From Octopus vulgaris (lineage: Eukaryota), in assembly GCA_951406725.2 (NCBI GenBank), contig OX597828.1:12276001-12340000 (forward strand): DNA of 64,000 nucleotides, in the 5' to 3' direction. The notes beneath the pieces are model-generated. The model searched no databases and had not been told where the DNA came from. It was given only the letters and a program-made list of their open reading frames with translations. Of the stretch, positions 1-64,000 are shown piece by piece (within the stretch, counting starts at the first letter, position 1; the number at the start of each line of letters is the position of its first letter). The position numbers were made by a program, and so were the translations under genes.

Positions 1-59
1 ACAGGAAAGAACACAAGAGTTCACATGAGAGAGGGAAAGTGAGAAAGACTAATGAAAGG

Positions 60-286
60 AAAACTCTTTTGCCTTTTACCATTTACTTGTTTCAGTCATA
101 AGCTAGTGGCCATGGTGGGGCATCACCTTTTTGCCACAAGAATCGAGCCCAGTACTTATTTCACTTTTTAACCCTGCGACTTATTATATCGGTCAATTTT
201 GCCGAACCGGTAAGTTACGTGGACGTAAAGAAACCAACGCCAGTTGTAAAGAGGTAGTGGTGGGCAAGCACAGTCACAAACACCAT

Positions 287-321
<35 letters not shown>

Positions 322-908
322 CATATGATAGATCGTTAGCCACTACACACATTTTTTTCTCTCCTTGTTTTTTATGTGTACCTTTCTGTAGAAGAGCGTA
401 GGCTCGAAACCTAAAAGACTTTTTCTATTCCTGAGCGTTATACTAATACATCTGTTTGTTATGTACACCACCTGTTTTCGTAATCTTTCCCTATATATAT
501 ATATATATATCAGAAGGATGTGTTATAATACTATTCCATAGCCATACCAACAATCCAACGTACCTCCAGCATCAGCTGCCTTACGGATATCATTATGGTT
601 TCGACACCTGGGCAGTATCATTCAATCTGGCGATGTCAACAGCACTAAAATAAGTGTTGTTTAGGAACAGATCAAAGAACCACAACTTTTGAACACATTT
701 ACCCTAGGTACAACCGTATCGATAGATAAATTCACTAAATAAATTACAACCATTCCTGAATATGTAACCATACATCTTCTTTTCAGTTGCTCTCTACCAA
801 ATCCACTCGCTCGAAGTTATAGTAGAAAACCTCTGCCCAAGATGCCACGCAGTGAGACTGAACCCGGAAACGTGATTGGGAAGCAAACGGCTTACCACAC
901 AGCCACGC
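60..908 (-). mobile_element. tRNA-derived SINE (family A, head GGCTGTGTGGTAAG), split by insertions into its internal (CA)n/(TA)n tract
   Basis: The 3' part (60-326) and 5' part (775-908, cttaccacacagccac) both match the copy at 14316-14713 in reverse complement. Unrelated sequence lies at 327-775. Confidence 0.8.
382..417 (+). ncRNA. degenerate minimal type I hammerhead motif in a Penelope-like terminal fragment (~330-492)
   Basis: cttt-CTGTAGA-A-GAGC gtag GCTC-GAAAC-CTA-aaag. Core and stem III are mutated. It shares downstream tcctgagcgt...aatac...tttgtt with the 46670-46885 element. Confidence 0.5.
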
Positions 909-1665
909 GAATTCGCTTGATTTTGCGTAACGCTAGAAAAATATAAATCACAAAACTTATAAATTTCAGATGAAAATAAAATAAAAATTATTCTTGAATA
1001 TGGGTTAGAGTCTCAGATTTATACAAACGCATTCGAAGATGTAGGCGGTCGGCTCTTTCGATTGCTCCTAAGACTACAGATCCATAATTAGTGTAGTATA
1101 TGTTAACGTCTTTCATGATCTCTTTCGAGCTATATAGAGTGAACATTTACTTACTGGAGATGAAAAGACGGTGTCTTAAATTTGTAGTGAGTAGATAGTG
1201 GTTGATTATTGGCTGATGGACACATTGTAAGCCAAGGTTTCCCGCCATTCGATTTCCCTTTTTCTCTCCATATGACTGAGTGCGTGCATGCGAAGCAATG
1301 TAATTGGGCGTCTCGTGTTTGTATTAAAACTTTCGTCGGCGTTTTGTACCGATGCTGTTGTTCCCATGTGTGGAATATTATATGAATGTAATGCAATATC
1401 GCTAATCATCTTTGAAAGAAAAACAACAAAATAAACATTAACTAAATCCAAATAAATAAATAAATGGCCGCTCTCCGAAGTAATGGGTGTGTCAATTTAC
1501 ATGTGATAAATAAATCAGGGTAATGATATTAGTTAATGATTGAAATTTAATCATAGATAATCAACAGAAATTATACATCCTTAGAATTGAAAACTGACAA
1601 ATGTTAACTCGAATCGATCGAATTAGGTTTCAAAACGCATGCTATTCTTGTTTTCCTAGATTTCT

Positions 1666-1696
<31 letters not shown>

Positions 1697-1744
1697 GTTG
1701 CTGCTGCTACTGCTGCTGCTGATGATGATGATAATGCTACTAAC

Positions 1745-1775
<31 letters not shown>

Positions 1776-2130
1776 GTTGATATTGTCGTTGCTGTTATGT
1801 CGGCGGTGAGCGAGCAGAGTGGTCGGCACACCGCGCAAAATGCTTAGCTGTATTCATCTTTTCGTCCTGAATTCAAAGTAATATATTTTCAAACATTAAA
1901 TAGCCTGCACTTCCTCAGCATTTGAAATTTGAATAAATGTTAAAAACAGACGAAAAAATTACAGTCTTTGATATTCATTTTTTAAGAATATCAACCATAT
2001 GGTTGATGCACAAAAAACAAAAACAAGACAACCTAGCTGAAAAAAATAGGGTAAAAAATAATGATAATAAACGTAAAACGAATTAACATTTAAATAAAAT
2101 ACGACTGAGAAAACAGAAAGATAGATAGAT

Positions 2131-2161
<31 letters not shown>

Positions 2162-2669
2162 TAGACAGATGTGTGTTTGTGTGTGTGAATGTATATTAGA
2201 TACATTTGTTTTACAGAGGTGTAAATCTACGTAAGTGTCTCAAGTCCGAGACTATTTTTGTGCACTGCATTTATTAACATAGATATGGTCCGTTGCTTTC
2301 TGCCTGCAATGAGTGATACTTTGTTTTATTGAAATATTGGTATAGAGACAAGAAAGAATAAAGTAAATGCGGGTAAAACAGTGTTGAAATATAAGAAAAA
2401 GATAACAAATCTTTGAAAGACGCAACGAACATTTTAGGAAAATAAAAATAAGAAATGAGTGGAAATTTTACCAGTGAGTGTGTTAAATTATAAGGCACAA
2501 AAAGAAAATGACTCTCCCCAGACACAACAGATAATAAATCAAAATACACGTAAGTTTTTAGCCTCATCTACTTTCATAGGGCACATTGCAATCTTCTGAT
2601 ATATTGCTTCTAAAGTGTGAATTGAGTTCGTATAGCAGTTGAGGAATATTAAAAGGAAATAATCTTGCA

Positions 2670-3060
2670 ATTGAGAAGTAATGCTTATCGCCACTTCAAT
2701 ATGGCTGTTCTGTAGGAACCGGCGTTACAACCGCTTTAAACCCCAAGAAGGGGAGCCACCTCCAGCGGGTTAGCGATGCAATCTGCACCTGATATATATT
2801 GCAAGCAAGGGAGTGAACGCTTACTATGGACGGATATCCACCACTGAGGATAGGCACAAATAGCTCAAAACCGTACGGTCTGGTGGTCCCGCCGTCAGCT
2901 AAAATATGGTAGGGGTTCGCTCCCCTGCTTGCAGTACATATCGGGTCCAAAGTGCATTGATAACCAACTGGATGAAAATCATCCTGGGGTTAAAAACGGT
3001 AGTAACGTCGGGTCCTTCGGAACAGCCATATTGAAGTGGCGATAAACATCACTTCACAAT
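2670..3060 (+). mobile_element. non-coding element with ~78-bp terminal inverted repeats and a central hammerhead
   Basis: 2670-2747 is an imperfect reverse complement of 2983-3060. HHR motif at 2838-2886. Confidence 0.75.
2838..2886 (+). ncRNA. type I hammerhead ribozyme motif (G12 mutated)
   Basis: Stem I ccacca/tggtgg; CTGAGGA; imperfect stem II; AAAAC in place of GAAAC; palindromic stem III ACCGTACGGT followed by C (GUC site). Confidence 0.7.
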
Positions 3061-3425
3061 ATAGTTACTATATTCATCTCTTATAGAGATTTTCTAACTA
3101 ATCATTTAACTATTTTTCTGAAATGACTGAATGGAGGAATCTGTGCTGGACAGTGCCTGAGAATGGGTACAGTGTGTGTGAATTTGTGAACAAATTAGTG
3201 TGAATGTATATCCGAGTAACTGAAATGATTGTTGAAGGTTGGTGTATATGTGTGTCCGTGTGTATAAGTGAAGAGTGACCTGCATATGTGCGTTTAAGAA
3301 GGAAGGGATGCAAATGTTCGAGTGAAGGCTTTGAGTGTGGAAGTGTATATGTTGGACGGTGTGATTTTTTGCTTGTGAAAGGTCTAATTTCGTGTCACTC
3401 TCTCTTTCTTTCTCTCTTTCACTCT

Positions 3426-3500
<75 letters not shown>

Positions 3501-4011
3501 CGTGTGGATACATGCTCATGTGGATACGAAAAGAAATAACAATTGGTGGGAAGACGTTGAAAAGAAATAAATAAAAGCTATAAGGCACAAATGGGTGATT
3601 ATGTATCCAGAAATTGGAGCGCGGACGTAGAAGTGCAGGCGAGATAAATTAAGGCTAAGAGTTTAAAACATGAGGGATGAAAGATTGTAGAAAGCGAGAG
3701 ATGAGAGAAACGTTGTTTGAAGCAAGCTGAAGACCGTGAAGCTGGGGCGATGACAGAGAGGTCCTCGGGTCATAGGTTTTATACCGGAGTGTCCTCCTAG
3801 ACAGGCTACTGATCATGGCTAACGAGCCCCATCTACTCGGAACGGCCTGATTATACTGCACCAGACACCCACAGACGTCTTCCCTTATTGGTTTATGTCC
3901 ACGTGGTACCACGAGGAGGCGAGGGTAGAACTTGGGGTTTGCGTCACTCGGTGCTCGTCCATACTAGCATCCGGTCACTATGAGGATTCTATACATTACA
4001 CACACACACGC

Positions 4012-4075
<64 letters not shown>

Positions 4076-4269
4076 TTAGAAATAATAATATTTATATATA
4101 TATATATATTTAAATGGATGAATGGATTATCCTTTGTTTACCGTTAACATGGAAAATTCAATAAACAGTTACCAGGGTAGCAACATTCACGCAAGTAACA
4201 TGGATGAAGCGACCTATTCAAAGGTAGAAACTCCGGGTTAATGTGCAGTAATTTGTGTATTATAAATAA

Positions 4270-4670
4270 ATAAATGGAGTTGAACAAAGATGTTATTAAA
4301 ATTCTTTTACTTTCGACACATGTTTCGAAGACAACATGGTTTTATTCCTTTGAACATTTTTTCAACCAATGTATCCCTCTTTATTTGTTCTCTACTTATT
4401 ATTTCTTTAATCCTTCTCTTCCTAGTATCTGCCTTTGATGTCAAATCTACTAACGGTTTTTTTAATACTTAATAACGTTCTGTTTATCATTTAGGCAGTC
4501 ATCGTAATTGTTATAATGTCTTGTTGTTGAGAGAGGCTCTCTCTCTTTCTTTCCTGATGAGAAGATTGCATTTTACACCGTTTATTCCTTTGGAATAAAA
4601 CGATGTTGTCTTCGAAACATATGTCGAAAGTAAAAGAATTTTAATAACATCTTCGTTCAACTCCATTTAT
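4270..4670 (+). mobile_element. hammerhead-bearing element with an inverted partial terminal duplication, ending in (TA)n
   Basis: 4270-4348 is a near-perfect reverse complement of 4592-4670, which includes the 3' half of the HHR. Confidence 0.8.
4549..4630 (+). ncRNA. intact type I hammerhead ribozyme with extended stem II
   Basis: Stem I ctttc/gaaag; CTGATGA; stem II GAAGA...TCTTC enclosing hairpin cgtttattcc-ttt-ggaataaaacg; GAAAC-ATAT-GTC. Confidence 0.85.
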
Positions 4671-4968
4671 ATATATATATATATATATTGTTATTACTTT
4701 ATTGTTTTTTGTATTTATATTCGTGTGGCATCGTCCGTTTTCTGTCCTTGTTTCGTATACATTCGATCCTTTTTCCAAGAAATCTAATGCTTGTAGCTTA
4801 GTTTTTCCTTGGGGCTGGCCGGATCGGAGCGATCTCAAGATTAATCAGCCGAAATTGCGAGGATGATCCGGTTCTTGACTGAAGGTTGAAGGCTTCGAAT
4901 GTCCCGTCCGTGTTTTTTGTAGTGTGTCTTCTAAATGTTTTACGTTCTTGTCCCAGTTTGTATTTTTC

Positions 4969-5030
<62 letters not shown>

Positions 5031-5033
<3 letters not shown>

Positions 5034-5209
5034 CAGAAAGACCGCCCGGAGGGCTAGCCACTTGATAATATTTTCTCATTGATATTTTCAGTCGCATATT
5101 TTTGGGGAAGTCCCATATTGAATTGCAAAAGTCTAATGTGACATTTAAACTTGGAGTGCATGCGCGCGCGCGTGTGTGTGTGGGAGAGAGAGAGACAGAC
5201 AAAGACAGT

Positions 5210-5248
<39 letters not shown>

Positions 5249-5517
5249 CGGGGAGAGAGAGCATGCAAACAATGAAAGAAATAAACATGTAATGAAAAAC
5301 TCGTATAAATAAATGCACGTTAAACACTATCTTGTACCGAATATTTAAATTTGTGAACTTGAAATAATCAATAATATAAGGAAGTTCAGAAAGTAAATTT
5401 TCCTGGAAAGTTCAATTTATAAAAAAAAAGGTTACTTTTGTTTTAAAGTGGAAGAGAGGAGAAATTCAAAGGTGTATGATGTACGTGTGTGTGAAATGAA
5501 CATGTATGTGTGTGTTT

Positions 5518-5556
<39 letters not shown>

Positions 5557-5770
5557 GATGTGTTGTCATGTATACGTACATAAATAAATATGCATCCACT
5601 TTTTTGTATGTATGTGTGTGCGTGAGAGAGAGAAAGTGCCACTGACTCACACATACACACACGCACACATGCATACAAAAAAGATGTACGCATATGTGTT
5701 TATGTATGTAATACATGCCAACACATCCATTCACTCTCTCTCTCTTTCTTGCTCTCTCTCTCTCTCTCTT

Positions 5771-5812
<42 letters not shown>

Positions 5813-6781
5813 TCTCACACACACACACACACATGCATGGATGTATACAAACGTATATACAAAAACACACGTGTGCATATGTGACTGACTACAAATACAT
5901 AGACCTGAGCACGCGGCGCAAAAAGTAAAAAAATAATTTTTTACGGAAATTAACGAAGTGTGCGGATTCAAGCGAAAGAATGCCAAACTATTTTGTACCG
6001 AAAATTAAAATTTGTAAACTTGAAATATTCAATTATAAAATGAAGTTCAGAAAACAAAATTTCCTGAAAACTTCAATTTTTAAAAAAATCTCACTTGCTT
6101 AGTTAATATTTCTTTCGGTAATTTATCGTAGTTGTTATATAGGAGCACTCCGTCGGTTGCGACGATGAGGGTCCCAGCTGATACGATCAACGGAACAGCT
6201 TGCTCGTGATATTAACGTGCAAGTGGCTGAGCACTCCACAGACACGTGTACCCTTAACGTAGTTCTCGAGGAGATTCAGCGTGACACAGAGCGTGACAAG
6301 GCTGGCCCTTTGAAATACAGGTACAAGAGAAACAGGAAGAAAGAGCGAGAGAAAGTTGTGGTGAAAGAGTACAGCAGGGTTCACCACCACCCCCCTGCCG
6401 GAGCCTCGTGGAGCTTCAGGTATTTTCCCTCAATAAACACTCACAATGCCCGGTCTGGGAATCGAAACCGCGATCCTCCGACCGCGAATCCGCTGCCCTA
6501 ACCACTGGGCCATTGCGCCTCCACCTAGTTGTTATATATCTGTCACTTAAAGAAATTTCAAGGTAACTGTAGCGCGTTTAGCGTGCTAGAAGTAGCAGCG
6601 ATCACATAGTTATTATTGTAAGGCTTATAGCGTTCCAGACTGTCATACCTACAAAATCACTTCATAATGTTTTTTTTTAATTATACCGATATACTATATC
6701 ATGAAAGCCTCAAAGTTATACAGCTATTTTGTCTAATAAGCATTCATTCTATCGATAATTCTTTTCCATTACGTATATAGA
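5031..6781 (-). mobile_element. non-autonomous Helitron-like element containing microsatellites and a SINE
   Basis: Left end tagcagaaagaccgccc matches the CTAG-hairpin end at 7151. The right end reads TCTATATACGTAA on the minus strand (5' TC). An internal ~100-bp segment is duplicated (5333-5430, 5994-6090). Confidence 0.55.
6142..6525 (-). mobile_element. tRNA-derived SINE, OR1-like, full length
   Basis: Minus-strand head GGAGGCGCAATGGCCCAGTGGTTAGGGCAGCGG with A/B boxes. 13-bp TSD tagttgttatata at 6129-6141 and 6526-6538. Confidence 0.9.
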
Positions 6782-7150
6782 ATAAACTGTCGGTTTTGCG
6801 AATTAAGACTTGAAATGAAAACATTGAGATGAGTATATATGAAATTATCATTAATGAAAATAGAGGTGGGAGAGAGTGAGAGACAGTTGTGAATGAAAAC
6901 AGAATATTTTGCCTGCAACGAATTTATATTGTTTATTAAATCTACTCCGCAGTGACTGCAACGAATCTGTAAATTTGTGAAAAACTTGAGGCTCAAATAA
7001 TCAATAAACTCCAGAAATCGAAATTACAGGAAATTTCTTGGAATATGAATTTATAAAAAAAATTTCCAGATAGCCAAGCCTTTAATAATTGTTTTCTTTT
7101 AGTAACTGTTACATACCTAATTAAGAAGCAGCTTTCTCGATTATAATATA

Positions 7151-7447
7151 CTAGCAGAAAGACCGCCCGCCGGGCGGGTTTCTGCTAGCGCTTTGATAAT
7201 ATTTTGATGTTTGATTCCCGTTTTCTAACAATTTTAATATTTTACATCTAATTATTTCTTTGTATAATATTGCTTTCATTATTTTATCACAGTCATAATC
7301 TCTCTTTCTTCAACAAACATCACGGCAGTCCAACAACAGAGGGAGGAGTAATTTGTTAAGTTTTACGTTCCCCTCAATGTAACATTGAGACTTCAATTCT
7401 GCAGCCCATCTGTAAGCTTTGCAGTGTATGTGTGTGTGTGTGTGCGT

Positions 7448-7501
<54 letters not shown>

Positions 7502-7850
7502 ACATTGAAAACAGTGAATGAAATAAACAGGAAATGAAACAATTGTATAATTAAGAGGGCATTACTACAGATGTATATGCTCCCAAATTTATTGCCTCAT
7601 AACATCCAGAAAAATGGATATTTTTTGACAAAATTTTCTACAAATACCGCTTAGATGTTCTGGCTTCAGAGTATAGAAGGATTTATGGGAAAGAAATATT
7701 GCGAGAGGGTGGAGAGAAGAGTTTCAGAAAATTTACATGATCTGACTATTTTCCCTCATAAATTTCAGGAAGACAGGTATCTTTTAATGAAAATTTATAC
7801 AAATCCCGTTCAAACGCACAACACAACAGCGAATGCGCACACTGACAACA
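7151..7850 (-). mobile_element. Helitron-like element 3' end (right boundary uncertain)
   Basis: A|CTAG terminus with GC-rich hairpin ctagcagaaagaccgcccgccgggcgggtttctgctag. Homologous to the end at 5031. Confidence 0.55.
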
Positions 7851-8741
7851 AATAACTCATGCGCAGTGGGAAGTAAGCAAGCTACTTACCACACAGCCAC
7901 TCCTTCCTATAAATATATTTATATAAATATTTGTAGTCAACGTTCTAGACTCGTTCCTTCAAAATTTGTCTCTTGAGTTTTATGCTATGTTCCTGTTCAT
8001 AATTCTTTTTCTAATCACATTCACAGCTTATTTTATTATTCTCTGGACCATAGTGCTTTAATTGAATATGAGTCTGATACTTAAATACGCAATAAATATA
8101 CAATAACCATTTCCAACAGTAAAATCCAGTAACAAGCAGCTGAAAGATCACAATAGAAACATATTACAATGGCCTGGAAACAATTTCAAATTTAACCAGA
8201 CAGAGTATAGCGAAACATCAATAGACACCTATCGGTTTGGAATCATACCAACAGAACTCATTTAATTGAAGCAATCACGAAGGTCTAGTTTAGCACCATT
8301 AATCCTTGGAAGTTCGGTAAATTATTCGCTTGTATTTCACAGATTTGATGCCGTAATCAAAGCAAAACTTTTACCTATTGAACACTATTGTAACCTAAAA
8401 ATCCTGAACTAACAAGATTTTGTTTCGTGCGTGGATTTATATACACCAGTAGTAGCAGTATGGCCGAATGATTGAAATGATTAATTCATAACCATAATTT
8501 CCCAGGTACGATCCTATTGTGTGGCATCTTAGGTAAATGTCACTCGCTACAGCCTCGTGTCTCTCCATATCAAGTGAGTGAAATTGGGTAGTTGAAAACT
8601 ACATAGAAGCCCCTCAGGTGGATTGTAGCTACAATATAAAATTTGTAGCATTATCACACAGCGTGTGACTCTGGTTCTACCTGCTGGTTACTCAATGGTG
8701 CACGTGTCAGGGGAAGACTCAGCTACATAGGCCTTAATTCA

Positions 8742-9034
8742 GTTGTTGTTTGTTCCTTCTCGAGCCATGCCTGGCTCATAAGGGCCGGTTTCCCAGTTTC
8801 CTCGGCGTATAGGTTCCCCACCTGGACGGGACGCCGGTCCGTCGCAGGTGAGCTGCAAGATGCAGGAGAAAGTTGTGGCGAAAGAGTCAGCAGAAGTTCG
8901 CCATTACCTTCTGCCGGAGCCGCGTGGAGCTTAGGTGTTTCGCTCATAAACACACACATCGTCCAGTCTGAGATTCGAACACCCGATCTCTCGACCGCGA
9001 ATCCGCTGCTCTATCCATTAGACCATGTGCCTCC
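8742..9034 (-). mobile_element. tRNA-derived SINE, OR2-like
   Basis: Homologous to 33172-33474 and 62277-62582. TSD aggccttaattca/aggccttagttca. Confidence 0.85.
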
Positions 9035-9437
9035 AGGCCTTAGTTCAAGAGCAAGTAATTCAATTAACACAAAAGTTAAATGCTCATAGCCAAATAACTG
9101 AGTTCCACCACTTATAACATACACAACTGATTTACGCTTCATATACATATCCTTCAGTGTATTTAAATCTTACAATCGTATTTAGCCGCAGAGCAATATC
9201 AATTTTAGTGCAACATGAGTGAAAGGAGAATAAAATATCTTTTGACGATGATGACAGAAATAACTAGTGAACAAGATATGGGCATAAAGCCAGATCTTAC
9301 AACTATATATGGAAGTGTTCGGAATTATTGACGCTAGAGTATACACACATATATGCATGTGTGTGTGTGGGTGGGTGTGTGTGTATGTGCATGTGTACAT
9401 ATATACATACACACACACATACATATATGTATATTTT

Positions 9438-9480
<43 letters not shown>

Positions 9481-10287
9481 TTCATATGCGGGACATTCTG
9501 TCAGTGGGTGTGTTAATTAATTCCTCCAACATCGTTTTATCGATTTTCATGAAACTTGACACGTGAGTAGAACACATGTCTGGCAATCCCATTGCATAGT
9601 CAGATTGTTGAAGACATCGATAATAGGGCCCCTGGAAGAGATCTTTATATATATCTAATATATTTTATTCTTAGTATTTGAACTGTTAGAGTTATTTTCG
9701 CAATTTATCCAGTTCAACCCTTAAGCAAGTAAATAGTATTTTCGTAAACAATAGATCTACTTATTTCGGTTAGTGACTTATTCACTTATATACCAACACT
9801 AGCGCCCCTGAGGGTAACATTCTCTGGGAACGCACAAAAGCTCTTTTCAGAGTTATTTACTTTGAATTATTATTACATCATATCTGATTAGCCTGTTATT
9901 TCGTAACATACTTCACGACTTTTGTATACATACCTTATTAGTATTTCCTCCTAAGTTCCATATACTCTGGGAACGCATTAAAGCCCTTTACGGGACTACT
10001 TTATTTGAATTCTTACTACATGGTAACTAATTTCATGTTACTATATAACTGACTTCACAGTTTTGGTTTTCATAACTTATTGGGAATTCTTAAAAACAAG
10101 AAATTGTGTAATACTAACGATTTTGCTAGCACGCCGGCTTTTCCTTGTAAAATACTAATGGGTATATACTCTATCATAAGTATTGAGTTATCCTTCAGTG
10201 TAATGTTAAATTGTTTCTATATACAACTAGACGTAAAATCAAACATTGATATTTATACACACATCGTTCTGTATCTCTGAAATGTTT

Positions 10288-10580
10288 CCTATTTCTTTAT
10301 TACCCACAACGAGCTAAACATACAGGGGACAAACAAGGACAGACAAAGGGATTAAGTCGATTACATCCACCCCAGTGCATAACTGGTACTTAATTTATCG
10401 ACCTCGAAAGGATGAAAGGCAAAGTCGATCTCGGCGGAATTTGAACTCAGAACGTAATAGCAGACGAAATACAGCTAAGTATTTCGTCCGGCCTGCTAAC
10501 GTTCCTTATTTCTTTATTGCCCACAAGGGGCTAAACATAGAGGGGACAAAGAAGGACAGACAAAGAGATTTTGGTCGATC
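10288..10580 (-). mobile_element. SINE family C (core gaggtcgactttgcctttcatcctttcggggtcgat), partial tandem
   Basis: Matches 12836-13251 and 31828-32244. Confidence 0.8.
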
Positions 10581-10594
10581 CCAGGCGTACTCAT

Positions 10595-11567
10595 CCGCGT
10601 TGAAATTTCTTCCTTCACAATAGTTTAGATATTCAAAAATCCTTTAGGACATGTGTGTGTGAGTTTTTGTGCGCATGTATGTTCATGTGTATGTGTACAT
10701 GTGTGCGTGTGTATGTGTGTGAGCACGTGTGTGCGTGTGTCCGTGTGCGCGCGCGTGTGTGTACGTGTGCTTGTGTATAAATACATTCTTTTATTTTTTT
10801 CTTGTTTCAGTTTTTTGTCTGTGGCCATGCTGGAACACACAGCTTTTTAGTGGAAGAAATCGATCACAGGACTTATTGTTTGGAAGCCTGGTACTTATTC
10901 TATCGGCTTCTTTTGCTGGACCGCTAGGTTACGTGGATATAAAGACACCAACATCGGTTGTCAAGCGATGGTGCGGGGCACAAACACAAGCAGACACACA
11001 CATACATACACACACACACACGCACACACATATATATACGATGATTTTCTTTAAGTTTTCGTGAATTAAATCCTCTCACAAGGTTTTGGTTGACCCCAGG
11101 CTATAGTAGAAGACATTTGCATAATGTTCCGCGCTGTGGGGCTGAACCCGGAACCATGCGGTCGGAAAACAATCTTCTTACCACACAGCCATGCCTATAT
11201 TCTGTCATCTACATATATGCCACTCCTCTTTCACATTAAGCCTCGGTGAACTTATCTACGTTGAAACTTCTTCCTTCACAATAGTTTGATACCTTTTGAA
11301 CATACTTTGGGATATGTATGTGCATGTGTGCGTCTGTGTGTTTGTGCTTGTATATACATACAATATTTTAATCTTTTATTCTTTAACTTTTTTCAGTTTT
11401 TTTTTACTGCGGCCATGCTGAAGCATCGGCTTTTGGTCGAAAATGATCGACCACAGTGAGTCTGGTACTTATTCTATCGGACTCTTTTGGCTACCCGCTA
11501 GGTTACGAGGATGTAAAGACACCAACATCTAGTGTCAAGCGATGGTGGGCGGGGACAAACGCTGACA

Positions 11568-11608
<41 letters not shown>

Positions 11609-11629
11609 ACACACACACGCACACATATA

Positions 11630-11669
<40 letters not shown>

Positions 11670-11825
11670 CACGAAGGGTTTTTTCACTTTTCGTCTATCA
11701 AATCCATTCACAAGACTCTGGTCGACCCGAAGCTATAATAGAAGACACTTGCCCAAGGTGCCACACAGTGGAACTGAATCCGGAACCATGTGGTTGGGAA
11801 GTAAGCTTCTTACCACACAGCCACG
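10595..11825 (-). repeat. tandem duplication of a ~660-bp unit (flank + family A SINE)
   Basis: cgttgaaa(t/c)ttcttccttcacaatagttt occurs at ~10598 and ~11259, each followed by a (TG)-rich tract and a minus-strand family A SINE. Confidence 0.75.
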
Positions 11826-12835
11826 AAACATCTAGATGATAGGAAGTAGTATACAACGGGAGATAGTATGCAATCTATTGCATAACGCATATCTCCTTAA
11901 TTATTTTAGTATTTTAGTTAATTAACTCGCTGGCAGCATATTTATTGACTAGTGCCTTGAGGAGCAATGTGTAGGAACAAATCGTATATAAAAGCCTATA
12001 TACAATTTATAAGCTTTTTATGGAGCTGCATTCATTATTCAGCAGGTATTGACTTCTAATCTATTTCACTGCGCGATTACTTGGAATTATAGGAATGCTT
12101 TGGGTGTGGAAGTAACTGATTCTGTTGGCATGGATGTAGTTCTTCTCATTCCTAAATCGAGTCCTTCGTCACGCATGAATGGTAAACCAACATACCGCCT
12201 ATTTATGAATATTGTAAGTTAAAACCCATTAGCGAATGTAAAGTTAACTCTCTTTCCTTCAAATCTCTCTAGAGATGGAAAGATTCGAAGCCAGTATTTC
12301 TCAATTATGCTCCATTGTTGGCAATCTCTAGTGTTTACATAATACGTTTGCTGTCCGGTGAATTGCATCGTTAACGTCGCTTGTTTATAAAATAAACACT
12401 ATCGTTATGAAAGACTACTCTCTACCAATGCAAGACCGCAGATTTTCGAGAGAGAAGGCATAGTCGATCAAATCGATCGACAATATTTCATTGATAATTT
12501 GATCAACCTGGGAGAGTAAAAATAAAAGCAGAGACTAGATCCAGATAGTATTTGACTGGAACCATTACGGGATAAATCTAAACACTTTAAAGTCCAGCAT
12601 TCTGCCAATTCTGCGATGCATTACCAAAATATTTGTTTCTCATTTAGCCACAAAGCCAGTAAATTTACAGAGCAGTGGATTTCTCGATGCCATTGAGCCC
12701 AGTTATTGACTATTACTTTATATTATCACCACCAAATGTTTGAACGGTTATGTTGGTGTCGACGGGATTTGAACTCAGAGCGTAAATTGCTGGAACAAAT
12801 GCTGCAAAGTATTTTCTCCTGATGCTCTAACGATT

Positions 12836-13251
12836 CTTATTTCATTATTGCCCACAACGGGCTAAACATAGAGGAGACAAATAAGGACAAACAAAGGGAT
12901 TAAGTCGATTACATCGACCCAGTGCGTAACTGGTACTTAATTTATCGACCCCGAAAGGATGAAAGGCAAAGTCGACCTCGGCGGAATATGAACTCAGAAC
13001 GTAGTGGCAGACGAAATACCTATTTCTTTACTACCCACAAGGGGCTAAACACAGAGAGGACAAACAAGGACAGACAGACGGATTAAGTCGATTATATCGA
13101 CCCAGTGCGTAAATGGTACTTATTTAATCGACCCCGAAAGGATGAAAGGCAAAGTCGACCTCGGCGGAATTTGAACTCAGAACGTAACGGCAGGCGAAAT
13201 ACCGCTAAGCATTTCGCCAGGCGTGCTAACGTTTCTGCCATCTCATCGCCT
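12836..13251 (-). mobile_element. SINE family C, tandem dimer
   Basis: Two ~183-bp core+tail units behind one head; same organisation as 31828-32244. Confidence 0.85.
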
Positions 13252-14220
13252 TTATGCTCTAACGATTTTGTCAGCTTATACCGTTCGTAATTAAAGGTAT
13301 CTTTTCATTTAAAAAATGCCTCAAATTTTGTCGGTAAGTGTAATATAATTAGTCGAATTGACTTCAACAATAAGCGACCACTTTTTATATTACTGGCCCT
13401 AGAGTTATTCAAGCCAAAATATATCACAGATTTTGAAGTCATAACGTTGGGAGCTGACAGTATAGAATTCTTGCCACTCCACAACTGAGTCATGTTCAAA
13501 TAAAGGAAAGAAACAATTGCAATGCACACGGCCATGATTTTATGTGGGCGGTGCCTAATCGATTATTTTAATTAATATTTAGTTTATTGACCGCGGGAAA
13601 ATATGTTAAAGTAATGTGCAAATGGGAGAGTATCACATACGTAGCTACGAGTCGAATTTATTATTTAGATCAGATGTTCTTATGCGCTTATAGGATAAAA
13701 CCCCTTCTGAGAGTTGTTTATTTTCTAAAACTCTATAAGAACATGAGAAAATGTCTATAATACTGGCAGATCGATATAGCTGGAAAACGAAATCGATACG
13801 GATAAAATCTGCTTTATTGGATTGGTTTTGACAATTGGCCAGTTTGACTTGCTGTCCCTAAAGCACACACATGCAGACGCATACACGTACACACATATAT
13901 ATACATGCACACATATGTATTTATGGATGTATGCATGTATGTATATATGTGTGTATGTATTTAGGTTGTTAGGTAGGTATGTATTAATATAATTTTTGTT
14001 TTAGACCGTAGAAGTTACAAAGTAACTCAACGACCGAAAGTGTTTGTACACATTTATTGAGTGTATTGAGTTCTCCTTATCCTGTTCTACTAAAGCTATA
14101 TGTGTTCATGTATGAATGTATTTACACGTGTGTAGGTGGGGTAGATGTGTGTGTGAGAGAGAGAATTTCGGGGTTTGGGGTTAAAACATGTTTGTCCAAT
14201 ATTTATCTTGTAATTTTGTA

Positions 14221-14256
14221 CAACTGATAAGCAAATGATTCGCGAAACTAGTTTGG
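14221..14256 (+). ncRNA. degenerate hammerhead-like motif
   Basis: CTGATAA-GCAAAT g ATTCGC-GAAAC-TA-GTT, followed by AATAAA. Stem I is poor and G8 is mutated. Confidence 0.4.
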
Positions 14257-14315
14257 GATATGAATAAAACTTTTACAAAATTAAAAAAATAACGGAATTT
14301 TTTAATTTTCCTACA

Positions 14316-14708
14316 GGCGAGTGGCTGTGTGGTAAGTAGCTTGCTTACCAACCACATGGTTCCGGGTTCAGTCCTTGCTGCGTGGCATCTTGGGCAAGTG
14401 TCTTCTAGTATAGCCTCGGGCCGACCAAAGCCTTGTGAGTGGATTTGGTAGACGGAAACTGAAAGAAGCCCGTCGCATATATGTATATGTATATATACAT
14501 GTGTGTGTATGTGTTTGTGTGTCTATGTTTGTCCCCCCCCCCCAACATCGCTTGACAACCGATGCTGGTGTGTTTGCGTCCCCGTAACTTAGCGGTTCGG
14601 CAAAATAAACCAGCAGAATAAGTACTAGGCTTACAATGAATAAGTCCTGGGGTCGATTTGCTCGACTAAAGGCGGTGCTCCAGCATGGCCACAGTCAGAT
14701 GACTGAAA

Positions 14709-14713
<5 letters not shown>
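14316..14713 (+). mobile_element. SINE family A, near full length
   Basis: tRNA-like head tggctgtgtggtaag...ggttcagtcc, internal (TA)/(TG) tract, 3' atgactgaaacaag. Confidence 0.9.
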
Positions 14714-14758
<45 letters not shown>

Positions 14759-17120
14759 TGTATGTGTGTGTGTGTGTGCATTTATATATATGTATGTATG
14801 ATCTATGTACGCATACACAAACTAGAAAAATGTTAACCTATGAGAAGTAATAGGAATTAATATGTTACGTTTAACGAGGGCGTCGAGCTGGCAAAATCGT
14901 TAGCACGCCGGGCAACACGCATTTCGCTCAGGTGACCGATCTGAGTTCAAATTCTGCCGATGTCGCCTTTCGTCTTTTGGAGTGGATAAAATAATTACCA
15001 TTTGAGCCCTGCACTGAGGTCGATATTATTGACTAATCTCCCTTCCCCGAAATTGTGTCCCTTTAACGATTCCAGTTCTAACATCATCGTAGTTAATTTT
15101 GCCTTTTACCTTTCCACCGTAATTGCAGTAATGCACTACACAAAATTACTGTGGTTGATACAATTAACTTCGCTTCTCCCCTATGGCGCCTGAAGTCTTG
15201 TGTCTGTATCACTGTTCAATATTTTGTGTGTAAAGCTTTGAATTTGAAACCATTTTTTTTCATTTTATTGTTATAACTTCATATTCAACACGTTCCTAAA
15301 GACTATGAATAGAAATCTCTTAGGAGTCGACTAAGCTGCTATGTTTAGCAAGTAGATAAAGTTCGTAAAGGCATCCTAGTTTACTTATATAAAAAAACCA
15401 GCCTTCCTACAGTGTGCGATCTTGTGTCTATCACATTCTGGGTGCTGCAACGATTAACCCCGTCCTCCAAAACCTGTTAATGTTATTTGGAAAGGCATGC
15501 AAGTTTCACCTTCTTATACTGTTCTTAAATTCTTGGATATTCATGTCTCGACAAATAGATGTACTTGTCGCCAACGAAAGATTCGAAAAGATGGCTGCCG
15601 ACACAGAAATGTACCAGATTAAATGAATTACATTTAGATTCAGATGTCAATGTAAGTAGGTAACATATTAAAGCATTTTACTTCAGATGCAGGCATGGGA
15701 ACCATTGTTTCCTACTAAATCGGTGATGTTGAATTCAGATCTGATAGCCAAATTTCCCTGTCACATACAGATTTTGAATAACCAAACACGCCCTTTTCCT
15801 TTCTTAGTTTTGGCTCCTATTGCATAAGCTGACTATGTTACTTTTCCTTGCTACGTTTTATGTTAGTCATACTTAAATGCTAACGGAATTGTCTTACATA
15901 TTCCGTTTTGAGAACATAGCAAAGTTTCGCAGGCGAATTTGTCACCCACTGCACTTCATCATCCGCCCCTAAGCAAAAGAATGTTACATTTTATCAATAT
16001 TCGTTCGTGAAAGAAGGCTATGGCTGGTTTCCGTTCCCAAGAAAAATTTTTGCAGCTTCAAAATAATATGCCTATGTCCTAAGTTCAGTCACATTCAGGT
16101 TCGCAGAGAATGAAAAGTTAGAGATGATGCAAGAGATTTGTGACCCAGTAAAAACTCTAGCTTTTAACTTGACCCCAATCGATATCCTGGGGTCAAGTCT
16201 AGGCAGCATCCAGTGAAAGGCATCCTGGCTGAATGATATAGAATCACTCAAAGATACGTTCCAACCACAGTAACACAGGCTTGCTGTCTACACTTCCTGC
16301 CCTTTCTACCGCCACTACAATGGCCTCTCCTTGATGCTGCCTGATAGCGTACAACTTCCACGCAAGTATACTCAGCTGACTCTAAATCCTCCACTCTTCA
16401 TCCATGATGGGCGCAAACTTCCAGTCCCATGTTAACAACTCACCCTAACCCAAACAGCGAATTCCAATCTTTCTTCTACAGATTTTTGTCTCTCTGTATT
16501 CAACTTCCTGCTCATATTTTATCCTGCAGATGCAAGTTTACATTATTCAACTTTCGGAGGGTCACCAAAAGCATTGGGCACTGTTCCTTCCTCTGGACTA
16601 AGCCTGTAACGCAAAAGAAACAAAAGACACAATTATAACAAATAACATCTCCAATGTTATGATGGAAACAAATACCAATAATAAATAATAAAACTTCACC
16701 CATCGACAACAGTTAATCAATAACTAGACAACAACATTTATAGAAAACGAAATATATCCTCGGGGTCCTTGTTGCGAATTATGATTGATTACAAGCCAGA
16801 GTTTGATTCCGTAATACGAAATTCCTCCTTAAGTGATTAATTAGACTCTCAGCTCTGCGAAACTATCCGATTTTATTTGATGTTTTACTTGAAAAATTAT
16901 TTGATGTAATGTATGGACAATTCCCAAGCCACAAATTGGGTTTTCAGTAAATAGATTGCTTGTGGCAATAGGAACTTGCACCATATTGTAGACAACCTCT
17001 TCAGTAATAAATCACAGGGCAGTGCAAAGTCTAAATTGTGACCTAAAATTTCAAAGCTCTAAAGAAAATAAAACACACACAGACACATACACGCACACTG
17101 ACACGGACACACACCCGAAC

Positions 17121-17185
<65 letters not shown>

Positions 17186-17282
17186 TTCATGTGCTTGTGA
17201 ATATACATACACACATTCATATATAATAGAAATATTAAAATTACTAAGTCTCTCTAAAGGAGATTACGGCAGCGTTACTGGG

Positions 17283-17640
17283 TATTAATAGTTATCGTCA
17301 TACTAATATGGCAGTATATAAATAAGACTAAAGCTGTCGCTGATTAGCTCCAAGAGACCATCGCCTCTAGCTAGCTAGCTGACACACGAACCAGCGTCCA
17401 TTACAACCTTCGAACAGGGGAGGTCAGCCGCTTCACCTTGCTAGTCAGACATCTGCAGACATGTTTCAGGGTTGTTGCCCTTTATCAATGCAGCGTAGCC
17501 AGACCTGTTCGAAGGTTGTAATGGACGCAGGTTCGTGTGTCAAATAGCTAGCTAGAGGCGATGGCCTCTTGGAGCTAATCAGCGACAGCTTTAGTCTTAT
17601 TTAAAGACTGCCATATTAGTATGGCGATAAATATTAATAC
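17283..17640. mobile_element. foldback element (~135-bp arms) with a hammerhead in the spacer, between (TA)n tracts
   Basis: 17283-17418 is a close reverse complement of 17504-17640. Confidence 0.85.
17453..17493 (-). ncRNA. minimal type I hammerhead, U3-A8 variant
   Basis: Minus strand reads ctgca-TTGATAA-AGGG caacaa CCCT-GAAAC-AT-GTC-tgcag. Confidence 0.8.
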
Positions 17641-17643
17641 ATT

Positions 17644-17674
<31 letters not shown>

Positions 17675-17745
17675 ATATTAGGGAGTAAATCCAAATTTAC
17701 AGGGAAAAATTAGATTTAGGATTAAATCTAATTTCACAGCATAAT

Positions 17746-18019
17746 TATAAATTAAATTAGAGATAAAACCACTATTAGGCAAATCAAGCAGTGAAAAACA
17801 TAAACCAAAACATAAAAATAAAAATAATTAATATAATTTACAGAATATATAAAATTTAAAATTTAAATAATTTAAATATATTTAAATAATTTAAATTTTA
17901 AATTTTATATTTTATATATTTTGTAAATTATATTAATTATTTTTTATTTTTATGTTTTGGTTTATGTTTTTCACTGCTTGATTTGCCTAATAGTGGTTTT
18001 ATCTCTAATTTAATTTATA
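17746..18019. repeat. ~270-bp AT-rich near-perfect palindrome next to (TA)n
   Basis: ...gagataaaaccactattaggcaaatcaagcagtgaaaaac... is mirrored by ...gtttttcactgcttgatttgcctaatagtggttttatctc...; centre ~17879. Confidence 0.9.
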
Positions 18020-18180
18020 TATATATATGCAGATATATTGATGCGCACACACATGTATATATATATTTTTTAGCGTTTGCTTTTATGTTGTTATATAAAT
18101 AATTTAACGTTTAACTGAAGAATTACCCACGTACACTTTAATACAGATTTATTAACTTTCAAAAAGGGAAGGGTGAGAGC

Positions 18181-18214
18181 AACTTGAAAGTTTCTGTCGT
18201 CTTGCCTTCATCAG
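18181..18214 (-). ncRNA. degenerate hammerhead-like motif
   Basis: Minus strand reads CTGATGA-AGGC aagac GACA-GAAAC-TTTCAA-GTT with downstream AATAAA. No stem I pairing. Confidence 0.4.
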
Positions 18215-18976
18215 TATGATGAAAATCAGTCAAAGACACCGTGATTCCTTTACTTGAGACACGTGTGACGGAGAGTCGCTGAACAGGTCACAGGTGTGTG
18301 ACAAAAGATTTCCAGGCAATGGACTTAAAATAAGAACAATTACAAGTATGCTGTGAGCTTATATATTTTCAGTGATTGAACTGCAACTATGTTTAGGTGC
18401 TGTCTTGGAGGTGTTCAGTTGATCAAATTTACCCCAGTAAATATTTCACTCATCTGACGGATTTCTATATGTAGCACACCACATAATAACTTATAGAATA
18501 TACGTAGAAGTCACAACATTAACTATTACACAGGCTTTCGAAATGGATGTAATTACAAACATGAGGATAAGTCCCGTTGTCGCAAAGTCATGCGCGCATA
18601 CAGGTATACAAAAATTTGCATCCATACACACCCACATGTGTATTATGTATTATATATTATGGATTAGCGAGTTGGCTTCCCGGACCGGGCTGTGTGTTGC
18701 GTTCTTGAGCAAGACACTTTATTTCACGTTGCTCAAGTTAACTCAGTTGTAGAAATGAGTTGCGATGTCACAGGTGCCAAACTGTATCAGCTTTTGCCTT
18801 TCTCTTGGATGAGATCGGTGGCGTGGAGAGGGGAGATTGGTACGCATGGGCAACTGCTGGTCTTTCATAAACAACTTTTCCCGGACAGAGGGTAACTTTC
18901 TAGGTGCAATCCTAGGGTCATTCATGACCAAAGTGGTTCTTTACCCTTTATAGATATTATATATGTATACATGCAC

Positions 18977-19054
<78 letters not shown>

Positions 19055-19137
19055 GACTGTGTGTGTGCCCGAGCGTGCATTTGTGTCTCTGTACATTGGG
19101 TCTCTGTACATCTATTATTTTCATCAAACTCCACTCA

Positions 19138-19356
19138 TATGACGGGGTGCTGAAAAGTTCCTAGATTTGTGTAAAAGAAAATGCGAAAAGGATCAGTTAA
19201 TTATGACTTTATTCAATATTTCCACCTCAGATTTACACACTTATTGCAGTGGTCTTTCAGTTTTTCTAAGCCCTGTAAAAGAACTCGGAAAGTTGGGCCT
19301 CCATTAGGCCCCTTCACGATACCATTAAATCCAGGAGCTTTTCCACAACCCTTGTA
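19138..19356. mobile_element. mariner-like MITE
   Basis: Imperfect TIRs tatgacggggtgctgaaaagttcct and aggagcttttccacaacccttgta; TA ends. Confidence 0.6.
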
Positions 19357-19714
19357 AGTTGTTGGTCAACCTGAAGTCTTTTCCAAAAAACTTACCCAAA
19401 TTCGGCTACAGGAAAACTTTTTAATCATACCCATATTTAGAGTTGACTACTTTCCAGAATTAACCATAAAATGTAGCTGGAACACAGAATATATTTATAT
19501 AATTTAATATAATATATAACAGAACATAATATAATATAATATAATTTCATATATTTAATCTACTTTACTTATTGTGTTATGTGTGCGTGTATATGTTTGA
19601 AAGCATTTTCGAATATGTGTGTTTATATATATATATGTGTGAATATATATATATATATTTCAGTGCATATATCTACATCTGTGCGTGTGTGTGCGTTTGT
19701 ATAATATAATTTAT

Positions 19715-20249
<535 letters not shown>

Positions 20250-20686
20250 GATAGACTCAGTGATTCAGTAGCATTGATTGGTTGAGTGGTGTCGATTAGT
20301 GGTGAGCTGAACCACAGAAGAAGAAAAATTAAAGGTTAGCTGTCATCAAAGCCAGTCCGCAAAATACTCGATCAAAGGGAAATAGAATAATCTCGTAAAG
20401 ACACAAAGCCAAAGAATACAAGATTCCAATAGCGATGGAGATATTTAAATCGGATATTTTACGATAGTTCTAATTTCCGATTTCAGTTAATAGCAAACAG
20501 CCGGGCTTTAACTTTATTACCGCATTCATTCCCATGGCGTGTCATTTACGTTTCGTATTTCCTGGCACACATTTCACACAGTTCGGAAATAATATAATTG
20601 GGAAATAATCAGAAAATAATATAATAGTAATAACGTTACTTGTCTACGACAGAAGCATTGGGATTTCTTCATAATGTAATAATAAC

Positions 20687-20725
<39 letters not shown>

Positions 20726-21200
20726 CGACAAGACATAATTATTAAAGACAGGGAAGAAAAGATTTGTAGACTAATAGATATAAGTGTTCCCACTGATAAA
20801 TATATCTGTAAAGCAATTTGACAAATTAAGTAAATATAAGTACCTGAAAATTGAAATGCAAAAGATGTGATATCTTAAAGCAAGAACTGTTCTTGTTATA
20901 GTAGGTGCCCTAGGTGTGATATATAAGGAAAAGCGATGTCAGAATTATCTCGCTAACATCCCAAGAGAACTATGTTTCAGAGAAATCCAAAAGATTGTGC
21001 TGACAACCCTTAGAAAACCACTAACAATTTAAATATCTTCGTTGTATTACATGAACATATTTCGCTTCTGCCCCTGCTACTTTCCCTTCACAAGCTTTCA
21101 ATCATACTGTAACATCTCTTATCCTTTACTCGCCCTAGGACGCTGGGTGTGTCTCGGCAAATGATTGTAACAAACCTGCAGATGAAAAGTAATGTAGAAG
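20726..21200 (+). mobile_element. decayed R4/Dong-type non-LTR 3' end (REL endonuclease)
   Basis: Translates RQDIIIKDREEKICRLIDISVPTD...KLSKYKYLKIEMQKM...VPVIVGALG with a frameshift and stops. Immediately preceded by (TAA)n. Confidence 0.75.
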
Positions 21201-21925
21201 AAGAGTTTATCTCAAATCGGTAGCGCCCTATGGTAGCACTGCCAGGCCAAGAATACCTGAAAAATATCCATGATAGTTCCCGACCGAAAAGTCCTTTGGA
21301 ACAAACTAGCCAATTCGTTTTCATCAGCGCCCACAGTCTCCCTGAGAACGTCGTCGCGCTTATCGGCCACTAATCCTCAATAAATTTCTAAAGCGGAACA
21401 TCCACTGATCCCATTGCCCGATTGATAGAGGGCTGTGAGTGCCTGACCACATTCTAGGTGCCATATACGCACATACTCATATGCACGCACACACACACAT
21501 ACATGTAGTGCGTATTTAGACGTGTTTTACTCTTATTGCTTAATTTTTAATACTTCTTTACACATTTTTCTGTATTTTGCCTTTAGCCCTGTTTTTTCTT
21601 GTGCATGATCGTATATAGACGTGTGCATGAACCTTTTGTGTGTGTGTGTGTGTGTGTGTATGTGTGTGTCTGTGTCTGTGTGTGTGCACGAGCGTGTATG
21701 AGGGTATGTATATATTTTTTTGGCGAATGTGTGGGTGAGCATCTGTGTGTTTCAAATGTGGGTGGATGAGTATATACTTATAGACGCATGTATGTTGGTG
21801 GGTGGGCGCGCATGGGTAGGTATGGACATGCGCGCTTATGCGAATACTATTAACATTTTTACTCCCTTACCTTCAATCCTACCCTTCACTTAGCGGTCAT
21901 TCTCATAGCATTTTTTCGATGGCCG

Positions 21926-21986
21926 GATAACTGAAGAGATGGCGGCGCAGTTTTCCGACCCGACATCCGAAACTCGGTGTTTTATC
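21926..21986 (+). ncRNA. type I hammerhead ribozyme motif
   Basis: Stem I gataa/ttatc; CTGAAGA; stem II GATG.CGG...CCG.CATC; (C)GAAAC-TCGGT-GTT. Lies ~35 bp upstream of (TA)n. Confidence 0.7.
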
Positions 21987-22018
21987 AGGGCTACTAAATA
22001 ATTGTCACATGTTATATT

Positions 22019-22070
<52 letters not shown>

Positions 22071-22072
<2 letters not shown>

Positions 22073-22281
22073 AGTATTTTTATAAGCTTAAAGCTTTTAA
22101 GCGATCACTGCGCAATGACTAAAGATAATAGTTTAATAATGGGGCATATAAGGTTTTCTCGTACGCGTGCAGGAAAACCTACATTTTACCGTCGAAGGCT
22201 TATATGCCCCATGATTAGACTGTTAACTTTAACTCATTGGACAGTGATTGCTTATAAGCTTGAACCTTATAAAAATACTAT
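22071..22281. repeat. foldback element (~82-bp arms) between (TA)n tracts
   Basis: 22071-22152 is an imperfect reverse complement of 22199-22281. The spacer holds a second hairpin aggttttc...gaaaacct. Confidence 0.8.
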
Positions 22282-22331
22282 AATTATTTTTACAGAATTG
22301 TAAAAGTCGACGCTGCTTCACAAAGGCCAAA

Positions 22332-22362
<31 letters not shown>

Positions 22363-22369
<7 letters not shown>

Positions 22370-23433
22370 CAAGGATAAGGTCATTAGAAACTTAATGATT
22401 TTATTAGTGGCCAACATATAATAAAAAAACTATACAGGTAAAATCAATATGTAAATATATAATTATATATATCTAATTATAAGTAAGAGCACTGAAGGAA
22501 CAGCGCCTATATGCTAGAAGTGGACGTTAAATGACTGGAAAGCACTTCAAATTGCTCCCCGTTAACACAGGCTGAAAGCGAGAAAAATTAATTAAAAAAA
22601 AATTAGTAAAAATAAAATGGTTAACCCTAAATCGATCAATTTCTGGCTTAGTAATAGTAATGAGGGTCTACCGAAAGTACACCCTACTGAAAATACACAT
22701 ACATGTACATACAAATACACGCGTATAAATACGAATATATAAACATTTTATTAATATTATCCATCTCAATCACGCGCGCATTTAATCAGAATAATACAGC
22801 AGTAAATATAATGACCGCAGTGAATAAATATACATCTATACATAATTAAGGCTAACACCATTAAAAACCAGAATATTCTGAAGTTGTTTAGAGTCATTTA
22901 ACGTCTACTTCTAGCATATATGCACTGTTCATCCAGTGCCCTTATTTATAATTATATATAGATATAATTATATATTTATATATTTATTTAACCGATATGA
23001 TTTTTTTATATGCTGGCCACTGATAAAATCATTAAGGTTTTAATAATGGTATCCTTAATTATATATACATGTACAGTTATTCACACGGGTCATTATATTA
23101 CTGCTGTATTATTCTGATAAAATGCGCACGTGGTTGAGATGGACAATAAGATTTGCCTAGTGAATACATGTAAATATATGTATATAACTGTATCTATACG
23201 AGTTTATTTGTATGTGTATTTTCATATATGTACGTTCGGTATACCCTACTGATGAAGGTAAAGTATTTATTACTAAGCCAGAAATTGATCGATTTAGAGT
23301 TAACCATGTAATCTTTACTGAATGTTTTTTTATCTATTTTTCTCACTTTCAGCCTGTGCAGTTTGAAGTGGTTTAGAGTCATTTGACGTCTATTTATAGC
23401 ATATAGGCGTTGATCCTTCAGTGCCTTTAATTA

Positions 23434-23445
<12 letters not shown>
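22363..23445. mobile_element. head-to-head pair of circularly permuted ~485-nt hammerhead-containing units
   Basis: The plus copy (22879-23445) has a terminal direct repeat at 22879 and 23364. The minus copy (22363-22870) has the same blocks starting at a different point. Flanked by (TA)n. Confidence 0.85.
23243..23300 (+). ncRNA. type I hammerhead motif
   Basis: acccta-CTGATGA-A-GGT.AAGTA...TACTAAGCC-A-GAAA-TTGATCGA-TT-tagagt. The inverted copy has tagggt, which restores stem I. Confidence 0.7.
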
Positions 23446-23471
<26 letters not shown>

Positions 23472-23532
23472 TATATTTATATGTGTGTGTGTGTATATAC
23501 ATACATACCTACATAACAAGAACACATATATA

Positions 23533-23703
23533 GGCGTAAGAATGGCTGTGTGGTAAGTTGCTTCCTTACGAATCACATGGTTCCGGGTTCAGTCCCACTG
23601 CGGGGCACCTTGGGCAAGTGTCTCCTACTATAGCCTCGGGCTGACCAAAGTCTTGTGAGTGGATTTGGTAGACGGAAACTGAAAGAAGCCCGTCATATAT
23701 ATG

Positions 23704-23738
<35 letters not shown>

Positions 23739-23763
23739 TTGTGTGTCTGTGTTTGTCCCCCCA
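23533..23763 (+). mobile_element. SINE family A, 5' half
   Basis: Matches 14316-14545 and ends at tttgtccccccaa. Confidence 0.85.
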
Positions 23764-23812
23764 ATCATTAGGGCCTTATATCACTTTATCAACGTTGATA
23801 AAGTGATATAAG

Positions 23813-23907
23813 GGCCTGATGATTGGGGTGACATTTTAAGAAGGGTTCCAGGAAAACACGGAGTGGGTTAGGTACCCGAGGATGTACCTCATGAAACACG
23901 TGTTGCC
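23813..23907 (+). ncRNA. type I hammerhead with long stem II, overlapping an 80-bp near-perfect palindrome (23754-23833)
   Basis: ggc-CTGATGA-T-TGGGGTgACAT...ATGTACCTCA-T-GAAAC-ACGT-GTT-gcc, followed by AATAAA. Confidence 0.75.
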
Positions 23908-24065
23908 AAATAATAAAACAGTAGGTATTTAAAATAAAAATAATTCTTTTTATATGGTGAGATGTAGGGGCCTACTATCTCTAAATTAAAATATATTTCT
24001 TCATTGAGTATAATTTAAACCTCTGTTATGCCGGAATTTTTATTCCCCAAAAAATAATATTTAAA

Positions 24066-24398
24066 TGTGGCTGTGTGGTAAGTAGCTTGCTAACCAACCA
24101 CATGGTTCCGGGTTCAGTCCCACTGCGTGGCATCTTGGGCAAGTGTCTTCTGTCGTATATATGTATATATATATATATAAGTGTGTGTGTATATGTTTGT
24201 CCCCCTAGCATTGCTTGACAACCGATGCTGGTGTGTTTACGGCCCCGTCACTTAGCGGTTCGGCAAAAGAGACCGATAGAATAAGTACTGGGCTTACAAA
24301 GAATAAGTCCCGGGGTCGATTTGCTCGACTAAAGGCGGTGCTCCAGCATGGCCGCAGCCAAATGACTGAAACAAGTATAAGAGTAAAAGAGTAAAAGA

Positions 24399-24400
<2 letters not shown>
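24066..24400 (+). mobile_element. SINE family A with internal deletion
   Basis: Head, core and (GAGTAAAA)n tail match the other copies. Confidence 0.85.
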
Positions 24401-24440
<40 letters not shown>

Positions 24441-26155
24441 CTACAAAGATACATTTAAATATGAATGTTGATTGTATGCTTACTAAGACTAACAGAATAA
24501 AAGACTTAATTATTGAATTAGGTGCTTAAATATAACTTCGGAATTCTGCCGAGAGTGTGATTTACTTAAATTCTTAATTGTGGAAACGTGTAACTGGCTT
24601 TACGCATAATTGTATTAAATAAAGGGACAAAATCAGTAGTTCAACTGGAAGGAATAACAAAATAAGTATGATAATTGTAGTGAATGTGGCCAATATTTAT
24701 TTTGGAAAGGTTTTGGGTTAACGGGGTGGGAAAGAGCCGCAGCGGTGGTGTTAGGGACTTGGCGGAAGGTTTTGTTTGGATATTGCGGTTAGTGAGATCA
24801 TGCGGTCAGCAATTGTTATCAATTTTGTATTAAGTTATTTATATACATATAATGTTATATACCTTGAAGTCAATGTTTTATTCACGTTTTCGCATTGGCC
24901 AGCCCCAAAACACTCATACAACCACTGAAAGGAATACGAGCATATGCATACACACACATACACTCACACACGCACACTCACACACACACACACACATACA
25001 TACATATATATATAAATATATATATATATGTATATGTGCACAAGCACTCCTTCAATATTCCATTTAAGAAACATTCAATAATTATACATCTTTAATATAT
25101 ACAGACAGGCTCACACACACACATATATACACACATTCATAATACACATAGATAGACAGAGAGATTCATAATCACAGACACTTATATATGTACATACTTA
25201 CACACGAATATATGGACACACACATATGTACGTGTACATATACATATATATATATATATATACGATCATACATATATACATACATATATATGTATATATA
25301 AAGTGTGTGCATATATATATATATATATATATTGTAGTATATGTCGGAGTTTGAGTGCGTGTATATGTGCGTAAATGTGTGCGAATATGTGCGTGTATAT
25401 GTCTGTGTAAACATCTATCTCTCTTCTCATCTCTATACGTGTGTGTGCCATCTTTGTATTGGTCTCTCTATTTACTTGCATGTGTTTGCCTCTGCCTCAG
25501 TTTCATTAACGGCTGTTTTACGTGGGTGTGGCAGAAGTTTTTCTTCGGAATACCTTCCTGTTTTCGTTCAATTCTTTATCGCTCTCTGCCAAAGCCGGAT
25601 AGTCTTAATCTGCCAACGGTATTATAAATGCATATTTGACCCAATTTCATTCCGGAAACCCGAACCCTATATTCTTTCTGGAATTGGTCTGATTCTTCTA
25701 TTTTAAGCGTCACATTTCACATATTATAACCAATTTAACTCAATTTCTTCTAAGATTCATGCATTTTCGTTTATCTTTTAGTTTATTTTATGTATTATGT
25801 TTGTTTTTAGTTTTGATACGTAGACTGTATAACAACTTTTACTCATAGACAGGAAGTAGAGAGAATCATTTTCAAAAGCTTATATTTTTAAGGTGCTCCT
25901 AATTTCGACATATAAGGATGTTTTAGAAATCACCATAGACGTTCTTTTAATCTTCATAGTTACTGATATGATAATTTACAATATTTCAGGGGTTTCCACT
26001 TTACCTTTGCATTTCTCTCCCCGTCCGTTCCATTCTCTCTCTCTCTCTCTCTCTCCTTGTTGTGCTCGCTCTCTCTTTCTCTCTCTAAATATATGCGCGT
26101 GTGTGCGTATCTGTCTGTGTGTATGTGTTTTCATGTATGTATATGTATATATACA

Positions 26156-26210
<55 letters not shown>

Positions 26211-26568
26211 ATGTGTATTTGGATATATACGTATTTACATATGTTTACATATACAAATATATACAAATTTATTTATTTATAATATACATACATACAGAGA
26301 GAGAGAGAGGGTGGGGGAGATAAAACAGCAAGATAGAACGTAATTGGTAAGTGGTTAGATGTACTGCGTAGAAAAGCGAACGGCTGGTAAATGAATGAGA
26401 AATCTATGAGAAATACATTCGAAAATATTGATACCTCATTGTAGTGAGACATTTTCCTTGCAGAAGACGAAAAACAGGGTCGATGAAAACCTAACGAAAG
26501 TAATCTAAATATCTCTCTACGTTGAAGTTCTACTACACTCATCATGTGTGAGTGAGCGTGTGTGTAAA

Positions 26569-26605
<37 letters not shown>

Positions 26606-26896
26606 GAAAGAAAAAGACAGATTGTGTTTAGACCTATGTTTAAAACTCTGTGTGTGTGTGTGTGTGTGTGTGCGTGCGTGTACTTACGTATAGTGAAGAA
26701 GTTCGCATAGCAACCATGGTATCCGAGTTACGAATCCTGCGCGTATCACTTTGCGAAAATTTTTCCTCATAGCCTTGCGCTAGCCCAAAATTTGTTCAGT
26801 TCAGAAAAGCTTTGTTCAAAGAACGAGCCGACCTTTTTATGATTATTTTACTGGCACCAGAGACTTATCCCTGGAATACTCACCAAATGAAAATTA

Positions 26897-27319
26897 GGAT
26901 CTTTTCGGTTTGAACGGCAGTATTTTAAAATAATTTCCACGTAACTAAACACTTTTAAACTTCGTATACTGGTAGAATGTGTTTATAAAACATCTTTTTC
27001 TCTTGGCTTTATTGAGAAAGTTCTATGGTTTGTAAGATATTTGTTGTTGTTTTTTTCTTCAATTTCTGCAATTTCAACCAGTCAATGACGTCTATTGAGG
27101 TGAAAACATTCTGTGACGTATGAATATGTCCCTCATTAAAGAAACAGATTGGGTTTATTTATATTTCTGAAGAAAAAAAGATAACCTCCCCCACCCCTAA
27201 CCCTAACTCTAAACCTAAAATAGATTGAAATGCAATAGATCGATACTAGGATCATAATTATGGGTGACAATTTCATATGACACCGCTAGAAAAAACTGCC
27301 GTTCAAACCGAAAAGATCC
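26897..27319. mobile_element. MITE, Merlin-like (GG termini, 8-bp TSD)
   Basis: TIR ggatcttttcggtttgaacggcagt / actgccgttcaaaccgaaaagatcc; TSD gaaaatta on both sides. Confidence 0.85.
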
Positions 27320-27399
27320 GAAAATTATTCAATGCGAGTTGCGCTTGTGCAGATAGATAGATAGAGAGAGAGGGGGGGATAGACACACAAACATACATA

Positions 27400-27778
27400 C
27401 AAATACCATTACCCCTTTACCTCTTACAGTTATTAAACTGCGGCCATGCTGGGGTACTGCCTTGAAGGGTTTTACTCGAACGAATAAACCCAAGTACTTT
27501 TTTTTTAACCTAACACTAATTCTATCAGCCTTTGATCGAACCGCTAAGTTACGGGGATATACACATAACAACACCGGTTGTCAAGCGGTGTGAGGGGACA
27601 AACACACACACACATACGCATACACATATATATATGTGGCTTCTTTTAGCTTGCGTCTAAAGGCTTTAGTAGGTCCGAAGCTATAATAGAAGTCAATTGC
27701 CCAAGGTGACACTCAGTAGGATTGAACCCAGAATCATGAGATTGGGAAGCAAACTTCTTACTACATAACTATGCCTAT
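27400..27778 (-). mobile_element. SINE family A (diverged)
   Basis: Homology to 14316-14713. Confidence 0.75.
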
Positions 27779-27785
27779 ATATATC

Positions 27786-27832
<47 letters not shown>

Positions 27833-28639
27833 GTATATATATTGCTATTGATATTCATATGTATGTATATATAGTGATCACACATATACATACGCGCGCG
27901 TGCAGAAATACGCACACATATGCACACATACATACAGGTCTTGTCACACATCGCGTCATGTTTAAGTCTACTCCGAATAATACGTTAAGAGTACAAGTGG
28001 TTGCAGAATACTCTTTATCTTGCTTTTCTATCTATTTTCTTCGTCCTCATTCCTCACCCCCTACTTCCTCCGTCTCTTTTGTCTGTTTACATTACTCTCT
28101 TTCTTCTCTACCCTCCCATCTCCTATTTCCTAATCTAACTCTTGCACTTTTCTTTATGTACACATCTCTTATTCTTATTTCTTTCCTTCTGTATTTCCAA
28201 CAATCTGTTCAAGTTCCATTTCTCTTAAATCCTATTTTATTCCAATTCTCCTTCCTCCTAAACCGTCCTCCGCACATTTATCGCCCTCACCCTACCCCAC
28301 AGTATTTCACTATTACATCAATATTTTTCCTACTAGGACAGTCACACGGCTAACTTTAAAGTAATTATGTCTGAATGAAACCGCAATTAATTATACATAT
28401 AACATTTAAGTACATAGATGCACGTATAATCTCACAGCTGGCACGCTGAGATAGTCCCTTCATTGGTAAGTGAATGGAGATCAGAATGTTTCCGATCTTC
28501 TCTGACAGCTTGATCTCTTCGCCAGTGAATGTCCAGGTTGATTTGCCACGTAGCATAGGAGACGGAGATTCTTCCCGTCGTTTGTATAATCTCGTTAAGA
28601 AACCAGTAACATTCCAACCATCCTTTTGTTTAACTATCT

Positions 28640-28985
28640 GTCTTCTTTGTTCTTGATTCTTTCACTGGACTACGGCAAGGCTGGGGCATCGCTTTGAAGG
28701 GTCTTAGTCGAACGAATTGACCCCAGCGTTTATCAATTTTAAAGCCAGTTACTTTATTATATATCGGGCGCTTTTGCCCTATTGCTAAGTCATGAAGCCT
28801 TAAAGAAACCAAAACAGGTTGTCAAGCAGTGGTGGTGTACAAACGCGTGCAGACGCATACGCACATACGTATGTCCGAAAGGCTTCTTTCAGTTTCCGTC
28901 TACCAAATTCACTCACAAGTTTTCTGTCGGCCTGAAGCTATAGTGTAGACATTTTCCCAATGTATCACGCAGTGGGACTGAATCC
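28640..28985 (-). mobile_element. SINE family A (diverged)
   Basis: Homology to 14316-14713. Confidence 0.7.
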
Positions 28986-30906
28986 TACTAGCTCAAAATT
29001 CTTTCTTCACTCTCAGCTTTGATCTTTTCTCACATACAGGAATCTAGCGAAATCGTTAGAGAGTCGAACAAAATGTCTAGCTGTCTCTTTGAGTTAAAAT
29101 CCCGTAGACGTCAACTTTGCCTTACATCTTTCCAGTTTCGTTAAATGATATACCAGTCTAAGGCAGTCGTTTGGCAGAATGGTTAGAACATCAGACGTGA
29201 TGCTACGTGATATTTGTTCCGACTCCTAACGTTTTGCGTTCAAATACCGCCTTGGCCGTTTTGGGCAGTTAAATAAACCCGAACCAGTCAGTTCTTGCGA
29301 CACCTCTGCCTAATCCTTAATGCATTTAGTGGAGCCCGCACCGTTGCTATTATTCGAGTCAAGCTTCCAGATGTAAGAGATCTCCCTCCTCCTTACCTAT
29401 GAAATATCGTGAACATTGCCATTTCCCACTGACTAAATGATATTTCCGATGAAGCATTATCTGTTTCCCTCATCAGATTACAAACCCCTGCTTTTCTATG
29501 AACCAAGCTATGGACCCAAGACTTCGCACTTCCTACTGCCTCATTAACAACGTAGATAAAATTTCAATAATAAAATTTATCACATTAAATAAAAGATATA
29601 ACAGTAAAAACGTTTTGTTATTGTAATTAAATTAAATCGAAGGCGAATGGCCAGGTAGTGAAGCTGCTAAACTCACAATCATAATGTCTTGGGTTCGAGT
29701 GCCGGACCTGGATGTGTATTGTTTTCTTTGAGTAAAGCACTTTATTTCACGTTACTTCAATCCACTCGACTGAAAATGTGTTTCATCTACTGCAGCAGTG
29801 TCTTGTAGATTATTATCTCAAAATCTTGCAGCTGTGAAGATGTCAACGGCACTTGAAAGCAACGACACACCAGTGTATGTGTGAAAAATAAATATACCTT
29901 TCTCTCGTTATGTACCTTTACTTTGTAAGCTGAAATCCTACAACTCCGTAGCTGACTTTGCCTGGCATCCTTCTGAGGTCGATAAAATAATTAGCCTTCA
30001 AGATCTGACAGTCGGTCTGATCGATTTTTCCATCTCCCCTTGCACCAAAGTGAGAAACCATTAGGAGTGTTATTACAGTAGTTTGATATTTCCGAACTGC
30101 TCTTATATCTATTATTTCTTCGCTGATCTTACAACACGGACAGCAATCTACTTTTCGTACTGTTTACATATATAGACAGAGCATCTGAATTGAAATGAAT
30201 TGAATTAAACCTTTCTGTCTCATAGCTCTCTGCTAATTTTTCTCCCGTCGTCGACAAGTAATCGATAAACAAAATTTACACAACAAAGTAGAATCCACCA
30301 TGAATCATTAGCGAGAGTTTTGACTGGTCACCAACGTGAATATATTTCATTAAATGCAAAACTCATTCCTTTAGAAATGAAATTACACTCATAGCTTTGT
30401 TGCTCTGCTATTCGATTCTATTTGATGATACTCAATTCCCAAACCATAAATTGTGTTTCAATAATAGATTAGCTCCCGCAATGGTAAAAAGCCATATCCG
30501 AGATGCTTCTGTAAAAATTCACTGATGTTGTGAAATCGAGTAATGCCCAAAATTTCATACTTAGCCTAAGATCACACAGAGAATCAGATTACAAAGAGTG
30601 GGGTATTGACACTGGTTTGGTTTCATATAACATTAATTTTTACATTAGCACAAAACATAAATTTGTAGGAAAGGAGAATGTCTATTCAATCAACCCTAGA
30701 ACGTAACGGGTATTTAGTTTTATCGGAGGATGAAAGATGAAATGTAAATCTGACAGCCTTTTACACAGAATCCAGAAGCACAGCGTATGTTATGACTTCG
30801 CACCAATGACGCCATTAGTTCAAGGCAAAGACTATGATAGAGTGGGTCTGCAAACAATGCTTAGAATCCTGATACATTTATTTTATCATAGTCAATTAAG
30901 AAACTG

Positions 30907-31200
30907 TGGAGGCGCAATGGCCTAGTGGTTAGGGCAGCGGACTCGCGGTTTCGATTCCCTGACCGGGCGTTGTGTGTGTTTATTGAGTGAAAACACATAA
31001 AGCTTCACGAGGCTTCAGCAGGGAGTGGTGGTGACCCCTGTTGTACTCTTTCCCTTCAACTTTCTCTCACTCTCTGTTCCTGTTTTTTGAGTAACGCTGC
31101 GATGGACTGGCGTCCCGTCCAGCTGGGGGGGGGGCACATACGCCACAGAAACCGAGAAACCGGGCCCATGAGCCTAGCTAGGCTTGAAAAGGGTAGATAA
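30907..31200 (+). mobile_element. tRNA-derived SINE with OR1-type head and OR2-type tail
   Basis: Head as in 33546; tail gactggcgtcccgtccagctgggg...gaaaccgggcccatgagcc. A second copy lies at 60440-60702 on the minus strand. Confidence 0.8.
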
Positions 31201-31269
31201 ATAAATAAATAAATAAATAAATAGATAGATAATAATTTAGAAATTATGTTTACTATTTATTTAATAAAG

Positions 31270-33130
31270 AAGGCAGTGAGCTGGCAGAATTGTTAGCACG
31301 CCAGACAATGTATTTCGCAGCATTTTGTCCCTCTCAACGTTTTGAGCTAGAATTCCGCCATGGCCGACTTTGCATATCGTCCTTTTGGTAATGATAAAAT
31401 ACGTACCAGTTAAGCACAGGGGTCAAAGTAATTGACTAGATCCGTTCCCCAAATTGCAGGGCTTGTGCCGATTATAGAAAGTATTAGTTAATTAATAAAG
31501 TGGCCAGCTGGCAGAATTGCTGCCGCACCAGACAAAATGCATAGCAGCAATTCTTCCGACTGTTTACGTTCGAGTTCAAATTGCGCCGACTTTGCTTTTC
31601 ATCTTTTCCGAGTCTATAAAATAAGTATCAGCTAAATACTGGCGTTGAGGGTATCGACAAACTCCTCCCCACTACAAAAATTTTCAGGTCTTGTACCAAG
31701 AGCAGACATGCTCATTTAATAAATAATAATCTAGTCATAGGTGGTGGATTGAAAATGGTTGGGTTCCTGCCAGTTGTAAGCAAGCTGCCATATACAACCC
31801 TCCGCCGCTTATATGCTATATTAAATATTTATTTCTTTATTGCCCACAAGGGGCTAAACACAGAGGCGACAAACAAGGACAAAAAAAGGGATTAAGTCGC
31901 TTACATCGACCCCAGTGCGTAACTGGTATTTAATTTATCGACCTCGAAAGGATGAAAGGCAAAGTCGACCTCGGCGGAATTTGAACTCAGAACGTAATGG
32001 CAGACGAAATACCTATTTCTTTACTACCCACAAGGGGCTAAACACAGAGGAGATAAACAAGGACAGATTAATGGATTAAGTCGATTATATAGACCCCAGT
32101 GCGTAACTGGTACTTAAATTATCAACCCCGAAAGGATGAAAGGCAAAGCAGACCTCGGCGGAATATGAACTCAGAACGTAGCGGCAGACGAAATACGGCT
32201 ACGCATTTCGCCTGGCGTGCTAACGTTTCTGTCAGCTCGCCGACTTCAGGTTTTATTAAATATTGATTGTAACATAGGCAAAACAATGCACTTTTGGGTT
32301 AGGAACCCGTCAACCCAGAATTTGAGTGCCTCTTTAAATGTCAACCCTAAGAATCACAGAAGACTGAAACATAAAGTTAACTTCCGTGGCCTGTTTTTCC
32401 CTATGCTGTTTTATTTAGTATTGGTTTCAAATTTTCAGCACGAGGTCTGCCATTTATATACCAGGGGGGTATATAAATCGATTACTTCGATCCCAGTGCT
32501 CAACCGGTACTTATTTTATCGGCCTCGAAAAGAATGAAAGGCGAAGTCGACCTCGGCGGAATTTGAATGCGGAACATACAGGCAGACGAACTGCTGTTAA
32601 GCATTTTTCCTGGCAAAGCTAATGACTCTTCCAGCTGGCTGCCTTTGTTTTATATATAAAGATTAGCATTTTAAATAAGGCTCCGTGTTGGGAGAATCAT
32701 TGGCACGCTGGCTAAAATGCTCAACAGCATTTCGCCCGTCTTTACATTCAGAGTTCAAGTCCTGCCGTGGTCGACTTTGCCTTTCATTTCTTCAGGGTCG
32801 ATAATATAAGCACCAGTTGAATACTAGGGTCAATATATATTTCTTTACTACCCACAAGGAGCTAAACATAGCGGGGACAAACAAGGACAGACAAACAGAT
32901 TAAGCCGATTACATCGACCCCAGTGCGAAACTGGTACTTTATTTACCGACCCCGAAAGGATGAAAGGCAAAGTCGGCCTCTGCGTAATTTGAACTCAGAA
33001 CGTAACGACAGACGAAATACGGCTACGCATTTAGTCCGGCGTGCTAACGTTTCTGCCAGCTCGCCGCCTAGGGTCAATATAATTGACTAATCCCTCCCCC
33101 GAAATTGTTGGCCTTGTGCCAAAATTTGAA
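31270..33130. mobile_element. cluster of family C and related older SINE copies on both strands
   Basis: Repeated ggcgagctggcagaa...gagttcaaattccgccgaggtcgactttgcc cores; dimer at 31828-32244. Confidence 0.75.
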
Positions 33131-33171
33131 ATCAATGTTTAGTATGTTAAATAAAACTGTATCAAATATTA

Positions 33172-33474
33172 CTGTTTGTTCCTTCTCGAGCCACGCCTGG
33201 CGCATAGGGCCGGTTTCCCGGTTTCCTTGGCGTATAGATTCCCCACCTGGACGGGACGCCCATCCGTCGCAGGTGAGCTGCAAGATGCAGGAGGAAAGAG
33301 TGAGAGAAAGTTGTGGCGAAAGAGTCAACAGAAGATCGCCATTACCTTCTGCCGGAGCCGCGTCGAGCTTAAGTGTTTCACTCATAAACGCACACATCGC
33401 CCGGTCTGAGATTTGAACCCGCCATCCCTCGACTGCGAGTCCGCTGCTCTAACCATTAAGCCATGTGCCTCCAC
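33172..33474 (-). mobile_element. SINE, OR2-like
   Basis: Minus-strand head GGAGGCACATGGC...GGTTAGAGCAGCGGACTCG. Confidence 0.85.
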
Positions 33475-33545
33475 ATAGTTAAATATGGTGGGATTAAAAC
33501 TTGTGACTAATTGCATTCTATCATTGTAGGACCTTATCAACGAAA

Positions 33546-33932
33546 GTGGAGGCGCAATGGCCCAGTGGTTAGGGCAGCGGACTCGCGGTCGTAGGATCGC
33601 GGTTTCGATTCCCAGACCGGGCGTTGTGAGTGTTTATTGATCGAAAACACCTAAAGCTCCACGAGGCTCCGGCAAGGATGGCGGTGATCCCTGCTGTACT
33701 TTTTCACCACAACTTTCTCTCACTCTTACTTCCTGTTTCTGTTGTACCTGTATTTCAAAAGGGCCGGCCTTGTCACTCTCTGTGTCACGCTGAATATCCC
33801 CGAGAACTACGTTAAGGGTACACGTGTCTGTGGAGTGCTCAGCCACTTACACGTTAATTTCACGAGCAGGCTGTTCCGTTGATCGGATCAACCGGAACCC
33901 TCGTCGTCGTAACCGTCGGATTGCTTCCATCA
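33546..33932 (+). mobile_element. SINE, OR1-like, full length
   Basis: tRNA-like head; TSD tatcaacgaaa at 33535-33545 and 33933-33943. Confidence 0.9.
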
Positions 33933-34734
33933 TATCAACGAAAATATTATCGACAGTAAAGTAAGAACACGCCAAGGAGAGCGCTGTCTTCTTCCTCGCC
34001 CTAGTAAATAGGTAAAACCGTTTGAACTGATTACTTCAAGTTTAAGAATCATTCATCATTTTTTGAAATACTTTCGATGCATACAACGGTGATGTTTTAT
34101 TTCCAACTGACATTTACAGCTAAATTTACAGAGTGGGTTTTGGTCTGCCTTGTGCGGTAATCAGATTTGCCAACCACTCGTTTCCTTAATTATAACATAC
34201 GTTCAAACAGACCTCAACAAGCAAGAGTATATAAAGTGGCCACAATGTGCGGTTCTCTCTCTACGCAGCCAACCCCGTGCACACACGCATACGCACTCAC
34301 ATGCGCGCTTACATCCAACGTTACGCCATTGAAATGAACCTAGGCACTAAATCTATACTGTTTAGCTTATAAACAAAGTGCAACTCCAATAACAAAATTC
34401 TAAATCATAGAACCTTTCGTTTCTTATCCAACATCTGATCAACTCGGTTATTTGCGACACTGTTTAAATTTAATATTTTAGATAATAGCGTTACGCTACT
34501 CACGTCGTTATTGTTTTCACTGCCTCAAGTATTAATCATATGAGTCTCTCCTTTACTCCTATAAGTGGAAAGTAAAGCCGCACCCATGATGTGAAACATG
34601 TGAACGTAACGATGAGGAGTAGGAAGATAATAGTTGAAATATCAAAATACGTAGCAGGGTTTAAGAAAAGGGTTTAAGTGAATACGTTTGTAACTAATAC
34701 CACATGATGGAAAACGAATAGTTAATAATAGAGA

Positions 34735-34790
<56 letters not shown>

Positions 34791-34818
34791 TCTTAGCATT
34801 TTCTATTTTTGACTTGTT

Positions 34819-34860
<42 letters not shown>

Positions 34861-36439
34861 CAACGCCAAGCTAAAATTACTGTTGCTTTTAACCATTCAT
34901 TCCAAGTCTAATTTTGGCGTAATGAGGATAATATTACTAGAGACCAGGATTACATTATGAAAGTTCTGTTGCAGCCCTGACTCTTATGAAAATGTAAGTT
35001 AAGCACTGCAAACTAACATAGCATTTGTTAATTATATATTAATGCTGCAGAGAACTTTGTAATTGCAAGAGATTCGTTCCTAAAGATTTGTTTCGCCAAA
35101 CCGGATTCGTGTCTCGGTTCTATTCGGTTTTCATCTAATAGAACATTAGATTCGTTTGTTTTGCTTTAGTAGAACACCACTTATTCTTATTTCATAAACT
35201 TCACTAGTCGTGGTTAAATTTCAAATAGCTAAGTTTAGTTCTATATATTGTAGAATTAGTCTGTGGAAGTGAAAAGTGAAAGAATTTATCACGTTTTTAA
35301 ATCGATTTCTTCCTCAGAATATTCGTTTTCAACATGCTCACCATTCATCACACAGAAAGCGTGAAGCAGTTTTGATGTTCTCGAAATACGTTTTACAGCC
35401 GACGTTCAAATATATTCTGAATTCTGTCAGTTACCCTAACACATAAGTTGTATATCGAACGAAATTTAGGTGATTAATTAATAGTCTTTACATATCCTCT
35501 TAAAATAAAGTTGAAGTAATTACTTCCTTAATAAATAATAAACAGGTGCAATACATTTTAGCGGTTTTGATACAATAAATGCATAAAGATACAAAATATT
35601 CTTCGCAGGTTTCTTCTATCATATGAGTTATCTTGGCCCCTCGTCATTGAAATGGAATCACAGGGGCAAAGTCGAAACATACAGTAATTTTTTTATCAGA
35701 TTTGAATACAACCAATTTATTTCAGAAAGACAGACAGACAGAAGAATCGACCTTGAATAAGACTATTTTAATTATCAACCCCAAGTGGATGGTAGGCATC
35801 CCAGTGGTGTCTGGACCCAGAAAGTCGGAAAGATCACCACAAGGCAATCTGTCCGATACTCTAAGAGCGGCAGTGTCATTGCTCTACAGGCCCGGGTGAC
35901 GGTACTTACGTGCCTGTGTAAATGCTCTCAGAAACTTATCCACGGGCGCCGGCACGAAAATCCTTCGGAATACACTAGACAATTGATTTTCCTCATCGCC
36001 CAAGTTCTTCCCCAAGAACATCGTCGACCTTGCTCTCCACTAACTAAACCGGTTGTCAAGCAGTGGTGGTGTACAAACACGCGCACACGCATACGCACAT
36101 ATTTATATCCGAAAGGTTTCTTTCAGTTTCCGTCTCCCAAATTTACTCACAAGATTTCGGTCGGCCTGAGGCTATAGTTTAGACATTTTCCCAATGTGTC
36201 ACGCAATGAGACTGAACCCAGAAACATGTGGTTGAGTAGCAAATTTATTACCTCAAAGCTTACTAGCTCAAAATTCCTTCTTCATTCTCAGCTTTCATCT
36301 TTTAAATAATGATAAAACGCCAAAATAGAAATTTACCCGACGACATTGTTCGACCGGCAGTGGACTGTAAGTGCTGAATGAGATGCTAGATGTAGTAGGT
36401 ATTCTACCTCAATCTATGATTTATTCAAGGCTGCAGCGC

Positions 36440-37700
36440 TATCAATGAGACGAGCTGAGGAAAAGTACATCTGACAAATGGTGGCCACATTTCACCGCTA
36501 TGAATTGCCGGAAATATTTCAGCCTCAGCGAATGTCTGCGCACCCTTAGCCATAGTATATTCACGTCCTCTTTACAGCGGAAGTTAAAAACAAATCACGC
36601 TTCTGAGCAGTGGAACGCATCCTTTCTACAGAAAGCTGAAGAGTAGGCGCTTTTGTTAAGTAAGACGTAATGGGCACGAAGCTCAGGCGATAATATTTGA
36701 TGGAAGTGATGCAAACGTTCGCAACTTTGCCTAACACTTTAGGGATACTTTCTTTCGGCCTATTTTTGGATGACAGTAGCTACTCCGCTTGTTACCTCAT
36801 CCTAGGTCTTTTCCACTTGGATATATGAACCGTTCCAGTCACTGGGCAATTTAACCCGTCTTTCCAGCGTTCCATGTCGTTATTGGACGGCGTAGACTTA
36901 TCCTAGCTGCAGGCTCACTTACTTTTCTTGTTTGTTTGTCACAGCTTCCTAATTACTTAAAGCATTACCGCTCACCTCGATGTACCTGGAACCTGACACT
37001 ATGACGATGAAGTCGTCCGCGTATGATGACGCTGATCTTCCTCATCCTAGTTCTCGTAAGATGCTCCTCAAAGTCTCTAGTTTTTGAAGTAGTGGCTCAA
37101 ATGTCATTACATACCAAAGAGACGACAGAGGTCTTGACAGACCGAGCGCATGAGGCTGTGTGGTTGTATATTGTTGTGATCTAAATGCAGATGTGACTGA
37201 AGCTGTCTGGCGTAAAAAAAACTGCTAAGTATTGGTAGTCGACTCTATCGAAAGCATTAGGTTAATCTAAGATGACCAGAGTTCTGCCCCATTCCACATT
37301 CCTTGCCAACTTTCTCTATGATGTATCGTATGAGGTGGACATTGTCGTGAATAAAACTGTTGGGGATGGTGGCGCATGTTAGCGTACCTCCGTCACAAGA
37401 TCGACGAAAGCAGTGCGCAAAGCAATGAAACAAATATCAAATGGAACCCCCGTTTGATGGTCTAACGATTCTGTTACTCAACCACAATAGACAGGTTTGA
37501 CCTCTTGGCTAACACCATGACCAACATTATGAAATCTGCGCTTAGAAGAGCTACGATCCGGAAATTATCATTTGATCCCCTGGTTTGGGTCTTTTCTCAG
37601 TATCGCCACCGCTCCTCGATTCACAGAACAGAGATTAGTCCCAGTCTGCTGCCAGTTGCAGTAGATATCAGCCAAAACTTTCCCTACAAATCTAACACAT
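36440..37700 (-). pseudogene. decayed L1/Tx1-type reverse transcriptase
   Basis: Minus-strand translation gives NVHLIRYIIEKVG, AFDRVDYQYLA, PLSSLWYVMTFEPLLQKL and SYADDFIVIV (YADD at 37012-37023), with many stops and frameshifts. Confidence 0.75.
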
Positions 37701-37959
37701 AAAAATAATGCTAGTAGGGCATTCATCTCTAAGGTATGTTTGTTTTCGACGAACGTAGCAACTAGATTGTATCATTAATGTATCATTTATGCCATACACT
37801 TTATCTCGGTACCTTCTGCTTGGAACAGTTACTGTATAGCTCTGTAGCCTTTGGGTGTCATTAGGACTTATAAATCCATTTTGATACCCCTTGACCATAT
37901 GTTACCTAGTCCTAACCTGCTTTGTCTACTAATCCATATTGCGATAGGTATATAAGTAG

Positions 37960-38345
37960 TGGCAAGAAAAAATGCTTTCTAATTGATGTATCAATACCAG
38001 CAGATGACAACGTGTCTCTAAAAGAAATGGAGAAACTTTCAAAATACAAAGATCTGGAAATAGAGGTAACTCGAATGTGGAATCTAAAAACAGAAACAAT
38101 TCCTATCATAGTGGACTCATTAGGTATGATAAATAAATATTCAGACAAATTTATAACAAAAACATCAGCGCTTACAAATATATATAACATACAGAAAATT
38201 GCACTACTGGGTACTGCACACATCCTACGCAGAACACTTTCAATACAGTAACCATCAGAGCATCACAACAAATCACAGAACATACCCAAGGCACACAGAG
38301 CTGCGCTCGGTAGTGAAGTGAAAGCACGCTATAAAAATAAAACTA

Positions 38346-38387
<42 letters not shown>
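37960..38387 (+). mobile_element. R4/Dong-type non-LTR 3' end with (TAA)n tail
   Basis: ORF 37922-38251 CFLIDVSIPADDNVSLKEMEKLSKYKDL...IQKIALLGTAHILRR is a REL endonuclease C-terminus, followed by a short 3' UTR and (TAA)n. Confidence 0.85.
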
Positions 38388-38389
<2 letters not shown>

Positions 38390-38554
38390 TATGTCTCAGT
38401 GGCAATATTGTCCGAATTCTCGTTGCCACTGATATGTCCCATGATGACGACGTATTTGGTCGTTTCTACAGGACTGGTCCGAATGGCGTTCCTTCGCCGA
38501 CCTAGTCTACTGATAGTTTATTAGTAATCGACCATCCTGAGGGCGTCCGCCACA

Positions 38555-39228
38555 ACAAATAATAATGTGGTATGAGCACAAACCGCAGAGAGTGGTGGAG
38601 TTGGAGAATAGCAAAATTCCCTGGGATTTCCCAATCGAAACAGATCAGGTGCTAGAGCATAACAGACCAGATTTAATGGCAGTTGACAAGGTGCACCGCA
38701 TATGCTATATAGTTGATGTTGCAATCCCCTTTGACCCACATATAGCCAAGAAGGGAGGCGAAAAGCTAGATGAGATCGACTTTGCCTTTCATCCTTTCGG
38801 GGTCGATAATTAAGCACTAGTTGCGCACTGGGGTCACTGTAATCGACTTAATCCGTTTGTCTGTCTTTGTTTGTCCCCTCTGTGTTTAGCCCCTTGTGGG
38901 TAGTAAAGAAAAAGAAAAGATAGATATAGGTACAACCCTCTTAAGTACGAAATAACCCGGCTATGGAAAATGAAGAAGGTGAAGATAGTGCCAATTATTG
39001 TTGGATCCTTGGGAACAGTATCAGAAGGCATCAAGAGGAATATAAAGGAAATTGGAATAGAGTGCCTAGTAGAACTGTGACAGAATGTTTGCCTCCTTGG
39101 CCCGGCCAGAATAATGAGGAAACTATTAGATAGCTGAAAACAGCGAATAGCATGGTACCCTAGGCTGCAGGTAGTAAGCCCGATATGCATGCAAGACGCC
39201 GGGAGCTCCAACAGACCTGTGATAAGGA

Positions 39229-39263
<35 letters not shown>
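38555..39263 (+). mobile_element. second R4/Dong-type 3' end, interrupted by a family C SINE (38772-38913)
   Basis: WYEHKP...WDFPIETDQVLEHNRPDLMAVDK...DVAIPFD resumes as LKYEITRLWKMKKVKIVPIIVGSLG. SINE TSD gaaaag(c/a)tagat; (TAA)n tail. Confidence 0.85.
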
Positions 39264-39265
<2 letters not shown>

Positions 39266-39833
39266 GAGTACCAGGCAGTGGCTCTCATGGCTGCTGATCT
39301 TAACTGATTGGAAGTGTTATCACGTACATTGTTTTGTCTTGGTATAAAAGATGGGCTACAGCAAATATTCTGCTCAATACCACAGATTTGCTTGTCAGTT
39401 GTTTGACCATAACCAGTTGACCATGTCCCTTAATGGCTGACGATATGTGCATCTCTGAACACAAGCGGAATTAGTGGGGGAGCATCATAGCCGTGTGTTG
39501 AAAGAATTCTTGGAGGTTTGGATAATTCACCTTTGGAAATATGGGTGGTTCGTTCAACATCCTTAATCCTTATTCAATGACCTTTTGAGAAGGATAGGCT
39601 ACTCGGCCAGAAGAAAATTCTAACTGGGCCCCACCTGCAAGGTCATGCGCTGTTTATCTTGATATGAGATCACGATGTCGTGCACATTTGGTTGTGATGC
39701 ATGCGCCTGGTGTACCCTTATCAGACGAGTAGTCAGGATGGGTATACTGGGCTTCGAATACTTTACCCCAGTGTCACTTTGATGGCATGCACTGCTCTCT
39801 CACTCAATAATAATAATAATAATAATAATAATG

Positions 39834-39882
<49 letters not shown>
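39264..39882 (+). mobile_element. non-coding insert bounded by (TAA)n on both sides (probable Dong-dependent non-autonomous element or 3' UTR)
   Basis: ~540 bp of non-microsatellite sequence followed by a long (TAA)n tail; no ORF of recognisable type. Confidence 0.5.
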
Positions 39883-39883
<1 letters not shown>

Positions 39884-40529
39884 CCTTTGTATTAAAGGCA
39901 CAAGAACTGAAATTCCTCGGCAGAATTTAAACTGACTAAGAAAGGGAAGACAAACGAAATGCCCTCTAAGCAGTTTGCCAGGCGTGCTAACAATTTCGTC
40001 AGCTCACCATAATAATAATAATAATAATAATAATAATAGTAATCTTTTATTTATTATAAAGAATTCGAAGAAATACAATGAAATACAATATCTGTTGAAC
40101 CTGAGACTTAGAAATCCGTGTGGGGCGGGACAAACGAGTTATATGATGAGGGAAGGGAAGTTGAAATACATTATATAGTTGAAATGGAGACATGTTCAAA
40201 ATGCATAAGAACACTCTTGTAATTACATGGAAAAATATGAAATCAGTATAATAGAAATACTCAATAATTAACACAAGATGTTGTTTAATTAATTAATAAA
40301 ACACGAAAAAGCAGTTAATGTTTTTTCTTCTATATACGGGTGAGGAATAACTGGGTAGGTCAGGTTAGAACACCCTACGTCTCTACCCGCCTGTTGTCGC
40401 AAGCGCTGCAGTCTTGTGCACCCGAAAGTACTCGCTAACATTTTGTGGTGGGGATGGGTTGACTTAAGCGAGACAACAATCCACGTATTCGAAAAATGCC
40501 CTCTTTCTGTACATTGCAGTATTTCTCTA

Positions 40530-40721
40530 TTATTCTTTTATTCTTTTACATATTTCAGTCATTTAGCCGCAGCCACGCTGGAGCACTGCCTTAAAGGACT
40601 TATTCTTTGTAAGTCTGGTACTAATTCTATCGGGCTCTTATGCCGAACCGCTAAGTTACAGGAAAGAAAACACACAAGCATCGGTTGTCAAGCGATGTTG
40701 GGGGACAAACATAGACACAAA

Positions 40722-40760
<39 letters not shown>
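40530..40760 (-). mobile_element. SINE family A, 3' half (5' half at 44363-44468)
   Basis: The two halves are colinear and separated by nested insertions. Confidence 0.7.
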
Positions 40761-40797
<37 letters not shown>

Positions 40798-41042
40798 CAA
40801 CAATATAGGGTGAAATTAATTAATTTGGAATAATCATTAATTACACCAAGTAGATTTCGGCATGTAAAAGCCTCATTCGTAAAAGCCTCATGTAAAAGCC
40901 ACAGCATCTTGTCTTGGCTACACGCGGGTGGGAAGGGGTTGGTGACACAAACTTTCATTCACACTTTGAATTTGGTGATACTGGTAACGGCTTTAGCTCG
41001 CTCTGATACTGAGTTGAGATGATGCCTTCTAGTATCTAGTGT

Positions 41043-41133
41043 CCTACGCTGATGAGAAAAGAAGTTGGGTAAGACATAATTATCTAATTCTTATGCTTTC
41101 CTAAAACTTAATTTCGAAACGTACGTCCGTGGG
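41043..41133 (+). ncRNA. intact type I hammerhead with long stem II, within a 525-bp module (40795-41320) between (TA)n tracts
   Basis: cctacg-CTGATGA-GAAA...TTTC-GAAAC-GTAC-GTC-cgtggg. Confidence 0.85.
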
Positions 41134-41319
41134 TGACTTAAAATTGTATGATAGATTGCCGTCATTTCATTCTCTCTTACCTGTCTGTGTTTGCCTTGCA
41201 AGTGCTGTGTTTTTACTGAGATCTCCCTTTTAGTAGAAAGAATAGCTAAAACTCTTTGACTGCTATTTCTAAATTCGGTGTGTGGTGAGGCAATTCGTTG
41301 CTAAACCCTTAATTACTTA

Positions 41320-41385
<66 letters not shown>

Positions 41386-41386
41386 G

Positions 41387-44170
41387 CCTGAATACCTCAC
41401 CCCATGTCGTTAATTTGTTCCAGGAGAAACGACATAAGTCGAATTAACTTGTCTCTTAGCTAGGCTAGGCCGAATTTATTTGTCTTTTAGCTAAACCGAT
41501 AATAAACATTTCCAGTTTTGTACTCTATCTATGAATGCATTTTCCAAAATTAATGGTTAATAAAAACCTTTTTTAAGCTTAAAAAACAAATTCCGTAATT
41601 ATTATTTTGCAATAGTAAAGAAACTAAATTATTTTAAATTCACCAATACGTTCATACAATTTGGTAGTTTACATCGCGGATGTAGCTGGCTGTGGATCGT
41701 CCACATCAATAACTGACTCTGGCTGTTCTTGGTCGATGCGCTTAAAAATACCAGTTGAGAGTTCCTTGAACTGTCTTCTTTTCCTCGGGGATTACATTAT
41801 AAGGAGCAAAGCTTCGTTACAAGCCCCATAATCGTGGAAAAGCGTTGAGCATTTGGATCCATATTCTCGAATATAGAAAGACCTTTTTTCGATATATGCA
41901 AATGCTTGCTGTATTTTCTTAATGGTAAAGTGACGTGGCTCAGGTTCGACTTCCTCTTCTTATTTACTCTGCTGCTCGTGAAGCTCTGTGAAATCCTCGT
42001 TCGTCAAGGGTTGTTAGTCTTTTGCAAACAAGTCTGTGAAATCGTCCTCCTCCAAATCCGTTTCCAGTTCTTTGCTCGTAGTCACCAACGTTTTGTTGAT
42101 GGCAACATTATCAAACCCCTTAAAATCATTCACGAACTGCAGGAAAAGCTTGGTCCATACACCATTCATAGTTGTGCTCTGTACATTATTCTCTGCCGCT
42201 ACTATGCTCTGTACAGCCTTGTAGATATCGTATCTCTTTCAAAAGTCACGAAGTGTGATGGATTCATCAAGATCAGTTGCAGCTATTACTTGCCGAAGCG
42301 TACGCTTCATATAGTAACGCTTGAAGATAGCAATTATTTCCTGATCCATTGACTGCAGAAGAGACGTGGTGTTTGGAGGAAGGTATACGACGGTAATGTT
42401 GGGGTTCAAAATCTACGATGTTTTGCGGGTGGCCAGAAGCATTATCTCTATATATATAAACGGCAAAATGTCTGCGTACGTGTCCTTTATACAAATCCAC
42501 AATTTTTCAGTTTGAGGGCTCGCAATTTCTATGGTCATTCAAAGCCGTCCAAGGGTGGTCATGCACATCTTAACATTTCCCCAGTCACCCCACAAAGCCA
42601 TTAAAAAATCAATAGAAAAAATCAATAGAACCCAATCAAAATGCCCGAAACTTGATACGCCAATTGAATGCCAGCTAGCTGTATGTGATTGGTCGGAGAT
42701 TTGGACAGTACTCGCGTGTATGTGCGCATACAAGCATCTGTATATGCATGCACTAGCACTATGACCCGGCGTTGTCGGGTCATAGTGTTAGTCTAAGATA
42801 AGTAAAACCTTAAAAGGAATTCCCTTCTCCTTGTAGTACTTCTCTGCTGCTGGGAGAAAGTGATGGAAGAACCAATCTTCAAAAACAACGACAATAATGC
42901 TTTTGGATTAGCCATCCATATAACAGGGTGAGATGCCTTGTGTATGTTTTTCAGGGCACGAGAGTTGTGTACATGACACACAAGCAATTGTTTTAACTTA
43001 AAATCTCCTGCACGGTTATCTCCCAACATAATAGCCACACGTTCTTTTGAGACCTTGTAACGTGGAATTGTCTTTTTCTCCTTGGAAATGAATGAACAGT
43101 CAGGCAATTCTTTCTTATAAAATCCAGCTTCGTCTACGTTAAAAATCTGTTCGGGAAGAAACCCGTTTTCTTCGATGATTTTCGTTAATGAATTAGGAAA
43201 TTTCGTTATTGCTTGTTCGTCATCTGATGCACTTTCACCTTGCTTCTTAATGGTGTGATAACTTCTTCGCTCATTAAATTTCATGAACTATCCTTAACTT
43301 GCTTTGAACTCTACATCTTTCTAATCTGGATATGTTTTTTCAGGTCTTCAAACAAAGACAATGCTTTCTCTTTAATGATTTCTTGACTAATACTAGCGCG
43401 CTGACTATTCAACCTAACAATCCAAAGAGAAAGAAGGCTTTCTATTTCTTCAAAGATTTTGCTTCTTTTCTTAATGATGAGAGTTTTTTTCATCCCTGGA
43501 GCTTCAGATTTGATATGTGCTAAAATCTTGTCCTTATGATGTACAATCGTCGATACAGTTGTCCGACTCATCCCAAAAGATCGCACAATTGCTACCACTT
43601 CTTCACCTTATTCATGGCGTTTTATCATAGCCAATTTATCTTCCAGCGTTATAGCATGACGCTTAGCGCTTTCACTATGAATTTTCTTATGAGCCATGGG
43701 TGGGGCAAAAAATAAAATCACAAATGAATGAGAATGTAACCGATAAACAGACGTAAACAAGTCTGAATTCAAAACAATCGCGGGAATCACGAGTGACAAC
43801 GACGCCTAACGCTAAATATTGGAACTACGATGCAATATGAGTTCAGAAAGACCGATAAATATGTCAACACAGCTGATTTCAAGATTTCGTTCACTAATCT
43901 ACACTACTTTACGGTGTGTATCTTAACATTTACTGAACGTATTTTAATATGGTTTTATATGCTTTTATTCTTATTTATTGTACAGTAATATGATTTTGTG
44001 TTTTTAACGGTTTTCAGGTGATTTTACGATTCCAATATTTGTGCGGGGCAGACATAAAAGTCGAATAAAATGACTTAACTTGATTTTTATTTTTCAATAT
44101 ATTATTGTTGAAAACCGACGTATAATCGAAAACGACTTAAATAAAAACAACCTAACTCGAAGCATGCCTG
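41387..44170 (-). mobile_element. Tigger/pogo DNA transposon with pseudogenised transposase (CENP-B HTH + DDE_1)
   Basis: Fragments KRHAITLEDKLAMIKRHE, FGMSRTTVSTIV, EQIFNVDEAGFY and LILDNASGHP. Right end reads CAGGCATGCTTCG on the minus strand. TA flanks; left TIR degenerate. Confidence 0.9.
42445..42791 (+). mobile_element. non-autonomous Helitron inserted in the Tigger transposase
   Basis: 5' TC, 3' TTAG, subterminal hairpin ctagcactatgacccg...cgggtcatagtgttag, insertion at A|T with no TSD. Removing it restores the VLLILDNA codons. Confidence 0.85.
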
Positions 44171-44529
44171 TATATATATATATGTGTGTGTATGTATGTA
44201 TGTATGTATGTATGTATGTATGTATGTATGTATGTATGTATGTACGTATTATATATGTATGTACGTATTATATATGTATGTATGTACGTATTATATATGT
44301 ATGTATGTATGTACGTATATATGTATGTATGTATGTACGTATTATACATGTTTGTATGTATATACGACGAGCTTCTTTCAGTTTCTGTCTACCAAATCCA
44401 CTCACAAGGCTTTGGTGAGTCCGAGGCTATAGTAGAGGACACTTGTCGAACGTACCACACACTGGGACTAGACATTCTGTTTTTCATGTGCCTCCTATAT
44501 TCTAAATCTAACTGGGTCCCAGCATGTCT

Positions 44530-45230
44530 GCTATACACCTTACACGACAAATATATGACCGTGTCTCTTAAATGTTGGTTGGATTTTTCTGAAGAACGGT
44601 GAATTTAATACATCGCCCTTCTGATAAGTTTTCATTTTTTGATCTGAGAAAGGACAACATTTTATAATTCTGAGGAGAGGTTTCAGCACAGTTGTGAAGT
44701 GGGGTGTCATTGTTGATGGAGTCGTTACCAAGAAGTTGGAGCTGTGGACTTCGCTACAACACGTTGAAGAGGCGCGAAGGCGATATTCTAACAGCCTAGT
44801 CCCAGAAGAATCACTTGACGAAGGCAAAAAGCTCCTAAACAGGCTCAGACATTCTGCTAAGCCGGGGGCAATCTAGTTCTTCTGAGATGAAAAGAACTTA
44901 AGCCAAAACCTGTTGCAAAACACCCAAAATAGGTGACTTGTCTAAAATCCATGTGCTGCTCCACGTATCATGAAAATCAAGTTTTCTCAAACTGTGATAG
45001 TCTATAGAGACGTTATGCCGACCAACATCTTTGAACAGGATCTTAAGTTCAATTCGGACAGCTCTGTGAAACCGCTGGAGAGGGTTGTTGCAGGAAGACC
45101 ATGTGTATGACGACAGGAATTGGTTACTTGCCATACCTCCAAAAAGAGTCAGGGGTGGTTATTGAAGAATTTCTATGACTTCACAGGCACTAATTTTTGG
45201 CCTCCTAAATCCCCTGATTGTAATCTTAGC
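44530..45230 (+). pseudogene. decayed Tc1/mariner (maT-like) transposase
   Basis: Fragments KKLLNRLRH...FFxDEKN and CHTSKKSQGWLLKNFYDF...FWPPKSPDCN. Confidence 0.7.
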
Positions 45231-45413
45231 TGAAGGCGGTTACTTTGGGAAAACCGTTATCTCCTAGTTGTAAACTACTTGAAATGCTTTGATTTTTTTT
45301 TAATGCTTCCATTTTTGGATGGAACATTTTTTTCTTTTCGTTTTAATAAAACTGTCAAATTTATTTCGAATACACTATAAATATACATATACACACATAT
45401 ACACACACACACA

Positions 45414-45460
<47 letters not shown>

Positions 45461-45518
45461 ATACAGACACACACATATAGACATACACACACGTATGCAT
45501 ATATATATATACATATAT

Positions 45519-46473
45519 AAAGAGTTGGACAAAATCATGGAAACACCTACCATCACAGCATTATAATTTTGAAGTATTTATAAAACCATTGAAAACTTAT
45601 TTATTTTTATGCTTTTTTATCTATTATTAGTGTTGCTTAATATGCTTGCCAACATTGATGTTTCTTTTCAGATATCATTAGAAAAAGGTAATTAAATTTC
45701 ATTAAAATGACAGATATATCGGACTTTCAAAGAGGTCGAATTGTTGGTACTTGTATGGCAGGCGCTAGCGTAACAAAAACTGCTGAAATGTCTGGTATAT
45801 CAAGAAGTACTGTCTCGAAAATAATGACAGCCTTTGAGAAAGAGGGAAAAACCTCCTCGTCGAAACGAAACTCCAGAAAAAAACCACAACTTTCAGATAG
45901 GGACCGTCAGACTCTTACGCGAATTGTTAGGAAGGATCACAAAAGTACAGCTCCCAAAATTACTGTAGAGCTTGAAGACCACATCGAGAACCCAGTTTCC
46001 ACAAAAACTGTGCACTGGGAGCTGCGCGAAGCCAAATTTCACGCGAGAGCTGCAATTAGAAAACCACTACTTTCAAAAACAAACTTTGCAAAACATTTAG
46101 AGTGGAGTAACAGACCTACAGAATTGGTCACTAGAGCAGTGGAAGAATGTTATTGTCTCCTTTACCTTATTTCCGACCACCGGCCGAGTATACGTGTGGA
46201 TATAGCCAAAAGAAGCATTTGACTCAGACTGCATTCTTACAACTGTTAAACATGGAGAAGGATCTGTGATGATCTGGCGGAGCTATATCTTGTAAATCCG
46301 CTGGACCAATGGTTTCCCTTCGTGGGAGAATTAATAGTCAAGACTATTTAACCATTTTATCTTATCAAATTCATCCTATGGTTGCGGAATTGTTTCCGGA
46401 GGGAAACGAATCTTTCAGGATGATAATGCACTAATTCACACAGCTAAAGTTGTTACTGAATGGCATGAGGAAC
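45519..46473 (+). mobile_element. Tc1-like transposon, 3' truncated and frameshifted
   Basis: ORF 45707-46222 has a paired-like HTH (DFQRGRIVG...SRSTVSKI...). Downstream are TVKHGEGSVMIW and FQDDNALIHTAKVVTEW. Left TIR agagttggacaaaatcatggaaacacc. Confidence 0.9.
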
Positions 46474-46530
46474 GGTAGTATTCGTCCTATTTTCCTGAAC
46501 TGAAATGTTAGCTTAGCGATAACTATTAAG

Positions 46531-46565
<35 letters not shown>

Positions 46566-46620
46566 CACACACACACATATATATATATACACACACACAT
46601 ATATATATACACATATATAT

Positions 46621-46671
<51 letters not shown>

Positions 46672-46776
46672 GTTAATCCAAACATGAAAACACGAAGAGA
46701 AAACACAACAACGCGAGGACGTGGAACAAATATAGTATTATTGGACGCTCAGGAAGGAAGGAAGGGAAGAAGGATG

Positions 46777-46811
46777 GTTTTACGTTTCGAGCGGAGCTCT
46801 TCGTCAGAAAC
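46777..46811 (-). ncRNA. ultra-minimal type I hammerhead (loopless stem III) in a Penelope-like fragment (46670-46885) within (TA)n
   Basis: Minus strand reads gttt-CTGACGA-A-GAGC tcc GCTC-GAAAC-GTA-aaac. Confidence 0.75.
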
Positions 46812-46882
46812 ATAGGAAAAGGAAAGATCCAGGGAAGGGAAGACGGAGGAAAAAAAATTTCCAACGGTACACACGCGGTCAC

Positions 46883-46937
<55 letters not shown>

Positions 46938-48317
46938 TATGCACATTACAGGGAGCAAAATATCGTCCCGACAGCGGCTAGTCAAACGCCAGATATGTTT
47001 CGACTCTATTAGGCCTGGTGAATACTGTGTACGCGCGGCGAGCACCATACCTACTCGAGATTTGTCGCCTCCGATATAGGAAACAGTAAATAAGACATTC
47101 ACCGATGCTGTGAATAAGCGCCATACTGAATAAATAATACAGTGTACGCAAAATGAATCAGTATTAAATTAAAGTAGCAGTATTAAATTAAAATATTAAA
47201 TTAAAATAGTATTAAATTAAAATAGCTAAGCAGGCGGTTGTTTGAGAATATATGCCGTTGGTAAAGCCTAACAAGGCTGAAATAGATGAAGTGCTCTCGC
47301 TAGCCGTTGCGGAGACGGTTTTTCATCTCCGTCCGATGTATATTGGGTTTTTAAAAACAACACGTCAGCTAGAAGTTTCATCTCGGACGAAAACCAATGT
47401 GATTTGCCTGTCAATGGTGTATAAATTATGATACATTGATGGTTATATTTATTTGATACTACCCCTAATGCGTATATCAGATAATAAATACCCTTTTCTT
47501 TACTGGAGCTAGCATAGTGTAATTTAGATAGATTAGATAGTTATTTGCAGGATTTTCATCAATGATGTGTTAAGTCTCCTTCGTAGGCTTTCATCGTTTA
47601 GTTTCATTTGACTAGTCAAAAGGATTGGAACTCATAGTAAATAATAAGAACCTGGCTCCCTTCAAATCTGCCAACTCAGTGACCCTCAAGACAATAAACA
47701 TAGTGGTACCTTGTTGAGAACCATCAAAGGGTTTGTCATCGTCCAATTGGAAAATAGAACTTTGTGACATTTATAACTTCTTCGGTGTATTAAAAACGGA
47801 GATGAAAATGTAAACACTTAGCTGAGAATTGAAACCGTATCACAGATTCTCAGTTCGCCAGGAACTATCACCTTACGAAATTTTACTGATGAACATGGTT
47901 GTTCGTAAAGAAAGTGTCAAAACATGAGCCGAAAAATTATTTCGTTTGCATCATCGAGCGGAGAACTCGCTTCACACAAATCCGTAGCTATGTCACTACA
48001 AACTTGTACAGTTTTATAGTACAGAGCAAAGCTTTGTTGCTTGCAGTAGCACTCTCTAGCCCCCACCCCTTCATGTACCGACAATGGTATAACACATTAA
48101 CGCATAAACATTTAGTCAGCTGTTTTCCAAGTACGGGCTTTAGAAAAAAATAAAATAAAGAAGGGAAAAAAGCGGGAGATAGAATCGAACTCATGGGTGC
48201 GGCACTTAATGAAACGAGGGACGGTAAACAGAGGTATTATACATTGGCGAAAGAATACGAATGATAATCAGATTTAAATGTCGAGCGCAACACCAACCAG
48301 TTACAAGTAAATATATA

Positions 48318-48427
48318 TAAGCGCGCATTATATATATATATATATATATAAGCGCATGTATATACATATATATATATATATAAGCATAAGCGCATGTATA
48401 TATACATATATATATATATATAAGCGC

Positions 48428-48468
<41 letters not shown>

Positions 48469-48471
48469 CGC

Positions 48472-48510
<39 letters not shown>

Positions 48511-48513
48511 CGC

Positions 48514-48548
<35 letters not shown>

Positions 48549-48622
48549 CGCATGTATATATATATATAAGCACACGTATATATATATATATATACACATA
48601 TATATATATATATATATAAGCG

Positions 48623-48668
<46 letters not shown>
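48318..48668. repeat. minisatellite of AAGCGCATG spacers in variable (TA)n
   Basis: About 9 units of taagcgcatg(ta)n or close variants. Confidence 0.9.
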
Positions 48669-48671
<3 letters not shown>

Positions 48672-51600
48672 GTGTGTGAGAGTTTGTGTGTGCACTAGAG
48701 GGGAGAGAGGACGCAAGAGAATGTAACTGGTAATGATATCATTGGTGGGTAGCTAAGTATTAGAAGGAGAAAGAAGAAAAAATATTCAACTCTACAGGAT
48801 CACTCAGTTTAGTGCTAACAAACAAAATTATTCTCCTCCACATTCACTCCTTACTGCTATGTGGTTGTACTTAAGTGTCTTACTGCTTTCGGGACTAACG
48901 TCTGCAAAGGTTTGTAACGTATCTATACTTTCCATCAACCTATACTGTTCTTAATAAATGTCGTTGATTCTCATGTAAAATGTTAAACTATATCAAAACT
49001 TGAATAGAAAAATATATACAATTATAGAGATGTATATGCACTGAACATTTTCTGCTAACATATTTTTATGTATTATTTTCATACGTTGCTTTTTTAAATT
49101 AGAAAACCGCATGTCCCTCTCGCTTACATGATTCGCATGTAAATAAATAGATGCACATAAATAAAGACACTGTATATGTAAACACACACAGTCACTATAC
49201 ATCTGAACATAAAAAAAAACAGGCAGGCTACATCTAAACATGTTCGAATTTCTGCTTACTTCCACTAATCTAGACACAAATCAAGCTCTTAATTAATTAT
49301 AAAACACTTCAAAATGATGAGTATTTAAAATATCCTGCTTTATTAAGCAAGTATTTTTATGTGATATTTAATTTTTTTTTTCTTTTCAATATACTTGTCT
49401 TCTAATTTCGTCTTTGAGTTTTGCGGAAAATCCTCTAATTTAGTAAATGCATAATAATCAAGGTGTACTCGCACGTATGGTTATTGAAATCTTGTATATT
49501 ATTGAGTAAGCATTGATTGAAAAATAATTATTTGAAAGTAGTAGGAATTGATTTAGAATATTTGTATTTTATTTCACTTTCGTACATGAATATTATTAAT
49601 TTCAGGAAAATTTTATCTCTGTCAACTGCATTTCAGCAACTCCTACGCTGCTATGCAACCGGTTAGAAACATCAGCCAAATGTTCTTCAAATCACAAGGG
49701 GTTAAAATAAAATAAAATAGGGTTTACATCGGATGACGTTGTCTTACATAGACTATACCTTACAACCTGACAGAAAAGCCACGACATGAAATCCTTTTAT
49801 TATAAGTTTTCTCAGTGAAGGCCTTCATGTGACAAGGCCATAACAATAGATTGTAAAACGGCGAGGCTGGCAAAAGGGGTCAACACACCGGGCAAACTCC
49901 TTAGCGACATTTCGTCCGTCTTAACATTCTGAGTTCAAATTCCGCTAAGGTCTACTTTGTCTTTCAACCTTCCAGAGTCGATCATATAAGTACCAGTTGA
50001 CCACAGGGGTCGATTTAATCTACTTACCTCCTTCCCGAAATTGCTGGCCTTTCGCTAAAATTTCAAACCAATAACAACGACAACTACACTTCCAATTATT
50101 ATGATTCTTGTTCGAAGTATTTTTTTAAAGTATGTTGCTTTGGGTTTAATCTTTCCGGCGTCTATTAAAGTTGCAGTCACATACTGGGGCATATCTAATT
50201 AACAATACCCGTGTCCCCGAAATGTGAGGCTTTGTGCCAATGTAAGACATCAGTATTATATTTATAGTTATGTCTATTGACATGATAAATTTCTATCCAT
50301 CACTCTGGAATCGATAAAATAAGTACCAGTCATGTACTGCGGGCGTTTAAGTCAAAAATACTCCTACATAAGATAGATATCATTTTGGTGGAATGAGAAA
50401 AAACGATAGTGTGCTGGAAAGTATTTCTACGACATTAAACTACGTTTTTACATTTTGAGTTCTAATTCCACAGGGTGTAGTTTGCTAATGTGGTCGATAA
50501 ACAGAAAAAGTGATGTATGGGAGATTTGTTAAATTGACTACACCTGCCTCAAAAAACGTGTGACCGTGTGCTTCTATCGAAAATTGTAGCAAAAACAGCA
50601 GAACACTGGACAAAATGAGTTGCGGTGTACAGATACGTCCTATTAGATTCTAAGATGAGATCCTCAGACAAATTCTATTTTTTCATTCTTCTTACCAAAT
50701 TATACCCCGATTGTACACCACCCTATAATAATATATGGCCCTGTACCTTTATCTAGGATCTTTATTGAGAATATTGTATGGTCGATGGCATGGTACAGTT
50801 ACAAGGGTGCCAGACAACATCACTGCAAGTATTTAGCCATATTACTGTGTGTAATGAGTTCAAATCCGACCCGAGTTACTCACTGTTTCATGGTTTCTTG
50901 TCCGATAACATAAGTATCAGTCGAATACCGGAGTAGATATAATCCACCATATCCGCTTTTAAATGTTCTGCACGTGGTTCAATGTTGGATATCTGCCAGA
51001 AATCCTCTTTGATCGACGGAATTTCTGTAACAAGGAGGAAGATAAAGACAGCGAAACGTCTGTAGTAAGCTTGATCTTACTCAGGAAGTTGTGCGTTTTC
51101 ATTAAATCATATCTCCTTAAATTGTATTTGTGTTTAAAGATATATATTTAATTATTTAGTATAATTTCAGAAAAAAATTTCAGTGGATTATAATATTCTC
51201 ACACTTGCTTTTATTTATTTTTTTATAATTTCGCTTCGTTTATCCTTCCATATCTTGTAACACCTGTACGTATTGTTATTAGTACGAAAGTATGGATCAT
51301 GGTGCCAATAACATCGATATGATTTTATTTTCTCGGAGTAGTGAGTTGCTTGAATTGTTAAGTATCAGACAAAATAATTTAGAGTATTTAGTTACGGCCC
51401 TCTGTGTTCTAGGTTCAAATCTTGCCCATATTTGCCACATGCACATCCGATAAAGAACAGGTCAAGCTCTAAGATCTGTATAATCGATTGTACACTTTAC
51501 GACACCAACTCTCTGGCCTTTTAAGGAATATAAAGGGCGGTGGATCTGGAAAATTGTTGAAACTTTGATTTGGAGAGTAGGGTACTGGGTAAGATTTATT

Positions 51601-52729
51601 AGGGATGCGTTTTCCCTCAAATTTGAGTCCTTGTGTTTATATTTTTTAAAATATCATTTTCAAGCGGATGGCTATAAGCAAAGAAACCAAGAATGTCAGA
51701 GCAGATACCTATTCTGTGGTCTTTCTTTAAAACTTAGGGCAGTGAGAATTCAACTTCTATAAATGTCGAACCTATTTTTATTTAGAAGTTCATAAAATAT
51801 GTAGAAGTTGTGTTCTTCGAGGGTGAAAATGGTAGAGTATTCGAAAAAATGAATATCTCACACAGTTATGTTGCATTACCTTCTAGTTTTAAGTCTCAGT
51901 ATTGCTTTTTCATTTGTCAGGGATCAATAATAGGTTTGCCGGAGTTGAATTAGCTGGAGATGCTATTTTTCCTGCAAATGTCTGCTCTTATAATGAGGCG
52001 GTGAATTAGCAGAGTCGTTAGAATAGATGGCGGTATCTTTTCCACCTTTCTACTATCTGAGTTCAAATTCTACTAGGTTCAACGTTATCTTTCATCCTTC
52101 TGGAGTGAAGAAAAACGTACAAACGCAGGGAGAAAGTTTGGCGAAACTTTCGGGTAAGATATCTAGCAGTACCTCTTTCGGTTTTTGTATTCCGATAGCA
52201 ATGCCAGAGACACAGTACCCAAGTTGTATTGGCCAAAGTCGGCTGCTTTGCCTTTCCTTTCGATGACCATCGGTGTTGTAGAGAGGTGATACTCATTTGT
52301 ATGGGCAGCAGCCAGTCTTCCCCCCAAAAATCTTGCCCGGGTTGCACAAACATACACAGATACATTAGGCCAAACTGAGGGACCACAATAAGGTACTTGT
52401 ACAAACGGCAAAATGTAAGACACATGATTTGCAGTATTTATTTGTATGCAATTAGTTGTGTGCCTTTACGCTCTTAGTTTAAATCCCAACGAGATTAACT
52501 TCCAAGAGTGACGACAAAATGATTTTTTATTTCCCTCTAGGGAAAAACACAATCTGATATGGGGTCAGATACAACGAATGATTAAACATAATTATGAGAT
52601 TAAAAGTTTTACAAATATATCAAAAAGTTCGAATGATGAGACATACAGGAGACATTACAAATGGAGTGGGGAGACGGGTTCAATACGGACCCCACGCGCC
52701 CCGCCTCAACACTTATGCCTTGAGTTCGT

Positions 52730-54530
52730 TCTGCGTTGCATTCATGCGGTCCTATTGATACGCAACATTCGTGTGACATTCTTCCATCGATTATGAAACA
52801 TTTTTGCAGACAGGCATTTTCTCTCTAGACCTATTTTCCTTTTCAGGTGGAAGGTGAAGAAATTCACCAACCCAGGACCAAAGATGAAAATGCCTGTCTT
52901 TATCCCTTTCACTCGTGCCTTCTAGATCCCCTCTCTTGCAATTGCTACTACGATGAGAAAGCAAATCTTACCTTCCTTCCATAGGAAATCTGGTTGATCA
53001 GTTTTTACTATTGACTCAGTCGATAGCTGTACTCTTAATGACAACAGTTGTACGGCATAAACCCACACATCTGACACCTCCGAACTCTGAACAATAGCGC
53101 GCGGGACGGTTTCCCTATCTCGCCGCCCGCATCTCAGACAGGTCGATGGGTCACGGCCACCGTACCTTGCGAGCTTGTCCCGGACAGGTAAGGCTCCTCG
53201 GTAATATTGCCATACCAAGGACTTTTAAAAGCTGTCCAGTGTCTTCGGCTAGAATGTACATTGGAACAGACTGGCCAGCTGATTATTATCGAGATCCAGG
53301 GCTTCCCCCAAGGTATCGTCATATTTCGCCTCTACCAACCCTCTATAGAAGAATGCGGTAGGACCAATACCACAGGCATTGCCCGAGCGGCGGTAAAGCA
53401 GGAGAGCCTTGCGACACTCCGTGAACCATGTACCCAACTTCGATCTACGTTAGAACCTGGTTTCCCATCCACCGAAACTAGTGAACCTGGGAAACATCCG
53501 TTTCGCCAGCGGAGACCACACCCGTTCACCATCCAAATAGAGCCACAGATGCCTCAACCTCTCTCCACAACCTGGCTTTCTCGGGATGCCGCTCAGTTTT
53601 CGCAGCAAAGGCTCAAGAGCCATCACGTACAAAATCGGAGAGAGCGGACACTCTTGACGTACCGAGCGTTTGATAATGAACGGCTTAGATAAAAAAGCAG
53701 TTCAGCTGAACTATCGAATCGATGTTGCGATAAATTTTAATGATCCGCCCGAGGAAGCCAAGACCCAGGCCGAACTGTGCCAGAACGGACACCAGATAAT
53801 GATAGTCGACCCTATCGGGCTCGTTTTTCAACTTACCTCGTTGGTTCGTCAAAGATCGAATTGGGCTTCCACCACTCGGGCCCATCCTGCAGCATTGATT
53901 CCTGCAACCCACTGCACGAAGCCTAGCCTTGGCAATACAGCCCATGTGTTGAGCTTCGAGGTGCTGGTTTAACACCAGTCTCTTAGCCGTCATCTGAGCC
54001 GCAGAACCAGTTTCCATTGCTTCCTGTAAGTCCTTAGCTAATGCTAATCCCTTCCTAGTCTCATTAGCCACTAAACCTATGCTATATCTAATAGACTCGA
54101 ATTTAATGGCTTGCTTGAGGGCATACCACCATTTATTATTAATAATGGTTAATACCCTCTGAATCAGAAACTTAATCAGGTCTCTGTACTCCTTAATCGC
54201 CAAAAGGGACGTATTAAGTTTCCAGTAGGCAGTTCCTCTAGTCTATAGCTTATCTATGTCGAGCTTACAGGTGACCATTTTATGATAACTGTAGCTGACC
54301 GGGTAGAACTGTGGACACCTATATTGTTATCTGCTTTTCTAATTAACACCCTGTCTAGGTATGACCTGGAAGATCCGTCGCTGCTTGACCATGTCCACAA
54401 TGGAGCGTTCGGAAATTCCAACCTATGTGGATCTGCCAGTTCATAGCGGCTTAGCAGATCCTAGAAGCAAGGATTACATTTCCTATCAGAACGCGAGCCA
54501 TCATAATCCACACGTGCATCGCAGATTGTG
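52730..54530 (-). pseudogene. internally deleted L1/Tx1-type LINE ORF2 remnant (APE end, RT, zf-RVT)
   Basis: DRVLIRK...YWKLNTSLL, DRVDYHYLVSVLAQFG, YVMALEPLLRKL and WQYYRGALPVRDKL...CLRCGRRDRETV. Confidence 0.85.
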
Positions 54531-57500
54531 TTGAAGTCTCTTGTCACAACTGGAGAATGTGACGTACCGATAATGTATCGTATTTATCGTTTATTGCCAC
54601 TAGAAATAGACTGTGGCAAGCTTTGGGGTTTTTTTCCGGGGTTGGAGAGAAGTGATAATTTTGCTGGGCTGGAAGAGGGCTGTTGGCGAGGTGAAATATA
54701 TAGTGACGATGAAATAAAGTACCAATCAAGTATTACGTTTTATATAACTTACAATTCCTATACCTTCGTTGTACGATCTTGTGCTAAAGTCAGAATATTT
54801 TAGGAGCTTAACAATTTCAGTATCGTGTCATAACTAAATTTTTTTGTTGAATTTACTTATATTTTGAGTTCCGAGTTCAAATCCTGCCAAGGTTAACTTT
54901 ACCTTTCTTTCCTCAGAGATTGATAAAATATACAGCAGTTAGTAATTGTGCTCGATCTTAAACGACTACACCCTGCTTCCGTCAAATTTGAGATCTTGTA
55001 TTTATGTTCGAATATCAATATTTTCAGGGTTTGGCTTTGTGCCAAAATTTGAAACCAGTATTTTCAAGATATAAAGTCAGTGTTTTCAAGAAGTAAATTA
55101 ACAATAATCATAGAATTAATATGTATTCACTATTTGGTTTTATGCAGTTTCGTTTTCTTGTTTAGCATATGTGAAGGTAAAGATCATTTCTATAGCTGAG
55201 TGAAATGGAGCGACTTGAAATGAAGTGACTTGCTCTAGAACACAACACACAATCCGGTCCAGGAATCGAACTCAGTACCTCATGATTGTAAGCCCGACGC
55301 TCTAACCACTGAGTCATGTGTAGATTTGTTAAAATGAATCACTACACTTTATTGTATCCATCTCCAACAAATCTTTGTTTTTGTCCCAGATCAACCCAGC
55401 AGCGACACATACTTGTTTAGGTTATAACGTATATAGGGCTACATTATCTTGGGTGTACATGCCTTATTCCTGTTTATATAAAGTGCTAGGGTGTTATTTG
55501 AAGAAAAGTTAGCAGAGTTGTTAGCACATCAAATAGAACGCCTCTAAATATGTGCTTCGGCTATCTGCATTCTGGATTCATATTCCTTGAAGGACAAATT
55601 TACCTTTCATTCTTTTGAGGTAGATAAAGTACCAGTCCACAGCGGACATAAAATGGCTGAATTCAGAGTCCCGGACAAGACACCCTGCGGTATCTTTTCC
55701 GATTCTCTCTGTTCTGGCGGTGGCCATTACTATAACAACATTGGTTCTTTTTTGTCCCATGAAAGAGTATCAGGTTCGTTTAGCTTGCACCCGATTGTGC
55801 ATCTTTAACGATGCATTCACATCCTTTAGATGTAGAGACTTCTACATCAATACATAGCTTCTTTTCCCTGCCCCATACGACATTATCAGATCAATTGCCA
55901 TTTACCAGATCGATATTTTTAGAGAAGAGTTACACTAGAACATTTTATGCATAAATTTGTATACAAGTATGCATAGGTTCTGACTTTGGTTTTCTCATAT
56001 GGCCATCGGGATAATCCATTCCTCGGTAGCATTTGAAATAGTTTTTACTAATAATTTCATTTCTCTGGGAGGATAGTATTTTGCAGGCATCTTTGTGGTA
56101 TTTGCTGATGATGCGTGTAATATCTTATTCTTTTATTGATCAGATATTTAGCAGCTATTTTCTGTTCTTCAACAGCAAAGGCTCATCTTTGTGAAAGGGT
56201 TGTGATGTATCTGTCACCACTCCAAAGGGCTATATCTTTTCTCTCAATATTGTTCGTATCCTCTAGCATAAGGAATTGTACCCATACATAACATTTTACG
56301 AACTTTATGAATATTTTTTTCACGTTCATGTCTCAGTACGTTAATCCTGTTCTCCTCCGAGTGATTTTCCATTAATTTTGCCGCAACGAACAACAGTTTC
56401 GTTGATGCTCTGAGTTTATGGCTAGACTGTTATACAGAATTTCCTCTAATTCATTTAACTATACCACATTACGATAGTTCTACTTGTTTACACTCCTTCT
56501 CGGCTCCACCACCACCACCTAAATAACTTTGGCTCATGTTGCCAGAGAGCATCATTTTCAAAGTGACCTGACGCTTTATTCTTCTATAAACAGTTCGTAG
56601 GTTTCATTCAAACTTGTGGTTGATATTCCTAAGTTCCCGCAAATTCTTAAGATTTCATCCTTTTCACTTACTTGGGCATCCTGTTTTAAAGAAAATATCT
56701 TATCTTCGAGTTTTCCCTCATTGGCAGTTCTCTCAGATTTAGGATTGTCTCTAACAAAAGCCGTTGTTGATTGTTCGTGAAATCAATTTTCCACTGGTTT
56801 TCCTGATACTGCCCTGGTTTTGTTCATTTATTTATTTATTTATTTATTTTATTCAACAAGGTAATTCATTCTGTCTATCATTTCAATCGATCTCTTTTAC
56901 TCCCATTTATTGGTGAATGTAATTACAACACAATACAGTAAGACTTTCACTATCCAAAAGTTCAGCCTTTCAATATGTGTTTGGTGATCTTTAACAATTT
57001 GATCGACCATGAATAACAATGAAGTCAGGAAACTTTCTATCGACTCAAATCATAATCATTTTTTTTTTTTCAGTTAGTGGTTTGTTGATGTAAACATTTC
57101 GTTTTAAATCCTGCTGCGAGCTGTTTTCATTTGTTAGTATTCCTCACTCTTTTCTGTTTGTTTGTATTCGTCTCCGTGTAATGGCGGATATTCTATCTTT
57201 GTGTTGTTGTTACCAGTTTTGTTTTGGTCGTTGTTCAAGTTTTTGGCATTTCTCTCCAGAGCAGAATCTACCCGCCTGTTCATTCTGTTATTTACAGCAG
57301 CTTCATATTGGCTGATTTTACTAGGTAAATTAGCATATTTCTTCTCAGTGAACGTAACGTGCTAACACAGTTACTTCACACTGAAATATGAGTAACTGAG
57401 ATAAGTTACCTCTCAGCAGCTCTTCGCGGTTTTCTAACCGATTGAAGGATATTCCTTTATATTTGTTTTTCTCTTTTAGAATTTGTACAGATATGATACA

Positions 57501-58404
57501 ATTCAAAAGTCCACTGAAATTTCTCTATAGATCCGCACCATGCGATTGCTGATTCTTGTTTTCTTCGTTCCCGTAGCCCATGTTCTTGTAATTTAGATGC
57601 TATGCTTATTCACTGATATAATTTTACCACTTCATTACGATTGCGATCTTCTCTAAAACGGGTTTGCTTACATTTATACTAAGAATACATTTTGTTTTTG
57701 TTTCATTAGATTTGTATTAGTGGTAAAGTGTTAGGGGATAGAATTCAATACACGAAAGAATAATAGCCCTCTATGTCTATGTATCAGACTCTGTGTGTGT
57801 GTATACGTAACTCCTAAATGTGTTGAGTGCCTTTTTCTTTCGTTGTTTTCATTCACACTTATATGTATGTATGTTTATATATATATATATGTATATTGTG
57901 TATATTGACTGCTGTTTTAAATTTTATTTTGACAGGTCACTTGTTCTGTGGCAGAAATTGTAATTAAATTTTAATATCTTGCAAATTTTCTGACGTGCCC
58001 CAGATACGATCATCAGTAATGTATGAGTTTTAGAAAAAAGTATTTTCCCAACAATCTAAGTTTAATAATATCTTTATCGCGGTAGCTTGGTACATATACC
58101 GTGATTTTATAACTAACGCACACATAACTGAAAGTGTATTTTAGGCACTGGATGATCAGGCTCATATGTTTCTTCATAACGATGCCACGTGCATAGCTGG
58201 GTATATTTTGATTTTGTGCTCCCGAACAACACTTTGAAGTCTGACTTTTTATTATTTGGATGTTGTTTATAGTCTTTTGTGTCCATGTATATTCTTTTCA
58301 GCCATCAGTCTGAATGTGTTTGTCTTTATTTGTTTTGTTTTCTTTCATAATCTCTTCCTGATTACTCTAGCTCATCATGCTCCATGGGAATGTAGTAGCT
58401 AGAG

Positions 58405-58627
58405 CAGTGATTCTAAACCATTTTACTAATGGACCCCTTTGATTTGTATTTAACTTGGATGGACCTTCATAACCATTCAATTACACCCTATTACACTTTT
58501 GTAATTAAATATTATTAATTATTTGTAAGAATTGTTAAAAATACTGTGTATTGTAAAAGTATAACCAGTTTATTGGACGCAAATTTGAGCAACAAAATCT
58601 TGTATGGACCCCGGTTGAGAGCCACTG
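58405..58627. mobile_element. hAT (Charlie-type) MITE
   Basis: TIRs cagtgattctaaacc / ggttgagagccactg; flanks agctagag / atctagac resemble the NTCTAGAN target. Confidence 0.7.
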
Positions 58628-58835
58628 ATCTAGACGATACACTCACAGTTGCCATGATATAACTAAAGTCTTCTATTTTGTGTTGCATATCCTCCGTTTG
58701 TCCTCGTCTAATGGTTTTTATGTAAAATGTACTTGGAGGCAAATTTTGACTACTTATACATCGAGGTAACATTTCAAATTAGATGTTATAAATTTGTCGA
58801 TACTCCATAGTTTTTTAGTGAGATATACTGATTTT

Positions 58836-59085
58836 GTGCTTCATGACGTAGTGGTTAAGAGCGCGGGCTACTAACCCCAAGATTCCGAGTTCGATTCCAG
58901 GCACTGAATAATAATAATAATAACAACAACAACATCGAAAGATACATTAGAAATGAGAACCCAGGCTCGAAATTTCCCCAAGACACCTGATGAAGGCTGG
59001 AGGGTATATCAGCCGAAAGGTTGTGTTAACAAACAAGATGAGGACAAATATCCGTCTATTGTAAAAAAAAAAAATGTAAATAATT
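58836..59085 (+). mobile_element. tRNA-headed SINE-like element with a 3' hammerhead motif (58982-59027)
   Basis: A box tgacgtagtggttaag, anticodon-like arm gggctactaaccc, B box gagttcgattcc, (AAT)/(AAC) linker, then gacac-CTGATGA-A-GGCTG...CAGCC-GAAAGGTT-gtgtt and an A-rich end. Confidence 0.75.
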
Positions 59086-60439
59086 TTAATTCAAAATTTT
59101 ATTTCATACTTGTACATATTCAATGCCTCGACCAAATATAATCTCTGTACATTTCAGCTGATGATGAAACATCCAGTAATATTGAGCAGTTTGCGTTTTT
59201 ATACGCTCATCCAGCTCTCAATTTGTAGTGACCAACTCAGAAGGCATAATGTAACTTTTCAGAATAAGGATTACAGAGGTATTGTCAGAGTTACGCTTGT
59301 TGTAGTCAGAGAGTTCTGTTCAAAAATAAAACCTCGAAGTATTCGTTTCTTTTTCTTTATCTCCTAATTAATGGATCTGTCATAAGTGACATTATCTACC
59401 TCTCAAGTGGCTTGTAATCCTCTCTCGAATGTAAGAGCTGTATTGCCGGGACATTCATATTTAGTTCTGTAGAGTAAAGCGCCAGTTTTCCTCGTCTTAC
59501 CACACCATAGGGCACCAAATTTTATTCCTTCTGTTATGTCGCAATACAACACAGTGGCTGTGTGAGCTACGAAATCCTCGTCGCCACTGTTATGTCGCAC
59601 GTTCGGATGCCTCTACTACTCTGCTCTAGTCTCTCAGCTGTGCTGATTCTTTATTTTGGCACTCAGGACACTAACACAGAGGGGACACTACAAGGAGAGA
59701 CACAACTCCACAGTGGGGACAATAAACATAAAACGAATGAGTATGAATTATATAATAATGAAGGATGAATGGCTGCATGGGCCCCACTCCTCATACAGTA
59801 CCGTTTGAACGTTTGTACACACAGTCTTGTCACTATATCTGTTGATCTTTTTTCTTTCCTTAATTATAGTTTTAGTTTTCGTTCTCTCAAACACTTTTTC
59901 CTTTCTTTTTTTCCTGTTTTTCCTTTTTAACGCCTCATATACGGCTCCAGCTCCAACAGATCGATTTCCGGTGGCAGCTCATTGAACTCCACCAACGCTC
60001 CGGCTGGATCAAATCTACTCCCGCACATGTCTCTAAGTTTCTTATAGGTTTCCCTATCGGCCACAATGGCCTTCACACTCTCTGGGTACACGTCGTTGGG
60101 TAACTTTACCCCTATGATCTCTCAGCTGTGCTACTGACGTCTAGGCTTCTCCCTCTATATCTATGTATTGGGCTAGCCTACTTCGTCGTCTGGGGGCATC
60201 CACACAACATCTTCCCTTGTTCGATGAACATTGAGTAATGAGATTAATAAGTTTTTTGATATCATTACAGCATGGCACTGTATAGCTTCAGGTTGTCCAC
60301 AAAGGAAACTCGAGAGATGTCTATTTCTAAAACCACTGTACTTTTCGATCAGATATAATAGTTGTGACAGGAGCACAATGAGTAACACTAACGAGCTATA
60401 ACTTTTCAGAATACCTTTTTGATATGTTTTTGTTTTTTA

Positions 60440-60702
60440 TTTATGCGCCCTTTTCAAGCCTAGCCTGACTCATGGGCCTGGTTTTCCGGTTTCTATGGCG
60501 CATGTGTTTCCCCCAGCTGGACGGGACGCCAGTCCATCGCAGCGTTACTCAAGAAACAACAAAAGAGAGTGAGAGAAAGTTGGGGTGAAAGAGTGCAATA
60601 GGGGTCGCCACCATCCCCTGCCGGAGCCTCATGGAGCTTTTAGGTATTTTCGCTCAAGAAACACGCACACAACGCCCTAACCACTGGGCCATTACGCTTC
60701 CG
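60440..60702 (-). mobile_element. SINE, same chimeric type as 30907-31200
   Basis: Reverse-complement homology, with a deletion in the head. Confidence 0.8.
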
Positions 60703-60754
60703 CTTTTGATATGTTACAGATTCGATATTTTTTTCTTTGTATTGTCATTACCTT

Positions 60755-60785
<31 letters not shown>

Positions 60786-62276
60786 AGGTATACCATCACT
60801 TCGTTAAATATTGAATTATAGCTATCAATGAATGCAGAATTTTCTCTAATTGTATCGTTTCAATAATCCAGCCATATACTATACCATCAAAGAGTTTCTT
60901 GCGCTTCAGTCTGGCAGTTCCGTCATGCTACAGCCCAGTATTCCAGCGGTCCTTTCCTGCTTCTTCTGGCATGAATTTGTTGATTACAAGCTGTTCTGTA
61001 TAGCCACATATGTTTTTATTTCATATCCCTCTATAGCTTGCTCAGATGTTTCACTATTCTTGATAGCACGATGGTTTTCTTGGAAACGATTGAGGCATGG
61101 GGACAGAGAAATGATCCAAGATGTTCTGACAGGCTACTTCATGGTTTGATTACTTTCAGGGAATGAGACTTATGGCAGTTCATAGCTATCTGGGCTCATC
61201 CAATGTACCTTCGAAGTCCTTTCCAAAAAGCGTTATCAAATAGAGGTAAAAGATGACATTCTCTCTATATAGGTATATATGTGTGTGCAGGTGTGTCATC
61301 TAGGGGCTCGTGTATTCGACTCTTGATCATTTAGTGTTACTTCAGTCTACTCGGTTGTAATAAGTACCAACCGAGTGCTGGTTCACTCACCTCTCCTTCT
61401 GGATGCTCAGCCGGGTCAAGGATTCAGTGAGTGAAAATTTGCTCATTACATAATCACCTAAAGCAATTTGCTAAAACATTGTAAATTTATAAGGTCATTG
61501 TGAATGATGGTTATGTGTGTATGTATTCCTGCTTGTCTATAACTACGTATACATATGCGTATTTGAGCTGCACTTATCTAACAAACAACATACGCTGATC
61601 GTGTATGAATCTTCTATGAATCAATATGTACAAAAATATCATGCACATAATCGTATAGTGTGCACGGATGTATTGTGTGTGTGTGTGTGTGTGTGTCCTC
61701 TTCTGGCGAGTGGAACTCATAAGCGTTTGTTGTGATGTAAATCCAGTTAAAAATTGGAAAAGTCCGATTTCAAACCTCCGGAGGAAAGATTATGGGAGTA
61801 AATGAAAAAAAAAATAAATAACAGAATCTTGATTGTCACAATTCTGTTGCTTTTGTTCATTTCTTTGTATTATTTAGCTTTGTTTCTTTGATCGTTTCTT
61901 TACTTGGATAAAGTTTTGCAATGTGTTTGTGACTAACATACTTCGTGACCAAATTAATAGCACGCCATAGTTGTCTCCTACTGTGATCGGACAACGTGTG
62001 CAACGACAGTGCTGACAAGCTATAATAGAACCTGCTGTTCCTTTCAACATCGTGCGTGTGGAAAGGGGAGACATGCCACATTGATAAATGCTTGCATTCC
62101 AAACATTCTTGACCAGAACTACAACCTGGAGAGGATAATCTGGCGCTTATATGCTACGGTGAACTAGGGTTTGATCAATTCGTAACTAGACAAATTCATC
62201 ACCAGACCAGAACACATCCTAGCCTGTTTCGAAACTCGAATGCGACCAGCTTGTTACATGGTTCTTAAACAAGGTC

Positions 62277-62582
62277 TTCTTCTTCTTAATCATTTTTGCC
62301 CCTTGTGGAGTATAGGGCCGGTATCCTGGTTTCCTTGGCGTATAGATTCCCCACCTGGACGGGACGCTGGTCCGTTGCAGGTGAGCTGCAAGATGCAGGA
62401 GGAAAGAGTGAGAGAAAGTTGTGGCGAAAGAGTCAGCAGAAGTTCGCCATTACCTTCTGCCGGAGCCATGTGGAGCTTAGGTGTTTCGCTCATAAACACA
62501 CACATCGCCCGGTCTGAGATTCGTGCCCGCGATCCCTCGACAGCGAATCTGCTGCTCTAACCACTAGGCCATGTGCCTCCAC
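62277..62582 (-). mobile_element. SINE, OR2-like
   Basis: Homologous to 33172-33474; TSD-like cttaaacaaggt / cttaacaaggt. Confidence 0.85.
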
Positions 62583-64000
62583 CTTAACAAGGTACTGAAC
62601 CCATATTAAGAAATACAAATCTTATCTGTAGATGTTAAGATCTAGGAAATAACAAATATTGAAATGTAGTATCGAAGAGAGAACAAAAGACGAAAAACAT
62701 TAAAAACAAGATCCTTACTTTTCTGCTTTTGTTTTCTGTATTTAATTTCCTTTGTTTTACTGAATACATCAAAGAAATGTACATTAAATGACATGTACAG
62801 AATTTTGATGGTTACATAAACAATAAGCTAAAATTAAAATTTATTTATTTGAAATACTATATTTTAAAATTTATGAACAACACAAATATAGCAACCAAAA
62901 CGTAAAGTAAATATCAAAAATAAGAAAATGCTTTCAAGAAATTAATTTTTGGTTCAAAACTGTAATTGTTTATCACAATTTTATTGCTTTTGTTGATATC
63001 TTTGTAGTATTTTCTTTGTTTGTTTTTTTTTTATTGGTATCTTTTCCAATGTGTCTGTGACCATCAAACATATACTTCGTAACGAAATTAAGTCTTCTGA
63101 GACGTATGTATGTATATAGGTATACATATGTGTACATATGTGCATATATACTTATACATAAATATATATGTACATATACACATTATATGAATGTGTGTTC
63201 GTGCACTTACGTATATATGTATGCTTATATGCACATATAAGTATATATGTAAATAAGCACATGTGTAAACCAGTCTCTTTCTTTCCTTTTATATGTGTCT
63301 ATGTACGTGTGTATCTGTATGTGTGTCCATAAATATAACTAAAAAAAAATGAGCTGAGACAAATACCTTAGAGTGGCCAATGGCATGAATTTGAAGAACT
63401 AATGCAAAGTTATATTAATTGACATTCAAAATAAAATATTGATATGTTGTTAATTTCACCATATTCAGGGAAGGTAAAACAATCACCTGATGACACAGGT
63501 AACAAATTCTGAAGGAGGAAATGAGATAATATCTACTGAATGATCCTGTGCAATTGACGTTCCTTTAAGTGAAACAGGTTTTCTAGCGCCAAAGCACAAC
63601 TAGGGATACATGTTTCTGTCGTGGTAGGTATGTTCACCAAAGAATTTGTCCAACTTCGTCATTGCAAACATAGGACATAGTCCTATACAAAGTGTATTTA
63701 GGAGAATTTTTATCATTAGAACGAAAATGAACAAGATGAATTAACACCATCACCAGTGGCATAAATGCATAAATTCTAACACTAAAGACATCTGAAGTTA
63801 CTATTCAAAGTGTAATTTTGATTCTCTATATTTTTTCTCTGCCAGAAAGGTTAAAACAATCGGATATCATTTCTTCGTTTTGAATCTCTCTGTCAAGCTA
63901 GTTCATGGCATATGTGTTTATGAAAGAACTAAGAATTTGCACATATTATCAGCGCCATTACATGATTGAGTGGCTTTTACAATACGAATGTGTTTTGAAT

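Follow-up and report, generated by a model that had tools for sequence, protein, structure and literature searches.

A hairpin-shaped hammerhead locus of Octopus vulgaris is very probably one insertion of a 362-bp non-coding repeat with Penelope-like anatomy

Animal non-LTR retrozymes are non-coding monomers of 170-400 nt (350-390 nt in mussel), which carry a type I hammerhead, have a GC content under 45%, occur as tandem and solo copies, and give monomer RNA in both linear and circular form; Penelope-like elements (PLEs) have been proposed as their mobilisers, and movement in animals is described as proposed and unproven (PMC7229834; bioRxiv 10.64898/2026.07.22.740005). The Cercyon PLEs of Schistosoma mansoni feature minimal hammerheads with a U3-A8 core, for which about 1,300 matches have been counted (Cervera and de la Pena 2014, PMC4209133). 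Positions 15.2-16.2 and loop 3 are palindromic in Cercyon hammerheads, a dimer model has been put forward for them, and pairs are found on opposite strands, 100-700 bp apart (PMC4209133). Covariation of C3-G8 to U3-A8 has been noted in several natural hammerheads, reported to be active in vitro (Perreault et al. 2011, PMC3088659). Insertions of PLEs are marked by partial tandems, an inverted 5'-truncated copy, a tail of 30-40 bp often present at one end only, and microsatellite targets (Craig et al. 2021, PMC8557442), and the length of the tail equals the spacing of the two sites at which reverse transcription starts (Frangieh et al. 2024, PMC11167929).

The locus described here lies at 17213-17651 of the window, i.e. 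the whole stretch of 64,000 nucleotides that was analyzed. It contains inverted arms of 137 nt (17282-17418 and 17504-17640), 94% complementary with 8 mismatches and separated by 85 nt, in agreement with the arms of about 135 bp and the 85-bp spacer reported in an earlier note on this DNA. The same note had the element extending from 17283 to 17640; the arms are found there, and the element reaches 57 nt further left, to about 17225. Arm 1 (17282-17418, minus strand) corresponds to positions about 167-304 of a 362-bp repeated monomer described below, in the direction of the ribozyme. Arm 2 (17504-17639, plus strand) is an inverted, 5'-truncated second copy of monomer positions 167-304, and terminates at the shorter fixed end of the family. 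The tail of 57 nt (17225-17281, minus strand; monomer positions about 305-362) is present at the left end only. In monomer coordinates, the insertion thus reads 82-362 on the minus strand (17503-17225), joined to an inverted 167-304 (17504-17639). It spans about 17226-17638, is itself asymmetric, and is flanked by a direct repeat of 13 nt read from the sequence (17213-17225 and 17639-17651), a target-site duplication (TSD) of 11-13 bp whose boundary bases are ambiguous. The right copy continues into (TA)n, found at about 17645-17672, and a (TA)n microsatellite adjoins the insertion at 17122-17182. The spacer (17419-17503, minus strand; monomer positions 82-166) starts at a 5' truncation at position 82, by which the long stem I of the native monomer loses its 5' strand, and is a non-native setting of the hammerhead, which occupies just 41 of the 85 bases. 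The foldback copy hosts one ribozyme only, in one polarity. A second foldback, AT-rich and unrelated to the monomer, lies to the right at 17741-18024 of the window, and features outer arms of 84 nt (98%) and inner inverted arms.

A type I hammerhead motif with a U3-A8 core is found on the minus strand of the spacer at 17453-17493, as the earlier note had maintained. The 5 bp of stem I pair 17493-17489 with 17457-17453; the core U3-U4-G5-A6-U7-A8-A9 lies at 17488-17482, the stem II region, with a 4-bp stem, at 17481-17468, and GAAA at 17467-17464. Stem III measures 2 bp, with a palindromic AU loop, and the predicted cut falls after C17, at 17458. Core boxes, 3-8 pair, NUH site and three stems, as defined for type I hammerheads, are all present, U3-A8 replacing C3-G8 and stem III being just 2 bp long. 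A degenerate core pattern gave 615 matches, versus none for the reversed control, and the motif is thus not due to chance. Rfam reported no hammerhead family in 17230-17645, even at E<=10, and none among the 150 listed of its 154 matches over the window. Within the native monomer, the ribozyme sits at the tip of a long stem I with imperfect pairing, and the predicted probability that stems I and II form together is 0.75-0.81; this figure, as those given below for other transcripts, is a thermodynamic prediction only.

The genome searched measures 2.8 Gb in 227 contigs, and contains at least 828 ribozyme copies of the family to which the locus belongs. The repeated unit is a non-coding monomer of 362 nt, as measured from one cut site to the next in a tandem copy, with 41.7% GC. 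No ORF with reverse transcriptase plus GIY-YIG domains was found, either inside the element or from one monomer to the next. When queried with the foldback, the genome returned 2878 candidates, the best 40 of which were scored. Insertions were analyzed in two sets: 58 loci picked by ribozyme pattern, independently of the foldback (60 fetched, 2 duplicates dropped), and a larger set of 108 loci (116 fetched, 8 duplicates dropped), some of which were chosen with the foldback query. None of the sequencing runs with family sequence is registered as RNA; contigs of four runs presumed to be RNA contain family sequence and are uninformative on strand, ends and circles.

Among the 58 pattern-picked loci, an inverted partner is present in 35 and absent in 23, a TA flank marks 33, and same-strand runs exceed 370 nt in 31. 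Most outer ends (67 of 93) fall near position 304 or near 361, and define two fixed 3' ends 57 nt apart. Outward-facing insertions account for 71 of the 108 loci of the larger set; 45 combine a short and a tail end, 2 have two short ends, 1 has two tail ends, and the remaining 23 include an end of another kind. Duplications of the target, 10-22 nt long, were identified in 15 of the 108 loci, a few of them in simple repeats, whereas shuffled flank pairs gave 2.4 on average and 7 at most; a stricter scan retained 5 of 58 loci. The 5' ends are dispersed along the monomer, and only 2 of 102 are located near the cut (124-132), with no enrichment. Inverted partners are 5'-truncated and joined at variable junctions. 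Apparent 5' ends cluster at positions 93-96, possibly because the alignment of diverged copies is interrupted there. A 34-nt remnant resembling the short end of the family, followed by (TA)n, is found at 46499-46532 of the window (79% identity, E 0.019). At L088:341-2533 a family foldback has been inserted into a PLE ORF and later duplicated, giving tandem units of 261 bp made of an arm, half a ribozyme and ORF sequence.

Searching the genome with the ribozyme pattern gave 828 matches with U3 and 8 with C3, every one of the latter being C3-A8, so that the conservation of U3-A8 expected by the earlier note on aligning family members is borne out. A8 was present in all of the 100 U3 matches listed out of the 828. 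In 49 copies of older type, A8 was found in 47 and G8 in 2, and the unconstrained position 7 was occupied by any of the four bases. The copies sampled included no C3-G8 member, so that U3-A8 predates the family as sampled. The earlier note had seen in U3-A8 a compensatory double change kept by selection; the pair is kept, and the change itself did not take place within the family. Contigs of three sequencing runs of unknown kind, labelled as three organisms, contain the same motif, with no variant at position 3 or 8 among the matches listed.

Loop 3, which the search patterns left unconstrained, is palindromic in 98 of the 100 listed copies (64 AU, 17 UA, 17 GC) and in 48 of the 49 older ones (37 UA, 4 GC, 4 CG, 3 AU), as counted by eye from the listings. 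Covariation was analyzed in 33 aligned copies, 11 younger and 22 of 30 older ones, 8 truncated older copies being excluded. Two stem I pairs swap UA/CG and AU/GC, and compensatory changes affect these two pairs, one stem II pair and the distal stem. The covariation score was 0.168, versus 0.123 in shuffled alignments (0 of 500 reach it) and at most 0.071 in slid controls; covarying pairs were 8, with no excess over shuffles (123 of 500). In this set relatedness inflates the cell counts, and part of the core was fixed by the search pattern. Covariation was no higher than in shuffles among 50 younger copies, and RNAalifold did not recover stem II in younger copies, with 1 of 40 pairs changed on both sides. 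The near fixation of U3-A8, the covariation in stem I and a loop 3 kept palindromic in four sequence versions indicate that the ribozyme is likely under selection. A palindromic loop 3 is what a dimeric hammerhead requires (PMC4209133), and the fact that it has persisted in four sequence versions provides clear evidence from nature for the dimeric model.

By the features that can be checked in DNA, the family is an animal non-LTR retrozyme. Like the retrozymes described, it features a monomer of suitable length (362 nt) and GC content (41.7%), a type I hammerhead, and both tandem and solo copies; head-to-tail repeats with two or more ribozymes, as in retrozymes, are found in 5 of the 58 loci. 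It differs from retrozymes, as far as these have been described in the sources cited, in the U3-A8 core found in nearly all copies, and in being organized mostly as partial tandems with an inverted partner, and not as long arrays. The U3-A8 core, the palindromic loop 3 and the opposite-strand layout are shared with Cercyon hammerheads (PMC4209133). Unlike the latter, the family has a stem II of 4 bp with no additional base behind A9, a stem III of 2 bp, and a native stem I that is long; position 10.1 is often occupied by A in place of G, and no ORF is linked to the monomer. Inverted 5'-truncated copies, a tail at one end, two fixed 3' ends, AT or microsatellite targets and TSDs of variable length are features in common with PLE insertions (PMC8557442, PMC11167929); the absence of an ORF and a tail of 57 nt, instead of 30-40, set the family apart from these (PMC8557442). 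The U3-A8 core is not a new variant. It has already been published for natural hammerheads (PMC3088659) and, along with pairs on opposite strands, for those of PLEs (PMC4209133); core and inverted layout have thus each been described before. The U3-A8 examples of PMC3088659 belong to other families, and the motif of this family is predicted from sequence. No paper on the monomer family was found in the literature searched; Repbase, Dfam and the supplements of papers, which lie outside that scope, may contain it.

All this makes it very probable that the foldback is one insertion of a 362-bp non-coding hammerhead repeat, its arms being likely the scar left by a PLE reverse transcriptase which copied the RNA from two fixed starts, one per nicked end of the target. 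Ends, tandems, inverted copies and TA flanks of the family match the pattern published for PLEs (PMC8557442), and the hairpin shape is likely an insertion scar rather than a viroid-like rod. Tandem monomer copies would be transcribed, the hammerhead would cut as a dimer through its palindromic stem III, and the monomers may circularize. A PLE protein would nick AT-rich DNA and prime cDNA synthesis at two sites; the two cDNAs would stop at different points and then be joined, yielding arms of any length. In the foldback copy one cDNA would start at 362, pass the ribozyme and stop at 82, the other would start at 304 and stop at 167, and with these end points the ribozyme would sit in the loop by accident. 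All ribozyme-bearing copies cross the cut site, so that the template was uncut or circular. Taken alone, the foldback is an ordinary locus, namely a 5'-truncated copy bearing the scar of an inversion. The family is slightly more useful, as its ends bear the two-start-site signature of PLEs, and the same genome hosts a young PLE which is intact and has its ends equally spaced.

This PLE is of the Neptune type, with intact ORFs of up to 1312 aa (10455 candidates, the best 129 scored). Pfam matches to its pieces are below the curated cut-offs, and there is none for the full ORF. Its copies terminate at either of two fixed ends, spaced by about 56 nt and each continuing into (TA)n; 17 distinct flanks were counted for each end, and 2 of those of the short end lie at the edge of a locus. 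In the 37 columns preceding the short end, 24 match the monomer family (score 32, versus 14.6 +/- 4.2 and 0 of 2000 shuffles). This stretch of similarity is short and AT-rich, and was singled out post hoc; when all 110 nt of the end region are compared, 62 of 2000 shuffles reach the observed score. Full-length copies of the Neptune-type PLE gave no significant BLAST match to the monomer. The sequence data point to this PLE as the likely helper, or mobiliser, of the monomer family, and in the mechanism outlined above the 1312-aa protein would be the most likely candidate. As end spacing and genome are shared, the putative retrozyme-helper relationship is directly testable. A hammerhead-like motif with C at position 9 was noticed in the 5' region of this Neptune/Nematis-type PLE (L125:2762-6697, plus strand; also L123 and L126-L130), one version of it occurring 56 times in the loci examined. 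A second young PLE-like family (L200:1597-3777, minus strand; L203, L204) has an open frame of 727 aa, 12769 candidates, and ends 70 nt apart. This family, which lies beside L030, showed no monomer match, no end similarity, and no hammerhead by the descriptor used.

An alternative, that the copies are solo pLTR remnants, i.e. 5'-truncated insertions of an autonomous PLE, with no independent non-coding unit, is improbable. In their anatomy the insertions do not differ from those of PLEs, and most solo or opposite-strand hammerheads have been ascribed to truncated PLEs (PMC4209133); against this, monomers follow each other head to tail with no ORF in between, for up to about 2.8 units in the longest run (L055), and the surroundings of 116 family loci revealed no ORF linked to the family. 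An autonomous PLE using the monomer as pLTR was not found in the two PLE families checked. PLE ORF pieces do occur beside L023, L030, L041 and L005, and were rejected as family-linked because they belong to PLE families with ends unlike those of the monomer; the ORF beside L023 was also discarded as a parent of the monomer, which simply inserted into it.

Viroids of the Avsunviroidae are highly paired RNAs with a hammerhead. The earlier note had proposed that a transcript of the locus would be a viroid-like rod capped by the ribozyme; a reading in which this long rod is the functional unit, and its arms are under selection, is very improbable, and largely refuted by the scatter of the junctions. 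If transcribed, the foldback would be very stable (-251.2 kcal/mol for the minus strand, z -27, with 0 of 100 shuffles as stable), and in the nascent RNA, when the second arm is still unmade, stems I and II are predicted to form with a probability of 0.66-0.74. The same probability falls to 0.04 in the full-length fold, where stem I is disrupted, and the finished rod is accordingly predicted to misfold the ribozyme. The foldback query retrieved more than 20 loci of roughly similar layout, but this set was selected by the query itself: among 36 junctions listed for the 58 pattern-picked loci, 1 resembles that of the foldback, and a 19-nt pattern across the exact junction has one match in 2.8 Gb, this locus. 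One junction, 160/82, which sits on a 4-nt GGTC microhomology, does recur at at least 4 independent sites (L009, L014, L018/L019, L020/L023). The polarity of the tail is opposite in different loci, however, as would be expected if the junction had formed repeatedly and had not been inherited from a single rod. Arms mismatched at 8 positions and asymmetric ends also argue against the rod, and unlike viroids it would derive from a one-off DNA inversion, with the ribozyme in one polarity only. The unit is instead the 362-bp monomer. Variable spacers in other copies, together with transposase-type TIR/TSD signatures, had been named in the earlier note as evidence that would count against its proposal; spacers do vary, as the junctions show, and transposase-type signatures were not found.

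MITEs are short, non-coding elements with inverted ends, and a MITE or foldback DNA transposon with a captured hammerhead, suggested by the long inverted arms, the lack of an ORF and the TA-rich target, is refuted by asymmetric termini (57-nt overhang inside the TSD) and TSDs varying from 10 to 22 nt, with 23 of 58 loci lacking an inverted partner and head-to-tail tandems being common. The warning of the earlier note that a MITE label would be wrong was justified, and the hammerhead escapes Rfam too.

Starting from the single-insertion reading, a more specific scenario may be tentatively sketched, which we consider doubtful as a whole. A circle carrying the dimer-dependent U3-A8 ribozyme would hijack one Neptune-type PLE by mimicking its two start sites, and would be copied from both nicked ends at once; long hairpin genes would be written in this way, and would give rise to double-stranded RNA and small RNAs directed against the family itself. 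If true, this would provide a named retrozyme-helper pair with built-in self-silencing, ready for reconstitution in vitro.

Other hammerhead-like motifs were noticed in the window and in the loci examined. A motif with a canonical C3-G8 core and minimal stem III is found at 58982 of the window (plus strand), in a different repeat family, and one with a C3-G8 core and a CG loop 3 at 46812 (minus strand), in another repeat. A 176-codon open frame at 45692-46219 of the window (plus strand) resembles a fragment of a Tc1/mariner transposase, judging by its motifs. Near-identical C3-G8 motifs lie on opposite strands at L048:489 (minus) and L048:1026 (plus), likely an inverted PLE-type insertion of another family. 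At L050:852 (minus strand) a motif has a U3-A8 core and different stems, and the U3-A8 variant is thus likely present in a second family of this genome too.

What the first reader, a model, noticed from the sequence alone, without database searches (positions are those of the whole stretch)
22363..23445. Two circularly permuted, greater-than-unit-length copies of a ~485-nt HHR unit joined head-to-head
Seen in sequence: the plus copy reads blocks A-B-C-D-HHR-F-A, with A at 22879 and 23364 (period 485). The minus copy reads B'-C-D-HHR(core deleted)-F-A-B. The junction is the palindrome cagaatattctg and both outer ends are (TA)n. Inference: different start points on the same cyclic order, each with terminal redundancy, are what reverse transcription of a circular or tandem RNA processed by the HHR would leave, as in retrozymes. 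The inverted arrangement recalls PLE pseudo-LTR inversions.
Basis: partly seen in the sequence, partly recalled or inferred. Interest (0 to 1): 0.85.

Follow-up and report, generated by a model that had tools for sequence, protein, structure and literature searches.

The report
Old non-coding Penelope-type hammerhead element
This is a decayed copy of a short, non-coding repeat family that carries a hammerhead self-cutting RNA motif and is built like the known Penelope jumping genes, which likely copied it; the one extra is that its back-to-back insertions almost always pair one long end with one short end, a likely trace of how the copying starts.

Summary
In detail: two greater-than-unit-length copies of a ~485-nt unit joined 5'-to-5' at a 12-nt palindrome, ending in (TA)n, with a type I hammerhead (HHR) intact in one arm and core-deleted in the other. 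It is one of at least 131 old, dispersed loci in this genome. The copies are not random permutations: 155 of 207 arms end 3' at one of two TA-rich sites ~100 nt apart, 5' ends are scattered, and nothing piles up at the HHR cut. 54 of 66 adjacent arm pairs are head-to-head. This is the published Penelope-like element (PLE) architecture (partial tandem, inverted 5'-truncated copy, junction palindrome, optional tail), and animal 'non-LTR retrozymes' are already argued to be non-autonomous PLEs. No coding partner was found. A circular template is neither shown nor excluded; no RNA data were available. The useful extra: 33 of 34 classifiable head-to-head pairs (29 counted strictly) have one long and one short end, as do 13 of 14 pairs of a young coding PLE in the same genome, and in 15 of 33 pairs one arm cannot be a fold-back copy of the other. 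New member of a known kind.

The parts
22331..22367 (.). (TA)n at the left outer end, likely target site
   Evidence: TRF; sequence
22350..22877 (-). Minus arm, unit u149-485 then u1-195; 5'-truncated; ends at the long 3' end (E2, with ~100-nt tail, block B)
   Evidence: alignment; block map (L001)
22372..22439 (-). Terminal block B (tail) of the minus arm
22489..22613 (-). Blocks F and A of the minus arm
22619..22684 (-). HHR remnant; 16-nt deletion removes the CUGAUGA core (break at 22662/22663)
22755..22828 (-). Block C of the minus arm
22869..22880 (.). Head-to-head junction, 12-nt palindrome
22874..23475 (+). Plus arm, unit ~u481-485, u1-485, u1-112; 5'-truncated; ends at the short 3' end (E1)
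22879..23363 (+). One full 485-nt unit (A, TA tract, B, TA tract, C, TA-rich D, HHR, F); defines the u coordinates
23237..23305 (+). Type I hammerhead: core CUGAUGA/GAAA, unpaired base before stem II, stem II 3+4 bp, stem III 2 bp plus tetraloop, predicted cut after 23294; one C-A mismatch in stem I
23364..23425 (+). Second copy of block A (terminal redundancy)
23438..23482 (.). (TA)n at the right outer end, continuous with the short end E1

Best explanation
The locus is an old head-to-head insertion of a short non-coding repeat family with a type I hammerhead, likely mobilised in trans by a Penelope-like (probably Neptune-type) reverse transcriptase-endonuclease through two priming events, one on each target strand. 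Shown: family of dispersed copies, two fixed TA-rich 3' ends, scattered 5' ends, head-to-head joining, one long plus one short end per pair, both arms from the same sequence variant, no attached coding sequence. Inferred: the enzyme nicks both strands of a (TA)n tract; one nick primes at site E1 and the other at E2 about 100 nt downstream on an RNA that carries more than one unit (uncut tandem transcript somewhat more likely than a circle); both cDNAs run toward the RNA 5' end, stop at random and are joined to each other. Because the long-ended arm usually runs through the short-end site, this needs strand displacement on one RNA or two RNAs in one particle. This copy is likely dead.
For: 3' ends: 155 of 207 arms at E1 or E2; 122 of 155 such ends run into a microsatellite against 29% of random spots in the same loci and 16% in the window (partly the unit's own TA tracts). 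5' ends fill 24 of 25 20-nt bins. 54 of 66 adjacent pairs head-to-head, 2 tail-to-tail; 30 of 37 junctions close within 20 nt. Mixed ends in 25 of 25 pairs (22 strict) in the first set and 8 of 9 (7 strict) in 54 new loci; combined p 2e-9 / 2e-5 against 0.5. A young coding PLE of the same genome (RVT_1 + GIY-YIG) targets (TA)n, has a short end and a ~35-nt-tailed end, and 13 of 14 of its head-to-head pairs are mixed (p 9e-4); in its tandems the long end runs into the start of the next copy. Opposite arms of one locus differ 16.8% against 27.4% between loci and share three times more non-majority letters. HHR stems covary (28 cells changed on both sides, 0 of 500 shuffles). Literature: PLE architecture (PMC8557442, PMC3846280), both strands cut and extended with two internal RT start sites and HHR cleavage not needed in vitro (PMC11167929), retrozymes as non-autonomous PLEs (10.64898/2026.07.22.740005).
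Against: No autonomous PLE with ends homologous to this unit was found, so the mobiliser is inferred. 23 of 57 head-to-head pairs had a broken or unclassifiable end and were left out; one pair is short/short (L227, interrupted by a SINE-like insert) and 4 needed an internal deletion of block B to count as long. 7 of 33 pairs have 5' ends within 40 nt and 11 have the long arm reaching further, which fold-back copying would also give. Shared variants between arms could partly come from gene conversion or subfamily structure. In the purified Poseidon enzyme the start site is not homologous to the target (PMC11167929), whereas here both ends are TA-rich. No RNA evidence.
Confidence: 0.7

Rival explanations
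1. Same enzyme and ends, but the template was an HHR-cut and re-ligated ~490-nt circle (the retrozyme model and the first reader's reading). It is a variant of the best explanation, not an exclusive rival on the end rule.
For: 116 of 207 arms cross the cut site with no 5' pile-up there; 25 of 207 arms exceed one unit although no array above two units was seen; repeated blocks within an arm are about as alike as opposite arms (19.0% vs 16.8%) and triplets are star-like (57/61/40); related animal repeats are expressed as circles (PMC7229834); stems kept by compensatory change imply the HHR mattered while the family spread.
Against: An uncut tandem transcript from a young donor predicts the same; the 4.4-kb coding PLE shows the same tandems and ends; uncut RNA was the main substrate in vitro (PMC11167929); only 6 of 207 arms hold two HHR blocks; only 1 of 9 predicted Xenopus dimers cleaved in vitro (10.64898/2026.07.22.740005).
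Confidence: 0.3
2. One priming event followed by fold-back self-priming at the junction palindrome makes the inverted arm (hypothesis of PMC3846280).
For: Palindrome at this junction; 7 of 33 pairs have matching 5' ends and 11 have the long arm longer; arms share variants; it would explain one long and one short end.
Against: In 15 of 33 pairs, this locus included (by 162 nt), the short-ended arm reaches more than 40 nt further 5' than the long-ended arm, so it holds sequence the other arm cannot supply; the short arm cannot supply the tail either. 5' reaches of the two arms are uncorrelated (rho -0.13).
Confidence: 0.12
3. The units are leftover pseudo-LTR pieces of an extinct coding PLE and never moved as an independent short element.
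For: Most PLE copies are 5'-truncated; the family is old (17% from its majority sequence) and search depth was limited.
Against: Arms run round the full 485-nt cycle, up to two units, with no coding sequence in it; none of 91 unpaired 5' flanks has same-strand PLE coding remains other than the unrelated young family's own end.
Confidence: 0.08
4. Two independent insertions into the same (TA)n, or later DNA-level inversion or assembly error.
For: TA tracts attract nested insertions here (SINE-like repeats and the young PLE).
Against: 54 of 66 pairs head-to-head, junctions flush and not in TA, mixed ends, shared variants; arms differ by 17%, which misassembly would not give.
Confidence: 0.03

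Closest known systems
Animal non-LTR retrozymes (Cervera and de la Pena 2020, PMC7229834; Li et al. preprint 10.64898/2026.07.22.740005)
   Same: Non-coding, AT-rich unit of a few hundred nt with one type I HHR; occurs as more than one unit; PLE mobilisation proposed.
   Different: Here dispersed, 5'-truncated partial tandems and inversions, no array above two units in 207 arms; old and decayed; circles and cleavage untested; no homologous PLE found.
EN+ Penelope-like elements and their pseudo-LTRs (Arkhipova 2013 PMC3846280; Craig 2021 PMC8557442; Cervera 2014 PMC4209133)
   Same: 5' truncation, partial tandems, inverted 5'-truncated copy head-to-head, junction palindrome, tail at one end, HHR near the 3' end with long stem II and an unpaired base before it, (TA)n targets, opposite-strand HHR pairs 100-700 bp apart.
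   Different: No ORF; tail about 100 nt instead of 30-40; the one-end rule is counted here and is close to strict.
Poseidon element of Anolis in vitro (Frangieh 2024, PMC11167929)
   Same: Two RT start sites that bound the tail; both target strands cut and extended; HHR cleavage does not set the ends.
   Different: There the start site is an AC-rich stem loop without homology to the target and lies in the ORF; here both ends are TA-rich like the target.
Non-autonomous Chlamys elements such as MRC1 (PMC8557442)
   Same: Non-autonomous PLE derivatives with pseudo-LTRs and head-to-tail copies.
   Different: Green algae; share 3' ends with an identified autonomous family; Chlamys mostly lack HHRs.
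L1 twin priming (recalled, not read here)
   Same: Two primers give a head-to-head inversion.
   Different: In L1 the arms abut on the RNA; here 29 of 33 long-ended arms run through the other priming site.

Membership tests
Type I hammerhead ribozyme | Core CUGANGA...GAAA and NUH cut site in a three-stem junction with stem I open | tested here: met
   Plus arm complete; 39 of 79 HHR blocks keep the core (some are truncated); 85.5% of cells pair, 28 double-sided changes, 0 of 500 shuffles, slid controls 21-43% (the 28 rows were chosen for an intact core). No Rfam match.
Type I hammerhead ribozyme | Self-cleavage | not testable with these tools
   The window copy has a stem I mismatch and its hammerhead fold (-5.5) is above the MFE (-11.4 kcal/mol).
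Non-LTR retrozyme | Non-coding unit of about 150-1000 nt with a type I HHR | tested here: met
   485-nt unit, no PLE protein match inside.
Non-LTR retrozyme | Tandem of at least two units, each with a complete HHR (working definition of the preprint) | tested here: not met
   This locus has one intact HHR; 6 of 207 arms hold two HHR blocks and none exceeds two units. It would count as a monomer-type derivative.
Non-LTR retrozyme | Expression as linear and circular monomers | tested here: inconclusive
   No RNA holder listed, which says nothing either way.
Non-autonomous PLE | Fixed 3' ends with optional tail, variable 5' truncation, partial tandems | tested here: met
Non-autonomous PLE | Inverted 5'-truncated copy head-to-head, tail at one end | tested here: met
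   54 of 66 pairs; 33 of 34 mixed
Non-autonomous PLE | Ends homologous to an autonomous PLE | tested here: inconclusive
   None found, but only one coding family was characterised and each genome search scored 40 candidates or fewer.
Autonomous PLE | RT and GIY-YIG ORF | tested here: not met
   No match of the coding PLE protein in the window; no same-strand coding remains upstream of 91 unpaired arms except the unrelated young family.
Non-autonomous PLE | Target-site duplication | not tested
   Ends merge into microsatellites, where a duplication cannot be read.

The most novel reading that the evidence does not exclude
Head-to-head PLE insertions are made by obligate two-site twin priming: the two nicked target strands never use the same start site on the RNA, so every inverted insertion has exactly one tailed and one untailed end, and the arms are independent cDNAs rather than fold-back copies. 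The rule holds for a coding PLE and for a short HHR parasite with a three-times longer tail, which would tie animal retrozymes mechanistically to PLE enzymes and could be the genomic record of a circle copied by two RT sites at once.
Probability: 0.45. Interest if true: 0.55.

Novelty: new member of a known kind. Interest (0 to 1): 0.33.

Why it matters
The element itself is ordinary: HHR-bearing PLE derivatives are described in many animals. What could matter is the counted end rule. How PLEs make their tandem and inverted insertions is named as an open question in PMC8557442, and the papers I read offer a self-priming hypothesis (PMC3846280) and an in vitro finding of two start sites (PMC11167929) without joining them. 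A near-strict one-long/one-short rule plus arms that are not subsets of each other gives a sharp prediction for the existing in vitro system and can be counted in any genome with young PLEs. It also adds structural support, from an invertebrate, that retrozyme-like repeats ride on PLE machinery.

Tried and rejected
Rfam: no match at gathering in the window; E-value scan of 22300-24500 gave only hairpin and microsatellite noise, no hammerhead family. Free folding of the HHR region is not better than shuffles (z -0.8). The GIY-YIG ORF upstream of the unit at L007 looked like a coding partner but belongs to a young, abundant PLE with its own 3' end and HHR-like motif; only 1 of 29 other copies lay near a unit piece, and unit profiles do not match its ends: co-insertion in (TA)n. 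The PLE fragment next to L221 is on the opposite strand and unrelated in sequence. Long gaps inside arms are later SINE-like inserts or microsatellite growth. Shared flanks are a common SINE-like repeat or diverged unit blocks. Pile-up of 5' ends at the HHR cut: not found. Triplet test for circle versus tandem: not informative. A doubled-unit profile gave spurious jumps in TA tracts and was replaced by block profiles. A genome-wide search with the HHR covariance model could not be run, so HHR relatives with unrelated flanks may be missed. Exact 24-mers found 5 and 1 copies and first suggested a small family; queries from other subfamilies then gave 54 new loci, so the copy number is open. Earlier scan notes: nothing by sequence, by place in this genome, or by the full word set.

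Full report
Observation. The described structure is in the sequence. Block A repeats at 22879 and 23364 (112 nt, 84%). The reverse complement of 22350-22878 aligns to the doubled unit from u149 round to u195 (u = position on 22879-23363), with a 16-nt loss over the hammerhead core and an 11-nt stretch that the plus arm lacks and other copies have. The arms meet 5'-to-5' at the palindrome 22869-22880 and end in (TA)n. Rfam has no match, but the plus arm holds the whole type I core. In 28 full-length, core-intact copies (chosen from 79 HHR blocks) the three stems pair in 85.5% of cells with 28 double-sided changes, 0 of 500 shuffles as high, slid controls 21-43% (relatedness inflates the shuffle control). 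The predicted cut is after 23294. The window copy has a C-A mismatch in stem I and its hammerhead fold is 6 kcal/mol above the minimum.

Family. The window lies in a 2.8-Gb animal genome; an octopus-type host is my recollection from the repeats and was not tested. Five DNA searches, each scoring at most 40 candidates, gave a first set of 77 loci with 125 arms; two searches with other subfamilies gave 54 new loci with 82 arms. 131 loci is a floor. Copies are old: 17% from the majority sequence, 27% between loci.

Ends. 3' ends fall at two TA-rich sites that both begin with the same short motif: E1 after block A (u62-110) and E2 after block B (u177-200). 97 of 125 and 58 of 82 arms end there; 122 of 155 such ends run into a microsatellite against 29% and 16% in controls. 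5' ends are scattered over 24 of 25 bins, and 5 of 125 lie within u410-422 around the HHR cut, about 3 being expected. 116 of 207 arms read through the cut, 52 through the B-C junction, 25 exceed one unit, none exceeds two, 6 hold two HHR blocks. So the apparent permutation is 5' truncation of a more-than-unit template with two fixed start sites.

Pairs. Of adjacent arms within 250 nt, 36 of 42 and 18 of 24 are head-to-head, 2 tail-to-tail; 30 of 37 junctions of the first set close within 20 nt. Of 57 head-to-head pairs, 23 had a broken or unclassifiable end and were dropped. Of the other 34, 33 have one E1 and one E2 end; 29 if the four arms whose block B is internally deleted count as E1 (25 of 25 or 22 of 25 in the first set, 8 of 9 or 7 of 9 in the new set, where p is only 0.02 or 0.09; combined 2e-9 or 2e-5). 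The exception, L227, has a SINE-like insert where B begins. One-strand loci end at E1 and E2 about equally (16 and 14). Opposite arms of a locus differ by 16.8% and share 0.085 non-majority letters per site against 0.028 between loci; 38 of 61 block pairs rank in the closest tenth, so each pair is likely one event from one sequence variant. In 15 of 33 mixed pairs the E1 arm reaches over 40 nt further 5' than the E2 arm (162 nt here), in 11 the reverse, 7 are level; 29 of 33 E2 arms pass through the E1 site. Neither fold-back copying nor L1-style collision explains most pairs.

Internal control. A GIY-YIG frame beside one copy led to a young, abundant coding PLE (150 of 19,834 candidates scored, 93-100% identical; RVT_1 and GIY-YIG; a CX4CxxC linker like Neptune/Nematis, no tree built). 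It is not homologous to the unit, but it shows the same build: (TA)n target, HHR-like motif near the 3' end, a short end and an end with a ~35-nt tail, tandems in which the tailed end runs into the next copy's start. In 48 loci, 15 head-to-head pairs were seen, 14 classifiable, 13 mixed (p 9e-4; six were picked for orientation, none for end type).

Partner. tblastn with this PLE's proteins found no same-strand coding remains within 1.2 kb upstream of 91 unpaired arms except that family's own end at L046 and L103, and none in the window. The unit cycle is closed and non-coding. The mobiliser is therefore inferred, not found.

Mechanism. Most likely (0.7): a PLE enzyme nicks both strands of (TA)n, one strand primes at E1 and the other at E2 on an RNA longer than one unit, and the two truncated cDNAs are joined. 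Shown are the ends, orientation, pairing and shared variants; inferred are the enzyme, the two priming events and strand displacement or a two-RNA particle (PLE RT lacking RNase H is recalled). Circle or uncut tandem: repeats within an arm differ by 19.0% against 16.8% between arms and nine triplets are star-like (57/61/40, p 0.26), which fits both. I put the circle at 0.3. No RNA holder was listed, which is no evidence.

Literature seen. PMC8557442, passages: partial tandems, inverted 5'-truncated copy, 30-40-bp tail often at one end only, (TA)n targets, non-autonomous Chlamys, mechanism open. PMC3846280, passages: tail optionally at the 3' end of one inverted pLTR, head-to-head with junction palindromes, self-priming hypothesis. 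PMC11167929, parts 1-2 of 4: both strands cut and extended, two start sites bound the tail, no strand difference in start site, HHR cleavage not needed. PMC4209133, part 1 of 4: PLE hammerheads with long stem II and an unpaired base, opposite-strand pairs 100-700 bp apart. PMC7229834, passages and Discussion: tandem type I HHR repeats expressed as circles, PLEs as candidate mobilisers. Preprint 10.64898/2026.07.22.740005, parts 1-3 of 5 (supplements not seen): retrozymes as non-autonomous PLE derivatives in vertebrates. [quoted passage not shown] Searches returned no paper that counts the pairing of ends or describes this family; repeat libraries could not be searched, so the family may already be catalogued.

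Verdict. A real, correctly read structure; a new, dead member of the HHR-bearing non-autonomous PLE / non-LTR retrozyme kind. The counted end rule is a modest but testable addition. Interest 0.33.

Noticed in passing
L194:3953-8339, L195:2661-5012, L200:1318-2655 and other loci L188-L207, L033-L062: Young, very abundant coding PLE of about 4.4 kb with many intact 784-codon RT-GIY-YIG frames, an overlapping upstream frame of about 420-450 codons without Pfam match, a (TTC/ATC)n-rich 3' region and an HHR-like motif whose core reads UUGAAAA instead of CUGAUGA. Best material for counting the end rule.
   Followed up: partly
window 22068-22284: Fold-back element of about 220 nt with 56-nt inverted arms (84%) between two (TA)n tracts, directly left of the finding; MITE-like.
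   Followed up: no
window 23752-23833: Near-perfect hairpin of about 80 nt interrupting a SINE-like repeat; scores weakly against several miRNA models, all far below gathering.
   Followed up: no
window 23543-23760 and 24068-24400: Two copies of a common SINE-like repeat that also sits in TA tracts of many unit copies.
   Followed up: partly
window 12838-13203 and 31823-32196: Two separate dimers of a 183-184-nt repeat, related to each other.
   Followed up: no
window 42793-43287 (-), 45692-46222 (+), 53685-54242 (-): Frames that read like pogo-type and Tc1-type transposase pieces and a LINE piece; labels recalled from the translations, not scanned.
   Followed up: no
L221:1760-2900 (+): Decayed C-rich PLE of another family with its own HHR-like motif, inserted next to a unit arm.
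   Followed up: partly
alignment A1: At least three HHR subfamilies with compensatory stem I and stem III changes; only some have a palindromic loop 3, as the window copy does.
   Followed up: partly
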